From an uncultured Verrucomicrobiae bacterium (GTDB taxonomy: Bacteria > Verrucomicrobiota > Verrucomicrobiia > Chthoniobacterales > Chthoniobacteraceae): a stretch of 64,000 bases of DNA. This document shows positions 1 through 64,000 of this stretch, piece by piece. The translations under genes were made by a program, and so were the position numbers. Position 1 is the first letter of the stretch. Every line of letters begins with the position of its first letter. The DNA lies in contig CAWIKF010000001.1 in assembly GCA_963836755.1 (NCBI GenBank), positions 712,268 through 776,267 on the forward strand, in the 5' to 3' direction. Under the pieces are notes generated by a model, which was given only the letters and a program-made list of their open reading frames with translations, searched no databases and was not told the DNA's origin.

Positions 1-200
1 GCGCTTCGGTTGCGACGGACACGACGGTCGGCAGAAAACGCCGGTAGTTTTGACGCCGAGAAAAAAGAGCCCGTCATAGCTCGCGTCGCGCGCGCGCCAC
101 GCGGTGGCCATTTCGCTTTCGGTCAAACTCGTTTGCTGGAACATCACGCTAAGAATCTACCACCGGCTTCCACCGAAAAAACGACACCGCATTGCGTGCT

Positions 201-1988
201 TCAAGCCGCACCGATGCCGAGATCGTAGCGGCTCGAGAGTTCCTGCAACTGCGTGCCGAGTTCTTCGAGTTTTTTCGCGTGCGCCTTCAATTGCATCGCA
301 CTTTCGAGATTTTCCGCGCTCACGTTTTTGATGTGCTGCATCGCGATTACGACCTGCTCGATGCCGGAAAGTTGCTCGCGGCTCGACGTTGCAATTTGCG
401 TCGACGCGTTCGCCGCCTGCATCACATTTTCGCCGAGCGCGACGATCGATTCGCCCGCTTCATCGGAGCGCTGCACGCCGGTTTCGACGGCTTTGTTGCC
501 CTGCTCGGTGAGCAGCGCGGCGCTGTGCGTCGCCTTTTGGATATCCCCCAAAATCGTCCGCACCTGCGCCGTCGCGGCCTTACTTTGCTCCGCGAGAAAT
601 TTCACCGCCTGCGCGACCACCGCGAATCCTTTTCCATTTTCACCGGCCTTCGCGGCCTCGATCGCGGCGTTGACTGCGAGCAAATTTGACTGTCGCGCGA
701 GGTCTTCGACCGCGCTGATGATTTCGCTGATTGCGCGGCTTTGCTCGCTGAGTCGCATCATTCCGACGGCGATGGAATCCATCTGCTGCCGGATTTCCTG
801 GGTGCCCACGCGCATCTCTTCTGCGGCGCGTCTGCCGCTTTCGGAGATCGCAGCCGTCGTCTGCGCGCGCGCCGCCACGCCGTCGGCTTTTTCGCTCGCG
901 AGCTGCGCCGTCTGCCGCAATTCCTCGATCGTCACCGTCGTCTCACTCAATGCCACGGCCGTGTGACTTGCGCCCTGCGCAAGCTGTCCCGTCGAGCCGA
1001 CAATTTCATTTGCCGTCGAGCCGAGCACCGCGATTCCGCGCCCGATCTCCGCAATTACTTTGGAAAGATCGGCCGTCCGCTCCTGCACTCGCACTTCGAG
1101 TTCATCTCGCGCTTTTCGCAGCGCTTCGTCGGCGAGGTCGCGCTCGGATTCCTTCCGGTCGAGCATCACGGCGTTGCTCCAGATCAACGCAGAAAAAACA
1201 ATCACCACGCACAGCACGAAAAGCGAAAACGCAAAATCCGCATCGTAAAAACGCGCGCGATGTCCGGAGAGAATCAGCCACCCGAGCAGCAGCGGTGCAC
1301 CGACGATCATGGCCAGCAAATGCCTCAGCATCATCCCGCCCGCGCCGTCATTCGTCAGTCGCGCCATCCAGCCGCTGCGCGGTTGCGCGCAGAGCAGAGC
1401 GCAAGCGAGCGCGACGAATCCGAACGCCGTGTGCAGCGCCATCGGGATGAAACGCGCGATCCCCGTGAGGCTCGTGACGCCGTAGCAATAGCCGACCAGC
1501 GCGAGCAAACCGATCAACGCAACCGCGAGCGCGAGCAATTGCGCGAGACGCCCTCCGCCTCGCCGGGCGCTGCGTTCCGTCAGCAAAAGCGCGGCGCCGA
1601 GCAGGAGAAAATTGAGCGCAGTCGTCGGCGCCATGCGGTTCGGGATCGGGCCGAGATCGAGTTTGTGCGGGAACAAAATTTGATCGAGCCCCAGATCGAA
1701 TCCGAACCGGATTCCCCCGAGTTTCAACGCCGCGACCAGGACCACCACGAACGCCGCGAGTTGCTGCCACGCGGAAATTGTTTCCACTTCCTCATCGCCG
1801 CAAAACCCCACCAGCGACAAGCCGCAAAGCAGAAAGCAAAGCGCCGTCAGCGGGTTCATCGCCACCAGGGCAGGTGCAACGCGCTTGAGCGGTTCGACGT
1901 CTAAGATCCAGCCTGCGAGCACCAGCGCGGGCAGCACCAGGGCGACGCCGCATCCGAATCGCAACACCCATCGGCACACCTTTGGCAT
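201..1988 (-). CDS. Methyl-accepting chemotaxis protein with multi-TM N-terminal sensor
   Basis: MCP hairpin signature LLAVNAAIEAAKAGENGKGFAVVA; several N-terminal hydrophobic helices; start moved to the ATG at 1988 (MPKVCRW). Confidence 0.9.
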   Translation of the reverse strand: MPKVCRWVLRFGCGVALVLPALVLAGWILDVEPLKRVAPALVAMNPLTALCFLLCGLSLVGFCGDEEVETISAWQQLAAFVVVLVAALKLGGIRFGFDLGLDQILFPHKLDLGPIPNRMAPTTALNFLLLGAALLLTERSARRGGGRLAQLLALAVALIGLLALVGYCYGVTSLTGIARFIPMALHTAFGFVALACALLCAQPRSGWMARLTNDGAGGMMLRHLLAMIVGAPLLLGWLILSGHRARFYDADFAFSLFVLCVVIVFSALIWSNAVMLDRKESERDLADEALRKARDELEVRVQERTADLSKVIAEIGRGIAVLGSTANEIVGSTGQLAQGASHTAVALSETTVTIEELRQTAQLASEKADGVAARAQTTAAISESGRRAAEEMRVGTQEIRQQMDSIAVGMMRLSEQSRAISEIISAVEDLARQSNLLAVNAAIEAAKAGENGKGFAVVAQAVKFLAEQSKAATAQVRTILGDIQKATHSAALLTEQGNKAVETGVQRSDEAGESIVALGENVMQAANASTQIATSSREQLSGIEQVVIAMQHIKNVSAENLESAMQLKAHAKKLEELGTQLQELSSRYDLGIGAA

Positions 1989-2083
1989 CGCCCAGCTATA
2001 AGCGGCCGCCGTTTTTACGCCATGAAAAAAGTCGCGAACTTCGCGCCGTCGTGCGCCGCACCGACTCGCGTCAAAGTTCGCTC

Positions 2084-2464
2084 CTACGGCGTCAGCAATC
2101 CCGCGAAATGTGCGCGATACCGGGCCAGCAAAAACAGCGCGAGCGCCGACACGACCGCCGCGATCGGCAGCCCGGAAGGATCGAGGCAAAGATGATAGAG
2201 ATCGATGTTTACGATCACCGGCCCGAGCAGCGTGAGCCCGAGCGCCACATACCGCCCGAGCAGCAAAAGCGCCCCGCCCGCGACCTGCAGCCCGCCGATG
2301 ACGAGCATGTAAGGGTTGCCCATCAGCGCCCGCATGAAAAACTGCGCGCGCTCCGGCGGCGCGACCGGCGGTTTCATCGGCAGGAAATGGAAAAAGATGT
2401 TCAAGCCAAAGACCACGAACGCGAGCCCGAGGAGGATGCGGATGATTGTGGTGAAAACTTTCAT
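2084..2464 (-). CDS. DoxX-like membrane protein
   Basis: MKVFTTIIRILLGLAFVVFGLN...; four hydrophobic segments. Confidence 0.75.
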   Translation of the reverse strand: MKVFTTIIRILLGLAFVVFGLNIFFHFLPMKPPVAPPERAQFFMRALMGNPYMLVIGGLQVAGGALLLLGRYVALGLTLLGPVIVNIDLYHLCLDPSGLPIAAVVSALALFLLARYRAHFAGLLTP

Positions 2465-2550
2465 GCGCCGCCAGAATGCGCAGATCTCGTGAGAAGGCAA
2501 CAGCGAATCCGCGCGTAGAAAACTCGCGGAAATGGAGTAAAAGTTGGCCG

Positions 2551-3477
2551 CTACATCTTCGGCGGATACGCAGGCAAATGCGCGAAGCCGTAACGGAGTA
2601 AAAGTTTGCTGTCCTCCCAAATCCCCGGCTTGTCCGTGTGCATCACGACCGCGATCACCTCGCGCGTCCCCCAAAGCGCAGAGCTGACGAGCACCTGCTG
2701 CGCGGGATTCGTGTAGCCAGTTTTGACGCCAGTGCAGCCGGGGAATACCGTCAGGAGCCGGTTGTGATTGCGCAGCTCGAACGGCCCGTTTTGGTTCGTC
2801 CACAAATGGTTGACCGTGCCGACGATGCGGCGAAAAAGCGGCTGCTGCATGGCGGCGCGCGCGATCAGCGCGAGGTCGTGCGGCGTGGTGTAATGCTCCG
2901 GATCGTGCAGGCCGTTCGGGTTGACGAAGTGGCTGTTCGTCGCGCCGAGTTCGCGCGCGCGGCGATTCATTTTGTCCGCGAATGCTTCGATGCTGCCGGC
3001 GTCGTCGCGCGCGAGGAGATGCGCCACGTCGTTCGCGCTTTTTAAAAGCATTCCGTAGAGCAGCTCGATGCGTGGATAATGATCGCCGACGCGCATCTCG
3101 AGCGAACTCTCCGGAACCTTCGGCTCCTCCGCGTCGGCGAGGGCTTCCTGGTCGAGATGACCATTTTCGATGACGAGCAGCGCGGTCAGAATTTTCGTAG
3201 TGCTCGCCGGATAGAAAGGCTGGTCCGCATTTTTTGCGTAGATAATTTCGCCAGTGACTTCATCGATCACACACGCGCCTTGCGCCGCGATCGGGAGGTC
3301 GCCGGTGAAAGTGTAAACATCGACGGCCGGTGACGAAGATGCGCTCGCAGCCTGCGTGGGAGCGGCGTCGGCGGTCTTGTGAGTGGAGGCCTTTTTCCGT
3401 TTGTGCGTCGTGGCCGCAAACGCGGGAGCGCCGTGAAAAAACAGCGAGAGGCCGGCGAGCAGCGCGAGATTTTTCAC
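2551..3477 (-). CDS. D-alanyl-D-alanine carboxypeptidase (peptidase S11)
   Basis: SxxK (PASTTK), SxN (SAND) and KTG motifs; signal peptide; GTG start overlaps the upstream stop. Confidence 0.92.
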   Translation of the reverse strand: MKNLALLAGLSLFFHGAPAFAATTHKRKKASTHKTADAAPTQAASASSSPAVDVYTFTGDLPIAAQGACVIDEVTGEIIYAKNADQPFYPASTTKILTALLVIENGHLDQEALADAEEPKVPESSLEMRVGDHYPRIELLYGMLLKSANDVAHLLARDDAGSIEAFADKMNRRARELGATNSHFVNPNGLHDPEHYTTPHDLALIARAAMQQPLFRRIVGTVNHLWTNQNGPFELRNHNRLLTVFPGCTGVKTGYTNPAQQVLVSSALWGTREVIAVVMHTDKPGIWEDSKLLLRYGFAHLPAYPPKM

Positions 3478-4685
3478 GCAGCCTCGCTCCCATCGACCAT
3501 CAGCCATCGGATGGGTGACTGGTGCTGAACAATCGCGTCATAAACATCGCCGACCGCGCCATCGAATGGCACGGCGATCAAGTCTGCATGCGCCCCGGGA
3601 GCGATCTGGCCGAGCGTTTCACTTTTTTGCAAAGCCTTCGCCGGATGCAGCGTGACGGTGCGCAAAATTTCCTCCGCGCCCAGCGTCGGCTCGTTTTTTT
3701 GCAACGCCTGCATCTCGGCAAAAAGGCTGAGCGAATCATTGCTCGCGAGGCTGTCGGTGCCGAGCGAGATGTTGACGCCGCAGTCGCGCAGTTTCTGGAA
3801 TTGAAACCTGCTGTGCGCGAAATACGCGTGACTGCGCGGGCAGTGAACGATGTTTAAACTTTTGCCGGCGAGAAGATCGAAGTCGTCGGCGTCGAGCTCG
3901 TTTGCATGCGCGAGAATCCAGTTTTCATCGACGAGATGATTTTCCAGCAATCGCCGCAGCGAGGAACGCCCGCCGCAATCGCTCATGTCGCGCCCGAGCC
4001 CGCGCATGAAATCAAACAGCGGCCCACTCGCGTCTCGAAACATCGCCTGCTCCTCGCGCGACTCCGCGACGTGCGTCGTGAGCGGCATGCCGGTGATGCG
4101 CGCGCAGTCGTTCGCGAGGCGATAAAGCGCCTCCGATGAAGTGTAAGGCGCGTGCGGGCTGAGGCCGAAACCGCCGAGCCAGCCGGGCCGTTCCTTGAAA
4201 AACATGAACGCGCCGGCGACGAGCCGATCCGTGGCGACGCGATGCCGCACGTCGATCATTTCATAAAACCACCACGTGCGAATCGGCGGCGCGGGCATTT
4301 GCGGGAGCAGCTCGGGAAAAGCCTCGATGTTAAAAACAGTCGTCGTCCCCCATTTTTTCAACTCCACAAAACCGCTCGCAATCGCGCGCAAATAATCGCT
4401 GTCGTCGAGGCTGCGCTTGAGCGCGTTGATGCGCGCGATCCATTGTGTGAAAGGTTGCGCCGCGTGGATGGCGTTGCGCATCATCGAGTAATCGAGATGG
4501 CAATGCGCGTTGATCAAGCCGGGCAAAAGCGCCTGCTCACCAAGGTCGTGAAGCTTGCCGGCGTAGAGCCGTCGCACCTCGTCAAATGCCCCGACGGCTT
4601 GGATTTGGCCGCCGGAAATCGCCACCGCGCCGTTCTCAATCGGCGGCCCATCCATTGTCACGACGATGCGCGCGCGGCAGATCAT
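3474..4685 (-). CDS. Metal-dependent amidohydrolase (TRZ/ATZ-like deaminase)
   Basis: PGLINAHCH, HAPY, HVAES and GTDS metal-binding motifs. Confidence 0.88.
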   Translation of the reverse strand: MICRARIVVTMDGPPIENGAVAISGGQIQAVGAFDEVRRLYAGKLHDLGEQALLPGLINAHCHLDYSMMRNAIHAAQPFTQWIARINALKRSLDDSDYLRAIASGFVELKKWGTTTVFNIEAFPELLPQMPAPPIRTWWFYEMIDVRHRVATDRLVAGAFMFFKERPGWLGGFGLSPHAPYTSSEALYRLANDCARITGMPLTTHVAESREEQAMFRDASGPLFDFMRGLGRDMSDCGGRSSLRRLLENHLVDENWILAHANELDADDFDLLAGKSLNIVHCPRSHAYFAHSRFQFQKLRDCGVNISLGTDSLASNDSLSLFAEMQALQKNEPTLGAEEILRTVTLHPAKALQKSETLGQIAPGAHADLIAVPFDGAVGDVYDAIVQHQSPIRWLMVDGSEAA

Positions 4686-5320
4686 TTTGGCGCTCCCTCG
4701 GTTCCACGGACGACATCGCGAGCGGCTGCGACGAGGAGATTACAGGCCTCGTGGCAGAGCAGGGGAATCGCCTGAAGGCCCGTGGCAGCTTGATCCACGG
4801 CCGGGTCGAACTTTTCCTCAGGCAGCGAAGTCATCGGAAAATTGTCGTCGATGCGCCACAAAATAGTTTTTAAACATCCGTCGCAGGATCGACAGAAACG
4901 GCCGATGAGCGAATCGGCCTGTTGGTCGGAGAGTTTCTTCGTCACCGCATACATTCCCGATTGGCGGTTCAGCGTTTCGCGCAGATTTACGCGGAGCAAA
5001 ACTCCGCGCTCATGCGTCCTAAAGACGCCCAGCATTGCGGGGTAAAACTCTTCGATCGCAGCGCGCACTTCTTGAAGATCGCGCAACACGAGTTTCCAGC
5101 CGCGGCGCAAATTTGGCGCAGTCTTGAGCGGACGAAAAATTCCTGCGGCATCATATTTCGCAAGTTCGCGAGCCGCGATCGGAGAGTTAAACACCTGCAG
5201 ATTGTCGCGGTCACTGTCAGCGTGATGCGTGATTTCGAATGTGCCGCGAATCACAATCTCGCCAATGCTTCCGCCGCCATTTTCCAGCAGTTTTTCGAGA
5301 GACGAAACGTTGCCGTTCAC
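4682..5320 (-). CDS. DR2241-family putative Fe-S protein
   Basis: FRPLKTAPNLRRGW, RQSGMY, Cys cluster CRSCDGCLK...CHEAC; coupled to the upstream CbiX gene. Confidence 0.75.
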   Translation of the reverse strand: MNGNVSSLEKLLENGGGSIGEIVIRGTFEITHHADSDRDNLQVFNSPIAARELAKYDAAGIFRPLKTAPNLRRGWKLVLRDLQEVRAAIEEFYPAMLGVFRTHERGVLLRVNLRETLNRQSGMYAVTKKLSDQQADSLIGRFCRSCDGCLKTILWRIDDNFPMTSLPEEKFDPAVDQAATGLQAIPLLCHEACNLLVAAARDVVRGTEGAPK

Positions 5321-6138
5321 ACGTGTTGAAAAGTCTCGTGATGCCGCGCGTCAAAGTCCTCAACCTGATCGAGCACGAGATCTGCAAAAAGTTTCTCTGT
5401 CCCGATCGCGCTGCTGTAAAAAAGCTCGCGGCCACTGATTTGATAAGGATTCCGGCGGAATACCTCCATCCGGCTCGCAGCCTCGGTCGGCGTATTTTCA
5501 ATGCCGAGCAGCACCGGGATGTCCTGATGACTGTGCAGGCCATCGGCCACGAAAAATGGAACGGCGACAACGTTCCGTTGCGTTGCCATTTTCCGCCAAT
5601 CAGTGACGAGTGGTTCCTCTTCCATGAACACGCCGAAAACTTCCGCGTATTCGCCGCGCTGTTGAATGAGCCGGACCTGATTCTTCACCGCCGCGCCGGA
5701 ATTGTCGTTCAGCGAAGTGCCGTGACCGATGATCAAAAGGCTCGTCGCGCTCGGCGGCACACCGGGTGCGACTTCAGCGGCGCGATGCAGAAGCAGGTCA
5801 GTCATGCGCGCGTGATTTCCCACAGGCTCGCAATATTTGACCACTCGCCCGTCGCGCCATGTCACCGCGCCGGGAAGCTCCAGTTCGCGCGGGATGATTT
5901 TTTGCGTGAAGTAGCCTTCGCTGATGAAATTCGGAACGATGTAAATGTCCCCGCTTTCCACTGTGTATAACACCTGTCGCAGGCTCGGCTCTTCTTTCCA
6001 AAACGCGCAGGCAACTTCACCAAAAATGCCGCGAGCCCTGATTTCATCGGCGTGCGCGAGCGTCGGCGCGCTGGAATCGGGGTTGACCGTCGAGCCGTGG
6101 CCGACGATGATGAGCGCGCTGTCCGGTTTTGAAAACAT
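5317..6138 (-). CDS. CbiX/SirB-like chelatase-domain protein (two domains)
   Basis: Repeated GHGS/GHGT, F(W/M)(K/E)EEP and P-x-F-x-x-(E/D)G motifs. Confidence 0.85.
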   Translation of the reverse strand: MFSKPDSALIIVGHGSTVNPDSSAPTLAHADEIRARGIFGEVACAFWKEEPSLRQVLYTVESGDIYIVPNFISEGYFTQKIIPRELELPGAVTWRDGRVVKYCEPVGNHARMTDLLLHRAAEVAPGVPPSATSLLIIGHGTSLNDNSGAAVKNQVRLIQQRGEYAEVFGVFMEEEPLVTDWRKMATQRNVVAVPFFVADGLHSHQDIPVLLGIENTPTEAASRMEVFRRNPYQISGRELFYSSAIGTEKLFADLVLDQVEDFDARHHETFQHV

Positions 6139-6171
6139 TGCGGAGACTTTCGCGGATGCCCCGGGCGAAGT

Positions 6172-7950
6172 CTAATGGAATGCCGCGTCGATCGTCGCCA
6201 CCTGCTGCCGCGCGCCATCGTCGTGGACATCGAATTCTGCGGCGTGACGGTAAGCGCGCAGCGCAGAATCGGGCTGGTGCGCGTGCAGCCACAAGTCTCC
6301 GAGCAGATGCCAGGAATCGGAGCGCCACCATTGCGTCGTGAGGACTTTTTGCAGCGCTAAAATTGCCGGCTTCAGCTCGCGGCGCTCGATGAGATGACCG
6401 ATGTAGCGTTTCTGGATCGACCAATCGTTCGGCGCGGATTGAGCGGCTTCAGCAAGCAAGTCGACGCGATCGCGGCCGGTCTGTTTGTATTCCAAAATCG
6501 CGAGATCCTGAATCGCTTCCGAACGCGTCAGCGGAATGCGGGCAGCTTTTTCAAATGCGTCTTGCGCCTTTTCAAAATTGTTCTCGCGCAAATAAACAGC
6601 TCCGAGTCCGAGCAGTCCTAAAGGCTGTTCTGGCGCACGTTGCAACGCCGTCACGAAATATGCTTCGGCGACGCGCTGATGACCCTGCGCCGATTCGAGC
6701 TGGCCGAGATTAATCAGCATGCGCGCGCTGTCACCGCCGTCGGCAATCGTCCGCTCGAGAAAGGTCCGCTGATCGCGCCAATCGAAGTTGCGGGTAAAAG
6801 TTCGCGTTGCGAGAAATGCCGCCCAAGCCAGCAGCAGAGCCCATCCGGCGGATTTTGAAAGCCGAGGATGCGTAAGACTCAAAGCAGCGCCGGCAAACAA
6901 AAAAGCACTCGGAAAATAGAGCCAATGTTCGGCGACGGTCGCATTCAGACGCAGTAAATTCGAGACGGGCAAATACGCGATGACGAATGCAGCGAGGCAA
7001 AAGAACGCGCAGAGTTCGCGACGGCGCGTCCAGCGCATCCAGAAATAAAACGCGGCCATCAGCAGCACGCCGAGGAGCGATTGGAACTCGCGCAATTCAG
7101 CCGAGCGCAGGGTCGCATTCGCATCGCCGCGGCCAAAGGGGAGCACGTCGCGCTCCATGTGCAGGTGCGCTGGCGCAAGTAAAAGTCCCGCGTATTCAGC
7201 CCACGCCCGCGCGATCAAGATCGGCCGCGCGGCCGCGGCGATTGCAGTGGGCGGAGGCGGCGGCGTTTCGTGTTCTGCGGTAAAACGGAGCGCGCCGTAA
7301 ATTCCAGCGATGCAGATCAGCGCGAGCAGCATCGGCCAAGGCTTTCGCTTGTTAAAAAAAGGAATGCACATCGCGAGCAGCGATGCGACGCAGCCACTTT
7401 CCTTTGACAACATTGCGGCGAGCAAACACGCCGCTCCGGAAATGAGCGACAGCGACGATCGCCCCATCGCCAAATAAAGTCCGGCGAAGCCGAAAAATGC
7501 CGCGATCAAGTCGGCGCGGCCTGACACATAAATCACCGCCGCGGAATGCAGCGGATGAATTGCCCAAATCGTCGCCACGGCTGATGCCAGCAGGGTTGCG
7601 CGCGGGACCGCAAAATGCGCAAACAATTTTTCGAGAAGTAAGAAAAGCATCACCGCGGCCGCCGCGTGCAGCAGCAGATTCGTGAGATGCCAGCCCCATG
7701 CGTGAAAGCCGAACCAAGCGTAATCCCAAGTGTTCGCCACGCGTTGCAGCGGCCGGTAAAAGTCCGACGGGGCCGCGTCGGTGAAAAGAAAATGGCGAAA
7801 ACTTTGCGGCAGCAGCCGCCAGCTTCGGATGAACGGGTCGCGAAAAACCAACGCGGTGTCGTCCCAGACAAAGCCGTCGCGCAGGGCCGGCGCATAGACG
7901 GCGAAGACCGCGACGATGATCAGCAGAATGCCAGCAGTGCGTTTATTCAG
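6172..7950 (-). CDS. TMTC-like GT-C membrane glycosyltransferase with C-terminal TPRs
   Basis: First TM followed by GFVWDD; YRPL, HPLHSAAV...GRAD, SKES and AEHWLYFPS motifs; TPR tail; start appears to be the CTG at 7950. Confidence 0.8.
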   Translation of the reverse strand: MNKRTAGILLIIVAVFAVYAPALRDGFVWDDTALVFRDPFIRSWRLLPQSFRHFLFTDAAPSDFYRPLQRVANTWDYAWFGFHAWGWHLTNLLLHAAAAVMLFLLLEKLFAHFAVPRATLLASAVATIWAIHPLHSAAVIYVSGRADLIAAFFGFAGLYLAMGRSSLSLISGAACLLAAMLSKESGCVASLLAMCIPFFNKRKPWPMLLALICIAGIYGALRFTAEHETPPPPPTAIAAAARPILIARAWAEYAGLLLAPAHLHMERDVLPFGRGDANATLRSAELREFQSLLGVLLMAAFYFWMRWTRRRELCAFFCLAAFVIAYLPVSNLLRLNATVAEHWLYFPSAFLFAGAALSLTHPRLSKSAGWALLLAWAAFLATRTFTRNFDWRDQRTFLERTIADGGDSARMLINLGQLESAQGHQRVAEAYFVTALQRAPEQPLGLLGLGAVYLRENNFEKAQDAFEKAARIPLTRSEAIQDLAILEYKQTGRDRVDLLAEAAQSAPNDWSIQKRYIGHLIERRELKPAILALQKVLTTQWWRSDSWHLLGDLWLHAHQPDSALRAYRHAAEFDVHDDGARQQVATIDAAFH

Positions 7951-8061
7951 AGCGCGCGATGATGCGCGGCGGCGCGCGCTGCATCAACTCCGAAACGGGC
8001 GCGCACATTTGGATGCGCTGCGTTCACACGTGCAAAGCTCGGTGCGCGCGAAACTAAAAGC

Positions 8062-8220
8062 ATGGCCACAACAAAACAAAAAACCGCGGCAAAAAAGAAC
8101 ATCAAGAAGGCAGCAAGCGCCGCAAAAGCGAAAAAGACGATCTCGCATTTGCCGAAAAAAACGCGCAGTGCGCTTGGGAAAAAAGGAGCGGCGGCTGCCA
8201 AGAAAAAGCGCGACGGCTGA
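8062..8220 (+). CDS. Small Lys/Ala-rich basic protein (52 aa)
   Basis: ATG..TGA giving MATTKQKTAAKKNIKKAASAAKAKKTISHLPKKTRSALGKKGAAAAKKKRDG; below the ORF-track cutoff. Confidence 0.7.
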   Translation: MATTKQKTAAKKNIKKAASAAKAKKTISHLPKKTRSALGKKGAAAAKKKRDG

Positions 8221-8266
8221 AATTCTCTTCAAGTCCGAATCCTCTGCCGGCGCCGATTTGCAGGCG

Positions 8267-8377
8267 ATGTTTGCTTTCTTCTCCAACCGCTTGGGCTGCA
8301 TCGGCTCACTGCTCGTCTCGCTCCTCGGCACCGCGCTTTTGATTCTTCTCATGCGCGGCTGTCATGGAGCAATGTGA
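8267..8377 (+). CDS. Small single-TM protein (36 aa)
   Basis: MFAFFSNRLGCIGSLLVSLLGTALLILLMRGCHGAM; ends 6 bp before the next gene. Confidence 0.55.
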   Translation: MFAFFSNRLGCIGSLLVSLLGTALLILLMRGCHGAM

Positions 8378-8383
8378 GGGGCG

Positions 8384-9337
8384 ATGAGCGCTGACCCGAT
8401 CCTCGATGCCGTCATCGTCGGCGGCGGGCCGGCCGGGCTCAGTGCCGCGCTCGTGCTCGGGCGCTGCCTGCGCCGCGTGCTGGTCTGCGACGCCGGCTTG
8501 CCGCGCAACGCGCCCGCGCGCATTTTCAATGGCTTCCTCTCGCGCGACGGTTCGACGCCCGCGGAGTTCCTAGAAATTTGCCGCAAGCAGCTTCGGCGCT
8601 ACGAAACGGTCGAGCTGCGCAAAGTAAAAGTGGAGGATGTCGAACGCGGCGATCGGCGATTCACGGTCGTCCTCGAGACGGGCGAGCGCATTGTGACGCG
8701 GCTGATTTTGCTCGCGAGCGGGCTCGTCGATGAACTGCCGCAGATCGAGGGCTTGAAACAATTTTACGGAAAGACTGCGCACAGTTGCCCGTATTGCGAC
8801 GGCTGGGAAAGTCGCGGCGAGCCGATGGCGGTTGCGGGTGGAAACCAGTGCGCCGTCGATCTCGCGATTGAACTGCTTTTGTGGAGCAAGGACGTCGTCC
8901 TTTGCACGAACGGCTCGCTGACTTGCGATGAAAAATCGCGCGCACAATTGCAACGCGCGGCTGTGCGAATCATCGACACACCGATCGCGCGGCTCGAGGG
9001 CGAGGGCGAGGAGCTGCGCGGCATCCGCTTTACCGATAGAAGTTTTCTTCCGCGGAAAGTGCTTTTCTTTTCTCCCGAGCAACACCAGCGCTCGCCGCTC
9101 GCCGAACGCCTCGGCTGCGGATTTTGTCCCGACGATGTGTGTTGCATCGAGTCCGGAGATGATACGGCGACGTGCGTGCCGGGCGTTTATGCAGCGGGCA
9201 ATGCGAGTAAAGGCGTGCAACTCGTGATCGCCGCTGCCGCCGAGGGAACGCTCGCGGCCGTTGCGATGAACAACGCGCTGCTCGAGGCCGATGCCGAAAC
9301 CGGCGCGCTCGCCGACGCGGAAATCGCAGGCATTTGA
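8384..9337 (+). CDS. Thioredoxin-reductase-like NAD(P)/FAD oxidoreductase
   Basis: GGGPAG FAD motif, CPYCDG redox motif, GVYAAG. Confidence 0.9.
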   Translation: MSADPILDAVIVGGGPAGLSAALVLGRCLRRVLVCDAGLPRNAPARIFNGFLSRDGSTPAEFLEICRKQLRRYETVELRKVKVEDVERGDRRFTVVLETGERIVTRLILLASGLVDELPQIEGLKQFYGKTAHSCPYCDGWESRGEPMAVAGGNQCAVDLAIELLLWSKDVVLCTNGSLTCDEKSRAQLQRAAVRIIDTPIARLEGEGEELRGIRFTDRSFLPRKVLFFSPEQHQRSPLAERLGCGFCPDDVCCIESGDDTATCVPGVYAAGNASKGVQLVIAAAAEGTLAAVAMNNALLEADAETGALADAEIAGI

Positions 9338-9384
9338 CAGCAGAGTTTTAAAACCGGCTGCCGCACTCCGTGCGTAACTTGTTT

Positions 9385-9573
9385 ATGCCAGCAAAATCCA
9401 AAAAACAGCAGATGGCCGCCGGCGCTGCACTCGCGGCGAAGCGCGGCGAAAAATCAAAGTCTTCGCTCAAGGGCGCGTCGAAACAAATGGTGAAGTCCAT
9501 GAGCGAAAAACAGCTCGACGAACTCGCGAGCACGAAGCGCAAAAAGCTTCCTGCCAAAAAGACTAAAAAGTAA
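9385..9573 (+). CDS. DUF3008-family small basic protein
   Basis: MPAKSKKQQMAAGAALAAKRG...SMSEKQLDELASTKRKKLP. Confidence 0.8.
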   Translation: MPAKSKKQQMAAGAALAAKRGEKSKSSLKGASKQMVKSMSEKQLDELASTKRKKLPAKKTKK

Positions 9574-9596
9574 GCAGCCGCGCGCCGGCTGCTTTG
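9572..9596 (+). terminator. Possible hairpin or weak intrinsic terminator
   Basis: aagcagccg-cgcgc-cggctgctt inverted repeat right after the stop; short T tail. Confidence 0.3.
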
Positions 9597-9601
9597 CAAA
9601 A

Positions 9602-10498
9602 ATGGCGCGCCAAAAAAAACCGGCTACGCGGCGCGATGCCTTTCGCATCGGCATTTCCGGCTGGACCTACGCGCGCTGGCGCGGCGTTTTTTATCCGCCC
9701 GGATTGGCGCACCGCAGCGAACTCAGCTACGCGAGTCGAAAGGTCAATTCCATCGAGATCAACGGCTCCTTTTATTCGCTCCAGCGCCCGACCAGCTATC
9801 AGCGCTGGCACGACGAAACGCCAGACGACTTCATCTTCAGCGTCAAAGGCTCGCGCTTCATCACTCACATGAAAAAGCTGCGCGACATCCGCATCCCGCT
9901 CGCAAACTTTTTCGCGTCGGGATTACTGTGTCTCCGCGAAAAGCTCGGGCCGATCCTTTGGCAATTCCCGCCGAATCTCAGATGGGACGCCGAGCGATTC
10001 GGTAGCTTTTTCGATCTACTCCCGCGGGACACCGCAGCCGCCGCGGAGCTCGCGCGCGAGCACGACGCGAAACTCGAAGGCCGCGCTTGGACGAAGGCCG
10101 ACGCCGCGCGACCAATCCGCCACGCGGTCGAGATTCGCCATCCCACTTTTCTCACGCCGGAGTTCTTTGCGCTTTTGCGCAAACAGAACATCGCCTTCGT
10201 CATCGCCGACACCGCGGGCAAATGGCCATACATCGAAGAAATTACCGCCGATTTTGTTTACTGCCGCCTCCACGGTGCGGAGGAACTTTACGCCAGCGGC
10301 TACACCGAAACGGCGCTCGACTGGTGGGCGCGGCGTCTCCGTCAATGGCAGCGCGGCCTGCAGCCCGACGACGCCCGGCTTCTCACGCACACGCGGCTGC
10401 GCAAAGCCGCGCAAGACATCTTTCTCTACTTTGACAACGACGCCAAAGTTCACGCTCCTTCTGACGCAATCAATCTCGCGAAGCTTCTACGCGAATAG
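9602..10498 (+). CDS. DUF72 domain protein
   Basis: [21 protein letters not shown] and YFDND motifs. Confidence 0.92.
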
Positions 10499-10528
10499 CT
10501 GGCAATGGAGCTGAATCGTGAAAGTGTT

Positions 10529-11322
10529 CTAGAAGCCAATGCTCGCTCCGCCGTCCACGGGCAGGACAACTCCAGTGATGAATTTGCCGCCGTGGAGCAA
10601 AGGTAAACCGCAGCCCAGCCAATGTCGTCCGCCTCGCCGAAGCGATTCATAGGCGTGCGGCCGAGAATTTTTTCGGCGCGGGAAGGATCGTTCCGAAGCG
10701 CGTTGCGCATCATCTCGGAATCGATCCAGCCGGGCGCGATCGCATTCACTCTGACTCCCTGCCCTGAGACTTCGGCGGCGAGCGTGCGCACCATTCCGAT
10801 ATAGGCGCTCTTGGCCGCGCTGTAGGCCAGCACCAACGGAATGCCGAAAAGCGACGCCATTGAGGCGATGAAAACAATATTCCCATGCTGGCGCGCGAGC
10901 ATCCCGGGCAGCACGGCGGCGCTGAGAGCGTGCGCGCCCAGGACGTGGGTCTGTAAGACCGAATCAAACTCTGCGATTTTAGTTTCGGCGGCTGGTTTTT
11001 TGAGATGAATCCCGGCGTTGTTGATCAGGATCGAAATGGGAGAGGCGGATATTTTCTCCGCCTGTTCGATACAATGCTCCGCGGCTGCGAAGTCAGTCAC
11101 ATCGTGGGAAATCCCAAACGCCCCGTCGCCAAGCTCTCGCACCGCTTTTTCGATCGCATCGCTCCGCCGCCCCACGAGCACTACACGCGCGCCGGCGGAG
11201 ACGAAGCAGCGCGCCATGCCAAAGCCGAGGCCACTCGCACCGCCTGTGATGACTGCAGTCTCACCGGCGAGTGAAAAAGGTCCTGCGGCCGCGTCTAAGC
11301 TCTGTGGATTGGAAGATTTCAT
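10529..11322 (-). CDS. SDR oxidoreductase (gluconate-5-dehydrogenase-like), 1-nt frameshift near 10585
   Basis: [12 protein letters not shown] and YSAAK motifs; adding one A restores [19 protein letters not shown] ending at 10529. Confidence 0.85.
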
Positions 11323-11438
11323 CCTGCGTTAGGTGGATGAACGCATGTTGCCGAAGCGGATTGCGAATGGAAGAAAACATTCGGAACGCCCTTTTCATCA
11401 GTTGCTTTTTTCCGGAGTATCAAGGCTCCTTGAAAACG

Positions 11439-12278
11439 TTGCGAATAGACTCACACAATCATTTTTGGAAATACGATCCGGCCCAACATACTTGGATGAC
11501 CGATCAGATGGGAGTGTTGAAGCGGGATTATCTGCCGGACGATTTTAAGCCTTTATTGGAACAGGCAGGCTTTGACGGAAGCGTGGTCGTCCAAGCGCGT
11601 CAAAGTCTGGAAGAAACGGAATGGTTGCTAGGACTGGCAGAGCGCTATGACTTCCTAAAAGGAGTTGTAGGATGGGTCGACTTGCAATCACCCGAAGTTC
11701 GGAGCCAGCTAGGAAAATACTCTTCCTCTCCGCATCTGCTTGGCGTCCGGCATGTGGTGCATGATGAACCAGATGATAGGTTCATGCTTCGAAAGGAATT
11801 CCTTCGCGGTATTGAACAATTGGAAGACTTCGAGTTGAGCTATGACTTGTTGTTATTTCCGAAGCACCTGCCGGTAGCGGCGGAGCTTGTCCGGAAGTTC
11901 CCCCAGCAGCGTTTTGTGGTGGATCACATCGCAAAGCCTTCTCCTAATCGCGGACCCATCTCAGGTTGGAAAGAAGATATTGAGCGGCTGGCATCATTCC
12001 CAAAAGTATACTGCAAGCTATCCGGCATGGTAACTGAAGCCAGCTGGAACGCGTGGCACGCCGAAGACTTTCACGCTTATCTAGATCATGTTTATGAGGC
12101 ATTCGGACCAGAGCGCCTGATGATCGGCTCGGACTGGCCCGTATGCACCTTGGCTGGCAGTTATGCGGCTGTCATGCAGATCGTCATCGACTGGCTTGAA
12201 CGATTTCAAGTGTCCGTTAGGGAGAATATCCTCGGCGGCAATTGCGCCACGTTTTACAAGCTTCGATTCGAAAATTGA
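11439..12278 (+). CDS. Amidohydrolase-2 family sugar lactonase (L-rhamnono/L-fucono-lactonase-like)
   Basis: IDSHNHFW, DHIAKP, CKLSG and GSDWPV motifs; upstream of rhaT. Confidence 0.85.
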   Translation: MRIDSHNHFWKYDPAQHTWMTDQMGVLKRDYLPDDFKPLLEQAGFDGSVVVQARQSLEETEWLLGLAERYDFLKGVVGWVDLQSPEVRSQLGKYSSSPHLLGVRHVVHDEPDDRFMLRKEFLRGIEQLEDFELSYDLLLFPKHLPVAAELVRKFPQQRFVVDHIAKPSPNRGPISGWKEDIERLASFPKVYCKLSGMVTEASWNAWHAEDFHAYLDHVYEAFGPERLMIGSDWPVCTLAGSYAAVMQIVIDWLERFQVSVRENILGGNCATFYKLRFEN

Positions 12279-12350
12279 CTTCGCTCTACCCGATGTCCTA
12301 GAACTGCATTTGGCTGACAGAGTTCAGCCAAGCAGTTCACCTCCATCAAC

Positions 12351-13532
12351 ATGACAAATCCAATCGTCGGCGTTTTCTACCACTGGCTTGGCGGCCTGGC
12401 TTCCGCGAGTTTTTACATTCCATATCGCGCCGTAAAAAAGTGGTCGTGGGAAACCTACTGGCTCGTTGGTGGTTTTTTTAGCTGGATCATTGCTCCAATG
12501 GTTTTCGCTACGCTGCTGGTTCCGAATCTTTGGACGATGTTGGGCGCCGCTCCTGGATGGCCACTTTTCTGGGCCTACTTTTTCGGGGTGATGTGGGGTT
12601 TTGGCGGCCTTACCTTTGGCCTGACGATGCGCTACCTAGGCATCGCCCTCGGAATGGCGGTAGCGCTTGGATTTTGCGCTGCTTTTGGGACACTCGTTCC
12701 ACCAATCTTCTCCGGACAGCTCGGTAAAATTATCGGCACTAGTTCCGGACAGATGATCCTGCTTGGTGTAGGAGCATGCCTTGTGGGGATCTGCATCAGT
12801 GGAATGGCCGGGATGTCGAAGGAGCGTGAGCTTTCGCCAGAACAGAAAGCGGCGACTGTAAAGGAGTTTAATTTCGGTAAGGGGATGTTAGTGGCGACTT
12901 TTTCGGGAGTGATGAGTTCGTGCTTCGCCTATGGATTGGCAGCGGGAAAGCCATTGGCAGAAATTAGCAAGGCGAGCCTTCTTAAAAACGGAGGAAGTGA
13001 CCTATGGCAGAATCTTCCGGTCCTCGTAGTCGTATTGTGGGGCGGCTTTACGACGAACTTCATCTGGTGTGTGATCCTTAATATTAGAAATCGCACCAGC
13101 CACGAATATTTGAACCTGAGTAACCGAGCAGTGGGCGAGCTATGTGCGGTTGAGGGAGTAATGCTTTCGAATGCCGTGGAGGAAAAAGCAGCGCAAGGGT
13201 CTTCCGCCCTCTCGAACAGTGGATCATCGACTCCAGTCCCGTTACTCTGGAATTACTTCTTCTCCGCTATAGCTGGCATTACGTGGTATCTTCAGTTCTT
13301 TTTTTATAGCATGGGACAAACGAAGATGGGGAAGTTCGAGTTTTCGAGTTGGACGTTGCACATGGCAAGCATCATTATTTTTAGCACGCTCTGGGGAATT
13401 GTTTTGCATGAATGGAGAGGCACGAGCAGGCGAACTCATGTGCTTATCGGCATCGGACTGGCAGTGCTGATTGGATCGACGATGATTGTCGGTTACGGAA
13501 ACTACTTAGGTTTAGCGGCAGCGTCGCACTAA
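12351..13532 (+). CDS. rhaT: L-rhamnose/H+ symporter
   Basis: SASFYIPYRAVKKWSWETYW, GGLTFGLTMRYLG, LQFFFYSMG, SWTLHM. Confidence 0.88.
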   Translation: MTNPIVGVFYHWLGGLASASFYIPYRAVKKWSWETYWLVGGFFSWIIAPMVFATLLVPNLWTMLGAAPGWPLFWAYFFGVMWGFGGLTFGLTMRYLGIALGMAVALGFCAAFGTLVPPIFSGQLGKIIGTSSGQMILLGVGACLVGICISGMAGMSKERELSPEQKAATVKEFNFGKGMLVATFSGVMSSCFAYGLAAGKPLAEISKASLLKNGGSDLWQNLPVLVVVLWGGFTTNFIWCVILNIRNRTSHEYLNLSNRAVGELCAVEGVMLSNAVEEKAAQGSSALSNSGSSTPVPLLWNYFFSAIAGITWYLQFFFYSMGQTKMGKFEFSSWTLHMASIIIFSTLWGIVLHEWRGTSRRTHVLIGIGLAVLIGSTMIVGYGNYLGLAAASH

Positions 13533-13547
13533 AGGGCTTGCTCGCAA

Positions 13548-16500
13548 CTATTGCCCAAATTGTTTGGTGTAGACGAGACGCCAGCGCGTTCCGCGCACAG
13601 CAGCATCCGGGTGAGCTGACAAGTTGGCATCTTCTGTATTGGCCAATGCGTTGCCCTGGCTGTCGGTGATGTTCGCAGTGTTCGGATCGTAGTATTTTTC
13701 AATCGTAAAGGCGCCGCGGTATTCGCCCGTGACCTGGTCGCGATCTTCGCGCCAAACACCCGGAGTGCCGTTGACTGCTTGCTGCACACTTTGCGCCCGC
13801 ACATGGACGGTGAAGGTGTTGGACTTGGTTGTCACGCGCGGGTAGATCATTGAATAGGGCCGCTCTACGCTGTTGTCTCCGGTAAGACTGTTTGTAGTCC
13901 AGAAGGTAGATAGAGTTGAAGAAGTGGAACCGAGCGGTATCAGCGGGACGTCGCAAATCTGGGAAGCCGAAACGAAGAAATTTGGCAGTCTCGCGGAGTT
14001 GGAAGTTCTATTAAAGACCGGATAGAAGGCGGTGGAGTTGGTGATCAACTGGTTGAGAGTTTGATCCGCATCGATCGGATAACGTGTCGTGGCGGCGGCA
14101 ACACCACCTGATGTCTTATATCCCTTGGTGAAATTGTTTACCGACGGATTCAAAGCAGTCACCATAACCGACTTCAAAACGGCTCTCATGCCTGTAGTTC
14201 TGGTGATGTAGGTGAACGGCGCGATCTGCGTGTTCAGATTGATCTTTCCGGAAGTAGAGAGTGGTCCGCTGATGCTCCAGGGCTCGACGATTGGCATCCA
14301 GAAAAGGTCGAGCAAAAGGTGATCCGGCGGATTCAAAGTTGGGTTCGCATTTCCCGGATGAGTATAGGTGCCGTGGTAACCCGGCAACGAGGCGGGTCGA
14401 AAAAGCAGCGTCTGCCATGGACTATTGAATCCTACCGGCAGGGAGCCAAACATGACGGGCGAAGAAAGTTGCCGGTTAGGAGAAAAAAGGGTGGTCATCG
14501 GTGCGCCATATTGCTGCATCACGGTATAGTTCCCAATATAGGGGACGGTGGAGCTGGAACTAGGAGTCATGCCTTCGTCCGGCTTGTTGATCCATGGGCC
14601 GTCGGCGACTAAACCTTCTCCGTTATCCCAGTCAGCGGTTCCAGCGAGGGCACTCGTGCCGCCGCTCAATATCAAACCTGGAATGGCCTTCGCGGAATAG
14701 TTATTAAAAGGAGGAATATCGGGGCCGAAACCACCAAAACTTCCGCTAGTTCCGCCTGTGTAGCCGGCAACAAAGCTGCCCGATGTATAACCAGATGCCC
14801 AATTGTCGCCCGTGCCCATCCGGAAGCAGTTGGTGTTTGTGTTGTAGGTCGTGGAAGTAGGAGTTCCTGTGACCTCAAAAGTATTTTGCGTAGGATCGGA
14901 AGCGGGGATTTTGGGAGCCAGGGCGACCAGACGCGTATCTCCGTCAAGAGGCTGTTTATCCAAAGGCCCCGTCGCAGTCACTGTCCGGACACTGTCATTG
15001 CCGGTGTTGTAAAGAAAGTAACCACCGTTCGCATATGCACCGCAACGGTAGTTACCTTTGGGAGCTGTCCCACTGGCCAGCGCGGCTGGATAGCTGACGG
15101 TGCCGGTGCCAGACGAGGCAGTCGCTGAGTAGATGCTTGTCGCACCATTTTGTCTGAATGCGCCATACCAGTTATTGCTTGAATCCAACCAGAGCGTCGG
15201 CACCGGCGCTTGGATGGACGGAAAGTTAAAGGTAAATTGCTGAAGCTGAGTCCCGGGTGAGGCGGCGGTGCCAGCCAGCCCATAGGTTGTCATCGTGACT
15301 TTTCCCGAGATTGAAACCGGACCGGTCGCTGGAATCAAAGCCAAGCCCGTCGCATACATTGAGTCCTTTGGGCAAGCTGTGCCGCCATTAAAACTGCCAG
15401 TTTCAGCAAAGCAGAGCGGATCGAGTGGACCTCCTATGCCCGATGCATCGCGCGTGCCGGTGATGGTGCCCAGACGGTATAGGTCCGGCATTACCGCACT
15501 CCAGGTGGAAGTAGCGTTAGAGCCTCCAATGGTTAGGTTCAGACTGTTATAGCGAATCCGCATGTTATTATACATGGGAACGTAGCCCGCCATCGGGCTG
15601 ACGAACCTCGGTATCAAAGCCCATTCGACCAAGGTTTGCTGTGAAGGATCATAGGTGGTGCCGGCGAGGCTTCCAGCTCCCGCGCCTCCGATAGTAATAC
15701 TCTTGGCGACATTGCCCGATTCCGCTTTAGTGAGATCGGCCCTGTCATCGACCTTCACGATCGCGAGGCCGAGCTCGGAGATCGTATTGAAGCGTCCAAA
15801 TCCTCGGGTAGTCCCACCGCTTCCACTCGGCGTGATCTGGATCGGCACTACTTGACCAAGAGCGGCTTGATTGACATTGCCTGTCCCGCTGGACGGAGGG
15901 TTGGCCGTGTAGGGCGCAGCGCCAGAGCTGTTGTCCGCCAAATTTGAGGAGCGGATGTAATCAAAGATTTCTGTCAGAATCTGTTCGCTGTCCTTGGCGC
16001 CGAACGGATTGACGTTCCCATATTTCGTAGACGAAGAAAAGCTGGTGCCAAAGCCAGGGATGCTCTGGTTCATGAGAGACTGAAGATAGGCATATACTTG
16101 AGGGTTCCGTGCCACTCCTCCGATAGTGGCAGAGGTGTAGTCCACGGTAGTGCTGGTCGGATCCTTGCGTGCGAAGATCATCGGATGCTGATTGCCAGCC
16201 GTAGCACTGTTGGCCACAGTGGCAGAGCGCAGGATGGCATTGTCAAAGGCGGTGCGGTTCGATGCATGAGAGTCATCCCAGACCGGCCACATCGCCACGC
16301 GCGGAAGGCCGAAAAGATTCAACTCCGGAGCCTTGCTGCTGGAGGTGAGGAAAAAGCGGGTGCGCTCGATGACATTCTGGACCGTGGAACCCGAGCCTAC
16401 GGCTTGCACAGTGCGCGTGGTATCCGTGGAGGCTGGTGGCTTGAAAGCAAACTCATCCACGCTGGCGTAGAGCCGATCTAAGTCAGTGGTTAAATTCGCA

Positions 16501-17585
16501 GTGTTAGGCGCTGCCGTCCCACCCATTGAGGATTGACCTGCTGTATCAGTGACTCGCGGAATGGCATTGGTGATCGCCTGCACAAGATCATTTCGCGACA
16601 AACCACCCAGAGCCGAGCCAAGGACCGTGGAAAGACAGGTCGTCGCGGGATGTCCCGGGTAACGTTGATACTCGTGCTGCGCTCCTTGATAGGTTGCAAG
16701 GAGCACATCTCCTATCGCTGTAGTTTGTGGATATGAGAAGCTGTCGGGAGACTTTCCAGTGTTTGCCACCGGCGTATCCCAATAGGTTCCCTCGGAGGCT
16801 GTGTTGAGATTGACCTTGGCACTTTCGTCATCGGTCCAAAATGCGATGCGCCCCACGATCGGGTTGTTTTTGGTGGGGATGTTCGCCGTAAAGGTCGCGC
16901 TCGGAACTGTAGTGCTCGCTGAAGCAATGTCCGGGCAGGTCAAAGTTCCATCGCGCAGCACATAGAGCCATCGCACCGGCATCGGCAGCCGGGCTGTGTT
17001 TGTGCCGCTGCTGACCTGCACCACGCCGTCGACTCCCGCAGTGTAGCTAAAGCCCTCCACCGGAGTCGAAGGATCGGTCGCACGCGGATCGGCAATGGGG
17101 AAAATCACATCCGAAGGATTGGTCGCGTTCGCAATCGGCGCATTGAGATCGGTGAAGTAGGCCGGCTTCTTGTCCCAAAGCGCATCGAGATCCGAGGAGG
17201 GTGAGAAGTTGGTCACCGCTGGATTGGTGTCCGCCGTCACCACCATGGTGTCCGAGGAGTAGAGCTTGTAATACTTATACGGCGCACTCGAGGCACTGGT
17301 CCCGGTGCCAAAGGTGCGGATCATCCCCGGCTGGCAGGCCCACGCAGTCGTCGTTGTTTCCCGTGGCTCGGTCGCATTGGTGATCGTCCCCTGCACCAAT
17401 TGCACGGCCGAAGCCGCCAATTGCCGCGAACGCAAGTTCGACGCCGAAGCTTTCGCGCCCACAACTTCCGTGGTCACGCGGGTGAAAAACGCCACCACCA
17501 GCACCATCAACAACACCAGCATCCCCAGCACCAACACCAACGCCACTCCGGCCCGGCGGCGGTGGGAAGGTGCCTTCACAAGCAA
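13548..17585 (-). CDS. Verru_Chthon cassette protein A (large PilX-like protein)
   Basis: Prepilin-like GVALVLVL; MPVRWLYV, GRIAFWTDDESAKVNLNTA, QRYPGHPATT, GEYRG motifs. Confidence 0.88.
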   Translation of the reverse strand: MLVKAPSHRRRAGVALVLVLGMLVLLMVLVVAFFTRVTTEVVGAKASASNLRSRQLAASAVQLVQGTITNATEPRETTTTAWACQPGMIRTFGTGTSASSAPYKYYKLYSSDTMVVTADTNPAVTNFSPSSDLDALWDKKPAYFTDLNAPIANATNPSDVIFPIADPRATDPSTPVEGFSYTAGVDGVVQVSSGTNTARLPMPVRWLYVLRDGTLTCPDIASASTTVPSATFTANIPTKNNPIVGRIAFWTDDESAKVNLNTASEGTYWDTPVANTGKSPDSFSYPQTTAIGDVLLATYQGAQHEYQRYPGHPATTCLSTVLGSALGGLSRNDLVQAITNAIPRVTDTAGQSSMGGTAAPNTANLTTDLDRLYASVDEFAFKPPASTDTTRTVQAVGSGSTVQNVIERTRFFLTSSSKAPELNLFGLPRVAMWPVWDDSHASNRTAFDNAILRSATVANSATAGNQHPMIFARKDPTSTTVDYTSATIGGVARNPQVYAYLQSLMNQSIPGFGTSFSSSTKYGNVNPFGAKDSEQILTEIFDYIRSSNLADNSSGAAPYTANPPSSGTGNVNQAALGQVVPIQITPSGSGGTTRGFGRFNTISELGLAIVKVDDRADLTKAESGNVAKSITIGGAGAGSLAGTTYDPSQQTLVEWALIPRFVSPMAGYVPMYNNMRIRYNSLNLTIGGSNATSTWSAVMPDLYRLGTITGTRDASGIGGPLDPLCFAETGSFNGGTACPKDSMYATGLALIPATGPVSISGKVTMTTYGLAGTAASPGTQLQQFTFNFPSIQAPVPTLWLDSSNNWYGAFRQNGATSIYSATASSGTGTVSYPAALASGTAPKGNYRCGAYANGGYFLYNTGNDSVRTVTATGPLDKQPLDGDTRLVALAPKIPASDPTQNTFEVTGTPTSTTYNTNTNCFRMGTGDNWASGYTSGSFVAGYTGGTSGSFGGFGPDIPPFNNYSAKAIPGLILSGGTSALAGTADWDNGEGLVADGPWINKPDEGMTPSSSSTVPYIGNYTVMQQYGAPMTTLFSPNRQLSSPVMFGSLPVGFNSPWQTLLFRPASLPGYHGTYTHPGNANPTLNPPDHLLLDLFWMPIVEPWSISGPLSTSGKINLNTQIAPFTYITRTTGMRAVLKSVMVTALNPSVNNFTKGYKTSGGVAAATTRYPIDADQTLNQLITNSTAFYPVFNRTSNSARLPNFFVSASQICDVPLIPLGSTSSTLSTFWTTNSLTGDNSVERPYSMIYPRVTTKSNTFTVHVRAQSVQQAVNGTPGVWREDRDQVTGEYRGAFTIEKYYDPNTANITDSQGNALANTEDANLSAHPDAAVRGTRWRLVYTKQFGQ

Positions 17586-18677
17586 CTAATTCGAAGGCCC
17601 CTTGGAAACCAGAGGCACGGCAGAGGAAAAGAGCCGGTAATCGATATGATTCTTTTGCAGAAACGCCGTGAGGTTATTGAGATCGGTCTGCCGAGAGGTA
17701 TAGGAAGCATCCGATAAGAAAGTAGAACCGTTATTATATAGTCCGCCAAAGTCCGGCATGGAAGTCGAAGTAGATTGGAAGCGCGCAAAGGTTTTAGGAT
17801 CGACCGCTATCATGATGACCTGGACCAAGGGCGGAAGCTGATTGTGTGAATTGGGAGTAAGCCCTGAGTCCTTGGAAGTATCATAGGAATACTTTGGGGC
17901 GATGTCAGTCGAGGTTCCGTCGGCCGCGCCGCCGCTGGGGCTGCTCGCATCCTTGGGAGCGACCATCGGGAGAAATGCAAGAAGGATGATATTCTCGGCG
18001 ATTGGATGGATCCTCGATGGGCTGGTGGACTTTATTGGATCCTGGAACCAGTCAAGTCCAGTATACGACCATGACTTGGATCGCGGAGGGTTCTGACCGT
18101 TTGAACCGGAAGTATATTTGTAGACGGATAAAGAGTCGGAAGGTTCGGCCAATTCCATCAGCCGAAAGCGCCATTGCAGCGGGATGGTCGCCGGTAGAAA
18201 CGTAGGACGCAGATTTGCGTCGCTTCCCCATTCGATAAAGAAGCCCCAGGTATTCAGGAGCGTTTCCATCTGTCCAAATGAACTGTCACTCACGTATCCA
18301 AAAGGAGCTTGGAAGAAGATAGCGTGAGTGGGATGGCTCGCAGACGAAGCGCTGCCGATTAGGGTTTGTGCACTACCGGAAATAAAGCGAAGCTCTGAAG
18401 CTCGAACATACTGGTTGGTTACAACGTTGTTTGGATCGATGTCGTTGTAGGTATTTAAAGTAGCCTGGCTTAAGCGCCGAGTAATCGCTTCGAATGCATC
18501 GCGCGCTTCCCGAAATTGATCAATCTTCGCAGTCGTTTGTGAAGTAGTTCGTTGGACTGTGCCGGTAATCTGAACCAGAGCTATCATTAGCATGACCAGG
18601 ATCAGCATCGAGACCAACAACTCGACGAGTGTGAAGCCGAGTCGCTGACCCGTGTTTGAGTATCGAGGCGCGATCAT
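17586..18677 (-). CDS. Verru_Chthon cassette protein C (type IV pilin N-methylation motif)
   Basis: GFTLVELLVS; QFREARDAFE..LSQATLN; SELRF; NQLPP. Confidence 0.85.
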   Translation of the reverse strand: MIAPRYSNTGQRLGFTLVELLVSMLILVMLMIALVQITGTVQRTTSQTTAKIDQFREARDAFEAITRRLSQATLNTYNDIDPNNVVTNQYVRASELRFISGSAQTLIGSASSASHPTHAIFFQAPFGYVSDSSFGQMETLLNTWGFFIEWGSDANLRPTFLPATIPLQWRFRLMELAEPSDSLSVYKYTSGSNGQNPPRSKSWSYTGLDWFQDPIKSTSPSRIHPIAENIILLAFLPMVAPKDASSPSGGAADGTSTDIAPKYSYDTSKDSGLTPNSHNQLPPLVQVIMIAVDPKTFARFQSTSTSMPDFGGLYNNGSTFLSDASYTSRQTDLNNLTAFLQKNHIDYRLFSSAVPLVSKGPSN

Positions 18678-19261
18678 AGGCTGCGAGCGACGAATGCGCT
18701 GTAAGTGTAAAGGGGAACAGCGCCGGTGGCAGCAGGAGCTGAGCTGAGCGCACCTGTCCAAAGGCCAGTTGTGGCATTGGTGGCCAACTTCTGGTTGCTA
18801 GGATCATAGGCGACCTGAATGGTGACCGAGGCGAGATCAACGTTGGTCAAAGTAGTCCCGCCGCTTTTCTCCAAAGGAGTAGTCACAGGAACTACTCGGA
18901 TATTGACGTGATAGATCGTCGTTGAGTCAGCGGAACTAGTTTCCGTTCCATCCTCAGTAAAGAAACGCTCGGGAAACTGATAGACCGAGCCTGCCGCCGC
19001 CGGCGCGTAACGCGTCGTGTTCGTCAAGTTGTCAAAGGTCATGCTTTTTACTTCGGAGAAAATCTTCTCCTCGATTTGTGACGTGATGCTGATGTCCTTT
19101 GCAGTGCGAAAGCTGCCCAACCCGACTGGGATCAAGCCAAAGATCGCCAGCAGCGCGAAAGCCATTACGCCGATTGCGAGGGTGACTTCGATCAAGCTGA
19201 AGGCTTCGCGCGCGTCACATTTCCAGCGCGTCACGCGAGTCGCCGCATGAACTTCTCGCAC
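18674..19261 (-). CDS. Verru_Chthon cassette protein B
   Basis: AFSLIEVTLAIGV...GLIPVGL; start uncertain. Confidence 0.8.
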   Translation of the reverse strand: MREVHAATRVTRWKCDAREAFSLIEVTLAIGVMAFALLAIFGLIPVGLGSFRTAKDISITSQIEEKIFSEVKSMTFDNLTNTTRYAPAAAGSVYQFPERFFTEDGTETSSADSTTIYHVNIRVVPVTTPLEKSGGTTLTNVDLASVTIQVAYDPSNQKLATNATTGLWTGALSSAPAATGAVPLYTYSAFVARSL

Positions 19262-19280
19262 GCTTGCTGCGAACGAAACT

Positions 19281-20006
19281 TTACGGCCTGTAGATAATTG
19301 TATGTCCATTAAATGGATCGATCTTGATGGTGAAAAAGTTTGGCGGAGGGGTTTGCAGACCATCACCGTTGGTGATCGCGTGCAGCGTCACATACCAAAG
19401 ACTACTCCGCGGGATCAGACTGTCCGAACCATCGGGCATGATCTGGAAGGAGACGTATTTATAGTTCATGCCGACTCTCGGCAACAGCGGGTCCGCAACC
19501 GGATGCTGTGTTGACGTCGTCGATGAAGCGGTGATTTCGCCGCCCGGCGACTGCTGGATTAACGAGGAAAGAATTCCGGAATCCATGATCACGGTGTTTG
19601 GAAGGAGGAGCATCTTGCCGGTCGGTTTCTTTGAGGTCCCATCCTCAGAGATTTCAAAGCCTTGAATCGCACGGTAGAAGCCTGAAGGAGTCGAAGTCTT
19701 CTCTCCCGCCATGCTTGGATCGGCGAAACGATAGAGCCGCACTTCGACAGTTCGATTCTTCGAGAGTGCCTGTTGACGCAATAGCGCGAGTTCATCCTGC
19801 ACCATTTGTCCGCCTTGGCTGAGTTGCGAACCGCGCATGATGCCGCTCATTGAGGGCGCAACGAGCGCGGTCAAAAGGATGATGATCGCCATGACGACCA
19901 GCAGTTCGACGAGGGTAAACGCTCGCCGCGAGGTGGACTCATTGAATACCGGAGGAAAAGAGCACGAGAGGGCTCTCTGGCGGTTTCCGTTCTGTATGCT
20001 CTCCAT
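19281..20006 (-). CDS. Verru_Chthon cassette protein D (GspH/FimT-like)
   Basis: AFTLVELLVVMAII; RQQALSKNRTVEVR; C-terminal IDPFNG..YRP. Confidence 0.85.
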   Translation of the reverse strand: MESIQNGNRQRALSCSFPPVFNESTSRRAFTLVELLVVMAIIILLTALVAPSMSGIMRGSQLSQGGQMVQDELALLRQQALSKNRTVEVRLYRFADPSMAGEKTSTPSGFYRAIQGFEISEDGTSKKPTGKMLLLPNTVIMDSGILSSLIQQSPGGEITASSTTSTQHPVADPLLPRVGMNYKYVSFQIMPDGSDSLIPRSSLWYVTLHAITNGDGLQTPPPNFFTIKIDPFNGHTIIYRP

Positions 20007-20116
20007 GGGGGGAATGACGAACTTGTAGCTATAATGTATTCTTCATTTTCACAATCCGCACGTGAAATATGGCGAAAAAGTCAACTTTCTTTCGAGCCGC
20101 CATTTTTTCCACATCT

Positions 20117-20818
20117 CTAGTCGCTGATCATTACGATCGGCCCATGCTCTTCAGCCGCACTCCCCTTGGGATCGAGGCTGACGGCAAACTTTTCCGCATG
20201 AGAAATCGGCTCGCTTGCGTGGAAGGAAATTGGAGTCAGGTCGGGTTTCTCAACTGTGAAAACTCCCGCGCTCACCGGCTGCGGGTATTTCGGATCAATC
20301 ACCCAGAGATGATAATGCCGGTCGGATTCTGCCGGCGGCACGCCGATGACCTTCAACATTCCGCTCTGCTTTTCCTCGTCCCAAACGACCACAGCGGATG
20401 CGTTCGGCGCGCTTTCGAGTTTTGACGAGAGCATTGCGATCTGCATTTTGCAAAAGACGTCGCGCTGCTGCAGGTCGTCGAGCTGCGACAAAAGTTTTCC
20501 GCGATCTGAATTCAAAATGAAACAAGCGACGGCGAGAGACGCCGCGATCGCCCAGGGAATCGCGGGCTTTACAAACGAAAAGGGAACAACTTTCTCCTCG
20601 CCACGGATCTGCGAAAAAATCCGCGCTTCCAGTTGCGGCGGCACTTCGCGCGGCGGCGCGCGATGCGCGAGCGCGGCGGCCGTCTCCCGCAACGCAGCCA
20701 CGTGCTGCCGCAAATCTGCATCGGTTTCACATCGCGACTCGAACGCCCGCGCGTCTTCGGGCGCGAGCAAATCCAGCACATAAAGCGAAGCCGTTTCTTC
20801 TGTTGGTTCGTCGATCAT
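20117..20818 (-). CDS. RskA-like anti-sigma factor
   Basis: YVLDLL N-terminus, one TM, YHLWVI, PVSAGVF, FAVSLDP; coupled to the ECF sigma. Confidence 0.85.
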   Translation of the reverse strand: MIDEPTEETASLYVLDLLAPEDARAFESRCETDADLRQHVAALRETAAALAHRAPPREVPPQLEARIFSQIRGEEKVVPFSFVKPAIPWAIAASLAVACFILNSDRGKLLSQLDDLQQRDVFCKMQIAMLSSKLESAPNASAVVVWDEEKQSGMLKVIGVPPAESDRHYHLWVIDPKYPQPVSAGVFTVEKPDLTPISFHASEPISHAEKFAVSLDPKGSAAEEHGPIVMISD

Positions 20819-21414
20819 CGCTTTTGCAAAAGGGTTTGCAGCGCCAGCATGCCTCGCCGGATTCGCGCCTTAATCGTGCCAAGCGGCACAGCGAGCCGCG
20901 TCGAGATGTCGGTGTGGGTGAGGCCGCTGAAAAATGCGAGATCGATGGCCTCGCGCTGCTCGACTGGAATCTGCGCCATTGCCGCAAAGATGCGTTTCCG
21001 TTCGTCACCAGACTCTGCCGCGTCGAGTCCTGAGTTTGACGCCGCGGCATGGGAATTGTTTTTAAATTCTTCGCCGACCCTTTCCATTTTGTGCTGGTGA
21101 CGATTGGTCGCGCGCAGCCGATCGATCGCTTTGTGCCGTGCGATCATCACCGCCCACGTGAAGACGCCACTGCGCGTGGAATCGTAGGTCGCCGCTTTTT
21201 TCCACATTTGGATGAAAGCTTCCTGCAGCGCGTCCTCCGCCTCTTTTTGATCGCGGAGAATTTCGTAAATCATCGAAAACAATCCCGGCGAAAATTTGCG
21301 ATAAAGCTGCGCAAAGGCGTCTTCATCACGAGCGACGACGCGCGCGATCATTTCTGCATCCGCAGCCCGAGCGGCGGCGCCGGTTTGGGGGGAATCTGAA
21401 AACTCGGCGGACAC
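20815..21414 (-). CDS. ECF sigma factor (SigK-like)
   Basis: AEDALQEAF, IARHKAIDRLR, PLGTIKARIRRG; start uncertain. Confidence 0.9.
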   Translation of the reverse strand: MSAEFSDSPQTGAAARAADAEMIARVVARDEDAFAQLYRKFSPGLFSMIYEILRDQKEAEDALQEAFIQMWKKAATYDSTRSGVFTWAVMIARHKAIDRLRATNRHQHKMERVGEEFKNNSHAAASNSGLDAAESGDERKRIFAAMAQIPVEQREAIDLAFFSGLTHTDISTRLAVPLGTIKARIRRGMLALQTLLQKR

Positions 21415-21644
21415 GGGCTGAAAATCTGCATGGGCGCAAACTCCGGCACAAGGCGATTCTCGAAATGCGCGCGGCCTGGCACCCAGCGGATTCGGCAAAA
21501 CTTCACGCGAGACGCGCGCTGAGTTTCGCTGGCCGGCAGTGGAAATGTGTCACACTTGTTTTAGACGCACGAAAGCGCGCGACAGATGCATGTGCGAAAG
21601 TTTTTTCCTCATCCATCCGGCGGCGGCGTTTCGATAGAAGAGGT

Positions 21645-22100
21645 ATGACCGACACCAATAAAATCACCCGCGCGCAGATGATCGATTTTCTCAACGAAGA
21701 CCTGGCGCGCGAATACCAGGCGATCATTTCCTACGTCATCTACAGCCAGACGATCAAAGGCGCGCAATTCATGGACATCGCCGGTGAGCTCGAAAAGCAC
21801 GCGGCCGAGGAGCTGGAGCACGCGATCGTGGTCGCGAAACAGATCGATTATCTCAACGGCACGCCGACAAAGACGCCGAAGGAAATCCGGGTATCGAGCG
21901 AGGCGGTCGACATGCTCCGCTTCGATCTCGAGAACGAAAAAGTGACGATCATCAATTACCGCGAGCGCATTCGTCAGGCCGAGGCAATGGGCGAATTTGC
22001 GATCGCCGAGGCGCTGCGAAAAATCATCGCGCAGGAGCAGGAACATTTGACCGATCTCGCCGACGCGCTCGGCATCGATAATCCTGAGATCAGCGATTGA
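21645..22100 (+). CDS. Ferritin-like / bacterioferritin-family protein
   Basis: EYQAI, EELEH and QEQEH diiron motifs. Confidence 0.85.
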   Translation: MTDTNKITRAQMIDFLNEDLAREYQAIISYVIYSQTIKGAQFMDIAGELEKHAAEELEHAIVVAKQIDYLNGTPTKTPKEIRVSSEAVDMLRFDLENEKVTIINYRERIRQAEAMGEFAIAEALRKIIAQEQEHLTDLADALGIDNPEISD

Positions 22101-22270
22101 ACACGCGGAAATGGGACGATTACCATTCAGGCAGTGCGGTCGAAGTCGCGAATGCGATGCCGACGGCGCGCAGAACCTTGACGCCAGGCAATACGTGCCC
22201 GTCCGCCGAGCAAAATCATCTCGACGCGGCGGTCGTTGAATTGATGATGCCGGGGATGAAAGGCGCCTGA

Positions 22271-23035
22271 ATGTTGCGGCTTGCGCGCTGCTGCCTTCTG
22301 TTTTACATCGTGGTAACAACCGCCCATGCGGGAGAAGTTCTCATCGCGGTGGCGGCCGATGCGACAGGAGCCGTTCGGGAGATCAATGCAGCCTTTGAAA
22401 AAGCGCATCCGGGCGCAAAGCTACAGCTCGCGAGCGGATCATCCGGCAACCTTTTTGCGCAGATTGACAACGGGGCGCCATTCGATGTTTTTCTTTCCGC
22501 CGACACCAATTATCCGCGCGAACTCGCGAAGGCTGGGTTCGCCGTGGAAGCGAGCATCCATGCCTATGCGCGAGGACGCATCGTTCTTTGGACGACAAGG
22601 CCAGGGCTCGATGTCGCGAAAGGTTTGGCGCTTTTACGCGATTCACAGTCCTTTAAAAAAGTGGCGATCGCCAATCCGAGCCACGCTCCTTACGGACGCG
22701 CGGCAAAGTCTGCGCTTGAGCATGAAAAATTATGGGACGAACTCGCGCCGCGCCTCGTCCTCGGCGAAAATGTTTCACAGGCCGCGCAGTTTGTGCAGAC
22801 CGGAAATGCGGACGCCGGCATTGTCGCGTTGTCGCAAATGAAGGAAGTCGCAGCGGCGAAAGCCGGGAACTTTTTTTTGATTCCGCAGGCGTTTTATCCG
22901 CCGCTGGATCAGGGTTCCGCGTTGTTGAAACACGGCGCGGACAATCCGCTGGCGAAAGAATATTTGGAATTTCTTAACACGTCTCCGGCAGCGCGAAAAA
23001 TCCTCGACAATTACGGATTCGGATTGGAAAGGTGA
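22271..23035 (+). CDS. modA: Molybdate ABC transporter substrate-binding protein
   Basis: GSSGNLFAQI.NGAPFDVFLSA; IANPSHAPYGRAA. Confidence 0.92.
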   Translation: MLRLARCCLLFYIVVTTAHAGEVLIAVAADATGAVREINAAFEKAHPGAKLQLASGSSGNLFAQIDNGAPFDVFLSADTNYPRELAKAGFAVEASIHAYARGRIVLWTTRPGLDVAKGLALLRDSQSFKKVAIANPSHAPYGRAAKSALEHEKLWDELAPRLVLGENVSQAAQFVQTGNADAGIVALSQMKEVAAAKAGNFFLIPQAFYPPLDQGSALLKHGADNPLAKEYLEFLNTSPAARKILDNYGFGLER

Positions 23036-23739
23036 CCGCGATTTTTCAAACCGTGACCCATCTTCCACCGGAATTTTGGCAGGCTTTGTGGCTGACGCTG
23101 CGCCTCGCTTTTTGCACCACTTTTTTTCTGCTCATCCTCGGGCTGCCGCTCGCGCAGTGGCTCAATCGCGGTCGCGGCCGCTTCATGATTTTGGTTGAGA
23201 CGCTCGTGACGCTGCCGGTCGTGCTGCCGCCGACGGTGATCGGTTTTTACCTGCTCTTCTTTTTTGCGCCGCAAACTTTTCTCGGCAAAATCTGGATCGC
23301 CGTGCTGGGCCGGCCGCTCGCTTTCAGTTTTTCCGGGCTCGTCGTCGGCTCGATTCTTTACAGCCTGCCGTTCGCGATTCAGCCGTTCCAGGCGGCGCTG
23401 CGCGCGGTGCCCGAGGTTTTGCTGGAAGCGGCGAAAATGGACGGCGCGTCTGCGCTGCAAATTTTTCGGCACGTCATGCTGCCGGTCGCCGGCGGCGGAA
23501 TTTTGGTCGGCGTGATTTTGAGTTTTGCGCACACGATCGGCGAGTTTGGCGTCGTGCTGATGCTCGGCGGCAGCATTCCCGGCCAGACGCGCGTCGCGTC
23601 GATCGCGCTCTTTGATGAAGTGCAAAAACTGAATTATCCGATGGCTCATGCCTACGCGCTGGTGCTGCTCCTGGTCTCGTTCGCGTTGATTTTCGGGATG
23701 AGCTGCGTGCGGCGCAATGGCCTGCGCAGCATCTATTGA
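23032..23739 (+). CDS. modB: Molybdate ABC transporter permease
   Basis: LPVVLPPTVIGFYLL; FAHTIGEFGVVLMLGG. Confidence 0.92.
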   Translation: MTAIFQTVTHLPPEFWQALWLTLRLAFCTTFFLLILGLPLAQWLNRGRGRFMILVETLVTLPVVLPPTVIGFYLLFFFAPQTFLGKIWIAVLGRPLAFSFSGLVVGSILYSLPFAIQPFQAALRAVPEVLLEAAKMDGASALQIFRHVMLPVAGGGILVGVILSFAHTIGEFGVVLMLGGSIPGQTRVASIALFDEVQKLNYPMAHAYALVLLLVSFALIFGMSCVRRNGLRSIY

Positions 23740-23808
23740 TCGGCCTCGCCGGCCCGCGCAGGTAAGGTTGGACAAAAGCGGCAACGACCACCATATTCCC
23801 GACCCGCC

Positions 23809-24231
23809 ATGTCAATTCTCATCAACCTGCTGCTCGGCATTTTCGTGCTCGTGTCGTCTCTTTTGATCCTGATCGTCCTCATGCAGCGGCCGAAAAGCGA
23901 AGGCCTCGGCGCGGCTTTCGGCGGTGGGATGACCGAAAATCTTTTTGGTGCGCAAACCACGAATGTGCTCGGAAATGCCACGCGCTATCTCGGCGCGTTT
24001 TTTTTCATTCTCGCGCTCATTCTCTCGATGCTTTACGCGAAGCAATCGCAGCGCAAAAGCGCACTCCAGCAGGAGTTGATTAAAACAGCGCCGCCGGTTG
24101 CGATTCCGCTGACATCGCCGGCTGCGTCGCCCGCGGCATCCGCCGCTCCGTCAGCTTCCGCAGCTGGGAGCGAAAAGTCTTCGCCGCATCCAGCGGCATC
24201 GGCGGCAGCGAGCTCAAAAAATAGTCAGTAA
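23809..24231 (+). CDS. secG: Preprotein translocase subunit SecG
   Basis: VLMQRPKSEGLGAAFGGG; two TMs. Confidence 0.9.
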   Translation: MSILINLLLGIFVLVSSLLILIVLMQRPKSEGLGAAFGGGMTENLFGAQTTNVLGNATRYLGAFFFILALILSMLYAKQSQRKSALQQELIKTAPPVAIPLTSPAASPAASAAPSASAAGSEKSSPHPAASAAASSKNSQ

Positions 24232-24243
24232 CTTCCGGCTGCT

Positions 24244-25824
24244 GTGAAAAGCGTGCGCGGTTTTGCTTTCGCGGCGCTGCTGATTTTTCTCGCCGGATGC
24301 GCAAAGCGATCCGACCGCGCCGATCTCGTTTTTCTCAACGGCGCAGAGCCGGAAACGCTCGATCCCGCGCTCATCACCGGCCAACCGGAAGGCCGCATCG
24401 CCAGCGCGCTTTTCGAAGGTTTGACGACATTCAACTCTGCGGCGCAGCCGGTGCCCGGCGTGGCGGAGCGGTGGGAACTTTCGCCCGACAAGCGCATCTA
24501 CACTTTTCACCTGCGCGCAAACGCCCGCTGGAGCAACGGCGATGCGATCACTGCGAATGATTTTCTGAAATCGTGGCAGCGCACGCTCGCGCCGGAGACC
24601 GCGTCGGAATACGCCTATCAACTTTACTACATCAAAAACGCGCGCGCTTTCAACGAAGGGACGCTGCACAATTTCTGGCAGGTCGGCATTCGCGCGCTCG
24701 ACCCGCTCACGCTCGAGGTCACGCTCGAAAATCCGACGCCATTTTTCCTCGATCTCTGCGCGTTCACCACGCTCATGCCCGTGCATTTGCCGACCGTTTA
24801 CCGCTACGGCGATGGCTGGATCAAGCCCGGCAAACTCGTCGGCAACGGCGCGTATCAGCTCACGGAGTGGCGCATCAACGACCGTGTTCGCCTTGTTAAA
24901 AATCCGTTTTATTGGAATGCGGCGCACGTGGCGATGCGCAGCGTCGATGTGCTCCCGGCCGCGCGCGCGAACACAGCATTCAACTACTACGCGACCGGCC
25001 TCGCCGACCTCATGATGGACAAAGGTCTCGCGCCGACGCCGCTGATGGGCGAGCTGAAAAAGCGCGCCGACTTTCATTCCGCGCCGTTCCTCGGCAACTA
25101 CTTCATTCGCTTCAACGTCACGCGCAAACCGTTCGACGATGTGCGCGTGCGGCAGGCTTTCGCGCTCGTCATCGACAAAAATTTGCTCGTCGAAAAAATT
25201 ACAAAGGCCGGCGAGGTTCCCGCGCAAAGCCTCGTCCCGCCTGGCTGCGCGGGCTATCAGCCGCCGCCGGGACTCGCGCGCGATCCGGTCCGTGCGCGCC
25301 AGCTTCTCGCCGATGCGGGATTTCCCGGCGGCAAAAATTTTCCGCTCATCAGCTATCTTTACAAAGGAGACTCCGATCTCGACCGCGACCTCGCCGTCGA
25401 GCTGCAAGGCATGTTCCAGCGCGAGCTCGGCGTGAACATGCAACTGCAGGGCCAGGAATGGAAAGTCTATCTCCGCTCGATGAGCAGCCTCGACTACGAC
25501 CTTTGCCGCTCGAGCTGGGTCGGCGATTACAATGATCCGAACACGTTCCTCGACATGTTCGTCACCGGCGGCGGCAACAACCGCACCGGCTGGGGCAGCA
25601 CCGTTTACGATGACGACATCGCGCAGGCCGCGCGCGAGATCGACCCGCGCACGCGCTTCGATATTTTCCGCCGTGCCGAGCACATCCTCATTACCGAGCA
25701 AGCGCCGATCTGCCCGCTCTACTTCTACGTCGGCATCCAGTTTTATAATGGCGCGCGCCTCGGCGGCATCCAGGCGAACCTTCTCGACGAGCATCCGCTG
25801 CGCGAAATGTTTTGGAAAAAATAA
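24244..25824 (+). CDS. OppA-like peptide ABC transporter substrate-binding lipoprotein
   Basis: Lipobox LAGC; EPETLDP, LFEGL, WSNGD and SWVGDYNDP motifs. Confidence 0.9.
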   Translation: MKSVRGFAFAALLIFLAGCAKRSDRADLVFLNGAEPETLDPALITGQPEGRIASALFEGLTTFNSAAQPVPGVAERWELSPDKRIYTFHLRANARWSNGDAITANDFLKSWQRTLAPETASEYAYQLYYIKNARAFNEGTLHNFWQVGIRALDPLTLEVTLENPTPFFLDLCAFTTLMPVHLPTVYRYGDGWIKPGKLVGNGAYQLTEWRINDRVRLVKNPFYWNAAHVAMRSVDVLPAARANTAFNYYATGLADLMMDKGLAPTPLMGELKKRADFHSAPFLGNYFIRFNVTRKPFDDVRVRQAFALVIDKNLLVEKITKAGEVPAQSLVPPGCAGYQPPPGLARDPVRARQLLADAGFPGGKNFPLISYLYKGDSDLDRDLAVELQGMFQRELGVNMQLQGQEWKVYLRSMSSLDYDLCRSSWVGDYNDPNTFLDMFVTGGGNNRTGWGSTVYDDDIAQAAREIDPRTRFDIFRRAEHILITEQAPICPLYFYVGIQFYNGARLGGIQANLLDEHPLREMFWKK

Positions 25825-25948
25825 GCTGCGCGCGGCCGAAATGTGCGCTCGGAATTTGTTGGCCGGATTTCCCGCAGCGCATAGTTTTTGCAACCGTGCC
25901 GATTGCGAACCCCGCCGCTGAACTTTTTCGCAAAGCCGAAATGCGCTG

Positions 25949-27848
25949 ATGGATTACGCCAGTTTTTTGCTTTACCGCGCGGTGCGGAAGTTTTGTTCGT
26001 GGCTGCCGATCCGATGGGTTTTTTTGCTCGGCAGATTTTTTGGCGCGAGCGCGTATTGGCTCGCGCCGCCTTACAGGAAGCTGGTTCTCGCGAATCTCTC
26101 GCTCGCATTTGAGGGAGAAAAAGATGCGCGCGAAATCCGTGCGCTGGCGCGCGAACATTTCGCAAACCTTGGCGCGAATTTGCTCTCGAGCCTCAAGCTC
26201 GCCACGATGAGCCGCGACGAAATTCTCGCGGTCGTGACGATGGAAAATACGGAAATTGTCGAGCGCGTCATTTACGAGCACGGCGGTTTTGTTTTCGTCG
26301 TCAGCCATCTTGGCAATTGGGAATTGCACTCGCAACTCGCGCCGATCGCGTTTCGCTGCCAGTGCGGCACGATTTATCAGCGGCTCGGTAATCCCTACAT
26401 CGATGCTGATGTCCGCAAAAGTCGCGCGCGTCACGGGCTGGAAACTTTTGAGCGCAAGGAAGGATTCGCCGGCGCGATGCGACTGCTCCGCGCGCGCGGA
26501 GGCGTCGGCGTGCTCGTCGATCAACACGCCGGCGACGCCGGTCTGTGGACGCCGTTTTTTGGGCGGCTCGCATCGACTTCGCCGCTTGCAGCGACGCTCG
26601 CCATTCGCACCGGCGCGGCACTTTTACCGGCCGCAATTTACACTGTCGGCGTCGCGCGCTGGCGCTTCGTTGTTGGCGAGGCGGTCTTTGCAGTCGATCG
26701 AAATTCCGATCAACTCACGGCGACGATCAATGAAACTTTGGAGCAACAAATCCGCGTCTCGCCGAAGGATTGGTTTTGGGTTCACAAGCGCTGGAAAACG
26801 CCCGCGCCGAAATTTTTGCTCGCGACCTACAAGCGCGGCGTCGTGCTGCCGGACGATTTTCCAGCAACGCGCTTGAAGCCTTTCCGCATCTTGATCCGCT
26901 CGACGAACTGGCTCGGCGACGCGGTGATGAGCGTGCCGGCAGTCCGCGCCATCAAGCGCGGCCGGCCCGACGCGCACGTTACGATTCTCACGCGCGCGAA
27001 GCTCGTCGATTTCTGGAAAACTGTGCCTGAGGTGGACGAAGTCATCGCGATTGAAAAAGGCGAGGGGACGTGGCGCGTCGCGCGAAAAATCGCCGCGAAA
27101 AATTTCGACGCGGCGGTTTTGTTTCCAAATTCCGTCCGTTCCGCACTCGAGGTCTGGCTCGCGCGAATCCCGCGCCGGGTCGGCTATCGTGCGAAGTGGC
27201 GCGACAAACTTTTGAACCAGCTTGCCGACGCGAAAAAACGCGAAAAACAAACACGGCCTCCACGCCATCAAATGTTTAACTATTTGCAAATCGCCGAATC
27301 GATCGGCGCGGACATCTCGGCAGCGGAAACTTTTCTCCAGCCGCCGCTCCCGCAAACCAGCACGACCGCGCGCATCGGCATCTGCCCCGGCGCGGAATAT
27401 GGCCCGGCGAAGCGCTGGCTGCCTGAGCGTTTCGCGGAGGCCGCGCAACGCTTCGCGGCGGCGCGCGATTGCGAGTGGGTGATTTTTGGCGTGGAAAAAG
27501 ATCGCGAGATCGGCGCGCAAATCTCCGCCGTGCTCGGCGACCGATGCACCGACTTGACCGGCAAAACGACGCTCGGCGGAATTAATCGAGCAGTTGCGCG
27601 CGTGCCGTCTGCTGCTCACGAACGACACCGGCACGATGCATCTCGCCGCGCATCTCGGCGTGCCGGTCGTCGCGATTTTTGGCTCCACGGAACCGGCGCT
27701 CACCGGCCCGATCGGCGCGCGGCACCGCGTGCTCCGCCATCACGTCGTCTGCAGCCCGTGCTTCCTGCGCGAGTGCCCGCTCGACTTCCGCTGCATGAAA
27801 TCCGTCGGCGTGGACGAAGTCGCGGACGCTGTGCTGGCGGCGCTTTAG
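25949..27848 (+). CDS. Lipid A acyltransferase (LpxL-like) fused to heptosyltransferase II (WaaF-like); 1-nt frameshift near 27577
   Basis: HLGNWE, DQ and WFWVHKRWK, then NWLGDAVM and PGAEYGPAKRW; continues in another frame as ELIEQLRACRLLLTNDTGTMHLAA. Confidence 0.88.
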
Positions 27849-28327
27849 CGTTCCGGCCGCCGCTCGTTTTGTGGCACGAAAGAATTTTCGATGACGTCGT
27901 TCACGCGCGACGCGGGAATCACGCGATCGGTCTGGCTGTCGAGATTTCCGTCACGGCCGATGATGACAATGTTAAACTTTCCGTTGGTGCCGTAATCGCT
28001 CGCGATCTGCGCCGGGTCGCGCGCGATGGCGAATGGAATATCGGAGCGAATGTTCGTGCTGCCGTCCGCGAGCGCGGCGACGAAGATCACCTTCCGGCTC
28101 GCGAACTTTTGATAAAGCTCGTGCAACTTTTTCACCTGTGCGCGAAAGGCGTGGTTGCGCGCGCTCGGCGCGATGAGCAACACAATCGGCTGACCCTTGA
28201 CCGCGCGGAGACTGTTCGCGCGAGCCGGCGCGTCCCAGCTGAAATTCGGCGCGGGCCGCGCGACATTTGCGAGCGCGGCGGCTGCGAAGGCGAGGGGGAT
28301 GAATGCGAGAAGGCGAAGTTTTCTCAC
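27845..28327 (-). CDS. Secreted thioredoxin-fold-like hypothetical protein (DUF4174-like)
   Basis: Signal peptide; FNIVIIGRDG motif; no CxxC. Confidence 0.5.
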   Translation of the reverse strand: MRKLRLLAFIPLAFAAAALANVARPAPNFSWDAPARANSLRAVKGQPIVLLIAPSARNHAFRAQVKKLHELYQKFASRKVIFVAALADGSTNIRSDIPFAIARDPAQIASDYGTNGKFNIVIIGRDGNLDSQTDRVIPASRVNDVIENSFVPQNERRPER

Positions 28328-28330
28328 GGG

Positions 28331-28891
28331 CTAGATTTTCATGATGTCGGTTTCTTTTGCCGCAACGGCGTCGTCGATTTTCTTCACGTATTGATCGGTC
28401 AGCTTCTGCACTTCCGACTCGAGATCGCGCAAGCCATCCTCGGTCAGGTCGCCGCTTTTCTCCGCCTTCTTCGCGGCGTCGATTCCCTCGCGCCGCGCGC
28501 TGCGCACTCGCACCCGCGCTTCCTCCGCCATTTGTTTGATCGTCTTCACCAGGTCGCGCCGGCGCTCCTCGGAAAGTTCGGGAATCGGCAGCCGGATGAT
28601 CTTTCCATCGACCGCGGGATTGATCCCAATCTTCGATTCCTTGATCGCTTTTTCAATGTCCTTCGTCGTCGCCGCATCGAATGGCTGGATGACCAGCAGC
28701 CGCGGTTCCGGCGTCGTGATCAGCGCGATCTGCTTCAGCTTCATCGACGCGCCGTAAGCTTCGACATCGATGTTTTCCACCAGCGCAGGCGATGCCTTGC
28801 CGGTTCGCACGCTCGCGAATTCATGCGTCATGTAATCGGCGGCTTTTTCCATCGCGCCTTCGGTATCGAGGAGAATTTCGTCGGGGTCCAT
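28331..28891 (-). CDS. frr: Ribosome recycling factor
   Basis: RTGKASP, PELSEERRRDLVK; follows pyrH. Confidence 0.97.
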   Translation of the reverse strand: MDPDEILLDTEGAMEKAADYMTHEFASVRTGKASPALVENIDVEAYGASMKLKQIALITTPEPRLLVIQPFDAATTKDIEKAIKESKIGINPAVDGKIIRLPIPELSEERRRDLVKTIKQMAEEARVRVRSARREGIDAAKKAEKSGDLTEDGLRDLESEVQKLTDQYVKKIDDAVAAKETDIMKI

Positions 28892-28906
28892 AGTTTAAAA
28901 AATCGA

Positions 28907-29635
28907 TTACTCCGTCGTCACGATCGTGCCGACTTTTTTGCCGAGCACGGCGTCGCGGATGTTTTTCTTGTTCATCATGTCGAAAACAATGATTGGAACT
29001 TTGTTATCCATGCAAAGCGAGAACGCCGTCGAGTCCATCACCTGCAAACGTTTCGTTAACGCTTCGGTAAAAGTCAGGTGCGCGTATTTCACCGCCTTCG
29101 GATTCTTGTTCGGGTCAGAATCGTAAATCCCATCCACCTTTGTCGCCTTTAAAATCACCTGCGCGCCGATCTCGCTCGCCCGCAGCGCCGCCGTCGTGTC
29201 CGTGGAGAAAAACGGATTCCCCGTCCCCGCGACAAAGATCACCACGCGTCGCAGCTCCAGATGCCGCATCGCGCGCCGGCGGATGAACGACTCCGCCACA
29301 TTCTTCATCTCGATCGCCGTCTGCACCCGCGTCACCACGCCGAGCGATTCGAGCGTGCTCTGCAGCGCCAGCCCATTCATCACCGTCGCCAGCATCCCCA
29401 TGTAATCGGCCGTCGCCCGCTCCATCCCGCGCGTGCTCGCCGACGCGCCGCGCCAGATATTTCCACCGCCGACCACCACCGCCACCTCGCAGCCCAGCTC
29501 GTGCACTTCCTTGATCTGCTTCGCCACATCGCCCACGATCTGCGGCGAGATATTGTCACGGCTGCCCGGTTCCCGCAGCGCCTCGCCGCTGATCTTTAGG
29601 ACGATTCGCTTATAAAAAGGAACTTTCGCTGGCAT
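28907..29635 (-). CDS. pyrH: UMP kinase
   Basis: [30 protein letters not shown]. Confidence 0.97.
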
Positions 29636-29718
29636 CGCGCGCAGATGAAACACGAAACCCGCGCGCATGAGAAAACAAAAATGCGATCACGCGAAAAAGC
29701 GTGCGCCTTTGGGAAACC

Positions 29719-29792
29719 CGCGCCCGGGGTGACTCGAACACCCGACCGGCGGATTAGAAATCCGCTGCTCTATCCGGCTGAGCTACGGGCGC
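29719..29792 (-). tRNA. tRNA-Arg (anticodon TCT), CCA not encoded
   Basis: GCGCCCG acceptor stem, TAGCTCAG D arm, GCGGA-TTTCTAA-TCCGC anticodon arm, GTTCGAGTC T loop. Confidence 0.95.
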
Positions 29793-29910
29793 AAAGTGGA
29801 TTTGAACCGCCGCAATATCGAAAGCCCGCGCCCCTCTGGCAATGCATTTCCGAAAAGTCTGCGCGCATTTTCCCCATTCGCACCGGAAGCAACCCAGCCT
29901 CGTCGCGGGT

Positions 29911-30275
29911 CGAACTTTCACGTCGGAGGTCAGACGAGACGCGTCGGCAGCCGAATGCGCCATTTCCACCCGCGAACGATGCAGCTCGACACGCGAAGGA
30001 TTGAGTTCCGCAGTCGGACGAGACAGCCCCGGATGCGAAGCATTCAGCTACAGAGCCGAAGGATCCACCTACGAAAGAAGCGAAGGATCCAGCTACAAAG
30101 GCGAAGGATCCACCTACGAGAAAGCCTCAGCGACGAACGATCCACCTACGAAATCGAAGAAATCAGCTCCCGCGACGAAGGATTCGCCTCCCGTTGCGAA
30201 GGATTCAGCTCCGCCGACGAACGCACCACCTGCAAAACCGCCCGCGACAGCTCCCGACTCGAGCGTTTTACTCTG
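29911..30275. repeat. Degenerate 21-bp-period tandem array, consensus about CGAAGGATYCASCTMC-N5
   Basis: Units start at 29952, 29973, 29994, 30015, 30036, 30057, 30081, 30102, 30134, 30155, 30176, 30197, 30218, 30239 and 30260; weaker units at 29911 and 29931. Confidence 0.85.
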
Positions 30276-30324
30276 TTAAAAAACAAAGCTGTGCGCCAGC
30301 GACGCCGGCCGATACCCTCGACCC

Positions 30325-31184
30325 ATGTCCGACCCAACACCCACCCCAGCCCCGAAAAAACGCAAATCTCCAGCACCGCTCGACAGCAGGCTCATCGACC
30401 ACCTGGAAAAAGACGGCGAAGTCGTCACCGCCACTCTCGACGAGATGACTGCCGACGCAGCCTTCGCCGCCGCGCTCGCCCCGCATTTCCTCGACCGCGA
30501 CAGGACACCATCAGCCATCAACCCCGGCGCAGGTATCCACCGCTGGCCGAAGGCCTGCGATCAATCTCACGGCGCTCTCGACACAGGTCTCCGACGCCCG
30601 CTCCATCGGGGCCGATGTCACCAGTGGCCGCGCAAAGTTTCACAGCGTCACAGACGATGAAGACGGCGATGAGGCTACCGCCATTGCAGCCATCCGCAAC
30701 GTCCAAACCCGCGCAAAAGAAAAATACGAGGAGAGCGACCCGGCGCGGCTCGACGCCTATTACCTTGGCCAGCCGCTCCGCTCCCGCAGCCAGATCACGC
30801 AGGCCGGCGCCGCCGTTTACACCCTGCTGCGCACGACCGACAACTCCGGCAATCCCGTCACCCCGCAAGACACGCTCCCCGGCTTCGGCGCCCCGCAAAT
30901 CCTACAACTCAACGACTCGAGAACGTCTGCGGGCAGAGAGAGGCTTACAGGAGCTCAATGTAATAACCGACCTCGGCAGCTACGGCGGCGTCCAGACGAC
31001 GCAAAGCGGCGCGCAGACCGATGCGAAACAAAGTTTGCAGGAATTTGAAGACGAATGCGACCAAATCAGCCGCCGCCGTCGCAAAGTCCAGCTCGCCGTC
31101 GATGCCGAACGCCCCTTCAGCAACCCGTCCAACGGCCCGCTCCGCACCCGCCTGGGACTGCCCGCAGATCGCGGGATGGCATAG
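30325..31184 (+). pseudogene. Helical hypothetical protein gene broken into three frames (real lesion or sequence error)
   Basis: MSDPTPTPAPKKRK...PHFLDRD / NLTALSTQVSDARS...DTLPGFGAPQILQLN / TDLGSY...RKVQLAVDAERPF...LGLPADRGMA*; breaks near 30505-30560 and 30914-30965. Confidence 0.7.
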
Positions 31185-31315
31185 GTCTTCCGCCATGGGA
31201 GAGCTATCGGATGAAGAAGGGTAGGACGTGGGAAATTTCGTCTCAACCTTCAAAGGCGACTCGCGTGGCTCCTTTGAATGTCACACTGCACCAGTTGCCG
31301 CCGAGCGGGGCTGCG

Positions 31316-31840
31316 CTAGTGCGCAGGCCGCTGTTGCCGCAAGGCGTCTTGCACCGGCCCCGGCAGTTTGTCGGCATTGTGCAAGAGCAGGCTCACCTGC
31401 CAGAGCTCATCATCGGAGAGCTTGCCACTGAACGATGGCATGCCGCTAAAGCGGATGCCGTTCTTGATCACCCAGTGAGTTTCCCCGACTTGGTCATCCG
31501 TGACGCCCTTTGATGGCGGCAGCAGGTGCGGCGCGGCGGGATACATGCGTTTGCCGACACCGGACTGCGGGTCGCCGATCCGGCCGTGGCACCCGACGCA
31601 ACCTCTCTCCTGGAAAACGTGCGCGCCGGCGAGAAGGTTTTGCTCGTCGGCTGGCAGTGGCGACTGCTCCCTCGACGCCTGGCCCATGGAGGAGGAAAGA
31701 GCTGCGTGCGCCAGCATTTTCTCCATCGGTAACGCGTGTGCGTCGGTGCCCATGGCGATGCCGCCATGCGCGACGAACAAGTATTCTGCCAGCGCGAGGA
31801 GCGCGGCTCCGACGACAAGACCAATGATGAATTTCAGCAT
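31316..31840 (-). CDS. Membrane-anchored c-type cytochrome
   Basis: CVGCH heme motif, NGIRFSGMP, N-terminal TM. Confidence 0.88.
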   Translation of the reverse strand: MLKFIIGLVVGAALLALAEYLFVAHGGIAMGTDAHALPMEKMLAHAALSSSMGQASREQSPLPADEQNLLAGAHVFQERGCVGCHGRIGDPQSGVGKRMYPAAPHLLPPSKGVTDDQVGETHWVIKNGIRFSGMPSFSGKLSDDELWQVSLLLHNADKLPGPVQDALRQQRPAH

Positions 31841-31858
31841 AGGTGTGGGTGCGCGCTG

Positions 31859-32827
31859 TTAATCCTGCGATTTTTGATTCGAACCTTCAGCATTGGTCAG
31901 GTCGAGCCCGCGGCGAAGCTCGGCCGCAAGCTTATAGGCGTCACCCGTCTTGGCCATGTGGTCGAAGAAGAGTTGCGGCTGTTCGCCGGTTTCCTGGTTG
32001 TAAAGACAGCCCTGATACCAGCCGAGTTGATTCCGCATCAGCTTCACCACCGGCTGGATTTCTTTGGAAGTCATGGAGAAATCCGCCACGATCTGCGCCT
32101 GGTCGCCGCTGGTGGGATGGAATTCGATGTTCGTCGAGACGTTGGCCCGCGGGTTCGCGTGAACGCCGTCGATGGTGATCCGGTCCTTTCGCAACACCCA
32201 GACGGTGACGACTCCATTCTCGCCGACGCTGGCGTCGCCATGGAGGATATCGCCGAGGCGCTTCGAGTCGAGCGAGCTGCTCGGTTTCGAGGCCTTCTTC
32301 TGCGGGAGCGGAGTGCTGGTGGTGTCGAGCGCATGGCGTATCCCGCGAGCGAGGGTGAGCGCGTCGCCGACGCCGCGGAAATGCACGAACCACACCTGCG
32401 GATGCGTCGGCAAATGCTGGTGGAAAGCCTCGAAGACGAGGCCATTCTCGATCAATGCGGAGATGAACGGGTTGACCTCTTCTTCCTTGAGACAAAGATC
32501 GCCGTTCACGAAGACGCGATCGTTCGAGAGCGGCTGGAATAGTGCTCCGCCGTCGAGCTCGAAAGACGGTTTCAAGGTGAGGCCGGTGCCGCGCGGGCCC
32601 TCGACCGATCCGATGTCCTTGCGCGCGATCTCCAGACTGAGCAGGCCGTGCTCCATTTCGCCCTCGAGGCCGAGGATGTCTTCGATTTGTGCCTTCGGCA
32701 AGCCTGCGTCCCCGGACCCGCTCTTGCCTTTCCCGCCGCTGTCTTGGTCCGCAGCACGCAGGAATGGCACGAACCCGAGCGAAACGCTCAGCAACAACAG
32801 TGCGCTGGCTTTGTAAAATGGCTTCAT
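31859..32827 (-). CDS. DUF1259 (LppY/LpqO-like) secreted protein
   Basis: Two repeats: GDLCL..EV...FHQHL..PQVWFVHF and ADF...LYNQETGEQPQLFFDH. Confidence 0.8.
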   Translation of the reverse strand: MKPFYKASALLLLSVSLGFVPFLRAADQDSGGKGKSGSGDAGLPKAQIEDILGLEGEMEHGLLSLEIARKDIGSVEGPRGTGLTLKPSFELDGGALFQPLSNDRVFVNGDLCLKEEEVNPFISALIENGLVFEAFHQHLPTHPQVWFVHFRGVGDALTLARGIRHALDTTSTPLPQKKASKPSSSLDSKRLGDILHGDASVGENGVVTVWVLRKDRITIDGVHANPRANVSTNIEFHPTSGDQAQIVADFSMTSKEIQPVVKLMRNQLGWYQGCLYNQETGEQPQLFFDHMAKTGDAYKLAAELRRGLDLTNAEGSNQKSQD

Positions 32828-33182
32828 AATCGTGTTGCCAGCCTTGCAGCGAGCCGGCTCCGCGGGCAACTGTGGCCGCTTGCACAATGGATCGCGCGGA
32901 TCTTCCGCGCCGGTTCTACGAAACCTACGGATTTCCGAGTTTGCGGTTGCTCGCTTTCTCGGCATGCGCCAGGATGACACGATGATCGAGGACGGGCAAA
33001 GGCGTCCGCCAACCTAGCATTTGATGGTGACAACTCCCGCCGCGACAGCTCGCGGCTCTGCCTTTCGCGGAGAGCGGAATGCGGTTTGCTGCCGCGCCTA
33101 GACATGAACGCGAAGTCTTTGCGCGCACCTTCCCACCCGAGGCTTTGCCTCATCAATGCTTCCTTTCATGATGCCGGGGCGA

Positions 33183-34268
33183 TTATTCCAGACCGAGCGA
33201 ATCGAGGGTCGGCTCGTCGATGACGGCGGTGCGGTAGAGGCCGTTGTCGTTTTGGTAGCCGACGAGAGCTTCGCGGGTGAGCGGGCCGAGTAAGCCGTCC
33301 ACTTCACCTTTGTAGTAACCTTGGTCTTGCAGGAGTGCTTGCACGTTTGCAATCACGCGATCGAGTGGCTCGGCGCGGTGGCCGACATAGATCGGTGCAT
33401 CGTAAGGGTAGTATTCATGGGAAGTGTTGTAGCCCCAGGCCGGATACCAATAGCCGTTGTTCCAATAATAGTAGCCGCCACTGATAAGCTCCACGCGTTT
33501 GTAGTGGGAGTGGTAGTAGCCTGCATCGTGTCTCTCAGGATGATAGGAGCGATAGACTTGGTATCTCTCGCCTTGCCATTGATCGCTATTCTCAATGCGG
33601 CGATTCTCGGTGAAGGTGACGGGCGGAACCTTTTCCGGTTTTGGCTGTGCCTTAAAGCTGGCGTGTTCGGTTTTGACCTTCTGAATGGTCTGCACGTCTG
33701 GCTTCTTGGCATTGGCATGGACTTTGGGAGACTGTTCCTTAGTCGCTGCGGCTGGGGATGAAGCAGTCTCACTGGAAGCAGTAGGGCTGGCGGTCTTCTT
33801 TGCGGTCGTAGCTTCGGCGCCTGTCTTCTGATTCTTCTTGTGCTTGCCGCCTTGTTTTTGTTCGGCGGAGACTGCCGATGGAGTGGGATTCGCCACGGTT
33901 GATTCGTCGGTTTTTGACGAGGTGTGGGATGTGCCTTCAGTGGTCGCTGGGGTCTTTCCTTCGCCGTGCTTCTTGCCCGTGGGCACGGGTTTCGCCGCAT
34001 GTTTCGCTTCCTTGGCGGTTTGAGCTTCGTTTTCGCTCTGGGCCTGCTGAGCGGGTTTTTCCACGGCTGCGCGTTCCTTTGACGCGTGGGCTTCGGCGGC
34101 GCCCTTCCCCTCGGTGAGAGGCTTGGCCTGGACGGCATGTTCCTGTGCCGAATGGTCTTTACCTTGGTGTTTCTTTGTCGCTGCGGGCGACTCTTCGGGC
34201 TGCTGGGCCTGCAAGTGGGCGGTCAGCGCGAGCGAAGAGGCAATCAAGAGGGTGAGAAGTTTTTTCAT
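33183..34268 (-). CDS. Secreted low-complexity protein with C-terminal peptidoglycan-binding domain
   Basis: Signal peptide, K/A/T/S-rich linker, Tyr-rich segment, VQALL...GYYKGEVDGLLGPLTREAL..YQ. Confidence 0.8.
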   Translation of the reverse strand: MKKLLTLLIASSLALTAHLQAQQPEESPAATKKHQGKDHSAQEHAVQAKPLTEGKGAAEAHASKERAAVEKPAQQAQSENEAQTAKEAKHAAKPVPTGKKHGEGKTPATTEGTSHTSSKTDESTVANPTPSAVSAEQKQGGKHKKNQKTGAEATTAKKTASPTASSETASSPAAATKEQSPKVHANAKKPDVQTIQKVKTEHASFKAQPKPEKVPPVTFTENRRIENSDQWQGERYQVYRSYHPERHDAGYYHSHYKRVELISGGYYYWNNGYWYPAWGYNTSHEYYPYDAPIYVGHRAEPLDRVIANVQALLQDQGYYKGEVDGLLGPLTREALVGYQNDNGLYRTAVIDEPTLDSLGLE

Positions 34269-34752
34269 CTTATTCCTTTCAGTCAGTAGGTTTGTATCTG
34301 AGGTTCTACTGCGCCATAGGAGCAAAGTTGCTCGTTCTGTAGCTGTGAGTGGCGAAAGGGATTCGATGCTTCTACGCTTTTTGGTCCTCTCTATGTCGAG
34401 ATGATTCGTGATGAGGGCAAAATCCCTTGCGAATCCGCTGATAAAACGTCGCTGTATGGCTCGACCGCAACCGAAACGGGACGTATTTCGCCGCAGTGAA
34501 AGTCCGCGGCGAGTAGATAAAGCGGTTCGCTCAAGACGGACGATTCCATGCTTGCCAAAGTGTCGGCTGTCGGAATTGCGCACGGAAGCGGAAAGCTCGC
34601 GGAGAGATTGTATGGCGCGCGTTCGTGATTCGTGGTCTCCGCCTTTTTTACCTCAATCAAATCTGCGGCATCGACAAAACCCGCGGCAGCTTGTCAACTT
34701 TGTGACCCGGCGGCGTATTACATGATCACGCCAAGCTTCCCAATAAACTAAC

Positions 34753-36042
34753 ATGTCCCAAACCACCACAATGCCCCGCCTTTTCCAAGCCCTCGCGGCG
34801 ATCGCCTGCTTCTCCTGCGTCACTCTTCCAGCGTTCGGCGAGACGAGAACGTTGGTATTGACCTCGCCAAAAGATGACGATCATTTTGAGGTGACGAAGC
34901 CGCTGTTTTTCTGGGACTCCTTACCGGCGGCGCAAAAATACGAGGTTTACGTCGATGATGCGAAGCTGGGCGAGGTGCAGGCTGCTTCGATTCCGGTCTT
35001 GCACTTCGCGGCGCCTCAGCCTCTTCCGGTCGGGACGCATCATTGGGTTGTCAAAGCTATTCCCGCCCAAGGCGATGCCGTTTCTTCGAGCCCATCTGCG
35101 TTCACCATTGATCCTCCGGGCAATTGGCCGGCGTGGGCGATTGGGCCGTTCGAACGGTATGGGGGAAATCCGATTCTCCGACCGCAAGGCAGCGGCTGGG
35201 AACAAGTTAATACCTACAATCCCGGTGTCCTATTTAGAAACGGGAAGTTTCTCATGCTCTATCGTGCGCAAGGTCAAAAGGTAGGCGCGACGAAGGTAAA
35301 TCCGGACCGCATCTCACGCGAGGGCTATGCTGAAAGCGTCGATGGAGTGACCTTCGTCCGGAAACCCGAGCCGGTGATCGATGCCACCGAATCGTTTGAA
35401 AAGCTCTACGGCTGCGAGGATGCGCGTTTGTTCGAGAAGGATGGCGTTTATTACGCCTTCTACACCGGCAATGGAAAGGGCGGCATCGCAATTTGTGAGG
35501 CGACCTCTGCGGACGCAATCACGTGGAAAAAATTGGGACCAGTCGTCCAAGGGACGAAAAACGGGGCCATGGTCATTGATCCCAATGGCACGCCGGTTCA
35601 AATCAACGGAAAGTATGCGATGTTCGTCGGGAACTCCGGCTTCGGAGTCTGCTACTCCGACGACCTTCTTACGTGGAGCCCAGTTACAAAAATCGACATG
35701 ATGCTTCCGCCAAATTGGGTCAAGCCGTATGAGCCTTGCATCGCCGTCGCGAACTACTCAAGCGCAAAGCCCGATGACATCGTTCTATTTATCGCGGGCA
35801 CGTTGAACGGGAAAGGCAAGTGGTTCTACGCCATTTCCGAAACCTTGTTCTCCAAGCAGGATCTCACCAAAAAAGTCGATCAACTGGACGACTGCATTAT
35901 GAAAGCGAGGGAACCCTATGAGAGCGGCACGTTCCACAATTGTCTCTGGATGAACTGCATCATTCAGCACGAGGGAGAGTGGATGATGTATTACGGCGCG
36001 GGTGATCGGAATGTCGGGCTGGCTACCGCTCCTGTGAAGTAG
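34753..36042 (+). CDS. GH130-like beta-propeller glycosidase with N-terminal Ig-like domain
   Basis: NPIL.P, YNPGV, MLYRA, GCEDARL, YYGAGD. Confidence 0.75.
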   Translation: MSQTTTMPRLFQALAAIACFSCVTLPAFGETRTLVLTSPKDDDHFEVTKPLFFWDSLPAAQKYEVYVDDAKLGEVQAASIPVLHFAAPQPLPVGTHHWVVKAIPAQGDAVSSSPSAFTIDPPGNWPAWAIGPFERYGGNPILRPQGSGWEQVNTYNPGVLFRNGKFLMLYRAQGQKVGATKVNPDRISREGYAESVDGVTFVRKPEPVIDATESFEKLYGCEDARLFEKDGVYYAFYTGNGKGGIAICEATSADAITWKKLGPVVQGTKNGAMVIDPNGTPVQINGKYAMFVGNSGFGVCYSDDLLTWSPVTKIDMMLPPNWVKPYEPCIAVANYSSAKPDDIVLFIAGTLNGKGKWFYAISETLFSKQDLTKKVDQLDDCIMKAREPYESGTFHNCLWMNCIIQHEGEWMMYYGAGDRNVGLATAPVK

Positions 36043-36101
36043 TTGCCCGAGATATGGGCGCGTAGCGGCAACTCGCTCAGGACCTTGACGCTAGGCGAAG
36101 G

Positions 36102-37001
36102 TTACTGGCTGCCGACGCCGGCGACGCGCATGCGCAATGCGAATAGATTCTTGCTGGCCGTCATGAAAAGCGTGTGCCGGTCTTTACCGCCGAAGCAGAT
36201 GTTGCCGACCCAGCCGCGCTCGGGCATCTCGATTTTCTCGATCTGTTTTCCGTCGGAGTTAAAGACGGTGACTTGGTCGCCGGTGAGATAGACATTGCCC
36301 TCATTGTCGATGGTCATTCCATCGGAGCCCATCTCGCAGAAAAGCGTTTTGTCCTGCAGCGAACCATCGGGCTGAATGTGGTAGCGATAGGTTTTTTTCG
36401 CGCCAATGTCGGCAACGTAGAGAATTTTCCCGTCGGGCGTTCCGATGATGCCGTTGGGGCTTTTGAGATCCGTGGCGACGGGCACGAGCCGTTGGCGATC
36501 GGCGGAGAGGAAGTAAACGTGCTGTCCTGTCTGCTCCATCGGGCCTCGATGCCAGTAGTTGCGCTTGTAAAATGGATCGGTGAAATAAAGGCCGTCGTCG
36601 GGGCGCACCCAGATATCGTTCGGGCCGTTGAGCAGTTTGCCCTGATAATCCTTCACGACGACCTCGACTTTGCCGGCCTTGTCGATTTTCCAGAGCTGGT
36701 TTTTTTCATCGGCGCACGCCCAAAGATTTTCATGCAAGTCAAAGCAGAGGCCGTTCGACCGGCCGCACGGCTGCATGAAAGTCGTGAGCTTGCCGTCCGT
36801 GCTCCATTTCATGATCCGATCGTTCGGCTGGTCAGTGAAATAGACATCGCCCGCGCGAGTGCTCGCCGGGCCTTCGGTGAAAAGAAAACCGCCGGCCAGC
36901 TTTTCGATTTGCGCGCCCGGCGCGATGATTTGGGATTGCACGGTGTGGAGTGAAACGCAGAAAGCGAAAACTTTAAACAACTGAAGGGCGCCGTTTTTCA
37001 T
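36102..37001 (-). CDS. SMP-30/gluconolactonase family protein
   Basis: FTEGP, NGPND, YFTDP, PNGI, DGMTID. Confidence 0.9.
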   Translation of the reverse strand: MKNGALQLFKVFAFCVSLHTVQSQIIAPGAQIEKLAGGFLFTEGPASTRAGDVYFTDQPNDRIMKWSTDGKLTTFMQPCGRSNGLCFDLHENLWACADEKNQLWKIDKAGKVEVVVKDYQGKLLNGPNDIWVRPDDGLYFTDPFYKRNYWHRGPMEQTGQHVYFLSADRQRLVPVATDLKSPNGIIGTPDGKILYVADIGAKKTYRYHIQPDGSLQDKTLFCEMGSDGMTIDNEGNVYLTGDQVTVFNSDGKQIEKIEMPERGWVGNICFGGKDRHTLFMTASKNLFALRMRVAGVGSQ

Positions 37002-38716
37002 GACGCTCGCCCGCTTTCGCGAAGCAGCGACGCGACGGCTTGCAATTTTTTCTTGAGCGCAGGCTCGGTGCGCCACTGCGCGATCGTGTGCGGGAGGCGC
37101 TGGCTCCAGTTGGCATCGGCGATGGCGCCGGGCGTGTTGAAGCGCTGGTCGCTGCCGAAAATATCGGTAATCATCGCCACAGCAATCCATGAACGGCTGT
37201 TAAACAAAGCGCGCAGCAACTTTTCATGCAGTTCGTCGCTCCACGGCTGCGGTTCGCGCAGGTCGATGTGCGCGAACGCGGCAAATTTCCGCAGCTCCTC
37301 CCAGGCGCCGTGGCTCTCGCCCGTGCGCGCCTTTGCGACTTTGAACAGCCGCTCCCAGCGCGCCTTCAGCGGCTCGTGATCGTGCGTCGCGTAGGTCGCG
37401 AGCGAGAGCGGCTGATACTCCGCGCCGTCGATGAGCCAGCCGTCGTTTCGTTTTTCCCACATCGGAATTTTGAAGCCGGGAATGCCGAGCGACGTGAGAT
37501 TCGGCCGCACATACGGCGGCACCGTGCCGAGGTCTTCGCCGACCAGCCGATGCTCCCCTGTTTCCTCGAGCAACACCTTCAGCAGCTCGTCGCCGTGTGC
37601 GCGATTTTGCTCGCAATGCGCGGGCGTGTCGTCCGGCCGCTCGATGAAACGCGGCAGCTCGCCGCCGGTCTTCGCGCGCGCCTGCTCGTGCGTGAGCGGG
37701 AGGAATGCGTCGTTCTCCGGCGGCCGCCACGGGAAGCAGTAGATGCGGTAAAAACCGAGCACGTGATCGATGCGGAAAATGTCAAAAATCTCGCGCACGG
37801 TGCGAACGCGATTGCGCCACCAGGCAAAGTTGCTATCGCGCATCACGTCCCAGCGGTAGAGCGGCACGCCCCAATTTTGACCCCACTTTTGCGTGAAGGC
37901 ATCGTCCTTAAAATACGGCTCGGGCGGCGCGCCACCGCTCCATTTCAAATCGAAAAGCTCCGGCTGACCGAAGACATCGGCGCTGTAATAACTCACGCCG
38001 AACGGCACGTCGCCCATCAGCGCGATTCCTCGCGAAGCCGCATAGGCACTGGCTTCGTGCCATTGTCCGAATGCGATCCACTGGACGTATTTGTAAAAGC
38101 GCATCCGCTTTTCAAACTCCTTCCGACGCTTCACGGGCAGCGCGGCGATCCACTCCGCGGCGGCCGCGGCGGACTTCTGGTGCGCCGGCCAAAGGTCCCA
38201 GCGTTCGTTGACGCCGTTCTCTTCCATCAGCACGCGGAAGAGCGCATAGCCCTCGAGCCAGCACGCCTGCCCGTGGACGAATGCGCGGAATTTGCGCGCG
38301 CGCGTCGTGTTCTTGCCGAGCTCGTTTTTGGAAAAATTTTCAAACGCGCGCGCGAGCAGTGCAAGTTTCAGGCGTTTAACATCGGGATAAACAACCGGTC
38401 CTGTGCGCAACTTTTTCAAATCCACTTTTTTCAGCTGCGCCGCGAATTCATCGGCGGGCAAATCCGCGAGCGAGTCGGATGAAATGAAAATCGTCGCCGG
38501 CTCCAGCGCGACGGAGCTCACCGCCATGTAAGGACTGTTGTCGCCGCCCGTTTCATTGATCGGCAAAAGCTGCACGAGCCGGATGCCCGCGTCCGCTGCC
38601 GCGTCGATTAATTCGCGCAGGCTGCCGACATCGCCGATGCCGAGATCGTTTTCAGTCCGAAGCGCGAAGAGCGGCGTGAGAAGGCCGGCGATCGGTTGGG
38701 CGGGGGATAGTTCCAT
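36998..38716 (-). CDS. malQ: 4-alpha-glucanotransferase (GH77)
   Basis: QLLP, GDVPF, GAPP, RIDHVLG, EDLG and THD motifs. Confidence 0.92.
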   Translation of the reverse strand: MELSPAQPIAGLLTPLFALRTENDLGIGDVGSLRELIDAAADAGIRLVQLLPINETGGDNSPYMAVSSVALEPATIFISSDSLADLPADEFAAQLKKVDLKKLRTGPVVYPDVKRLKLALLARAFENFSKNELGKNTTRARKFRAFVHGQACWLEGYALFRVLMEENGVNERWDLWPAHQKSAAAAAEWIAALPVKRRKEFEKRMRFYKYVQWIAFGQWHEASAYAASRGIALMGDVPFGVSYYSADVFGQPELFDLKWSGGAPPEPYFKDDAFTQKWGQNWGVPLYRWDVMRDSNFAWWRNRVRTVREIFDIFRIDHVLGFYRIYCFPWRPPENDAFLPLTHEQARAKTGGELPRFIERPDDTPAHCEQNRAHGDELLKVLLEETGEHRLVGEDLGTVPPYVRPNLTSLGIPGFKIPMWEKRNDGWLIDGAEYQPLSLATYATHDHEPLKARWERLFKVAKARTGESHGAWEELRKFAAFAHIDLREPQPWSDELHEKLLRALFNSRSWIAVAMITDIFGSDQRFNTPGAIADANWSQRLPHTIAQWRTEPALKKKLQAVASLLRESGRAS

Positions 38717-38806
38717 TGCGCGGACAATACGAAATCGCGCGGAAAAGCGAAGCGGACTTCCGCAAACTTTCATCCGCGGCAACCCGGCGCGCCTTTGCTG
38801 ATGCCG

Positions 38807-39433
38807 TCAAAGTTTGATCAAGCCATGCCGAATCGCGTAGCGCGTGAGGTCGGCCGTCGTGCGCAGGCCGAGCTTGCACTTGAGATTGCCGCGATGATTT
38901 TCCACCGTTTTCACCGAGACGCTGAGGCGCGTCGCGATCTCTTTGTTGCTGCGGCCTTCGGCGATTAATTGCAGCACCTCTCGCTCGCGATGCGAGAGAT
39001 CGCGCTGCTCGTCCGGCGTGCTCGCATCGAAAAGAAACTTTGACGCGAACGGCGTGAAGAAGCTGCAGCCGTGCAGCATCGCGCCGACTGCCTCGCGAAA
39101 AGTTTCCAGCGAATCCGACTTTGAAACGAACGCCGCCGGCTTTGATTTCAGCGCGCGCAGCACCAGCGCCGCATCGCACGGTCCCGCAAAAATCAGCGCG
39201 CGCGTCGGCCCGCCATTTTCGCGCAGCCGCCGCAAAACTTCGGTGCCGCACAGCTCCGGCAGCATCAGGTCGAGAATCAAAATTTCCGGCTGCTCGCGTT
39301 CGCAAAATTCCAGCGCCGCGAGTCCTGACTCGAGCTGCGCCACCACCGTCACGTCGAAATCTTTGCGCAACATCGATGCGATCAAATTCCGGAACGAACG
39401 TTGTGCATCTGCAATGGCCACTCGTTTTTTCAT
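38807..39433 (-). CDS. NarL/LuxR-family response regulator
   Basis: REC domain (ILDLMLP) plus LSHREREVL..G.SNKEIA..L.VSVKTVE.HR. Confidence 0.92.
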   Translation of the reverse strand: MKKRVAIADAQRSFRNLIASMLRKDFDVTVVAQLESGLAALEFCEREQPEILILDLMLPELCGTEVLRRLRENGGPTRALIFAGPCDAALVLRALKSKPAAFVSKSDSLETFREAVGAMLHGCSFFTPFASKFLFDASTPDEQRDLSHREREVLQLIAEGRSNKEIATRLSVSVKTVENHRGNLKCKLGLRTTADLTRYAIRHGLIKL

Positions 39434-39618
39434 CCGCCGCCTTTTGTTGGATTTAGGGAAACGCAGCCTCCGCTACCGAAACTAACGCGTCGGCCACCGT
39501 CGCCTTCGTGTAAAACAAACTGCTGCACGATGGAAGATTAATTTAGGTATTTTTTCCCGACGCAACCGAGGGGAACTACCCATTCCGCCGCGCGCTGCTC
39601 GGCTCTACAACCATTCGC

Positions 39619-40467
39619 ATGCCTCCCGGACGTGCCCGCGGTAAAAACCTTCGTGTAACAAACGTCAACTCCCACGGCCTCGGCTGGGCGCCCGATCTCC
39701 CGGACCACCGCGATCATGTTTACGGCGCGCCCCTCGCAAAACTCACCGCCGCCAAACCGCTCCCGGCCCGAGCCGACCTCACCGCGCAATGCCCTCCCGT
39801 TTACGACCAGGGCCAGATCGGCAGTTGCACCGCCAACGCCATCGCCGCCGCGCTGGAGTTTGATTTGAAAAAGCAAAAGCTCGCCGACTTCGTCCCGTCG
39901 CGCCTCTTCATCTATTATAATGAGCGCGCGATCGAGCACACCACAGGCACCGACTCCGGCGCACAGATTCGCGACGGTATCAAAAGCGTCGGCAAACAAG
40001 GCGCATGTCACGAAACCGAGTGGACCTACGACGACACCTCCGCCGACCCTAACACCGGCGTCTGGCCCGCGGGCGCCAAGCCCGCCGAAAAGCCGCCACG
40101 GAAATGCTACACCGACGCGCGCAAATTCAAGGCCCTCGCCTACGCCCGCGTCAACCGCGACCTCGCGCAGATGAAAGGCTGCCTCGCGAGTGGCTACCCC
40201 TTCGTCTTCGGCTTCACCGTTTACGATAGCTTCGAAAGCGCCGCCGTAGCCAAGTCCGGCCAGCTCGACATGCCGGCGTCCGGCGAACAAGTCGTCGGCG
40301 GCCACGCCGTCCTTTGCGTCGGCTACGACGACTCCGCGCAGCGCTTCACCGTCCGCAACAGTTGGGGACCGAAATGGGGACTCAAAGGCTACTTCACCAT
40401 CCCCTACGCCTACCTCCTCGACACCAACCTCAGCGACGATATGTGGACCGTCCGCACCGTCGCCTAG
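39619..40467 (+). CDS. C1 (papain-family) cysteine peptidase
   Basis: DQGQIGSC, GGHAV and VRNSWG catalytic motifs. Confidence 0.92.
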   Translation: MPPGRARGKNLRVTNVNSHGLGWAPDLPDHRDHVYGAPLAKLTAAKPLPARADLTAQCPPVYDQGQIGSCTANAIAAALEFDLKKQKLADFVPSRLFIYYNERAIEHTTGTDSGAQIRDGIKSVGKQGACHETEWTYDDTSADPNTGVWPAGAKPAEKPPRKCYTDARKFKALAYARVNRDLAQMKGCLASGYPFVFGFTVYDSFESAAVAKSGQLDMPASGEQVVGGHAVLCVGYDDSAQRFTVRNSWGPKWGLKGYFTIPYAYLLDTNLSDDMWTVRTVA

Positions 40468-40488
40468 TTTTTCAAAAACGTTTCCCCC

Positions 40489-41523
40489 ATGCCCAAATAC
40501 TGGCTCATCAGCGATCGCAACAACGGCCCCGGCGGTATCGGAACCGGCACAGGCCGCAACGTCCCCGGCCTCACCTACTTCGTCAGCGACGGCGGGCCGT
40601 TGAACAACATCGCCAACTGGAAAAAAGTTTCCCACGACCAATTCCAGAAGCTCCTCTCCGCCGCCGCCGACTCCTTTCCCGCATTGCCGCAGGGCGAAAA
40701 CGAAAACCAGAGCCACGTCACCATCCTCATCCACGGCTTCAACGTCAGCTTCGACCATTCCACCAGCTTCTACGAGCAACTCTGCGGCAAACTCTTCGAC
40801 GGCCCAGACAGCCTCGGCCTTTGCATCCTCTACGACTGGCCCTCGCTCGGCAACGTCGTCGGCTACGAACCCGACCGCGCCATGGCCCGCGCCTGCGCCG
40901 GCGACCTCACCGACATCCTCAGCGAGCTCTTTGACTGGCTCATTAAAAAACAGCAAACCGCCATCAACAGCGACGGCGACCCCCAGAAAGCCTGCAAGGC
41001 CAAAGTCTCCGTCATCGCCCACAGCATGGGCAATTACGTCCTGCAAAAAGCCATGGCCGCCGCCTGGACACGCAAAAACCAGCCGCTCCTCGTCAGCCTC
41101 ATCAACCAGCTCCTCATGGTCGCCGCCGATGTCGACAACGACCTCTTCGACACCGGCGCGCCCGACAACGACGACGGCGGCGCCATCGACAACCTCACCT
41201 ACCGCATCACCGCCCTCTTCAGCGGACGCGACGCCGTCCTCGGCTCCTCCGCCGGCTTGAAACATTTCGGCACCCGTCGGCTCGGGCGCAGCGGCCTCGC
41301 GCACGAGCCGCCCCTCGTCACGCAACTGCCCGCCACCGACAACGTCTGGGACATCGACTGCTCCAGCTTCTTCCCGCCGAGCGTCAATGGCCTGAACATC
41401 CACGGCGCATATTTCGTCACCGACAGCGTCATCGCCCTCATGCGGCAGATCTTGAAAGGCCTCGACCGCGGCGTGCTCGAGACCACCGGCGTCACGACCG
41501 GCCACGCATGGCCCGTTTCCTAA
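40489..41523 (+). CDS. DUF900-like alpha/beta hydrolase
   Basis: IHGFN, WPS, AHSMG nucleophile, AADVD, terminal H. Confidence 0.85.
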   Translation: MPKYWLISDRNNGPGGIGTGTGRNVPGLTYFVSDGGPLNNIANWKKVSHDQFQKLLSAAADSFPALPQGENENQSHVTILIHGFNVSFDHSTSFYEQLCGKLFDGPDSLGLCILYDWPSLGNVVGYEPDRAMARACAGDLTDILSELFDWLIKKQQTAINSDGDPQKACKAKVSVIAHSMGNYVLQKAMAAAWTRKNQPLLVSLINQLLMVAADVDNDLFDTGAPDNDDGGAIDNLTYRITALFSGRDAVLGSSAGLKHFGTRRLGRSGLAHEPPLVTQLPATDNVWDIDCSSFFPPSVNGLNIHGAYFVTDSVIALMRQILKGLDRGVLETTGVTTGHAWPVS

Positions 41524-41577
41524 AAATGAAAAGCCCCAGCCTTCGCGCCTGATCAAACTTTTCCGCCAAACCCCCCA

Positions 41578-42291
41578 GTGCCGCGCAGTTACTACCAAAT
41601 GATCATCCCCATGAACGTCGACGTCGACGGCGCGCCAAACGCCTACGGCCCAGCCGGCCTCCCGACCCTCGACGACGAGCGGAACGCCCGCTATTGGGTC
41701 AACCGCCAGCCCACCGACCGCGTCGCAGGCTACCGCACCCACGACGGCACATGCCGCACCCCCATTTTACAAGGCCCCGCCGACCCGTTCCCCGGCTACT
41801 ACATCTCCACCAGCGGCTACGAAGACATCCGCAACGCCAACGAAAACGACCCGCGCCGCTACGTCAACGCCGCCGAAATCAACTACACCGTCCTCGGCAC
41901 CGCCGCCCAGCAAGCCGGCGTCCTCCCCGGCGACTTCTGCACCGTCCACAGCCTCCGCACCCGCTTCGTCGCCTACGCCATCGTCGGCGACACCGGAAAC
42001 TCCAGCGGCGCCGAAGGCTCCCTCGCACTCCTCCAGCGCCTCGGCTACACCGTCCGCGACGGCCGCTCCGGCTCCGTCGAGCAGGCCGAAATCGTCGTCC
42101 GCCACTTCCCCGGCTCCAATCCCGCCCACCTCTTCTTCCACACACAGGCCGATCTCGAAGACGCCGCACGCAGCCTCGATCTCGACATCGACTTCTCCGA
42201 GTTCCATCCCGGCGACCCCGGCAAACTCATCCTCCAGGCCGTCGCCGCCGGCGACCCCGCAGCAGGCCAGCCCGGCACGGCACAAATTTAA
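41578..42291 (+). CDS. GH75 chitosanase-like glycoside hydrolase
   Basis: MNVDVDGAPNAY, YVNA..INY.VL, AIVGDTG...EGS.AL. Confidence 0.65.
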   Translation: MPRSYYQMIIPMNVDVDGAPNAYGPAGLPTLDDERNARYWVNRQPTDRVAGYRTHDGTCRTPILQGPADPFPGYYISTSGYEDIRNANENDPRRYVNAAEINYTVLGTAAQQAGVLPGDFCTVHSLRTRFVAYAIVGDTGNSSGAEGSLALLQRLGYTVRDGRSGSVEQAEIVVRHFPGSNPAHLFFHTQADLEDAARSLDLDIDFSEFHPGDPGKLILQAVAAGDPAAGQPGTAQI

Positions 42292-42292
42292 C

Positions 42293-42586
42293 ATGAGCCA
42301 CCTCCTCGTTCGGCAAAAAGTAGCCGACTTCCGCCACTGGAAACGCGCCTACGACGCCCATCGCCCCGCGCGCGAATCCGCCACCCTGCACGAAATCGCC
42401 CTCTTCCACGATCAGGAAGAGCCCGACAACATCCACGTCCTTTTCAAAGTGGGCGACTCGGAAAAAGTCCGCGCCTTCATCGCGTCGGAAGATCTGCGCG
42501 AAACCATGCGCACCGCCGGCGTCATCGACACCCCGAGCATCCACTTCCTCACCGCCGCCTCCGCCGCGAAGCTGCCCTCAAACTAG
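42293..42586 (+). CDS. Small dimeric alpha-beta-barrel ('cyclase'-like) hypothetical protein
   Basis: VADFRHWKRAYDA...LRETMRTAGV. Confidence 0.6.
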   Translation: MSHLLVRQKVADFRHWKRAYDAHRPARESATLHEIALFHDQEEPDNIHVLFKVGDSEKVRAFIASEDLRETMRTAGVIDTPSIHFLTAASAAKLPSN

Positions 42587-42600
42587 GAACGGATCGACCT

Positions 42601-43209
42601 ATGCGCTCCCCTTACACCGGCATCCTTCTATCACTCTTTACATGCATTGGTTCGGGAAACACCAATGCGGGTCAAAGGCTGATCGCTGACCCTGTAAAGG
42701 ACTTCATCGCGGATGGACACCATTTTCGGAAGGACATCCCGCTACTACGCATCGACGTCGACATGAACAACGATGGCTACAAGGAAACCCTCCTCTCATG
42801 GGCCGATGAGACCGATGGCCAGCAAGGCAACATATGGTTCGTCTATAAAGGAACTAAAAAGGGATATGTGAATCTCAACAACATCATTGAGTTTCATGGC
42901 GACTGGTTTTCCATTCGCTACATTGGGCGCCTGGGCTGCAAAGGCCTGGTTGCTTATTCCAGAGGGGGAGGCCGTATCGGGACCTATATCGCCTACGTGA
43001 TCAAAGGAGACCGCGTCATCGACGTCCAGCTGGAGGGTCTCGGCATGTATGATTCGGACAAAAAGCGTGAAGCTTTAAGCAGAAAGTATTTCGGAATCAT
43101 TGAGGGAGATACGGCTCTCAAGACTCCTGCCCCCGTGAAGGAACTCTACCCGCCCGAACTGGCCGCCAAATATCACCTGCCGCTGATTTACCATCCACTC
43201 CCATGGTAA
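42601..43209 (+). CDS. Secreted hypothetical protein, lower GC
   Basis: Signal-like N-terminus; DMNNDGYKE Ca-loop-like motif. Confidence 0.6.
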   Translation: MRSPYTGILLSLFTCIGSGNTNAGQRLIADPVKDFIADGHHFRKDIPLLRIDVDMNNDGYKETLLSWADETDGQQGNIWFVYKGTKKGYVNLNNIIEFHGDWFSIRYIGRLGCKGLVAYSRGGGRIGTYIAYVIKGDRVIDVQLEGLGMYDSDKKREALSRKYFGIIEGDTALKTPAPVKELYPPELAAKYHLPLIYHPLPW

Positions 43210-43248
43210 TGATTGCCCCAACCATCCGATGGGCTCTTCCTGCGCCGC

Positions 43249-43521
43249 TTCTTCCGCACGGCAGACTCCTCCTGCCGCACGGTGGAACGACTTCACCGCA
43301 CGGTGGAATGGAGTTACCGCACGGGAAAACCAATGTTTGGACGCGGCGAAGCGTTCTGCCATGCGGTGGAGCGGTTCCACCGTCCGGCAGCAGCGTTCCA
43401 CGGCGCGGCAGGATCATTTCACCGCACGGCGGGACGGTTCTGCCGTGCGGCAGGAGGAATCAACCGTGCGGCAGAATCATTCTACCGTGCGGCAGAATCA
43501 TTTCACCGCAGCCGCCTGTCT
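43249..43521. repeat. 13 x 21-bp tandem array of degenerate 18-bp palindromes TTCYRCCGYRCGGYRGAA + 3 nt
   Basis: Units in exact phase at 43249, 43270, 43291 ... 43480, 43501 with no indels. Confidence 0.92.
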
Positions 43522-43609
43522 CTGTAGACGGCTCGGAAGTGTAGCGAAAGCATACAGAACTCGAACCAACTAACAACGCAGTCAGTTTACCAATAGAAAC
43601 CAAAAAATT

Positions 43610-44308
43610 ATGGCAAAATCAGATTTCGTCGACTCGAACGACGACAAGTTTTCGGCGCAACAGCAGGTCTACAAAACCAATATCCCCAGCTACGCCACCG
43701 ACCTCGGCGTGACCCCGGCTCAAGTGGCATCGCAAGCGGCGGATGCCAATTACTTCACCTACATCATCGCCTGCCAGGAGATCATGCAGAACGCGGCGCA
43801 GCAATGGACTTCCTGGAAAGACCTCATCCGCGACGGCGGCACGCCTCCCGCCGCCGGCGCCCCGGTGCTGCCGGTCTTCCCGCCGGTCGTCGCCTCCGTG
43901 GCGCCCGGCGTCGAATCGCGCTACCGCGCACTGGTGAAACAAAATAAAAGCAAGACCAACTACAACGATTCCATCGGACAGGCCCTCGGCACAGTCGGCG
44001 CAGAACAAACCGCGCCTGATCTAACCACAGTGCAACCCGAACTCGACGCCAAAATCAGTGGCACCACCGTGAATGTTGGCTGGGGCTGGGGTGGCAACAG
44101 CGCCTTCCTCGACATGATCGAGCTACAAGTCGATCGCGGCGACAGCAAAGGCTTCGTCATGCTGGCCTACGACACCACGCCCAACTACACCGACACCGCC
44201 CCATTCCCCGCCACGCCCGCGAAGTGGACCTATCGCGGCATCTACCGCGTCGGCGACAAACAAGTAGGCCTCTGGAGCAAGCCGGTGAGTGTGACGGTGG
44301 GTGGGTAG
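43610..44308 (+). CDS. Hypothetical protein: helical N-terminus plus FN3/Ig-like C-terminal domain
   Basis: A-rich leader; beta-rich C-terminus W.YRGIY...GLWS.PVSVTV; no signal peptide. Confidence 0.8.
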   Translation: MAKSDFVDSNDDKFSAQQQVYKTNIPSYATDLGVTPAQVASQAADANYFTYIIACQEIMQNAAQQWTSWKDLIRDGGTPPAAGAPVLPVFPPVVASVAPGVESRYRALVKQNKSKTNYNDSIGQALGTVGAEQTAPDLTTVQPELDAKISGTTVNVGWGWGGNSAFLDMIELQVDRGDSKGFVMLAYDTTPNYTDTAPFPATPAKWTYRGIYRVGDKQVGLWSKPVSVTVGG

Positions 44309-44340
44309 TTCAAGATATAGAACTTACTGTGAAAACCGAT

Positions 44341-44482
44341 ATCGAAACCAGCACGCCACAGCGCAACGACTTCCAACCCGCCCGACCTCGGCAAGGCCAT
44401 CTATTATGCCCTCCGCTGGAGCGGAACCAAAGGCGACCCCGGCCCCTGGAGCGCGGTGTATACAGCCGTGGTGCCTGGATAG
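44341..44482 (+). pseudogene. Orphan C-terminal fragment homologous to the preceding gene
   Basis: With one extra C near 44383 removed: IETSTPQRNDFQPADLGKAIYYALRWSGTKGDPGPWSAVYTAVVPG*. Confidence 0.6.
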
Positions 44483-44505
44483 GAAGCGACCTAGGAGCTC
44501 AAAAT

Positions 44506-45495
44506 ATGAAACTCACTTACGCTCACCTAATTGTTTCGACCTTTGCGCTTTTTCTTCTAAGCGGCTGCTTTGACTCCGCAGTAAAAAAAGCGGCGGAAGA
44601 CATCGATCGTCAAGCATACATGTTACAGCAGGAGAAGGGGGATATCAGCGCTACATACAAGCAATCGATTGCTGATCTCCAGAAGGCAAGTCAGACAGAG
44701 TTAGCGAACGAGGTTCAAAACGTGCTGGACCGTTCAGTAGATGGAGCAGCGGAGAAAACTAGTTTTGAACTAGACTTCGTTCGCAACCGTTCTGCCCAAA
44801 CCCTGAGAAAAGTCGCCGATGTCCTACGGGGAGGTAAGAAGGAGCTTATTTCATCACCGGAAATCGGTGACTGGACGCCGAAGAAGATCGACCTATACCT
44901 ACCGGCTGAACGCCGAACCAGCTTGGAGTTTTCAGGTTACGACCTAAATAACAAAACAAGTGACGGGAAAGGCCTTCGGATCGTTCTGCTGCTGTCGGAC
45001 GGTTCTAGTTCCGACGTTTCAGAACACCTTTATAAGACTACGTTCTACCACGCGGTGGTTAACACGAGCGGAAGTGGACTCCAATTTCCACAGAATAGCA
45101 AGGAACTCAGATTATTGTGGGGCGATACTTTATTGTCTCAAATCCCAGTGTTACTGCCTAAATTCAGTTGGCATCGTTCTGACAACGCCGGGACAGCTTA
45201 CTCAAAGACGTTTAGTTTCATTTCCGAAAACGAGGCCGGCGTAGATGGCGGAAAAATAGCGAGTGGACAATTCACGCTGGGTATTCCAGATGCTCGAATC
45301 TACCGAATTGACTTTCGACACGAAGGCGATGGTGCTCCTTGGAATTACCATCCTACAAACGCTCCTCCTAACGAATATCAAGGATGCACAGAGCTTTTAG
45401 ACGGTGGAAAAAGTTTTAAGTGGACGCGCCGATGGGCTGGCAAACCAACGACCGAGTATTACACGGCTTTTTACGAAATCTGGCAAACGGACTAA
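44506..45495 (+). CDS. Hypothetical lipoprotein (coiled coil plus beta domains), low GC
   Basis: Lipobox LLSGC at residue 21. Confidence 0.75.
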   Translation: MKLTYAHLIVSTFALFLLSGCFDSAVKKAAEDIDRQAYMLQQEKGDISATYKQSIADLQKASQTELANEVQNVLDRSVDGAAEKTSFELDFVRNRSAQTLRKVADVLRGGKKELISSPEIGDWTPKKIDLYLPAERRTSLEFSGYDLNNKTSDGKGLRIVLLLSDGSSSDVSEHLYKTTFYHAVVNTSGSGLQFPQNSKELRLLWGDTLLSQIPVLLPKFSWHRSDNAGTAYSKTFSFISENEAGVDGGKIASGQFTLGIPDARIYRIDFRHEGDGAPWNYHPTNAPPNEYQGCTELLDGGKSFKWTRRWAGKPTTEYYTAFYEIWQTD

Positions 45496-45509
45496 CGGCA
45501 AGCCTGTCA

Positions 45510-45833
45510 ATGACCACATTTGAGGTGAAGATTCCTGCCGGACAGACTGTCGACGTCGCCCAATACGTCAATATGTCCGGCACGTTGAATATTCTAATTC
45601 GCACTCGTGATGGTTCTAATCACCTTCCTGCTTGTTGGTGGATCGCTTGGGGTTTTGGCTCCGTGTCTCAGTTGGGAGAGCATAAAGACCATTTTACTAC
45701 GGATATTCCGGTTAGTTGGTGGCGAGGAGTTGTGCATGCCAAACTTCGAGCATCCGCAGATGATACTGACACCGTCTTAACGATCGGGGAAAACGGAGAG
45801 CTAGATTTCAGCAAAAGTTTTACGTGGCCTTGA
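45510..45833 (+). CDS. Small hypothetical protein
   Basis: ORF 14 bp after the lipoprotein gene, similar low-GC composition. Confidence 0.6.
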   Translation: MTTFEVKIPAGQTVDVAQYVNMSGTLNILIRTRDGSNHLPACWWIAWGFGSVSQLGEHKDHFTTDIPVSWWRGVVHAKLRASADDTDTVLTIGENGELDFSKSFTWP

Positions 45834-45968
45834 ACAGGGCAATTAACCATCAAATATAGATGATCAGTCTGAGCCGGTCGGCTGCCACCGCACGAAATGG
45901 AAGTGACGCGATCCCGCTCACCGCATTGTAGTAAAAGCGCGTGTGCCGAAGATTTAACGAACCGTTTT

Positions 45969-47255
45969 ATGCCACGTAAAAGATCAGCTGCCGTCTACTG
46001 GATGCCTTTTTGCGTCATGAGCATTCTCGCAAAGGCCGCGGAACCGGCGGAGGCGCCGACTCCGGCGCCGGCGGATGTGGTGGTGACGGATTCGGATCAA
46101 TACGGGGAGATTCATCTCGACTCGATGATCGCGCTGCATGGGGCAGGGTTGCGGGCTTGGGAGGAGCAGACGCCGAAGAAGGATCTGGAGGTGTATGTGG
46201 ATGGGATTTTGATTCCGCTGCCGCAGTCGCAAATCCTGCTGAGCAAGCTGCGCGATGATTGGATCAGCGTGATTCTGACGCGCGATGCGACGGACCAGGC
46301 GAGCCATGACGCGTGGGGGCCGATTCTGGAGCGGTCGATGCATTACATCGGCAAGACGCCGCATCTCGTGGATGTGACGCTGGGCCGGCAGGGGGAATTG
46401 CCGCTGCCGACGAAGGCGCGGCTGCCAATGATGATCGTGGATCGGACGTGGTTTTGGTTTTGGCTCCTGGGAATGGCGGCGCTGGCGGCGTTGCTGTTCT
46501 GGCTGGGGAAAGAGAGCGATTTGCTGCGCGATCAAGGGCCGGACCCGGCGGGCGGGCGGAAGCCTTTCAGCCTCGCGAGGACGCAGATGGCTTTCTGGCT
46601 CTTCGTGGTCGTGGCGTCGTATCTTTTCATCCTGATTGTCACCGGCGACACGAATACGATCAATGATTCGGTGCTCGGCTTGATGGGGATCATCGCCGCG
46701 ACGGGGTTCGGCGCGGTGATGGTGGATGCGTCAAAAACGAGCGCGACGCGGGCTCAGCGCGATGCGGCGCAGAAGACGCGGTCGGAGTTGCAGATGAAAA
46801 AGACGGTGGCGCCGCTGACGCCGGCGGAGGAGACGCAGCTCGCGACGGCGATTGCCGATGTGGCCCGCCGCCGACTCCGCCTCGCCCTTCCGCTCACGGT
46901 CGCGCTCCTCACCGCATCCTGCTGCAGCATGAAACAGCAGGCGCTCATCCGCAAACCGCAGACCCTCGCATTGATGGACAGAGCCAAAGCCGAATCCTTC
47001 AACGCCAACCAATCCGCCGTGCAAGCCCTCCAGCGAGGCATGAGCGCCGACTACGCGAAAGTCAGCGCCAACCCCTCAGCCAAGCCATGCGCCGAGCAAT
47101 GGACAATCCTTTCCCACCGCATCGACAGCTTCCTCGACCGCTGGCACACGAAAAAACAAAGCGCCGACGCCTCACCGGGCACCGGCACACTCAGCCCCGC
47201 ATTCGTCGATGCCGCCAAGGAACCGATAGCCGGCTCCTTCGACGCCATCCGCTGA
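45969..47255 (+). CDS. Chimeric ORF: truncated paralog of 51181-52326 fused at ~46861 to a lipoprotein-like remnant
   Basis: Near-identical peptide to the 51181 protein up to ETQLA..AD..R, then a signal-like LALPLTVALLTASCC segment. Confidence 0.7.
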   Translation: MPRKRSAAVYWMPFCVMSILAKAAEPAEAPTPAPADVVVTDSDQYGEIHLDSMIALHGAGLRAWEEQTPKKDLEVYVDGILIPLPQSQILLSKLRDDWISVILTRDATDQASHDAWGPILERSMHYIGKTPHLVDVTLGRQGELPLPTKARLPMMIVDRTWFWFWLLGMAALAALLFWLGKESDLLRDQGPDPAGGRKPFSLARTQMAFWLFVVVASYLFILIVTGDTNTINDSVLGLMGIIAATGFGAVMVDASKTSATRAQRDAAQKTRSELQMKKTVAPLTPAEETQLATAIADVARRRLRLALPLTVALLTASCCSMKQQALIRKPQTLALMDRAKAESFNANQSAVQALQRGMSADYAKVSANPSAKPCAEQWTILSHRIDSFLDRWHTKKQSADASPGTGTLSPAFVDAAKEPIAGSFDAIR

Positions 47256-47273
47256 CCCGCCACGCATTTCCTC

Positions 47274-47597
47274 ATGAACTTTGACGACTACAAAGCCGAG
47301 GCCATCCGCCGAGTCGGCGACCTCATCACCAGCCAGTTCTCCGACTCCGTCGATGCCGCCCGCGCCGACGCCGACGCACTCATCGCCCAGTGCAACGACC
47401 GCCTCGAAAAATGGACCGCCCTCCTCGCGAGCGGCCAGATCGACGCCGACGACTTCCAATGGCTCGTCGAGGCCCAGCAGGATGAAATCAAAGTAACCGC
47501 GCTCAAAAACGCCGGCATCACCCCGGAGCGCGTCAACCTTCTCGTCACCGCCACCCTCGAGATTTTGGTCAAAGTCGCCGTCGCCTCCCTCGTCTGA
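47274..47597 (+). CDS. Helical hypothetical protein
   Basis: 107-aa ORF with strong coding bias; LEKWTALLASGQID.DDFQWLV. Confidence 0.75.
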   Translation: MNFDDYKAEAIRRVGDLITSQFSDSVDAARADADALIAQCNDRLEKWTALLASGQIDADDFQWLVEAQQDEIKVTALKNAGITPERVNLLVTATLEILVKVAVASLV

Positions 47598-47609
47598 TCC
47601 TGCACTGCC

Positions 47610-48296
47610 ATGCGCGCGCTCCCACCCGAAGCACCCATCGGCGAAATCGCCGCGCAGCGCGCCATCCAGTGGCTCAAGACCACCTTCGGCATCCCCCTCG
47701 TCGCCCAAACGCAAGGCACCCCATTCACCGTCGACCACCTGTGCGGCATCGCCTGCCAGGAAACCGCCTACTTTTGGGTCAACCTTCTCGGCCGACTCCC
47801 CGACGACCAGGTCTGCGCCCGCTGCGTCCTCGATGGCAGCGGCGACTTTGAACCCGATCAAAACCCGCGCAGCGCTTTCCCGCGCAACACCGGCGAGTTT
47901 CGCTCCTGCTACGACCGCAGCACCCCCGGCTTCACCGAAATGCTGATCGGCGAGGGGAACCAGACCCGCTCCCTCCGCGGCATGAGCCCCGCCGACTGGA
48001 TCTACAAAGGCTACGGCATCTTTCAATACGACCTGCAGTTCGTGAAAACCGACATGCACTTTTTCTACGACCGGCTCTGGTATCGCTTTGAGAACTGCCT
48101 CGCCCGCGCCATGCGCGAGCTCACCCGGAACTGGCGGCTCCACAGCGGCGACCTCTTTGCCGCCATCAAAGCCTACAACGGCTGCGGCCCGAGCGCCGAG
48201 ATTTACGCCCAAAACGTCCTCGCCTACAGCGGCATCTCCGTCGAAGTCGCCGCCCTCGCCACCGCCGTCGATCCCAGCACCGGAATGCCGGCCTAA
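47610..48296 (+). CDS. Lysozyme/transglycosylase-like hypothetical protein
   Basis: Helix-end Glu (ACQET), GYGIFQ and AYNG pattern typical of SLT-like folds. Confidence 0.6.
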   Translation: MRALPPEAPIGEIAAQRAIQWLKTTFGIPLVAQTQGTPFTVDHLCGIACQETAYFWVNLLGRLPDDQVCARCVLDGSGDFEPDQNPRSAFPRNTGEFRSCYDRSTPGFTEMLIGEGNQTRSLRGMSPADWIYKGYGIFQYDLQFVKTDMHFFYDRLWYRFENCLARAMRELTRNWRLHSGDLFAAIKAYNGCGPSAEIYAQNVLAYSGISVEVAALATAVDPSTGMPA

Positions 48297-48429
48297 TCCA
48301 ATCTCGATGGTAACAACGTTCTCCTTCTACCAGCACGAAATTCCGGTGCGGCGCGAGAAATCGGTTCACCGCAAGGGCCGGGATTCCATTTATCTTGTGC
48401 GGTGGTTGTTAAAGCGCTACGGAAGTTCC

Positions 48430-49563
48430 ATGGGTTCGATGCGTAGGTGGTGGACAGCGCTCGAACGCTTCCCGCAAGACCCCGTTGGCTTCCGCCGGAA
48501 CAACTTTGACGCGATCCGGTTGTTCCTCGCCGTCCTGGTGATCTATTCCCATTCGTTCCCCTTGTCCCTCGGCGACAACAACCAGGAGCCGCTGTTTCGA
48601 ATCACGAAACACAATCTTTCCTTCGGCGGGGTCGCCGTCGCGGCGTTCTTCATAGTCAGCGGGTTTCTGATCACGCATAGCTGGATCAGGCGACCGATGC
48701 TGAAGGAATTCCTTCGGAACCGCGTGCTGCGAATCGTCCCCGGCTATGCCGCCTGCATTCTAATCAGTGCCCTCGTGATCGTGCCGTTGTTCGCCGGTGT
48801 GCAACATACGACCTCCGGGCACGCGGGATGGTTCCCGACAGCATGGGGGATTTTGACGCTCGATAAATACGAACCTGCCGGCGTTTTTCCTCACAACCCG
48901 TTCCCTGGCGAATTCAACGGGTCTCTCTGGTCGATTCACTTCGAGTTCTTGTGCTACCTGCTGGTTGGCGCTCTGGGCGTTGCCGGCATGTTGAGGCGTC
49001 GCTTCGTCGCGGTATTGCTTTTTGTCCTGCTGCCCCTTTTTGTCGCCGATCGTGTTCTTTACCACCCAATACACTGGCCGGGGTGTTTGAAATATTACCC
49101 CACCTACCTGATCGGCGACTTCGGTCTGCTGATATTTTCAACTGCGTTCTTCCTGGCCGGTTCCACGTTCCGGATTTACCTTCGACACATCCCGCGATCT
49201 CGCTGGTTGGCCGGCGTTGCCGTCCTCGTGGCAGCGTGCTCACTCCTGTTTCCCGGTGCTCCGGTTCTCGCTGCTATGTTCGCGGGCACCTACCTCATTC
49301 TCTACGTAGCATTCTCCCGGACACTGCAGTTGCACAACGCTGCCCGCTTCGGTGATTTCTCCTACGGGACATACCTGTATGCCTTCATAATTCAGCAACT
49401 GCTCGTCAGTGTTTGGCCCGGCGTGACTCCGATGCAGTTGTTCCTCGCCGCCGCGCCGCTCGCGCTGCTGGCTGGGGCCGCGAGTTGGTTCACCACGGAA
49501 CGCAGATTCCTTCGGGCGAAGCACAAGACGGCGCCCGCGACGACAACTGCTTTTCCCGCCTGA
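48430..49563 (+). CDS. Acyltransferase family 3 (OafA-like)
   Basis: NNFDAIR, FFIVSGFLI, R.LRI.P, NGSLWSI..E, GDFSYGTYLY; start uncertain. Confidence 0.9.
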   Translation: MGSMRRWWTALERFPQDPVGFRRNNFDAIRLFLAVLVIYSHSFPLSLGDNNQEPLFRITKHNLSFGGVAVAAFFIVSGFLITHSWIRRPMLKEFLRNRVLRIVPGYAACILISALVIVPLFAGVQHTTSGHAGWFPTAWGILTLDKYEPAGVFPHNPFPGEFNGSLWSIHFEFLCYLLVGALGVAGMLRRRFVAVLLFVLLPLFVADRVLYHPIHWPGCLKYYPTYLIGDFGLLIFSTAFFLAGSTFRIYLRHIPRSRWLAGVAVLVAACSLLFPGAPVLAAMFAGTYLILYVAFSRTLQLHNAARFGDFSYGTYLYAFIIQQLLVSVWPGVTPMQLFLAAAPLALLAGAASWFTTERRFLRAKHKTAPATTTAFPA

Positions 49564-49683
49564 TGCTCTCTTTTTAAAAGATTGAACTCGCAGCGCTTTT
49601 CTCACACCACGGCTTTCCAACTCCCGTTCGTTATGAAGGTTTTTAAGAAAACGCCAGACGCCGAAACTTTCACCGCAGACGCC

Positions 49684-51165
49684 ATGAAGAAGGCGTGGCG
49701 GTTTTGGCAGTCGTTCTTGATTGCGGCTCTGCTGCTGGCGCTGTGCAGGCACGCGGCGCAGGCGCAGGGGGCGAGTGGGCTCGGGAAGGGGAGCCCGGCG
49801 GCGAATCAAGCGGATAAGAGCCAGAAGGCTCCAGCGCCAGATGCGTTTCGCGATGTGCCGACGCAGAGTTTGCAGACGGAGGCGGATCGGCTCGACCAGA
49901 AGCTGGAGAGTTTGCAGGATCAGCTGGCCAGCTTCACCGATTACGCGGCGAAGGTGAGCGATGCGGAGAAGAATCTGCCGGACAACATCGGTGTCACTCC
50001 GCTCATCGCGAAGGTGAAGGATGCTTACGCGAAGCTGAAGGCGGAGAACCCAGATGCAAATGTTTCCTCGGGGAAGATGGGAACACTGGGGTCGAATTTC
50101 GGGCAGGCGGTGAATCAGTTGCAATTCGCCCTGCGCAACCAGTTCGTGGATGTGACGGCAAAAGTGGTTCCGAGTTTTCGTTACGGGCCGCTGGGGTCGT
50201 CGAATCAGACCTCACCGCCGGAGCAGACGGCGAACGACGCGGCGAGCCGCGTGAACACGTTTCGCAACAGCGATCCATTTTTCACGGCGTTGCCAAACAT
50301 CAATGCGCTGCTTGGTGCGCTGATGGTTTTCAATGGCGAGGTGAAGCGGAGCGCGGTGGATCAGGAGATCAATGCGGCGCAGCAGGAGATCGCGTCGTTG
50401 CCCGATGTGACGCGTCAGGTTTTCACCCAATACAAGACGGATTACACGGAGGTGCTCGACGCCGTGTCCGCTGCGATGAAACAGCAGATCGACAAGCTGC
50501 AGGCGACGCTCGACTCGGACAAGCAGCAGTGGACGGAGATGAACAAGGTGCTGTTGAATCGGTCGCAGGCGGTGGGGACCCGGCAGGCAACGCTGACGGA
50601 TTACTCCATCTACACGGAGATGCTGATGATGGGGGTGATCGTGTTCGCGATGATTTTCCTGCGCTTTTATCCGGAGAAGCTGGCATTGACGGTGGTGCAG
50701 GAGCGGATGTTCGGGGACATGCTGGGGATGGGGTTACTGCTGGTGACGGTGGTTTTTCTCGCGACGGGGGCATTCGTGGATCAATCGGCGGTGGTGACGC
50801 TGCTGGGGACGATCGCGGGATATATTTTCGGACGCCGCTCGCCCAGTTCGGTGGTTGGCGCGATGCAGCCGGCGGTGAACCGGATTGCGGCGGTGCCGGC
50901 CGCGCCCGGGAATGTGCGCGAGGCTTTGCCGCGGGTGTCGCGAGAGGCGTCGGTGAGTTGCGATCCGGTGCCGAATGCGGTGGCTTACCGCTGGTATGCG
51001 AAGTCGCAAAATGAGCCGGGCGATCCGGTTTTCCGTCAGCAAACGAGCGCGCCGCATGTGGTCCTGTCGGGTTTCCACACGGGCGATCAGGTCGTGATTA
51101 CGGTGAGCGCGACCAATGGTCAGGAGAGCGGACAAAGTCCGCCGCTGATTGTTCCCATTACTTAA
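49684..51165 (+). CDS. Membrane protein: signal, long coiled coil, 3 TM, C-terminal FN3-like domain
   Basis: Heptad-rich region, TLLGTIAGYIFG, PAAP...V.VSATN..ESG.S. Confidence 0.75.
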   Translation: MKKAWRFWQSFLIAALLLALCRHAAQAQGASGLGKGSPAANQADKSQKAPAPDAFRDVPTQSLQTEADRLDQKLESLQDQLASFTDYAAKVSDAEKNLPDNIGVTPLIAKVKDAYAKLKAENPDANVSSGKMGTLGSNFGQAVNQLQFALRNQFVDVTAKVVPSFRYGPLGSSNQTSPPEQTANDAASRVNTFRNSDPFFTALPNINALLGALMVFNGEVKRSAVDQEINAAQQEIASLPDVTRQVFTQYKTDYTEVLDAVSAAMKQQIDKLQATLDSDKQQWTEMNKVLLNRSQAVGTRQATLTDYSIYTEMLMMGVIVFAMIFLRFYPEKLALTVVQERMFGDMLGMGLLLVTVVFLATGAFVDQSAVVTLLGTIAGYIFGRRSPSSVVGAMQPAVNRIAAVPAAPGNVREALPRVSREASVSCDPVPNAVAYRWYAKSQNEPGDPVFRQQTSAPHVVLSGFHTGDQVVITVSATNGQESGQSPPLIVPIT

Positions 51166-51180
51166 TATTATAACTGCGCC

Positions 51181-52326
51181 ATGATGATGCTCTTTTTACG
51201 CCGATGGAAATACAGCACGCTGCTGGCGGCGGGTCTGCTTTGCGCGAACGTCTCAAAAGGCGCAGAGCCGGCGGCTTCGCCAAGTCCTGCTCCGGCGGCG
51301 ATGGTGACGGTGGCGCAGGGGGTCATTCAGCTCGACTCGATGATTTCGCTCTATGCGCCGGGGTTGCGGGCGTGGGAGGAGCAGCCGCCGGCGAAGGAGT
51401 TGCAGGTGTATGTCGATGGGATTTTGATCCCGTTGCCGCAATCGCAAATCCTGTTGAGCAAGCTGCGCGATGATTGGGTTAGCGTGATTTTGACTCGCGA
51501 CGCGACGGATCGGGCGAGCCACGATGCATGGGGGCCGATCCTGGAGCGGTCGATGCATTACATCGGGAAAAATCCGCGGCCGGTGGATGTGACGCTGGGG
51601 CGGAGCGGGGAGTTGCCGCTGGCGACGAAGGCGCAGTTGCCGATGATGGTGGTGGATCGGCTCTGGTTTTGGTTCTGGCTCGGCGGGATGGTGGCGCTCG
51701 GGGCGGGGCTCGTGTTGCTCGGGAAGCAAAGCGATCTGCTTCGCGATCAAGGGCCGGACCCGGTGGGCGGGCGGAAGCCGTTCAGCCTGGCGCGGACGCA
51801 GATGGCATTCTGGCTGTTCGTCGTGGTGGCGTCGTATCTTTTCATCCTGATGGTCACGGGGGATACGAACACGATCAACGACTCGGTGCTCGGCTTGATC
51901 GGGATCAGCGCGGCGACTGGCTTCGGCGCGGTGATGGTGGATGCGTCAAAATTGACGGCGACGCGCACGCAGCGCGATGCGGCGCGGAAGGCGCGCGGGG
52001 AATTGATGGCGAAGAAGACGCTGGGAACACTGTCGCCGGAGGACGAGACGCAGCTGGCGAAGGCGGCGGCGGATGAGGCGCGGCTGGAGGAAACGCTAGC
52101 GCCCGATGCGTCAAAGGGATTTTGGTGGGACATCGTGAGCGATGCGGAGGCCGTGAGTTTCCACCGGCTGCAGATCGTAGTCTGGACGATGGTGGTCGGC
52201 TGGGTGTTCGCGGAGAGCATTTATCACGCGCTGGCGATGCCGGAGCTTTCGTCGACGATGCTCGGGCTGATGGGAATCAGCGGCGGGACTTACATCGGGT
52301 TCAAGCTGCCGGAGAAGCAAAGTTAG
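51181..52326 (+). CDS. Membrane protein with internally duplicated TM hairpins
   Basis: SLARTQMAFW...VLGLIGISAAT and SFHRLQIVVW...MLGLMGISGGT. Confidence 0.8.
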   Translation: MMMLFLRRWKYSTLLAAGLLCANVSKGAEPAASPSPAPAAMVTVAQGVIQLDSMISLYAPGLRAWEEQPPAKELQVYVDGILIPLPQSQILLSKLRDDWVSVILTRDATDRASHDAWGPILERSMHYIGKNPRPVDVTLGRSGELPLATKAQLPMMVVDRLWFWFWLGGMVALGAGLVLLGKQSDLLRDQGPDPVGGRKPFSLARTQMAFWLFVVVASYLFILMVTGDTNTINDSVLGLIGISAATGFGAVMVDASKLTATRTQRDAARKARGELMAKKTLGTLSPEDETQLAKAAADEARLEETLAPDASKGFWWDIVSDAEAVSFHRLQIVVWTMVVGWVFAESIYHALAMPELSSTMLGLMGISGGTYIGFKLPEKQS

Positions 52327-52344
52327 TTTTCCAAAAAACAAAAC

Positions 52345-53493
52345 ATGAATATCAACGATCTCATCTCCGCGACGGCGCGGCCTTATTCGTCGCTGGAGCG
52401 CCGGGTGCAAATCGGCGGCTGGTTGTATGCGTTGCGGACGCTCGCGTTCAGCATGCAAGCGCAGACGGAATCGAACTGGTGCTGGGCGGCGACCTCGACG
52501 AGCGTGTCGCTTTTCTATTGGTCGTGGAGCGGCTGGACGCAGTGCAAGGTGGCTTGCAACGTGGTGAACCTGACGACGTGCTGCGACTCGCCGGTGCCCG
52601 ATGCTTGCAATCAGCCGGAGAAACTTTCCGACGCGCTGACGGTGACGAAAAATCTGTCGAGCTTCGTCTCGACGACGGTGAGCTTTGACACGGTGAAAGC
52701 GGAGATCGACGCGGGCCGCGTGGTCTGCGCGCGGATCGGCTGGAGCGGGGGCGGCGGGCATTTTGTGGCGATCCGCGGATACGTGCAGATCCTCGACAGT
52801 CTCGATTTTTTCGAGATCGGCGACCCGATTTACGGCAACTCAACCGTCTCCGTGTCGGACTTCACGACCAAATACCAGACGACTGGAAGCTGGACACACA
52901 CCTACTTCACGAAGTCATATATCCACTTGCCTTTCATCCCCATTCTCGTGGCGGAAGAAGTGCTGCGGCGAATCGCCGAACAGCGCGTCGTGCTCGGCGT
53001 GCAGGCGGGGTTGCCGGTGGAGCAGATCGAGAAATCGGAAGGGCGAACGATCGGGCTGGCGCACGCGATTTTCACGCTCGGCCTGCACGATCTCGCGCGC
53101 GGCGAAGCGCAAGCGGCGCACACGGGCGTGCGGTTGCTGGAGTTTGAAGGCGCGAAGGCGCGCGCGTTTTTCGATGTCGAGAACGCGCAGACTGGACAGG
53201 TGCAGCAGATGTCCGCGAGCGGGCCATATCTGGAACTTTTTCCGCGAGCGCTGGCGGCATCAAAAGTGGACGACAAGGCGCGTTGCGAGCTGCGACTGCT
53301 GCGCGCGCCGGCGCTGAACTTTGAGGCGCTCTGGCTGCACTTTCCAGAAGGCGCGGAGGACGAGGTGATCCCGCTGCGCGGCTTCCACGGCTTCGCGCCG
53401 ATGCAGTCGATCCCGTATCGCGAGGCAGTCGAAAAACTCCGCCACGCCGCGCAGTCAGTGAGCCGCGCTGGCGACGATGAGAAAGGCGCTTGA
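52345..53493 (+). CDS. C39-like papain-fold cysteine peptidase plus unknown C-terminal domain
   Basis: Q...NWCWAA, GHFVAI and DP motifs. Confidence 0.75.
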   Translation: MNINDLISATARPYSSLERRVQIGGWLYALRTLAFSMQAQTESNWCWAATSTSVSLFYWSWSGWTQCKVACNVVNLTTCCDSPVPDACNQPEKLSDALTVTKNLSSFVSTTVSFDTVKAEIDAGRVVCARIGWSGGGGHFVAIRGYVQILDSLDFFEIGDPIYGNSTVSVSDFTTKYQTTGSWTHTYFTKSYIHLPFIPILVAEEVLRRIAEQRVVLGVQAGLPVEQIEKSEGRTIGLAHAIFTLGLHDLARGEAQAAHTGVRLLEFEGAKARAFFDVENAQTGQVQQMSASGPYLELFPRALAASKVDDKARCELRLLRAPALNFEALWLHFPEGAEDEVIPLRGFHGFAPMQSIPYREAVEKLRHAAQSVSRAGDDEKGA

Positions 53494-53631
53494 CCAATTT
53501 GCTAGCCAGACGCGGAACAGCTCAGTCTCAACTTTGACTCCAATCATCGCCCCATGAACGAATTCCCGCCCAACATTCCCGTCACTCCCACCGCCGTCGC
53601 TTTCATTTCGTAACCCAACGCCCGCACATTT

Positions 53632-56600
53632 ATGCCCCGCAAAAAACCTGTCTCCTCGAAACCAGCCGCGTCGAAACCAACCGCCGCGGCGGCGTTTGAA
53701 AATCCCGCCGCCTTCGCGGATCGCGCGAATACTTTTCGCTTCGTCGAAAATGAACGCGCAAGCGCGCCGCCGCCATTTTCGACGCAGAAAATGTTTGTCA
53801 CCGGTCCGCCGCAGCCGCGCGGTTTTGTGCAGGTCGAGGTGCCCGATGCGGCGCTGGATGAGGTGATCGCGCAGCGCCACGCAGCGGTCACACATATTTA
53901 CCGGACGTTAAACGGAATGTCTGGCGACCTGCAGGACTTTTTTCCAAAGCTCGACGAAACGCTGCCGACGTCGGCGGATGGAATCTTGTTGAACCCGGAC
54001 GGCACGCCCGCGGCGGGAGTTTCGGTGGAAGCGCTCGAGCCGGTTTACGCGAAAGACGAAGCGATTGGCAAAAATGCTTTGGCGAAAGCCGGCTGGACGC
54101 CGCCCCTGGCGGTGACCGATGCGCGCGGCGCGTTTCGGCTCAATTTGCCGACCGTGCCGATCCCGGCTCAGGGCTTGCAACTGCAAATCCGTGGCGCGAA
54201 CGCGCTGCTGCAGGCGAATGTAAAAAATGTTTTGCTCAACGAAGGACGCTTGGGGTTGATCCCGATCCAGCAGGCGCTTTTGCCGTTGCCACAGGAAAGC
54301 GTGGTCGCGCAGTTGAAAGGGATTCAGGCGGACATCATCGCAACGGCGCCGGAAGATGTAGTGAACCGGCCGGATCAATTTGCCGCGCCCGCGCAGCAGA
54401 TGACGATCGGCCAGGGCGATTGCGCCCGGCTTTTCCGCTCGAACAGCGGCGTGATCGACAGTTTTCGCTACTCAACTTTAATCCGGTTGATCGAGCCGCA
54501 GATGAATGTCTGGCAGCCGATTTTTCGCATTCCATTTGAGCGCGATCGCTTTTTACCGTTCGCGCTGCCGAGTGCGAATGACGCGATCTGGGGACTGACC
54601 GATGCGCAGACTGCGGTGCAAAAGTTGCACGCGCTCGGCAAGCTGACGCTCGTCAATCGCGCGCCGGTGAGCCAGCCGATCGACGTGACGCTTTTCCACA
54701 ACCAGATCGAGACCGCGCCGGTCGCGCTGCCGAAAGCATCGACCCTCGGGCTCGGCTACGTGGTGCACATGCAGCAGACGTGGATTCCGGCGGGCATGTC
54801 GCTGGGCGATCTCGTTTATTCGCTCCCGCTCGCGCCGGGCGAGCAGCAGCGCATCGCGATCGAGGAAAGCACGAAGACGCTCACCGACCAGTCGCGGCAA
54901 ACTTTTTCCGAAGATGAATTGCAGACCTTTCGCGAAACGCAGGATTCATCGGCGCTGGCGACGTTTCAGTCGGCGTTCGACGAGGCCGCGCGCGGCGGCA
55001 GCCACATGGATTCGTCAAGCACCACCGGCAGCATGGCAGGCGAAGCCTCGACCGGAATCGTCGGCGCGATCTTCGGCGGCGGCGGCGTATCGGGCGGCTT
55101 TTCAAGTTCATCGTCGAGCGGGAACACGAGCAGTTGGCAAAACACGAGCCGCGATTTCACATCGAATGCCGCGCAGGACATGCACTCGGCGCTCAACCGC
55201 GTCGCCGCCGCGAGCCGGCGCGGATCGCAAACGAGCATTCGTGTGGCGACGGAAACCGAGCGGACGTCGGTCACGACGCGCGTCGTCACGAACCACAACA
55301 AAGGCCACGCGCTGACGATGCAATGGTGGCAGGTGCTCAGGCATTTTTCCGTGACGTCGGAAGTGGACGACGTGCAGATGGTTTGTTTCGTGCCGCTGGA
55401 GCTGGTGCAATTTTTGCCCGAAGGCCAGCCGTTCAGTCTGCCGGGAATGCCCGGCGAAGAGAACGGGCCGCCGCTCGCGTTCGGCCTCACGCCGCGCCAG
55501 TTTTTGCTCAACCGCTACGCGATGGTGCTGCGCTATTGGGATGTGATCATTCCGTTTTTTCGACGCAATGCGGAATACGCATACGGCATCCGGGCGCTGC
55601 GCGATTTCGCGGCGAACCCTGAGGCGGTGCCGGAAAAATCGAAGCTGCAGGCCGACGTGGTGCATTTCACGATCGAGGGAACTTTCATGCCGTTCGAGCA
55701 GGCGTGGGTCACGGTGGTCAGCAAAAGCGGCTCGCATATTGGCCCGGTGCCGCTGACGGCGACGTCGTCGCTGGTCGATTTGACGCCGGAAAAATACAGC
55801 TCGCAGCAGGAGCTGATCGGATATTTGCAGCAGCACCGCGGGCCGGGCGGCGGCTTCGGCATTCCGTCGCCGGGCGTGACGTTGCAGGCGGACATCGCGC
55901 TGCCTGAATGGCTGTCGCGGACGGACATCGTGCGGTTCGACGTGACGCGGCAATTTTCGCCGCTGAGCTACAAAGTGAAGCTGCCGACGGTAACGTTTTC
56001 AAACTTCGCCGACGTGGTGCAGTTGAGCCAACACCAGACGATCTATTTTTCGCCGTCGGATCTCGAGCAGGCGCTCGGCGGGCCGTGGATTGGCGGAAAA
56101 ACCGCGACGCTGCAGGATGGAGTCAATCTTTTGCCATCAGGCTTCGCATTTTTCTTCCGCTCATTGATGGCGGGGACGCTGCCGCTGCCGGCACTGCGCG
56201 TCGCGCCGGTGCTGTCGTTCTCGGATTTTTTGCGAATCGAAACGGTGTTTCATCACATCGTCCGCAACACCGTTTTTTATTCGAAGGCCGTCTGGGCCGC
56301 GCTGAGCGACGAGGAGCGCGCGATTCTGCTCGAGCGTTTTACCATCGGCGTGCCCGAAGGCGGCGTGCAAAGCGCCGACCAGGAAGTGCCGCTGCTCAAT
56401 TGCGTCGCGAACCGCGTGCTTGGCTTTTTCGGCAACGCGCTCATCATGCCCTTCGCGATCCCGCCCGATGTCGCAGCGTTGATGAAAGTCACCTCGCGCG
56501 ACATCCAGGACGCGCTGCTGCGTTTTCACCGGCAGGCATTCCAGCCGCCGCGCTCGAGCGTCACGCTGCCCGCGCATGGAACACTCGGCGAAGCGGTTCT

Positions 56601-57111
56601 CGGCTGTTGTGCTTCGGCGGAAAAAATCGATCTCACGCGCTTTTGGAACTGGCAGGATTCGCCGAGCGATCAGGCCGATCCGATTCCGGCTTCCGTTTTT
56701 CAAGCGCCGCAAGCGATTCCAGCTGCGGCTGCAACAGCTCCCGCCGCCGGTGCTTCCGGCGTGGGCAGCGGCTCCGGCTCGGGCAGCATCATTTCCATCA
56801 ATAGCCCCGCCGCCACACCCCAATCGACCGCGCTGCTCGAAGCGCTGATCAAGCAATCGCCGAACATCGCCAGCGAGCTGAACCTCGCCGGGATCGATGC
56901 TTTGCAGAAACAAATTGCCGCCGACACAACGAGCGCGAGCACCGGCCGCGACAAGGCGATCGATGCGAACACGCAAATTCAACTGCAAGCAATGAAGAGC
57001 GCCGAGAGCATCGTGAAATCCGTTTCCGATGCCGCCGGCAAAACCGCCGATTCCGCCGGAAAAGCCGCCGGTGATGCCGGGAAAGCCGGTGCAGCCGCGG
57101 GCCTTGTTTAG
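53632..57111 (+). CDS. Large hypothetical protein, possible beta-pore-forming type
   Basis: SLGDLVYSLPLAPGE, Ser/Thr/Gly-rich central tract, NHNKGHALTMQWWQVLRH, E.ID.TRFWNWQDSP. Confidence 0.8.
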   Translation: MPRKKPVSSKPAASKPTAAAAFENPAAFADRANTFRFVENERASAPPPFSTQKMFVTGPPQPRGFVQVEVPDAALDEVIAQRHAAVTHIYRTLNGMSGDLQDFFPKLDETLPTSADGILLNPDGTPAAGVSVEALEPVYAKDEAIGKNALAKAGWTPPLAVTDARGAFRLNLPTVPIPAQGLQLQIRGANALLQANVKNVLLNEGRLGLIPIQQALLPLPQESVVAQLKGIQADIIATAPEDVVNRPDQFAAPAQQMTIGQGDCARLFRSNSGVIDSFRYSTLIRLIEPQMNVWQPIFRIPFERDRFLPFALPSANDAIWGLTDAQTAVQKLHALGKLTLVNRAPVSQPIDVTLFHNQIETAPVALPKASTLGLGYVVHMQQTWIPAGMSLGDLVYSLPLAPGEQQRIAIEESTKTLTDQSRQTFSEDELQTFRETQDSSALATFQSAFDEAARGGSHMDSSSTTGSMAGEASTGIVGAIFGGGGVSGGFSSSSSSGNTSSWQNTSRDFTSNAAQDMHSALNRVAAASRRGSQTSIRVATETERTSVTTRVVTNHNKGHALTMQWWQVLRHFSVTSEVDDVQMVCFVPLELVQFLPEGQPFSLPGMPGEENGPPLAFGLTPRQFLLNRYAMVLRYWDVIIPFFRRNAEYAYGIRALRDFAANPEAVPEKSKLQADVVHFTIEGTFMPFEQAWVTVVSKSGSHIGPVPLTATSSLVDLTPEKYSSQQELIGYLQQHRGPGGGFGIPSPGVTLQADIALPEWLSRTDIVRFDVTRQFSPLSYKVKLPTVTFSNFADVVQLSQHQTIYFSPSDLEQALGGPWIGGKTATLQDGVNLLPSGFAFFFRSLMAGTLPLPALRVAPVLSFSDFLRIETVFHHIVRNTVFYSKAVWAALSDEERAILLERFTIGVPEGGVQSADQEVPLLNCVANRVLGFFGNALIMPFAIPPDVAALMKVTSRDIQDALLRFHRQAFQPPRSSVTLPAHGTLGEAVLGCCASAEKIDLTRFWNWQDSPSDQADPIPASVFQAPQAIPAAAATAPAAGASGVGSGSGSGSIISINSPAATPQSTALLEALIKQSPNIASELNLAGIDALQKQIAADTTSASTGRDKAIDANTQIQLQAMKSAESIVKSVSDAAGKTADSAGKAAGDAGKAGAAAGLV

Positions 57112-57123
57112 AAAGAGAAAAAT

Positions 57124-58185
57124 ATGCCAGATCCAACTCCGACTCCCACCCCCGCGCCGACGCCAGCGCCAACGACTGTTACGACAACTGTTGTGAGCCC
57201 CGGCGCGGTCGCTGCCGCCGTTTCGGACGCGGCATCACCGCTGGTCAACGCGCTTGCAGGCATTCTGCAAGCATCCACTTCGCCCGACTCTCTCGCCGCG
57301 CAAAACCTGTTGCTGCGCCGCTTGGCGACCGAAGGCGATGTGTTTTCCTCGCGCATTCCGGCACCGAAAAACATTACCGAAGTCGGTGGTTATTTTAACC
57401 TGCTCGAAACCCTCGGTGAAAACGTGATGCGCGAGCAAGCGCTCGCTGCCGCGCTCGGCGTGGCTGGGCCAAATCCGACGCCCGGTTTTACACCGACTGC
57501 TCCTCTGCTATACGATGTGCAACGGACCAACGATCGACCGCCCGGCGGCTTTCAGGCGACGATCCCGGTGCAGTTTTCGATGCGCAACGACTTCGCACTC
57601 GCTTTCGATGCGGCTTTGAAAACGATCCACGATGCCGGCTGCACGCTGCCGATTTTTTCCGTCTCGCGCAGTTTGCCAGCGGCGGGGCTTGGCGTAACGC
57701 CACCCGCGGATTTGCTGCCGTTCCTCGGCCGCACGCTCGACTTGATGCCGACCGTCGCACTGAATGATCCCGACGCCGATCCGCTCGCCCTCGCGCAAAA
57801 AAGCGGCACGACAATTCTCGAGGTCGTCGCGCGGCAGCTCGACGCCACCGCCGCGAACGCCGCGTCTGTTGTCGCGCAATCGTGGGATGCGTTCAAATGC
57901 GACGCGAATGCTTGCGCGCTCGCCACCGCCAGCCGAACGTATTTGTCGCTCACGCCGATTTTGAATGCCGCTGGCTGGTATCAAAAAACTCCGCTCATCG
58001 CACCGGCGAAACTCTCGCAGCCCGGCGCGTGGAATCATTGGACGAACATCACTGGCCTCATCCCGAACGTCTCGACTTTCGGCGACGAAATCCTCCAGCG
58101 CGTCACGCCCGCCGAGCTTGCGGCGTCATCTTTGCGCGATACGGTGACATGGATTTGGGACGGAAAATCATTTAACGCTCCGTAA
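57124..58185 (+). CDS. Hypothetical protein with PT-rich N-terminus
   Basis: 353-aa ORF 12 bp after the large gene. Confidence 0.8.
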   Translation: MPDPTPTPTPAPTPAPTTVTTTVVSPGAVAAAVSDAASPLVNALAGILQASTSPDSLAAQNLLLRRLATEGDVFSSRIPAPKNITEVGGYFNLLETLGENVMREQALAAALGVAGPNPTPGFTPTAPLLYDVQRTNDRPPGGFQATIPVQFSMRNDFALAFDAALKTIHDAGCTLPIFSVSRSLPAAGLGVTPPADLLPFLGRTLDLMPTVALNDPDADPLALAQKSGTTILEVVARQLDATAANAASVVAQSWDAFKCDANACALATASRTYLSLTPILNAAGWYQKTPLIAPAKLSQPGAWNHWTNITGLIPNVSTFGDEILQRVTPAELAASSLRDTVTWIWDGKSFNAP

Positions 58186-58315
58186 ACGCCGCGAAAAGTT
58201 TTACGCCAGTCGCCGTGCACCGCGCGAAGACTGCCGGCGCGTGAGTCCGGCTTGCTTTTCGCAAAGAGATGGCGCGGAATGCCGCGGTCTCTTCCACGAC
58301 TCCAATCATCACTTT

Positions 58316-58546
58316 ATGAACGAACAACTTCCACCGACCATTCCCGTCACGCCGATCGTCGTCAACGACATCGATATTCCTTTCGGCCGACTCGTCCTGA
58401 TCCTTCTCAAAGTCATGCTCGCATCGATCCCGGCGATCATTCTGTTCTACGCGGTTTTCTTCGGAATCATATTGATCGTGGCGCTTCTCTTCGGCGGCAG
58501 CGCCGCTTTGTTTCAGCACTTGGGAGCCGGTCACGTTCATCCGTAA
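58316..58546 (+). CDS. Small membrane protein (76 aa)
   Basis: VVNDIDIPFGRLV..LLK..LASIPA followed by a hydrophobic stretch. Confidence 0.7.
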   Translation: MNEQLPPTIPVTPIVVNDIDIPFGRLVLILLKVMLASIPAIILFYAVFFGIILIVALLFGGSAALFQHLGAGHVHP

Positions 58547-58778
58547 ACCGGATTCGCGCGCTTACGCAGCGTGCGATCAAAGTCAAATTCGTCGGCGAGA
58601 ACGGCGTCGTGAAAGGCGGCGGCAACGCGCAGAACGGGAGCATGGTCGTTTCAAATAAATGGCGTCGAAGTTCTCCGCGGGTTCAACGCAGCGCGAGAGC
58701 CGCCTATCGAAAAATAATGGCTTGCGCGCGCGCACGGTGTAAATTGCCAGCCTGAGTTTTCCACCGCCGATTTCTTCA

Positions 58779-60389
58779 GTGAGCACGCTCGATCAAGATC
58801 AACTCCAGCTCGCCCTCAATTCCGCCGGGATGGGCGCGTGGGAATGGGACATCACTGGCAATGCGGTGCGCTGGGATGACGTGATGCATCAGCTCTTCGG
58901 AATCCCGCCCGGCTCGTTCGGCGGCCAGCAGCAGGATTTTTTAAAGATGCTCGCGATGGAGGACCGCGCGCGCGTGGCGCGTGAGATGCGCGCGGCGGTG
59001 CGGACGGATGGGGAGTTTGACGGCGAGGCGCGTGTGGTCTGGCCTGCGGACCAGACGGTCCACATTTTGCGGATTCGCTCGAAGGCGCATTGCGATGAAA
59101 ACGGGACGCCGATCCGCGTCATCGGCGTCGCGTGGGATATCACTGAGCGCCGCCGCACGGAACGCGCGCTCGCGCAGGAGCGGAATTTGCTCACGAGCCT
59201 CATGGATAATTTGCCGGACGCGATTTATTTCAAAGATCGCGAAAGCCGTTTCCTCGCGGTTAATCGCTCGATGGCCGCGAGGTTTTCGCACGACGGACCG
59301 CTTTCCATGGTCGGCAAAACCGACTTCGATTTTTTTACGCCCGAGCACGCGGAGCAGGCGCTCGACGATGAGCGCCGCATCCTGACCACCGGCGAGCCGA
59401 TCATCGGCATGGAGGAAAAAGAAACGTGGACCGACGGCCGCGTCACATGGGCTTCCACGACGAAAATGCCGCTGCGCGACCTCGAGGGAAAAATCACCGG
59501 CACGTTCGGTTTGTCGCGCGATGTGACTTCACGCAAGCAGGCCGAAGCGCAGCTGAAAAAAGTCGCCGAGGAGCTGCGGCTCAAAAATGAAACGCTCGAG
59601 CAGGACTTGGAAATGGCGCGCGAGCTGCAAAGCGCGATGCTGCCGCAGCATTATCCCGAGTTTCTCCACAACTCCGCTGCCAACGGCGACAGCGCCGTCC
59701 ACTTTTACCATTTCTATCATCCGTCGATGGCGGTTAGTGGCGACTTTTTTGACGTGTTGAAAATTTCCGATGATGCCGCCGGACTTTTCATTTGCGACGT
59801 GATGGGCCACGGCGTCCGCGCCGCGCTCGTCGCCGCGACGATTCGCGCCTTTGTGAGCGAAATGCGTTACACGTGGAATGATCCGGCCGAGTTCCTCGCG
59901 CAGCTTAACCGCGCGCTCCGCGAGACTTTTCAGAACACCGGCACGCCGCTTTTCGCGTCCGCATTTTATGTCGTCGCCGATCTCGGCCGCGGCGAACTCC
60001 GCTATGCGAACGCCGGGCATCCGCACCCGCTGCGTGTGCATCACTCGGTGAATGCCGCGCGCCCTTCCTCGCTCAACGGCTGCAAGCCTGGGCCGGCGCT
60101 TGGGTTGTTTGACGATGCGCGATACATCCGTTGTCACGCGCCTCTCGCGCCACACGATGTGGTGCTGCTGTTTACCGACGGACTTTTCGAGGTCGAGGGC
60201 AGTAACGGCGAGCTTTACGATTATAAGCGGTTGTTGCACGCGGTGAAAAACCGCAGCGAACTTTCCACTGTCGATTTGTGTCGCGGCGTCATCGCCGAAG
60301 TGCAGCAATTTTCCGCGAATCAGGAATTTTCCGACGATGTCTGCCTCGTCGCGATGGAAATCGACCGGCTCGCAAACGGCGCCCACTAA
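58779..60389 (+). CDS. PAS/PAC-PP2C (SpoIIE/RsbU-like) phosphatase
   Basis: Two PAS domains; SGDFFD, DVMGHG, NAGH, FTDG, DD. Confidence 0.92.
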   Translation: MSTLDQDQLQLALNSAGMGAWEWDITGNAVRWDDVMHQLFGIPPGSFGGQQQDFLKMLAMEDRARVAREMRAAVRTDGEFDGEARVVWPADQTVHILRIRSKAHCDENGTPIRVIGVAWDITERRRTERALAQERNLLTSLMDNLPDAIYFKDRESRFLAVNRSMAARFSHDGPLSMVGKTDFDFFTPEHAEQALDDERRILTTGEPIIGMEEKETWTDGRVTWASTTKMPLRDLEGKITGTFGLSRDVTSRKQAEAQLKKVAEELRLKNETLEQDLEMARELQSAMLPQHYPEFLHNSAANGDSAVHFYHFYHPSMAVSGDFFDVLKISDDAAGLFICDVMGHGVRAALVAATIRAFVSEMRYTWNDPAEFLAQLNRALRETFQNTGTPLFASAFYVVADLGRGELRYANAGHPHPLRVHHSVNAARPSSLNGCKPGPALGLFDDARYIRCHAPLAPHDVVLLFTDGLFEVEGSNGELYDYKRLLHAVKNRSELSTVDLCRGVIAEVQQFSANQEFSDDVCLVAMEIDRLANGAH

Positions 60390-60443
60390 GCAGGTCCACC
60401 GTATTCGCAAGTCCGACTCGCGTCAGCGTTTCGTTTCACTAGC

Positions 60444-62108
60444 GTGGGAATTTCGCTCCAGCCGCAACACCTCAAGCGCTACAAGGATATCGCGCTACTT
60501 TTTGCAAAATACGGGCACGGCGATTTGCTGCGCGGCTCCGGATTATTTGACGACACGCTGCCGCATCACGCCGCGCCGCCGGTGCCGCCAAAGGCCGAGG
60601 AGCTCGCGGCGGATCTGGAAAAACTCGGGCCGACTTTTGTCAAGCTCGGTCAGCTCCTTTCCACGCGCGCGGATTTTCTCCCGCCCGCTTACATGCAGGC
60701 GCTCACGCGGCTGCAGGACAAAGTCGAGCCGTTTCCATTTTCCGAAGTCGAAGCGATCATTCCCGTCGAAATTGGCGCGCGCATTTCAAAGGCGTTCTCG
60801 CATTTTGAAACCGAGCCGATGGCCGCGGCGTCGCTAGGGCAGGTGCATCGCGCGGCACTGCGCAGCGGTCACGCGGTCGCGGTCAAGGTGCAGCGGCCGG
60901 GCATTCGCGAAAAAATGATGGAGGATCTCGACGCGCTCCACGAGATCGCGGAGATGCTCGACGCGCACACCGCGATCGGCGAGCGCTTTGAATTCGCCGG
61001 CCTCATCGAGCAGTTTCGCAAAAGTCTCTTGGCCGAACTCGATTATCGGCAGGAGGCGCAAAATTTAAAATTGCTCGGCGAAAAGTTGCGGCCTTTCGAC
61101 CGGCTCGTCGTGCCGCGGCCGATCGATGATTACACCACTTCGCGCGTGCTCACGATGGATTATGTGCCGGGCAAAAAAATCACATCGCTCAGCCCGCTCA
61201 CACGGCTCGATCTCGATGGCGGCGCGCTAGCGGAGCAGGTTTTCAAGGCGTATTTGCAGCAAATCCTCGTTGACGGTTTTTTCCACGCCGATCCGCATCC
61301 GGGAAATATTTTCCTCACCGACGACCGACGCATTGCGCTGATCGATCTTGGCATGGTCGGCAGAATCGCGCCGCAGATGCAGGAAAATTTACTGCAACTT
61401 TTGCTCGCGATCAGCGAAGGCCGCAGCGACGACGCGGCTTTGGCTGCGATCAAAATCGGCGAGCCGCGCCAGGATTTTGACGAGCCGGAATTTCGGCGGC
61501 GTCTCGGCGAAGTCGTCATCCGCCAAAAAGATGCCACCGTGGAAAACATGCAGGTCGGCACGGTCGTGCTCGAGGTGACCACGATCGCCGCGGAATGCTG
61601 CATCCGCGTGCCTCCGGAGCTGTCGATGCTCGGAAAAACTTTGCTCAATCTCGATCTCGTCGGCCGCACGCTCGAGCCCGACTTTGACGCCAACGCCTCG
61701 ATCCGGCGGAACGCCGCGGAGATTTTGCGCCAGCGGCTGACTCACTCCCTTTCCGCCGGAAATATTTTCAGCGGCCTGCTTGAGATGAAAGATCTCGTCC
61801 AGCGCCTGCCGGAGCGGATCAACCGCATCCTCGACGCGGTGGCGAACAATAATTTGCGCGTGAAGGTGGACACGATCGACGAGGAAGTCTTCATGAGCGG
61901 GCTGCAAAAAATCGCCAACCGCATCACCATCGGACTCGTCATCGCGGCGCTGATCATCGGCGCGGCTTTGTTGATGCGGGTTCCGACACACTTCCGCATT
62001 TTCGGCTATCCCGGTTTCGCGATGATTTGTTTCGTCGGCGCAGCCGGTGCGGGTGTTGTGCTGGTGTTTAACATTTTGCGAAGCGACAAGACGCCGAAAA
62101 AGAAATAG
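60444..62108 (+). CDS. ABC1/AarF/UbiB family kinase
   Basis: LGPTFVKLGQ, AASLGQVH, AVKVQRP, FHADPHPGN, DLGM. Confidence 0.92.
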   Translation: MGISLQPQHLKRYKDIALLFAKYGHGDLLRGSGLFDDTLPHHAAPPVPPKAEELAADLEKLGPTFVKLGQLLSTRADFLPPAYMQALTRLQDKVEPFPFSEVEAIIPVEIGARISKAFSHFETEPMAAASLGQVHRAALRSGHAVAVKVQRPGIREKMMEDLDALHEIAEMLDAHTAIGERFEFAGLIEQFRKSLLAELDYRQEAQNLKLLGEKLRPFDRLVVPRPIDDYTTSRVLTMDYVPGKKITSLSPLTRLDLDGGALAEQVFKAYLQQILVDGFFHADPHPGNIFLTDDRRIALIDLGMVGRIAPQMQENLLQLLLAISEGRSDDAALAAIKIGEPRQDFDEPEFRRRLGEVVIRQKDATVENMQVGTVVLEVTTIAAECCIRVPPELSMLGKTLLNLDLVGRTLEPDFDANASIRRNAAEILRQRLTHSLSAGNIFSGLLEMKDLVQRLPERINRILDAVANNNLRVKVDTIDEEVFMSGLQKIANRITIGLVIAALIIGAALLMRVPTHFRIFGYPGFAMICFVGAAGAGVVLVFNILRSDKTPKKK

Positions 62109-62168
62109 ATGCCAACACTGATGCCACTGGAGGTTGCGCGGCAACGCTTCCTCCGTTAAATACGCCCG

Positions 62169-63284
62169 ATGTTGCGCCCGATTTTTGCCTTCGCTTTTTT
62201 CCTCTCGTCACTCGCGTTGTGCGCCGATGCGCCGCCGCCGCACATCCGGCTCGTTCCTTATCTCACGGGCTTCACGAAGCCGCTCGCGTGCGTGGACGAC
62301 GGCAGCGGGCGGATGTTCATCGTCGAGCAGGCGGGCCGCATCCGCGTTGCGCACGATGGAATGCTCGAGCCGGCGCCGTTTCTGGACATCTCGGACATTG
62401 TTTATTCGCGCGACAACGAGACGGGATTGCTCGGGCTCGCGTTTCATCCGCAATTTAAAAACAACGGGCGCTTCTTTCTTAATTACACCACCAAGATCAA
62501 CGGCAAACTTGAGTCGCACATCATGGAGTTCAAAGCCGACCCGCGCTCGAACCAAGCCGATCCGAAGCCGGTGCGCGAGATTTTACACATCGATCAGCCG
62601 TTCTCAAACCACAACGGCGGCAACCTCGAATTCGGACCCGATGGAATGCTCTACGCCGGATTTGGCGACGGCGGCTCGGGCGGCGACCCGCTGCAAAATG
62701 GGCAGAATCTCGGGGTGCTGCTCGGGAAAATGTTGCGCCTTGATGTCGATCACGGCGACCCGTATGGGATCCCGAAAGACAATCCGTTCGTCAACCGTAG
62801 CGGCGCGCGTCCGGAAATTTTTGCTTACGGCCTGCGAAATCCGTGGCGTTTTTCCTTTGATCGCAAAACGGGACAATTGTGGTGTGGCGATGTCGGCCAG
62901 AATATTTGGGAGGAAGTGGACATCATCGAGAGCGGGAAAAACTACGGCTGGAGCGCGCGCGAAGGCACGCATGATTTCAAGCCGGAGCGCGCCGCCGGGC
63001 CGCTCACGGAGCCGATCAAAGACTACAGCCACAAAGTCGGGCAGTGCGTCGTCGGCGGCTATGTTTATCGCGGGAAGCAAATGCCGGAGCTCGAGGGCGT
63101 CTACATTTACGCCGATTATCAAAACGGAAAAATCTTCGCGCTGAAATGGGACGGCCACGCGCTGACGCTCGACACGATGCTGATGCAGGCGCCGTTTAAC
63201 ATCAGCTCATTCGGCGAAGACAAGGACGGCGAGCTTTACGTCTGCGATCAGCGCAACGGCCGGATTCTGCGAGTTGCTCAGTAG
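62169..63284 (+). CDS. PQQ-dependent sugar dehydrogenase (GSDH family)
   Basis: GLLGLAFHP, NHNGG..FGPDG, GLRNPWRFSFD, DVGQ. Confidence 0.9.
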   Translation: MLRPIFAFAFFLSSLALCADAPPPHIRLVPYLTGFTKPLACVDDGSGRMFIVEQAGRIRVAHDGMLEPAPFLDISDIVYSRDNETGLLGLAFHPQFKNNGRFFLNYTTKINGKLESHIMEFKADPRSNQADPKPVREILHIDQPFSNHNGGNLEFGPDGMLYAGFGDGGSGGDPLQNGQNLGVLLGKMLRLDVDHGDPYGIPKDNPFVNRSGARPEIFAYGLRNPWRFSFDRKTGQLWCGDVGQNIWEEVDIIESGKNYGWSAREGTHDFKPERAAGPLTEPIKDYSHKVGQCVVGGYVYRGKQMPELEGVYIYADYQNGKIFALKWDGHALTLDTMLMQAPFNISSFGEDKDGELYVCDQRNGRILRVAQ

Positions 63285-63307
63285 TGGCTGAACGTTGAAT
63301 TGAATCC

Positions 63308-64000
63308 ATGCAAGTCAGGATTCAGTTCTGGATCGCGTTCAACGCAATCGTCCTGTTGCTGCTCGCGCTCGATCTTTTTGTTTTTCATCGCAAAGTGCGG
63401 ACCGTTTCCTTCCGCGACGCGGCGGTGTGGAGCGCCGTCTGGGTTTGTCTTTCGCTGGCGTTCAACGGCCTCGTCTGGCGCGCGATGGGACACGAAAAAG
63501 CGCTGGAATTTTTCACCGGCTACGTCATCGAATATTCGCTGAGCGTCGATAACATCTTCCTCTTCATCGTTATTTTCTCGGCGTTCAAAGTGCCGGCCGA
63601 ATATCAGCACCGCGTGCTGCTCTGGGGAATCATCGGCGCGCTCGCGCTGCGCGGCTTAATGATCGCGCTCGGTATCAAGCTGGTGACCTCGTTTTCGTGG
63701 ATGCTCTACATTTTCGGCGCGTTGCTCGTCGTCACCGGCGTGCGGATGTTTTTTAAAAAAGAAGCAAAACCCGAGGCGGAAAATTTCGTGGTGCGGCTAT
63801 GCCGAAAGTGGCTGCGGGTGACGCCGCACTACCATGGCGCAAAATTTTTCGTCCGCTTGAATGGCGCGTGGGCGCTCACGCCGCTCGCGCTCGTGCTCGT
63901 CATCGTCGATATCATGGACTTGATTTTTGCGATCGATTCAATCCCGGCGATCTTTGCTGTCACGACCGATGCATTCATCGTCTACACCTCAAATGTCTGC
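63308..64000 (+). CDS. TerC/Alx family membrane protein (runs off the window end)
   Basis: EYSLSVDNIF, QHRVLLWG, DLIFAIDSIPA; absent from the ORF track because it has no stop in the window. Confidence 0.9.
   Translation, partial: MQVRIQFWIAFNAIVLLLLALDLFVFHRKVRTVSFRDAAVWSAVWVCLSLAFNGLVWRAMGHEKALEFFTGYVIEYSLSVDNIFLFIVIFSAFKVPAEYQHRVLLWGIIGALALRGLMIALGIKLVTSFSWMLYIFGALLVVTGVRMFFKKEAKPEAENFVVRLCRKWLRVTPHYHGAKFFVRLNGAWALTPLALVLVIVDIMDLIFAIDSIPAIFAVTTDAFIVYTSNVC

Follow-up and report, generated by a model that had tools for sequence, protein, structure and literature searches.

A 21-bp-phased palindrome array upstream of an FN3-like gene family in Verrucomicrobiota

We analyzed a tandem array of 21-bp units within a 64,000-bp stretch of DNA (the window) from an uncultured Verrucomicrobiae bacterium. 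The array is real, far beyond what chance would produce. Because the same architecture was found at all paralogs of the adjacent 232-aa gene and at three other gene families, the array is one example of a wider, lineage-restricted set of upstream elements and is not part of a private three-part system. Since it is real and non-coding, and since arrays of this kind occur before this and several other families in a subset of soil Verrucomicrobia, it probably helps control the genes downstream of it. Our tentative reading, held with a little less than even confidence, is that the array provides a platform of helically phased DNA sites before a promoter, to which a factor encoded elsewhere binds, and that it is one of a lineage-restricted class. 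The features of the locus are listed below (positions are those of the window).

43249..43521, no strand assigned: 21-bp tandem array of 13 units (from TRF, a phase table, a PWM and lag-21 identity).
43517..43529, minus strand: degenerate copy (GTCTACAGAGACA) of the end motif (C)TACAGAGTAAA (from a listing of the array flanks).
43530..43609, plus strand: spacer of ~80 bp from the array to the start codon, presumed to hold the promoter and a short leader (from the sequence).
43610..44308, plus strand: 232-aa gene of an uncharacterized family (from the ORF, homologs, an AlphaFold2 model, FN3 matches and dN/dS).
44333..44482, plus strand: 3' remnant of a family-type gene, with the last FN3 strands and a stop codon (from translation and BLASTP).

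On one side of the array, a 202-aa ORF ends at 43209; on the other is the 232-aa ORF (43610-44308), which starts about 80-100 bp past the end of the array. The unit is a degenerate dyad, TTC-YR-CCG-YR-CGG-YR-GAA, followed by a 3-bp linker that is mostly TCA. An alternative reading of the same unit is a GCAGAAT-C-ATTCTGC dyad centered on the linker. TRF reported two rows of period 21 (43275-43324, 2.4 copies, 86% matches; 43375-43508, 6.4 copies, 72% matches) and one row of period 84 (43353-43510, 80% matches). In the phase table the CCG-YR-CGG core stays in register when the sequence is tiled from 43249 in steps of 21. A search of the 64-kb window for the motif TTCYRCCGYRCGGYRGAA with up to 3 mismatches gave 14 matches where 1.63 were expected (sd 1.15), and none of 100 shuffles reached 14. 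Ten of the 14 matches are inside the array, all ten of them in 21-bp phase; the consensus therefore fits 10 of the 13 claimed units. Identity of the array to itself at lag 21 was 0.587, against a mean of 0.245 and a maximum of 0.348 at the remaining lags, and the maximum across lags never exceeded 0.387 in 1000 shuffles of the array. A cluster of the core motif was found once only in the 3.18-Mb genome.

The preliminary description gave the array as 13 units in exact 21-bp phase, each an 18-bp degenerate palindrome. The periodicity and the phase were confirmed, but three of the 13 units are decayed: unit 43312 keeps its core and has a decayed right arm, unit 43333 is degenerate, and unit 43501 is a half unit. 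Similarly, the consensus is symmetric, whereas single units are imperfect palindromes with at best 14 of 18 positions self-complementary. About 60% of the arm positions are complementary within single units, which makes them weak palindromes. The central step in 11 phased units was CA (5), TG (4), TC (1) or CG (1).

The 232-aa product had been described as uncharacterized and FN3-like, and both statements were borne out. Among the candidates scored, 742 homologs were found at E ≤ 0.001, all of them unnamed or "hypothetical" and all restricted to Verrucomicrobiota; in the Protein Atlas, just unnamed Verrucomicrobiota clusters matched the product. Searches of the protein against Pfam (the fn3 HMM included), PHROGs and NCBIfam gave no match, PADLOC gave none for seven proteins, and a sequence search of the PDB gave two weak chance-level matches and nothing else. 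In the AlphaFold2 model (pLDDT 87.6), a long helical hairpin at residues 11-75 is followed by a Pro-rich linker, two short helices and a C-terminal FN3-like beta-sandwich. This sandwich matched FN3 domains at E 8e-5 in Foldseek and at Z 11.5 in VIA (rmsd 2.1, 91 residues aligned), and the seven-strand beta-sandwich fold that defines FN3 was found by the model and by Foldseek/VIA. A wide structure search with the model was dominated by FN3-domain matches. The gene is under purifying selection as judged by the dN/dS values of its family, which ranged from 0.18 to 0.60 in 21 pairs. We also considered a phage origin of the product and rejected it: no relative was found among viral contigs, and the BFVD matches are due to the FN3 domain alone (TM 0.25-0.35).

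Downstream of the gene, the translation of 44333-44479 is identical at 14 of 32 positions to the C-terminus of a distant paralog (G000 C2:2229027; E 3e-8 in a single-comparison BLASTP), so the homolog fragment reported earlier at this place is real. The family HMM did not detect this fragment, and in-frame stops precede it. It is a pseudogene remnant, the decayed end of a gene. Among 8 neighboring ORFs, the sole Pfam match was a DUF900 hydrolase, and no gene neighbor was common to five paralog loci. In the spacer between array and gene, the promoter scan found no consensus sigma-70 promoter; its sole site is on the minus strand, within the array.

Recurrence at other loci supports the proposed link of the array, as a cis feature, to the 232-aa gene family. 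The preliminary description suggested scoring the DNA upstream of homologs for 21-bp autocorrelation. We scored the upstream 550 bp of homolog loci from public genomes and metagenomes with at least 450 bp of upstream sequence. A lag-21 signal of z ≥ 5 was present upstream at 49 of 53 loci, a set that includes the near-duplicates L089/L093, L095/L096, L111/L112, L118/L119, L129/L130 and L025/L109; of the control stretches, 2 of 55 gene bodies reached this threshold, and none of the 45 downstream regions did. The upstream enrichment asked for in the preliminary description is clear. The window's own genome has 3.18 Mb in 4 contigs, and searching its six-frame ORFs with a profile gave 8 family members. 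All 8 paralogs have an array of period ~21 bp on their 5' side, at a distance of 41-453 bp. The paralogs differ strongly among themselves in the sequence of the array unit.

To place the array among other repeats of its genome, we ran TRF on the whole genome. It returned 311 rows, of which 111 have period 21, 39 period 42 and 18 period 63; merging the rows gave 99 arrays, 63 of them at least 90 bp long. A few arrays are true coding repeats; one of them belongs to a prophage gene that has a GP7-type capsid gene next to it. As judged from rough gene calls, 36 arrays are clearly intergenic, of which 19 lie between tandem, 9 between divergent and 8 between convergent genes. The frame-model gene caller places spurious ORFs over arrays, and the assignment of 27 further arrays as "genic" is therefore unreliable. 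Downstream of many arrays are genes for small hypothetical proteins (200-350 aa), some of which carry a C-terminal FN3 domain. Three other array-linked families of small proteins showed no homology to the FN3 family by hhalign (probabilities 0.1-1.4%), and their patchy distribution among 40 relatives is the same as that of the FN3 family. The lag-21 signal was found upstream of 20/20 homologs of these three families (drawn from genomes G001, G002, G011, G014, G018 and G028), and on the gene side in 0/20.

Long arrays were also counted in eight genomes sampled with and without the FN3 family. Genomes with the family had 18 long arrays in 800 kb (G000, the window's genome), 8 in 400 kb (G024), 3 in 240 kb (G028) and 2 in 160 kb (G002). 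Genomes without the family had none, in 400 kb each of G022 and G030, 200 kb of G027 and 37 kb of G020. Arrays were seen in 4/4 family-positive and 0/4 family-negative genomes in this sample of eight, in which kin are not independent, and some of the G028 and G002 contigs were picked for holding family genes. The earlier proposal of a closed three-part system, made up of array, gene and downstream cassette, did not hold: the third part is decayed, five paralog loci have no neighbor in common, and the array is one of 63, in a class that also marks other gene families.

We then examined what is constrained in the array. Seven orthologous arrays with a common unit (L001, L002, L016, L017, L018, L028 and L033) provided 65 phased units; the proteins of these loci are 49-66% identical to the window's. 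The PWM of the 65 units has the consensus ATTCTACCGCACGGCAGAATC. Its information content is symmetric about the dyad, with TTC, CCG, CGG and GAA high, and at positions 5-6 and 15-16 only a pyrimidine-purine step is kept (in 41/65 and 43/65 units). At the level of the whole class, dyad symmetry is mildly enriched: 12 of 53 consensus units have at least 7 of 10 possible pairs, compared with ~10% of shuffles. In a rigid-phase dyad scan, the signal was blurred by phase slips.

It is possible, although we consider it unlikely, that the arrays are selfish or neutral period-locked minisatellites (REP/BIME-like) with fast turnover in permissive intergenic DNA, and that their link to the genes reflects co-mobility or tolerance and not regulation. 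The 63 long arrays comprise several unit families and occupy all intergenic contexts, the 8 convergent ones included. Beside the matched flanking gene in congener loci of four array sites (L060, L061, L063 and L064), no array was found; in this comparison flanking synteny was mostly lost, and L065 had no usable flank match. Upstream of a sulfite-reductase-like gene, the proximal sequence is similar in three species and a 9-unit array is present in G000 only, as judged by eye. Among three close orthologs (L017, L018 and L028), the identity of the arrays (0.78-0.82) is not above that of four-fold sites (0.75-0.82), so that constraint is not visible there. The copies in G000 also resemble a dispersed element, as the homology between array loci starts at a common end motif, and one Y1 transposase gene is present in the genome. 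Against this explanation, arrays are located 5' of four gene families, about 40-450 bp away, across genera and families, and the unit has been kept at a dS of 1.0-1.4 (window vs. L002, L033 and L123). The one clear Y1_Tnp gene (C2:2206408, 82.2 bits; C1:60318 was a marginal match at the cut-off, 21.5 bits) carries 42-nt inverted repeats that are confined to its own locus and unrelated to the array units, and the invariant GTAG or CGTC tag of REPs is missing from the units. The end motif itself is specific to one genome: neither 48 family loci, of which 47 are in other genomes, nor 8 arrays of G024 have it.

In G000, many arrays have the end motif (C)TACAGAGTAAA at 16-60 nt beyond their edge, directed inward, and 16 of 31 exact CAGAGTAA sites point into an array. 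Two roles were considered for the motif CAGAGTAAA and rejected. As an outward promoter it would be expected to face a gene, but the next gene is co-directional in 9 of 21 cases only; as a feature of the whole class it fails by its absence at the family loci and G024 arrays given above. We treated the motif as a species-specific feature.

A more doubtful alternative is sequence-independent structural DNA, i.e., a curved or wrappable segment that acts by its geometry (wrapping of polymerase or of a nucleoid protein) with no specific binder. The basis would be a 21-bp repetition in which an AT-rich patch (GAATCATTC) alternates with a GC-rich core and YR steps recur approximately every 5 bp. The period is held at 21 (or 42, 63) while unit sequences are wholly different between paralogs and families, and YR steps are held at positions 5-6, 10-11, 15-16 and 21-1 with variable step identity, both of which favor this explanation. 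However, a specific unit sequence, beyond composition, is kept within the ortholog group at dS ≥ 1.

The array had also been proposed to act as a multi-hairpin RNA leader. A transcribed RNA of this kind, with stem-loops that stabilize the mRNA or bind a protein, is in our view improbable, be it a 5' leader or a non-coding RNA of its own. The plus strand of the window's array does fold stably as RNA, at -151.8 kcal/mol (z -7.4 vs. shuffles), but the minimum-energy fold consists of long-range pairing between units, which is expected of any palindromic repeat. Watson-Crick pairing of positions 5-6 with 15-16 was observed 23 and 20 times, compared with 26.0 and 24.8 expected. No covariation above the shuffle null was detected for 14 pairs in the core-centered or the linker-centered register (all P ≥ 0.126; 65 (47) units), and G-T mismatches (60) were roughly as frequent as A-C mismatches (75). 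Rfam gave no family at threshold and only sub-threshold miRNA-like matches. At two paralog loci of G000 the end motif has the same orientation as the array and the gene; at the window locus and at paralog P2 it is directed away from the gene.

It is very improbable that the array is translated, whether as an ordinary protein of heptad repeats, the outcome that the preliminary description had named as evidence against itself, or as a leader. In favor of translation, none of the three plus-strand frames is closed within the window's array, and gene callers extended the homolog P0002 through its own array. Against it, conservation in the 65-unit PWM is dyad-symmetric with no 3-periodicity of the low-information positions, orthologous arrays contain stops in one to two plus frames with the closed frames varying by locus, spacings of 22 or 43 bp in these arrays shift the frame, and five other arrays of this kind have no open frame among the six. 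With constraint that is not 3-periodic and frames broken in orthologs, the array is non-coding.

The sequence constraint in the array fits readout by a protein or of DNA shape, and not pairing. Because the consensus is symmetric and neither covariation nor 3-periodicity was found, the selected feature appears to be a symmetric DNA consensus, as would be expected if a dimeric protein bound there or if the shape of the DNA were read. In the reading that we favor, the array would be a non-coding cis element that works at the DNA level and consists of degenerate two-fold-symmetric sites in a row. The sites would be exactly two helical turns apart and would therefore share a single face of the helix. 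The row would be situated immediately before the promoter of the gene for the 232-aa helical/FN3 protein, and a dimeric or oligomeric DNA-binding factor would most likely assemble on it cooperatively and set the expression of the gene downstream. The same architecture with other unit sequences marks all paralogs and at least three co-distributed families of small proteins. Several results weigh against this reading: the promoter scan of the spacer found no consensus sigma-70 site, some arrays lie between convergent genes, the congener loci recovered had no array beside the matched gene, several G000 arrays have an end motif in common, array identity among close orthologs is not above that of four-fold sites, single units are weak palindromes, and dyad symmetry is only mildly enriched in the class. 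The reality of the array, its non-coding nature, the symmetric constraint without pairing covariation, the linkage to gene families and the co-occurrence among genomes are results of this analysis, whereas binding by a protein, cooperative assembly and an influence on transcription are what we infer.

The adjacent product had been suggested as the protein that binds the array. The 232-aa protein is acidic (pI 4.82; pI 4.23 for the N-terminal 80 residues) with one short basic segment, and it consists of a helical hairpin and an FN3 domain without a recognized DNA-binding fold. Paralog P4 shares 73% of its residues with P5, including the whole of the only basic segment, yet their arrays are built of unrelated units (AATCCTAGGATT-type vs. 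GGTGGCCACC-type). Near-alike products behind unrelated units argue against the adjacent product, and the acidic FN3 protein is an unlikely binder of the array; the DNA-binding factor would be encoded elsewhere. Of the earlier interpretation as a whole, the cis array and the symmetric DNA site stood, and the RNA leader, the adjacent-product binder and the closed three-part system did not.

The array resembles several known systems in part. The sopC centromere of plasmid F has 12 tandem 43-bp units with an inverted repeat in each, bound by SopB. Like sopC and parC (R1/pSK41), the present array is a long head-to-tail series of dyad units with a helically commensurate period, and it would likewise serve as a multi-site platform for cooperative binding. 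It differs in being chromosomal, with ~60 arrays per genome, in its location 5' of small genes, and in a unit sequence that varies by locus. A Pfam search of the 8 neighboring ORFs found no parA/parB-type operon near the array, which sets it apart from partition centromeres.

ArgR operators are made of 18-bp imperfect palindromic ARG boxes that are 2-3 bp apart, with the consensus TGAAT-W4-ATTCA. Here the phase table and the PWM likewise gave 18-bp palindromes at 21-bp spacing, and GAAT/ATTC occurs within the arms of the array units. In such ArgR-like geometry an 18-bp dyad plus 3 bp makes 21 bp, so that adjacent sites share a helical face. ArgR operators, however, have one to three boxes and the arrays have 9-13; the unit consensus derived above is unlike the ARG box; the downstream genes are not arginine genes; and there are dozens of unit types.

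The preliminary description saw no CRISPR, iteron or REP context, and we agree for all three. Plasmid iterons are 17-22-bp direct repeats bound by Rep. The array shares with them the unit length and the tandem arrangement on one helical face, but its units are dyad-symmetric, the genome has 63 such arrays dispersed among its chromosome contigs, and no Rep family was found among the products of the 8 neighboring ORFs. It is unlike CRISPR in that units abut via 3-bp linkers without spacers, and no Rfam CRISPR match was obtained. The passages on REP elements in Di Nocera et al. (2013; PMC3733652) give Verrucomicrobia (Opitutus terrae) as rich in GTAG REPs, and describe the REP/BIME unit as a stem-loop with a terminal GTAG or CGTC tag. 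Measured against those passages (PMC3733652), the array is similar in being intergenic, palindrome-bearing, tandemly repeated and lineage-restricted. It is different in that the 65-unit PWM has no invariant end tetranucleotide, GTAG occurring only as an intra-arm variant, and in that there is no single genome-wide unit but a strict 21-bp period and a fixed 5' position before gene families. In addition, no cognate RAYT (Y1 transposase) flanked by array-like repeats was found. A full-text literature search, judged largely at the abstract level, found no description of such arrays.

A broader interpretation is possible, if somewhat unlikely. A subset of Verrucomicrobiota may have an undescribed gene-marking system, in which at least four families of small helical/FN3 proteins are gained and lost together, each behind an array locked to 21 bp and free in sequence. 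Such arrays would be read by dedicated machinery that recognizes phased dyads or geometry, and this machinery may also generate or disperse them.

Verrucomicrobia of soil and peat are abundant and mostly uncultured, and to our knowledge gene control in them is almost unknown. A 21-bp-phased array in front of nearly all examined members of several uncharacterized families is a testable rule. The link between arrays and families gives a handle for finding the protein that reads the arrays and for assigning a common biology to hundreds of hypothetical proteins, and the class as a whole gives a handle on why repeat length, and not sequence, persists. Phased multi-site platforms of this kind would also be useful parts for synthetic regulation.

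The main array (window 43249-43521) has a DUF900-type alpha/beta hydrolase gene upstream (window 40489-41523, E 2.5e-20). The ORFs around it (window 41578-43209 and 44506-47255) gave no family match, and the array therefore lies within a block of unknown genes.

Many arrays in the window's own genome (G000; contigs C1 and C2) carry the motif (C)TACAGAGTAAA as a marker of one end. Sixteen of the 31 exact sites genome-wide point into an array, and homology between array copies starts at this motif. It was not found at arrays of the other genomes examined. Examples are:
C1:29995, end motif
C1:228984, end motif
C2:713759, end motif
Window 43517-43529, minus strand, degenerate end motif at the main array

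The single clear Y1 (IS200/RAYT-type) transposase gene of G000 (C2:2206206-2206863; L134:1299-1956) sits between two 42-nt inverted repeats that match perfectly and each contain an internal hairpin; these two are the only copies of the repeat in the genome. A prophage-like gene row (C2:1826001-1846000, locus L059) includes the gene for a major capsid protein of the GP7 type (PF20911, E 2.7e-15). Upstream of the capsid gene, a period-42/63 repeat lies inside a 178-aa ORF, whose product is probably a coiled-coil scaffold protein, i.e., the repeat is probably coding.

Several of the loci with homologs of the 232-aa gene also contain 8-bp units repeated in tandem, 5-14 copies per tract, in perfect or nearly perfect agreement (98-100% matches). 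These tracts lie upstream of the 21-bp arrays, at a distance of a few hundred bp. Tandem tracts of this kind are typical of slipped-strand phase variation.
L016:231-314, 8-bp tract
L026:2080-2194, 8-bp tract
L029:2303-2356, 8-bp tract
L036:2101-2173, 8-bp tract
L007:2431-2470, 8-bp tract

Some homologs (L003, L004, L010, L012, L017, L018, and L028) have an in-frame N-terminal extension of ∼55 aa (MKP...W...LEPGDPG...KPxR), whose first codon lies ∼165 nt upstream of the main start. Because the extension begins ∼60 bp past the array and 7-8 nt past a TTTAC-like hexamer, transcripts at these homologs may be leaderless.

A 9-unit 21-bp array (C2:1422565-1422755, L060) is located upstream of the promoter-like element of a sulfite-reductase-like gene in G000. 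The element, TTGCAA-N16/17-TAAATT, is conserved in the relatives G002 and G001 (L070 and L072), whereas no array was found upstream of the gene in either. This locus offers a clean case of array presence/absence for probing the effect of an array.
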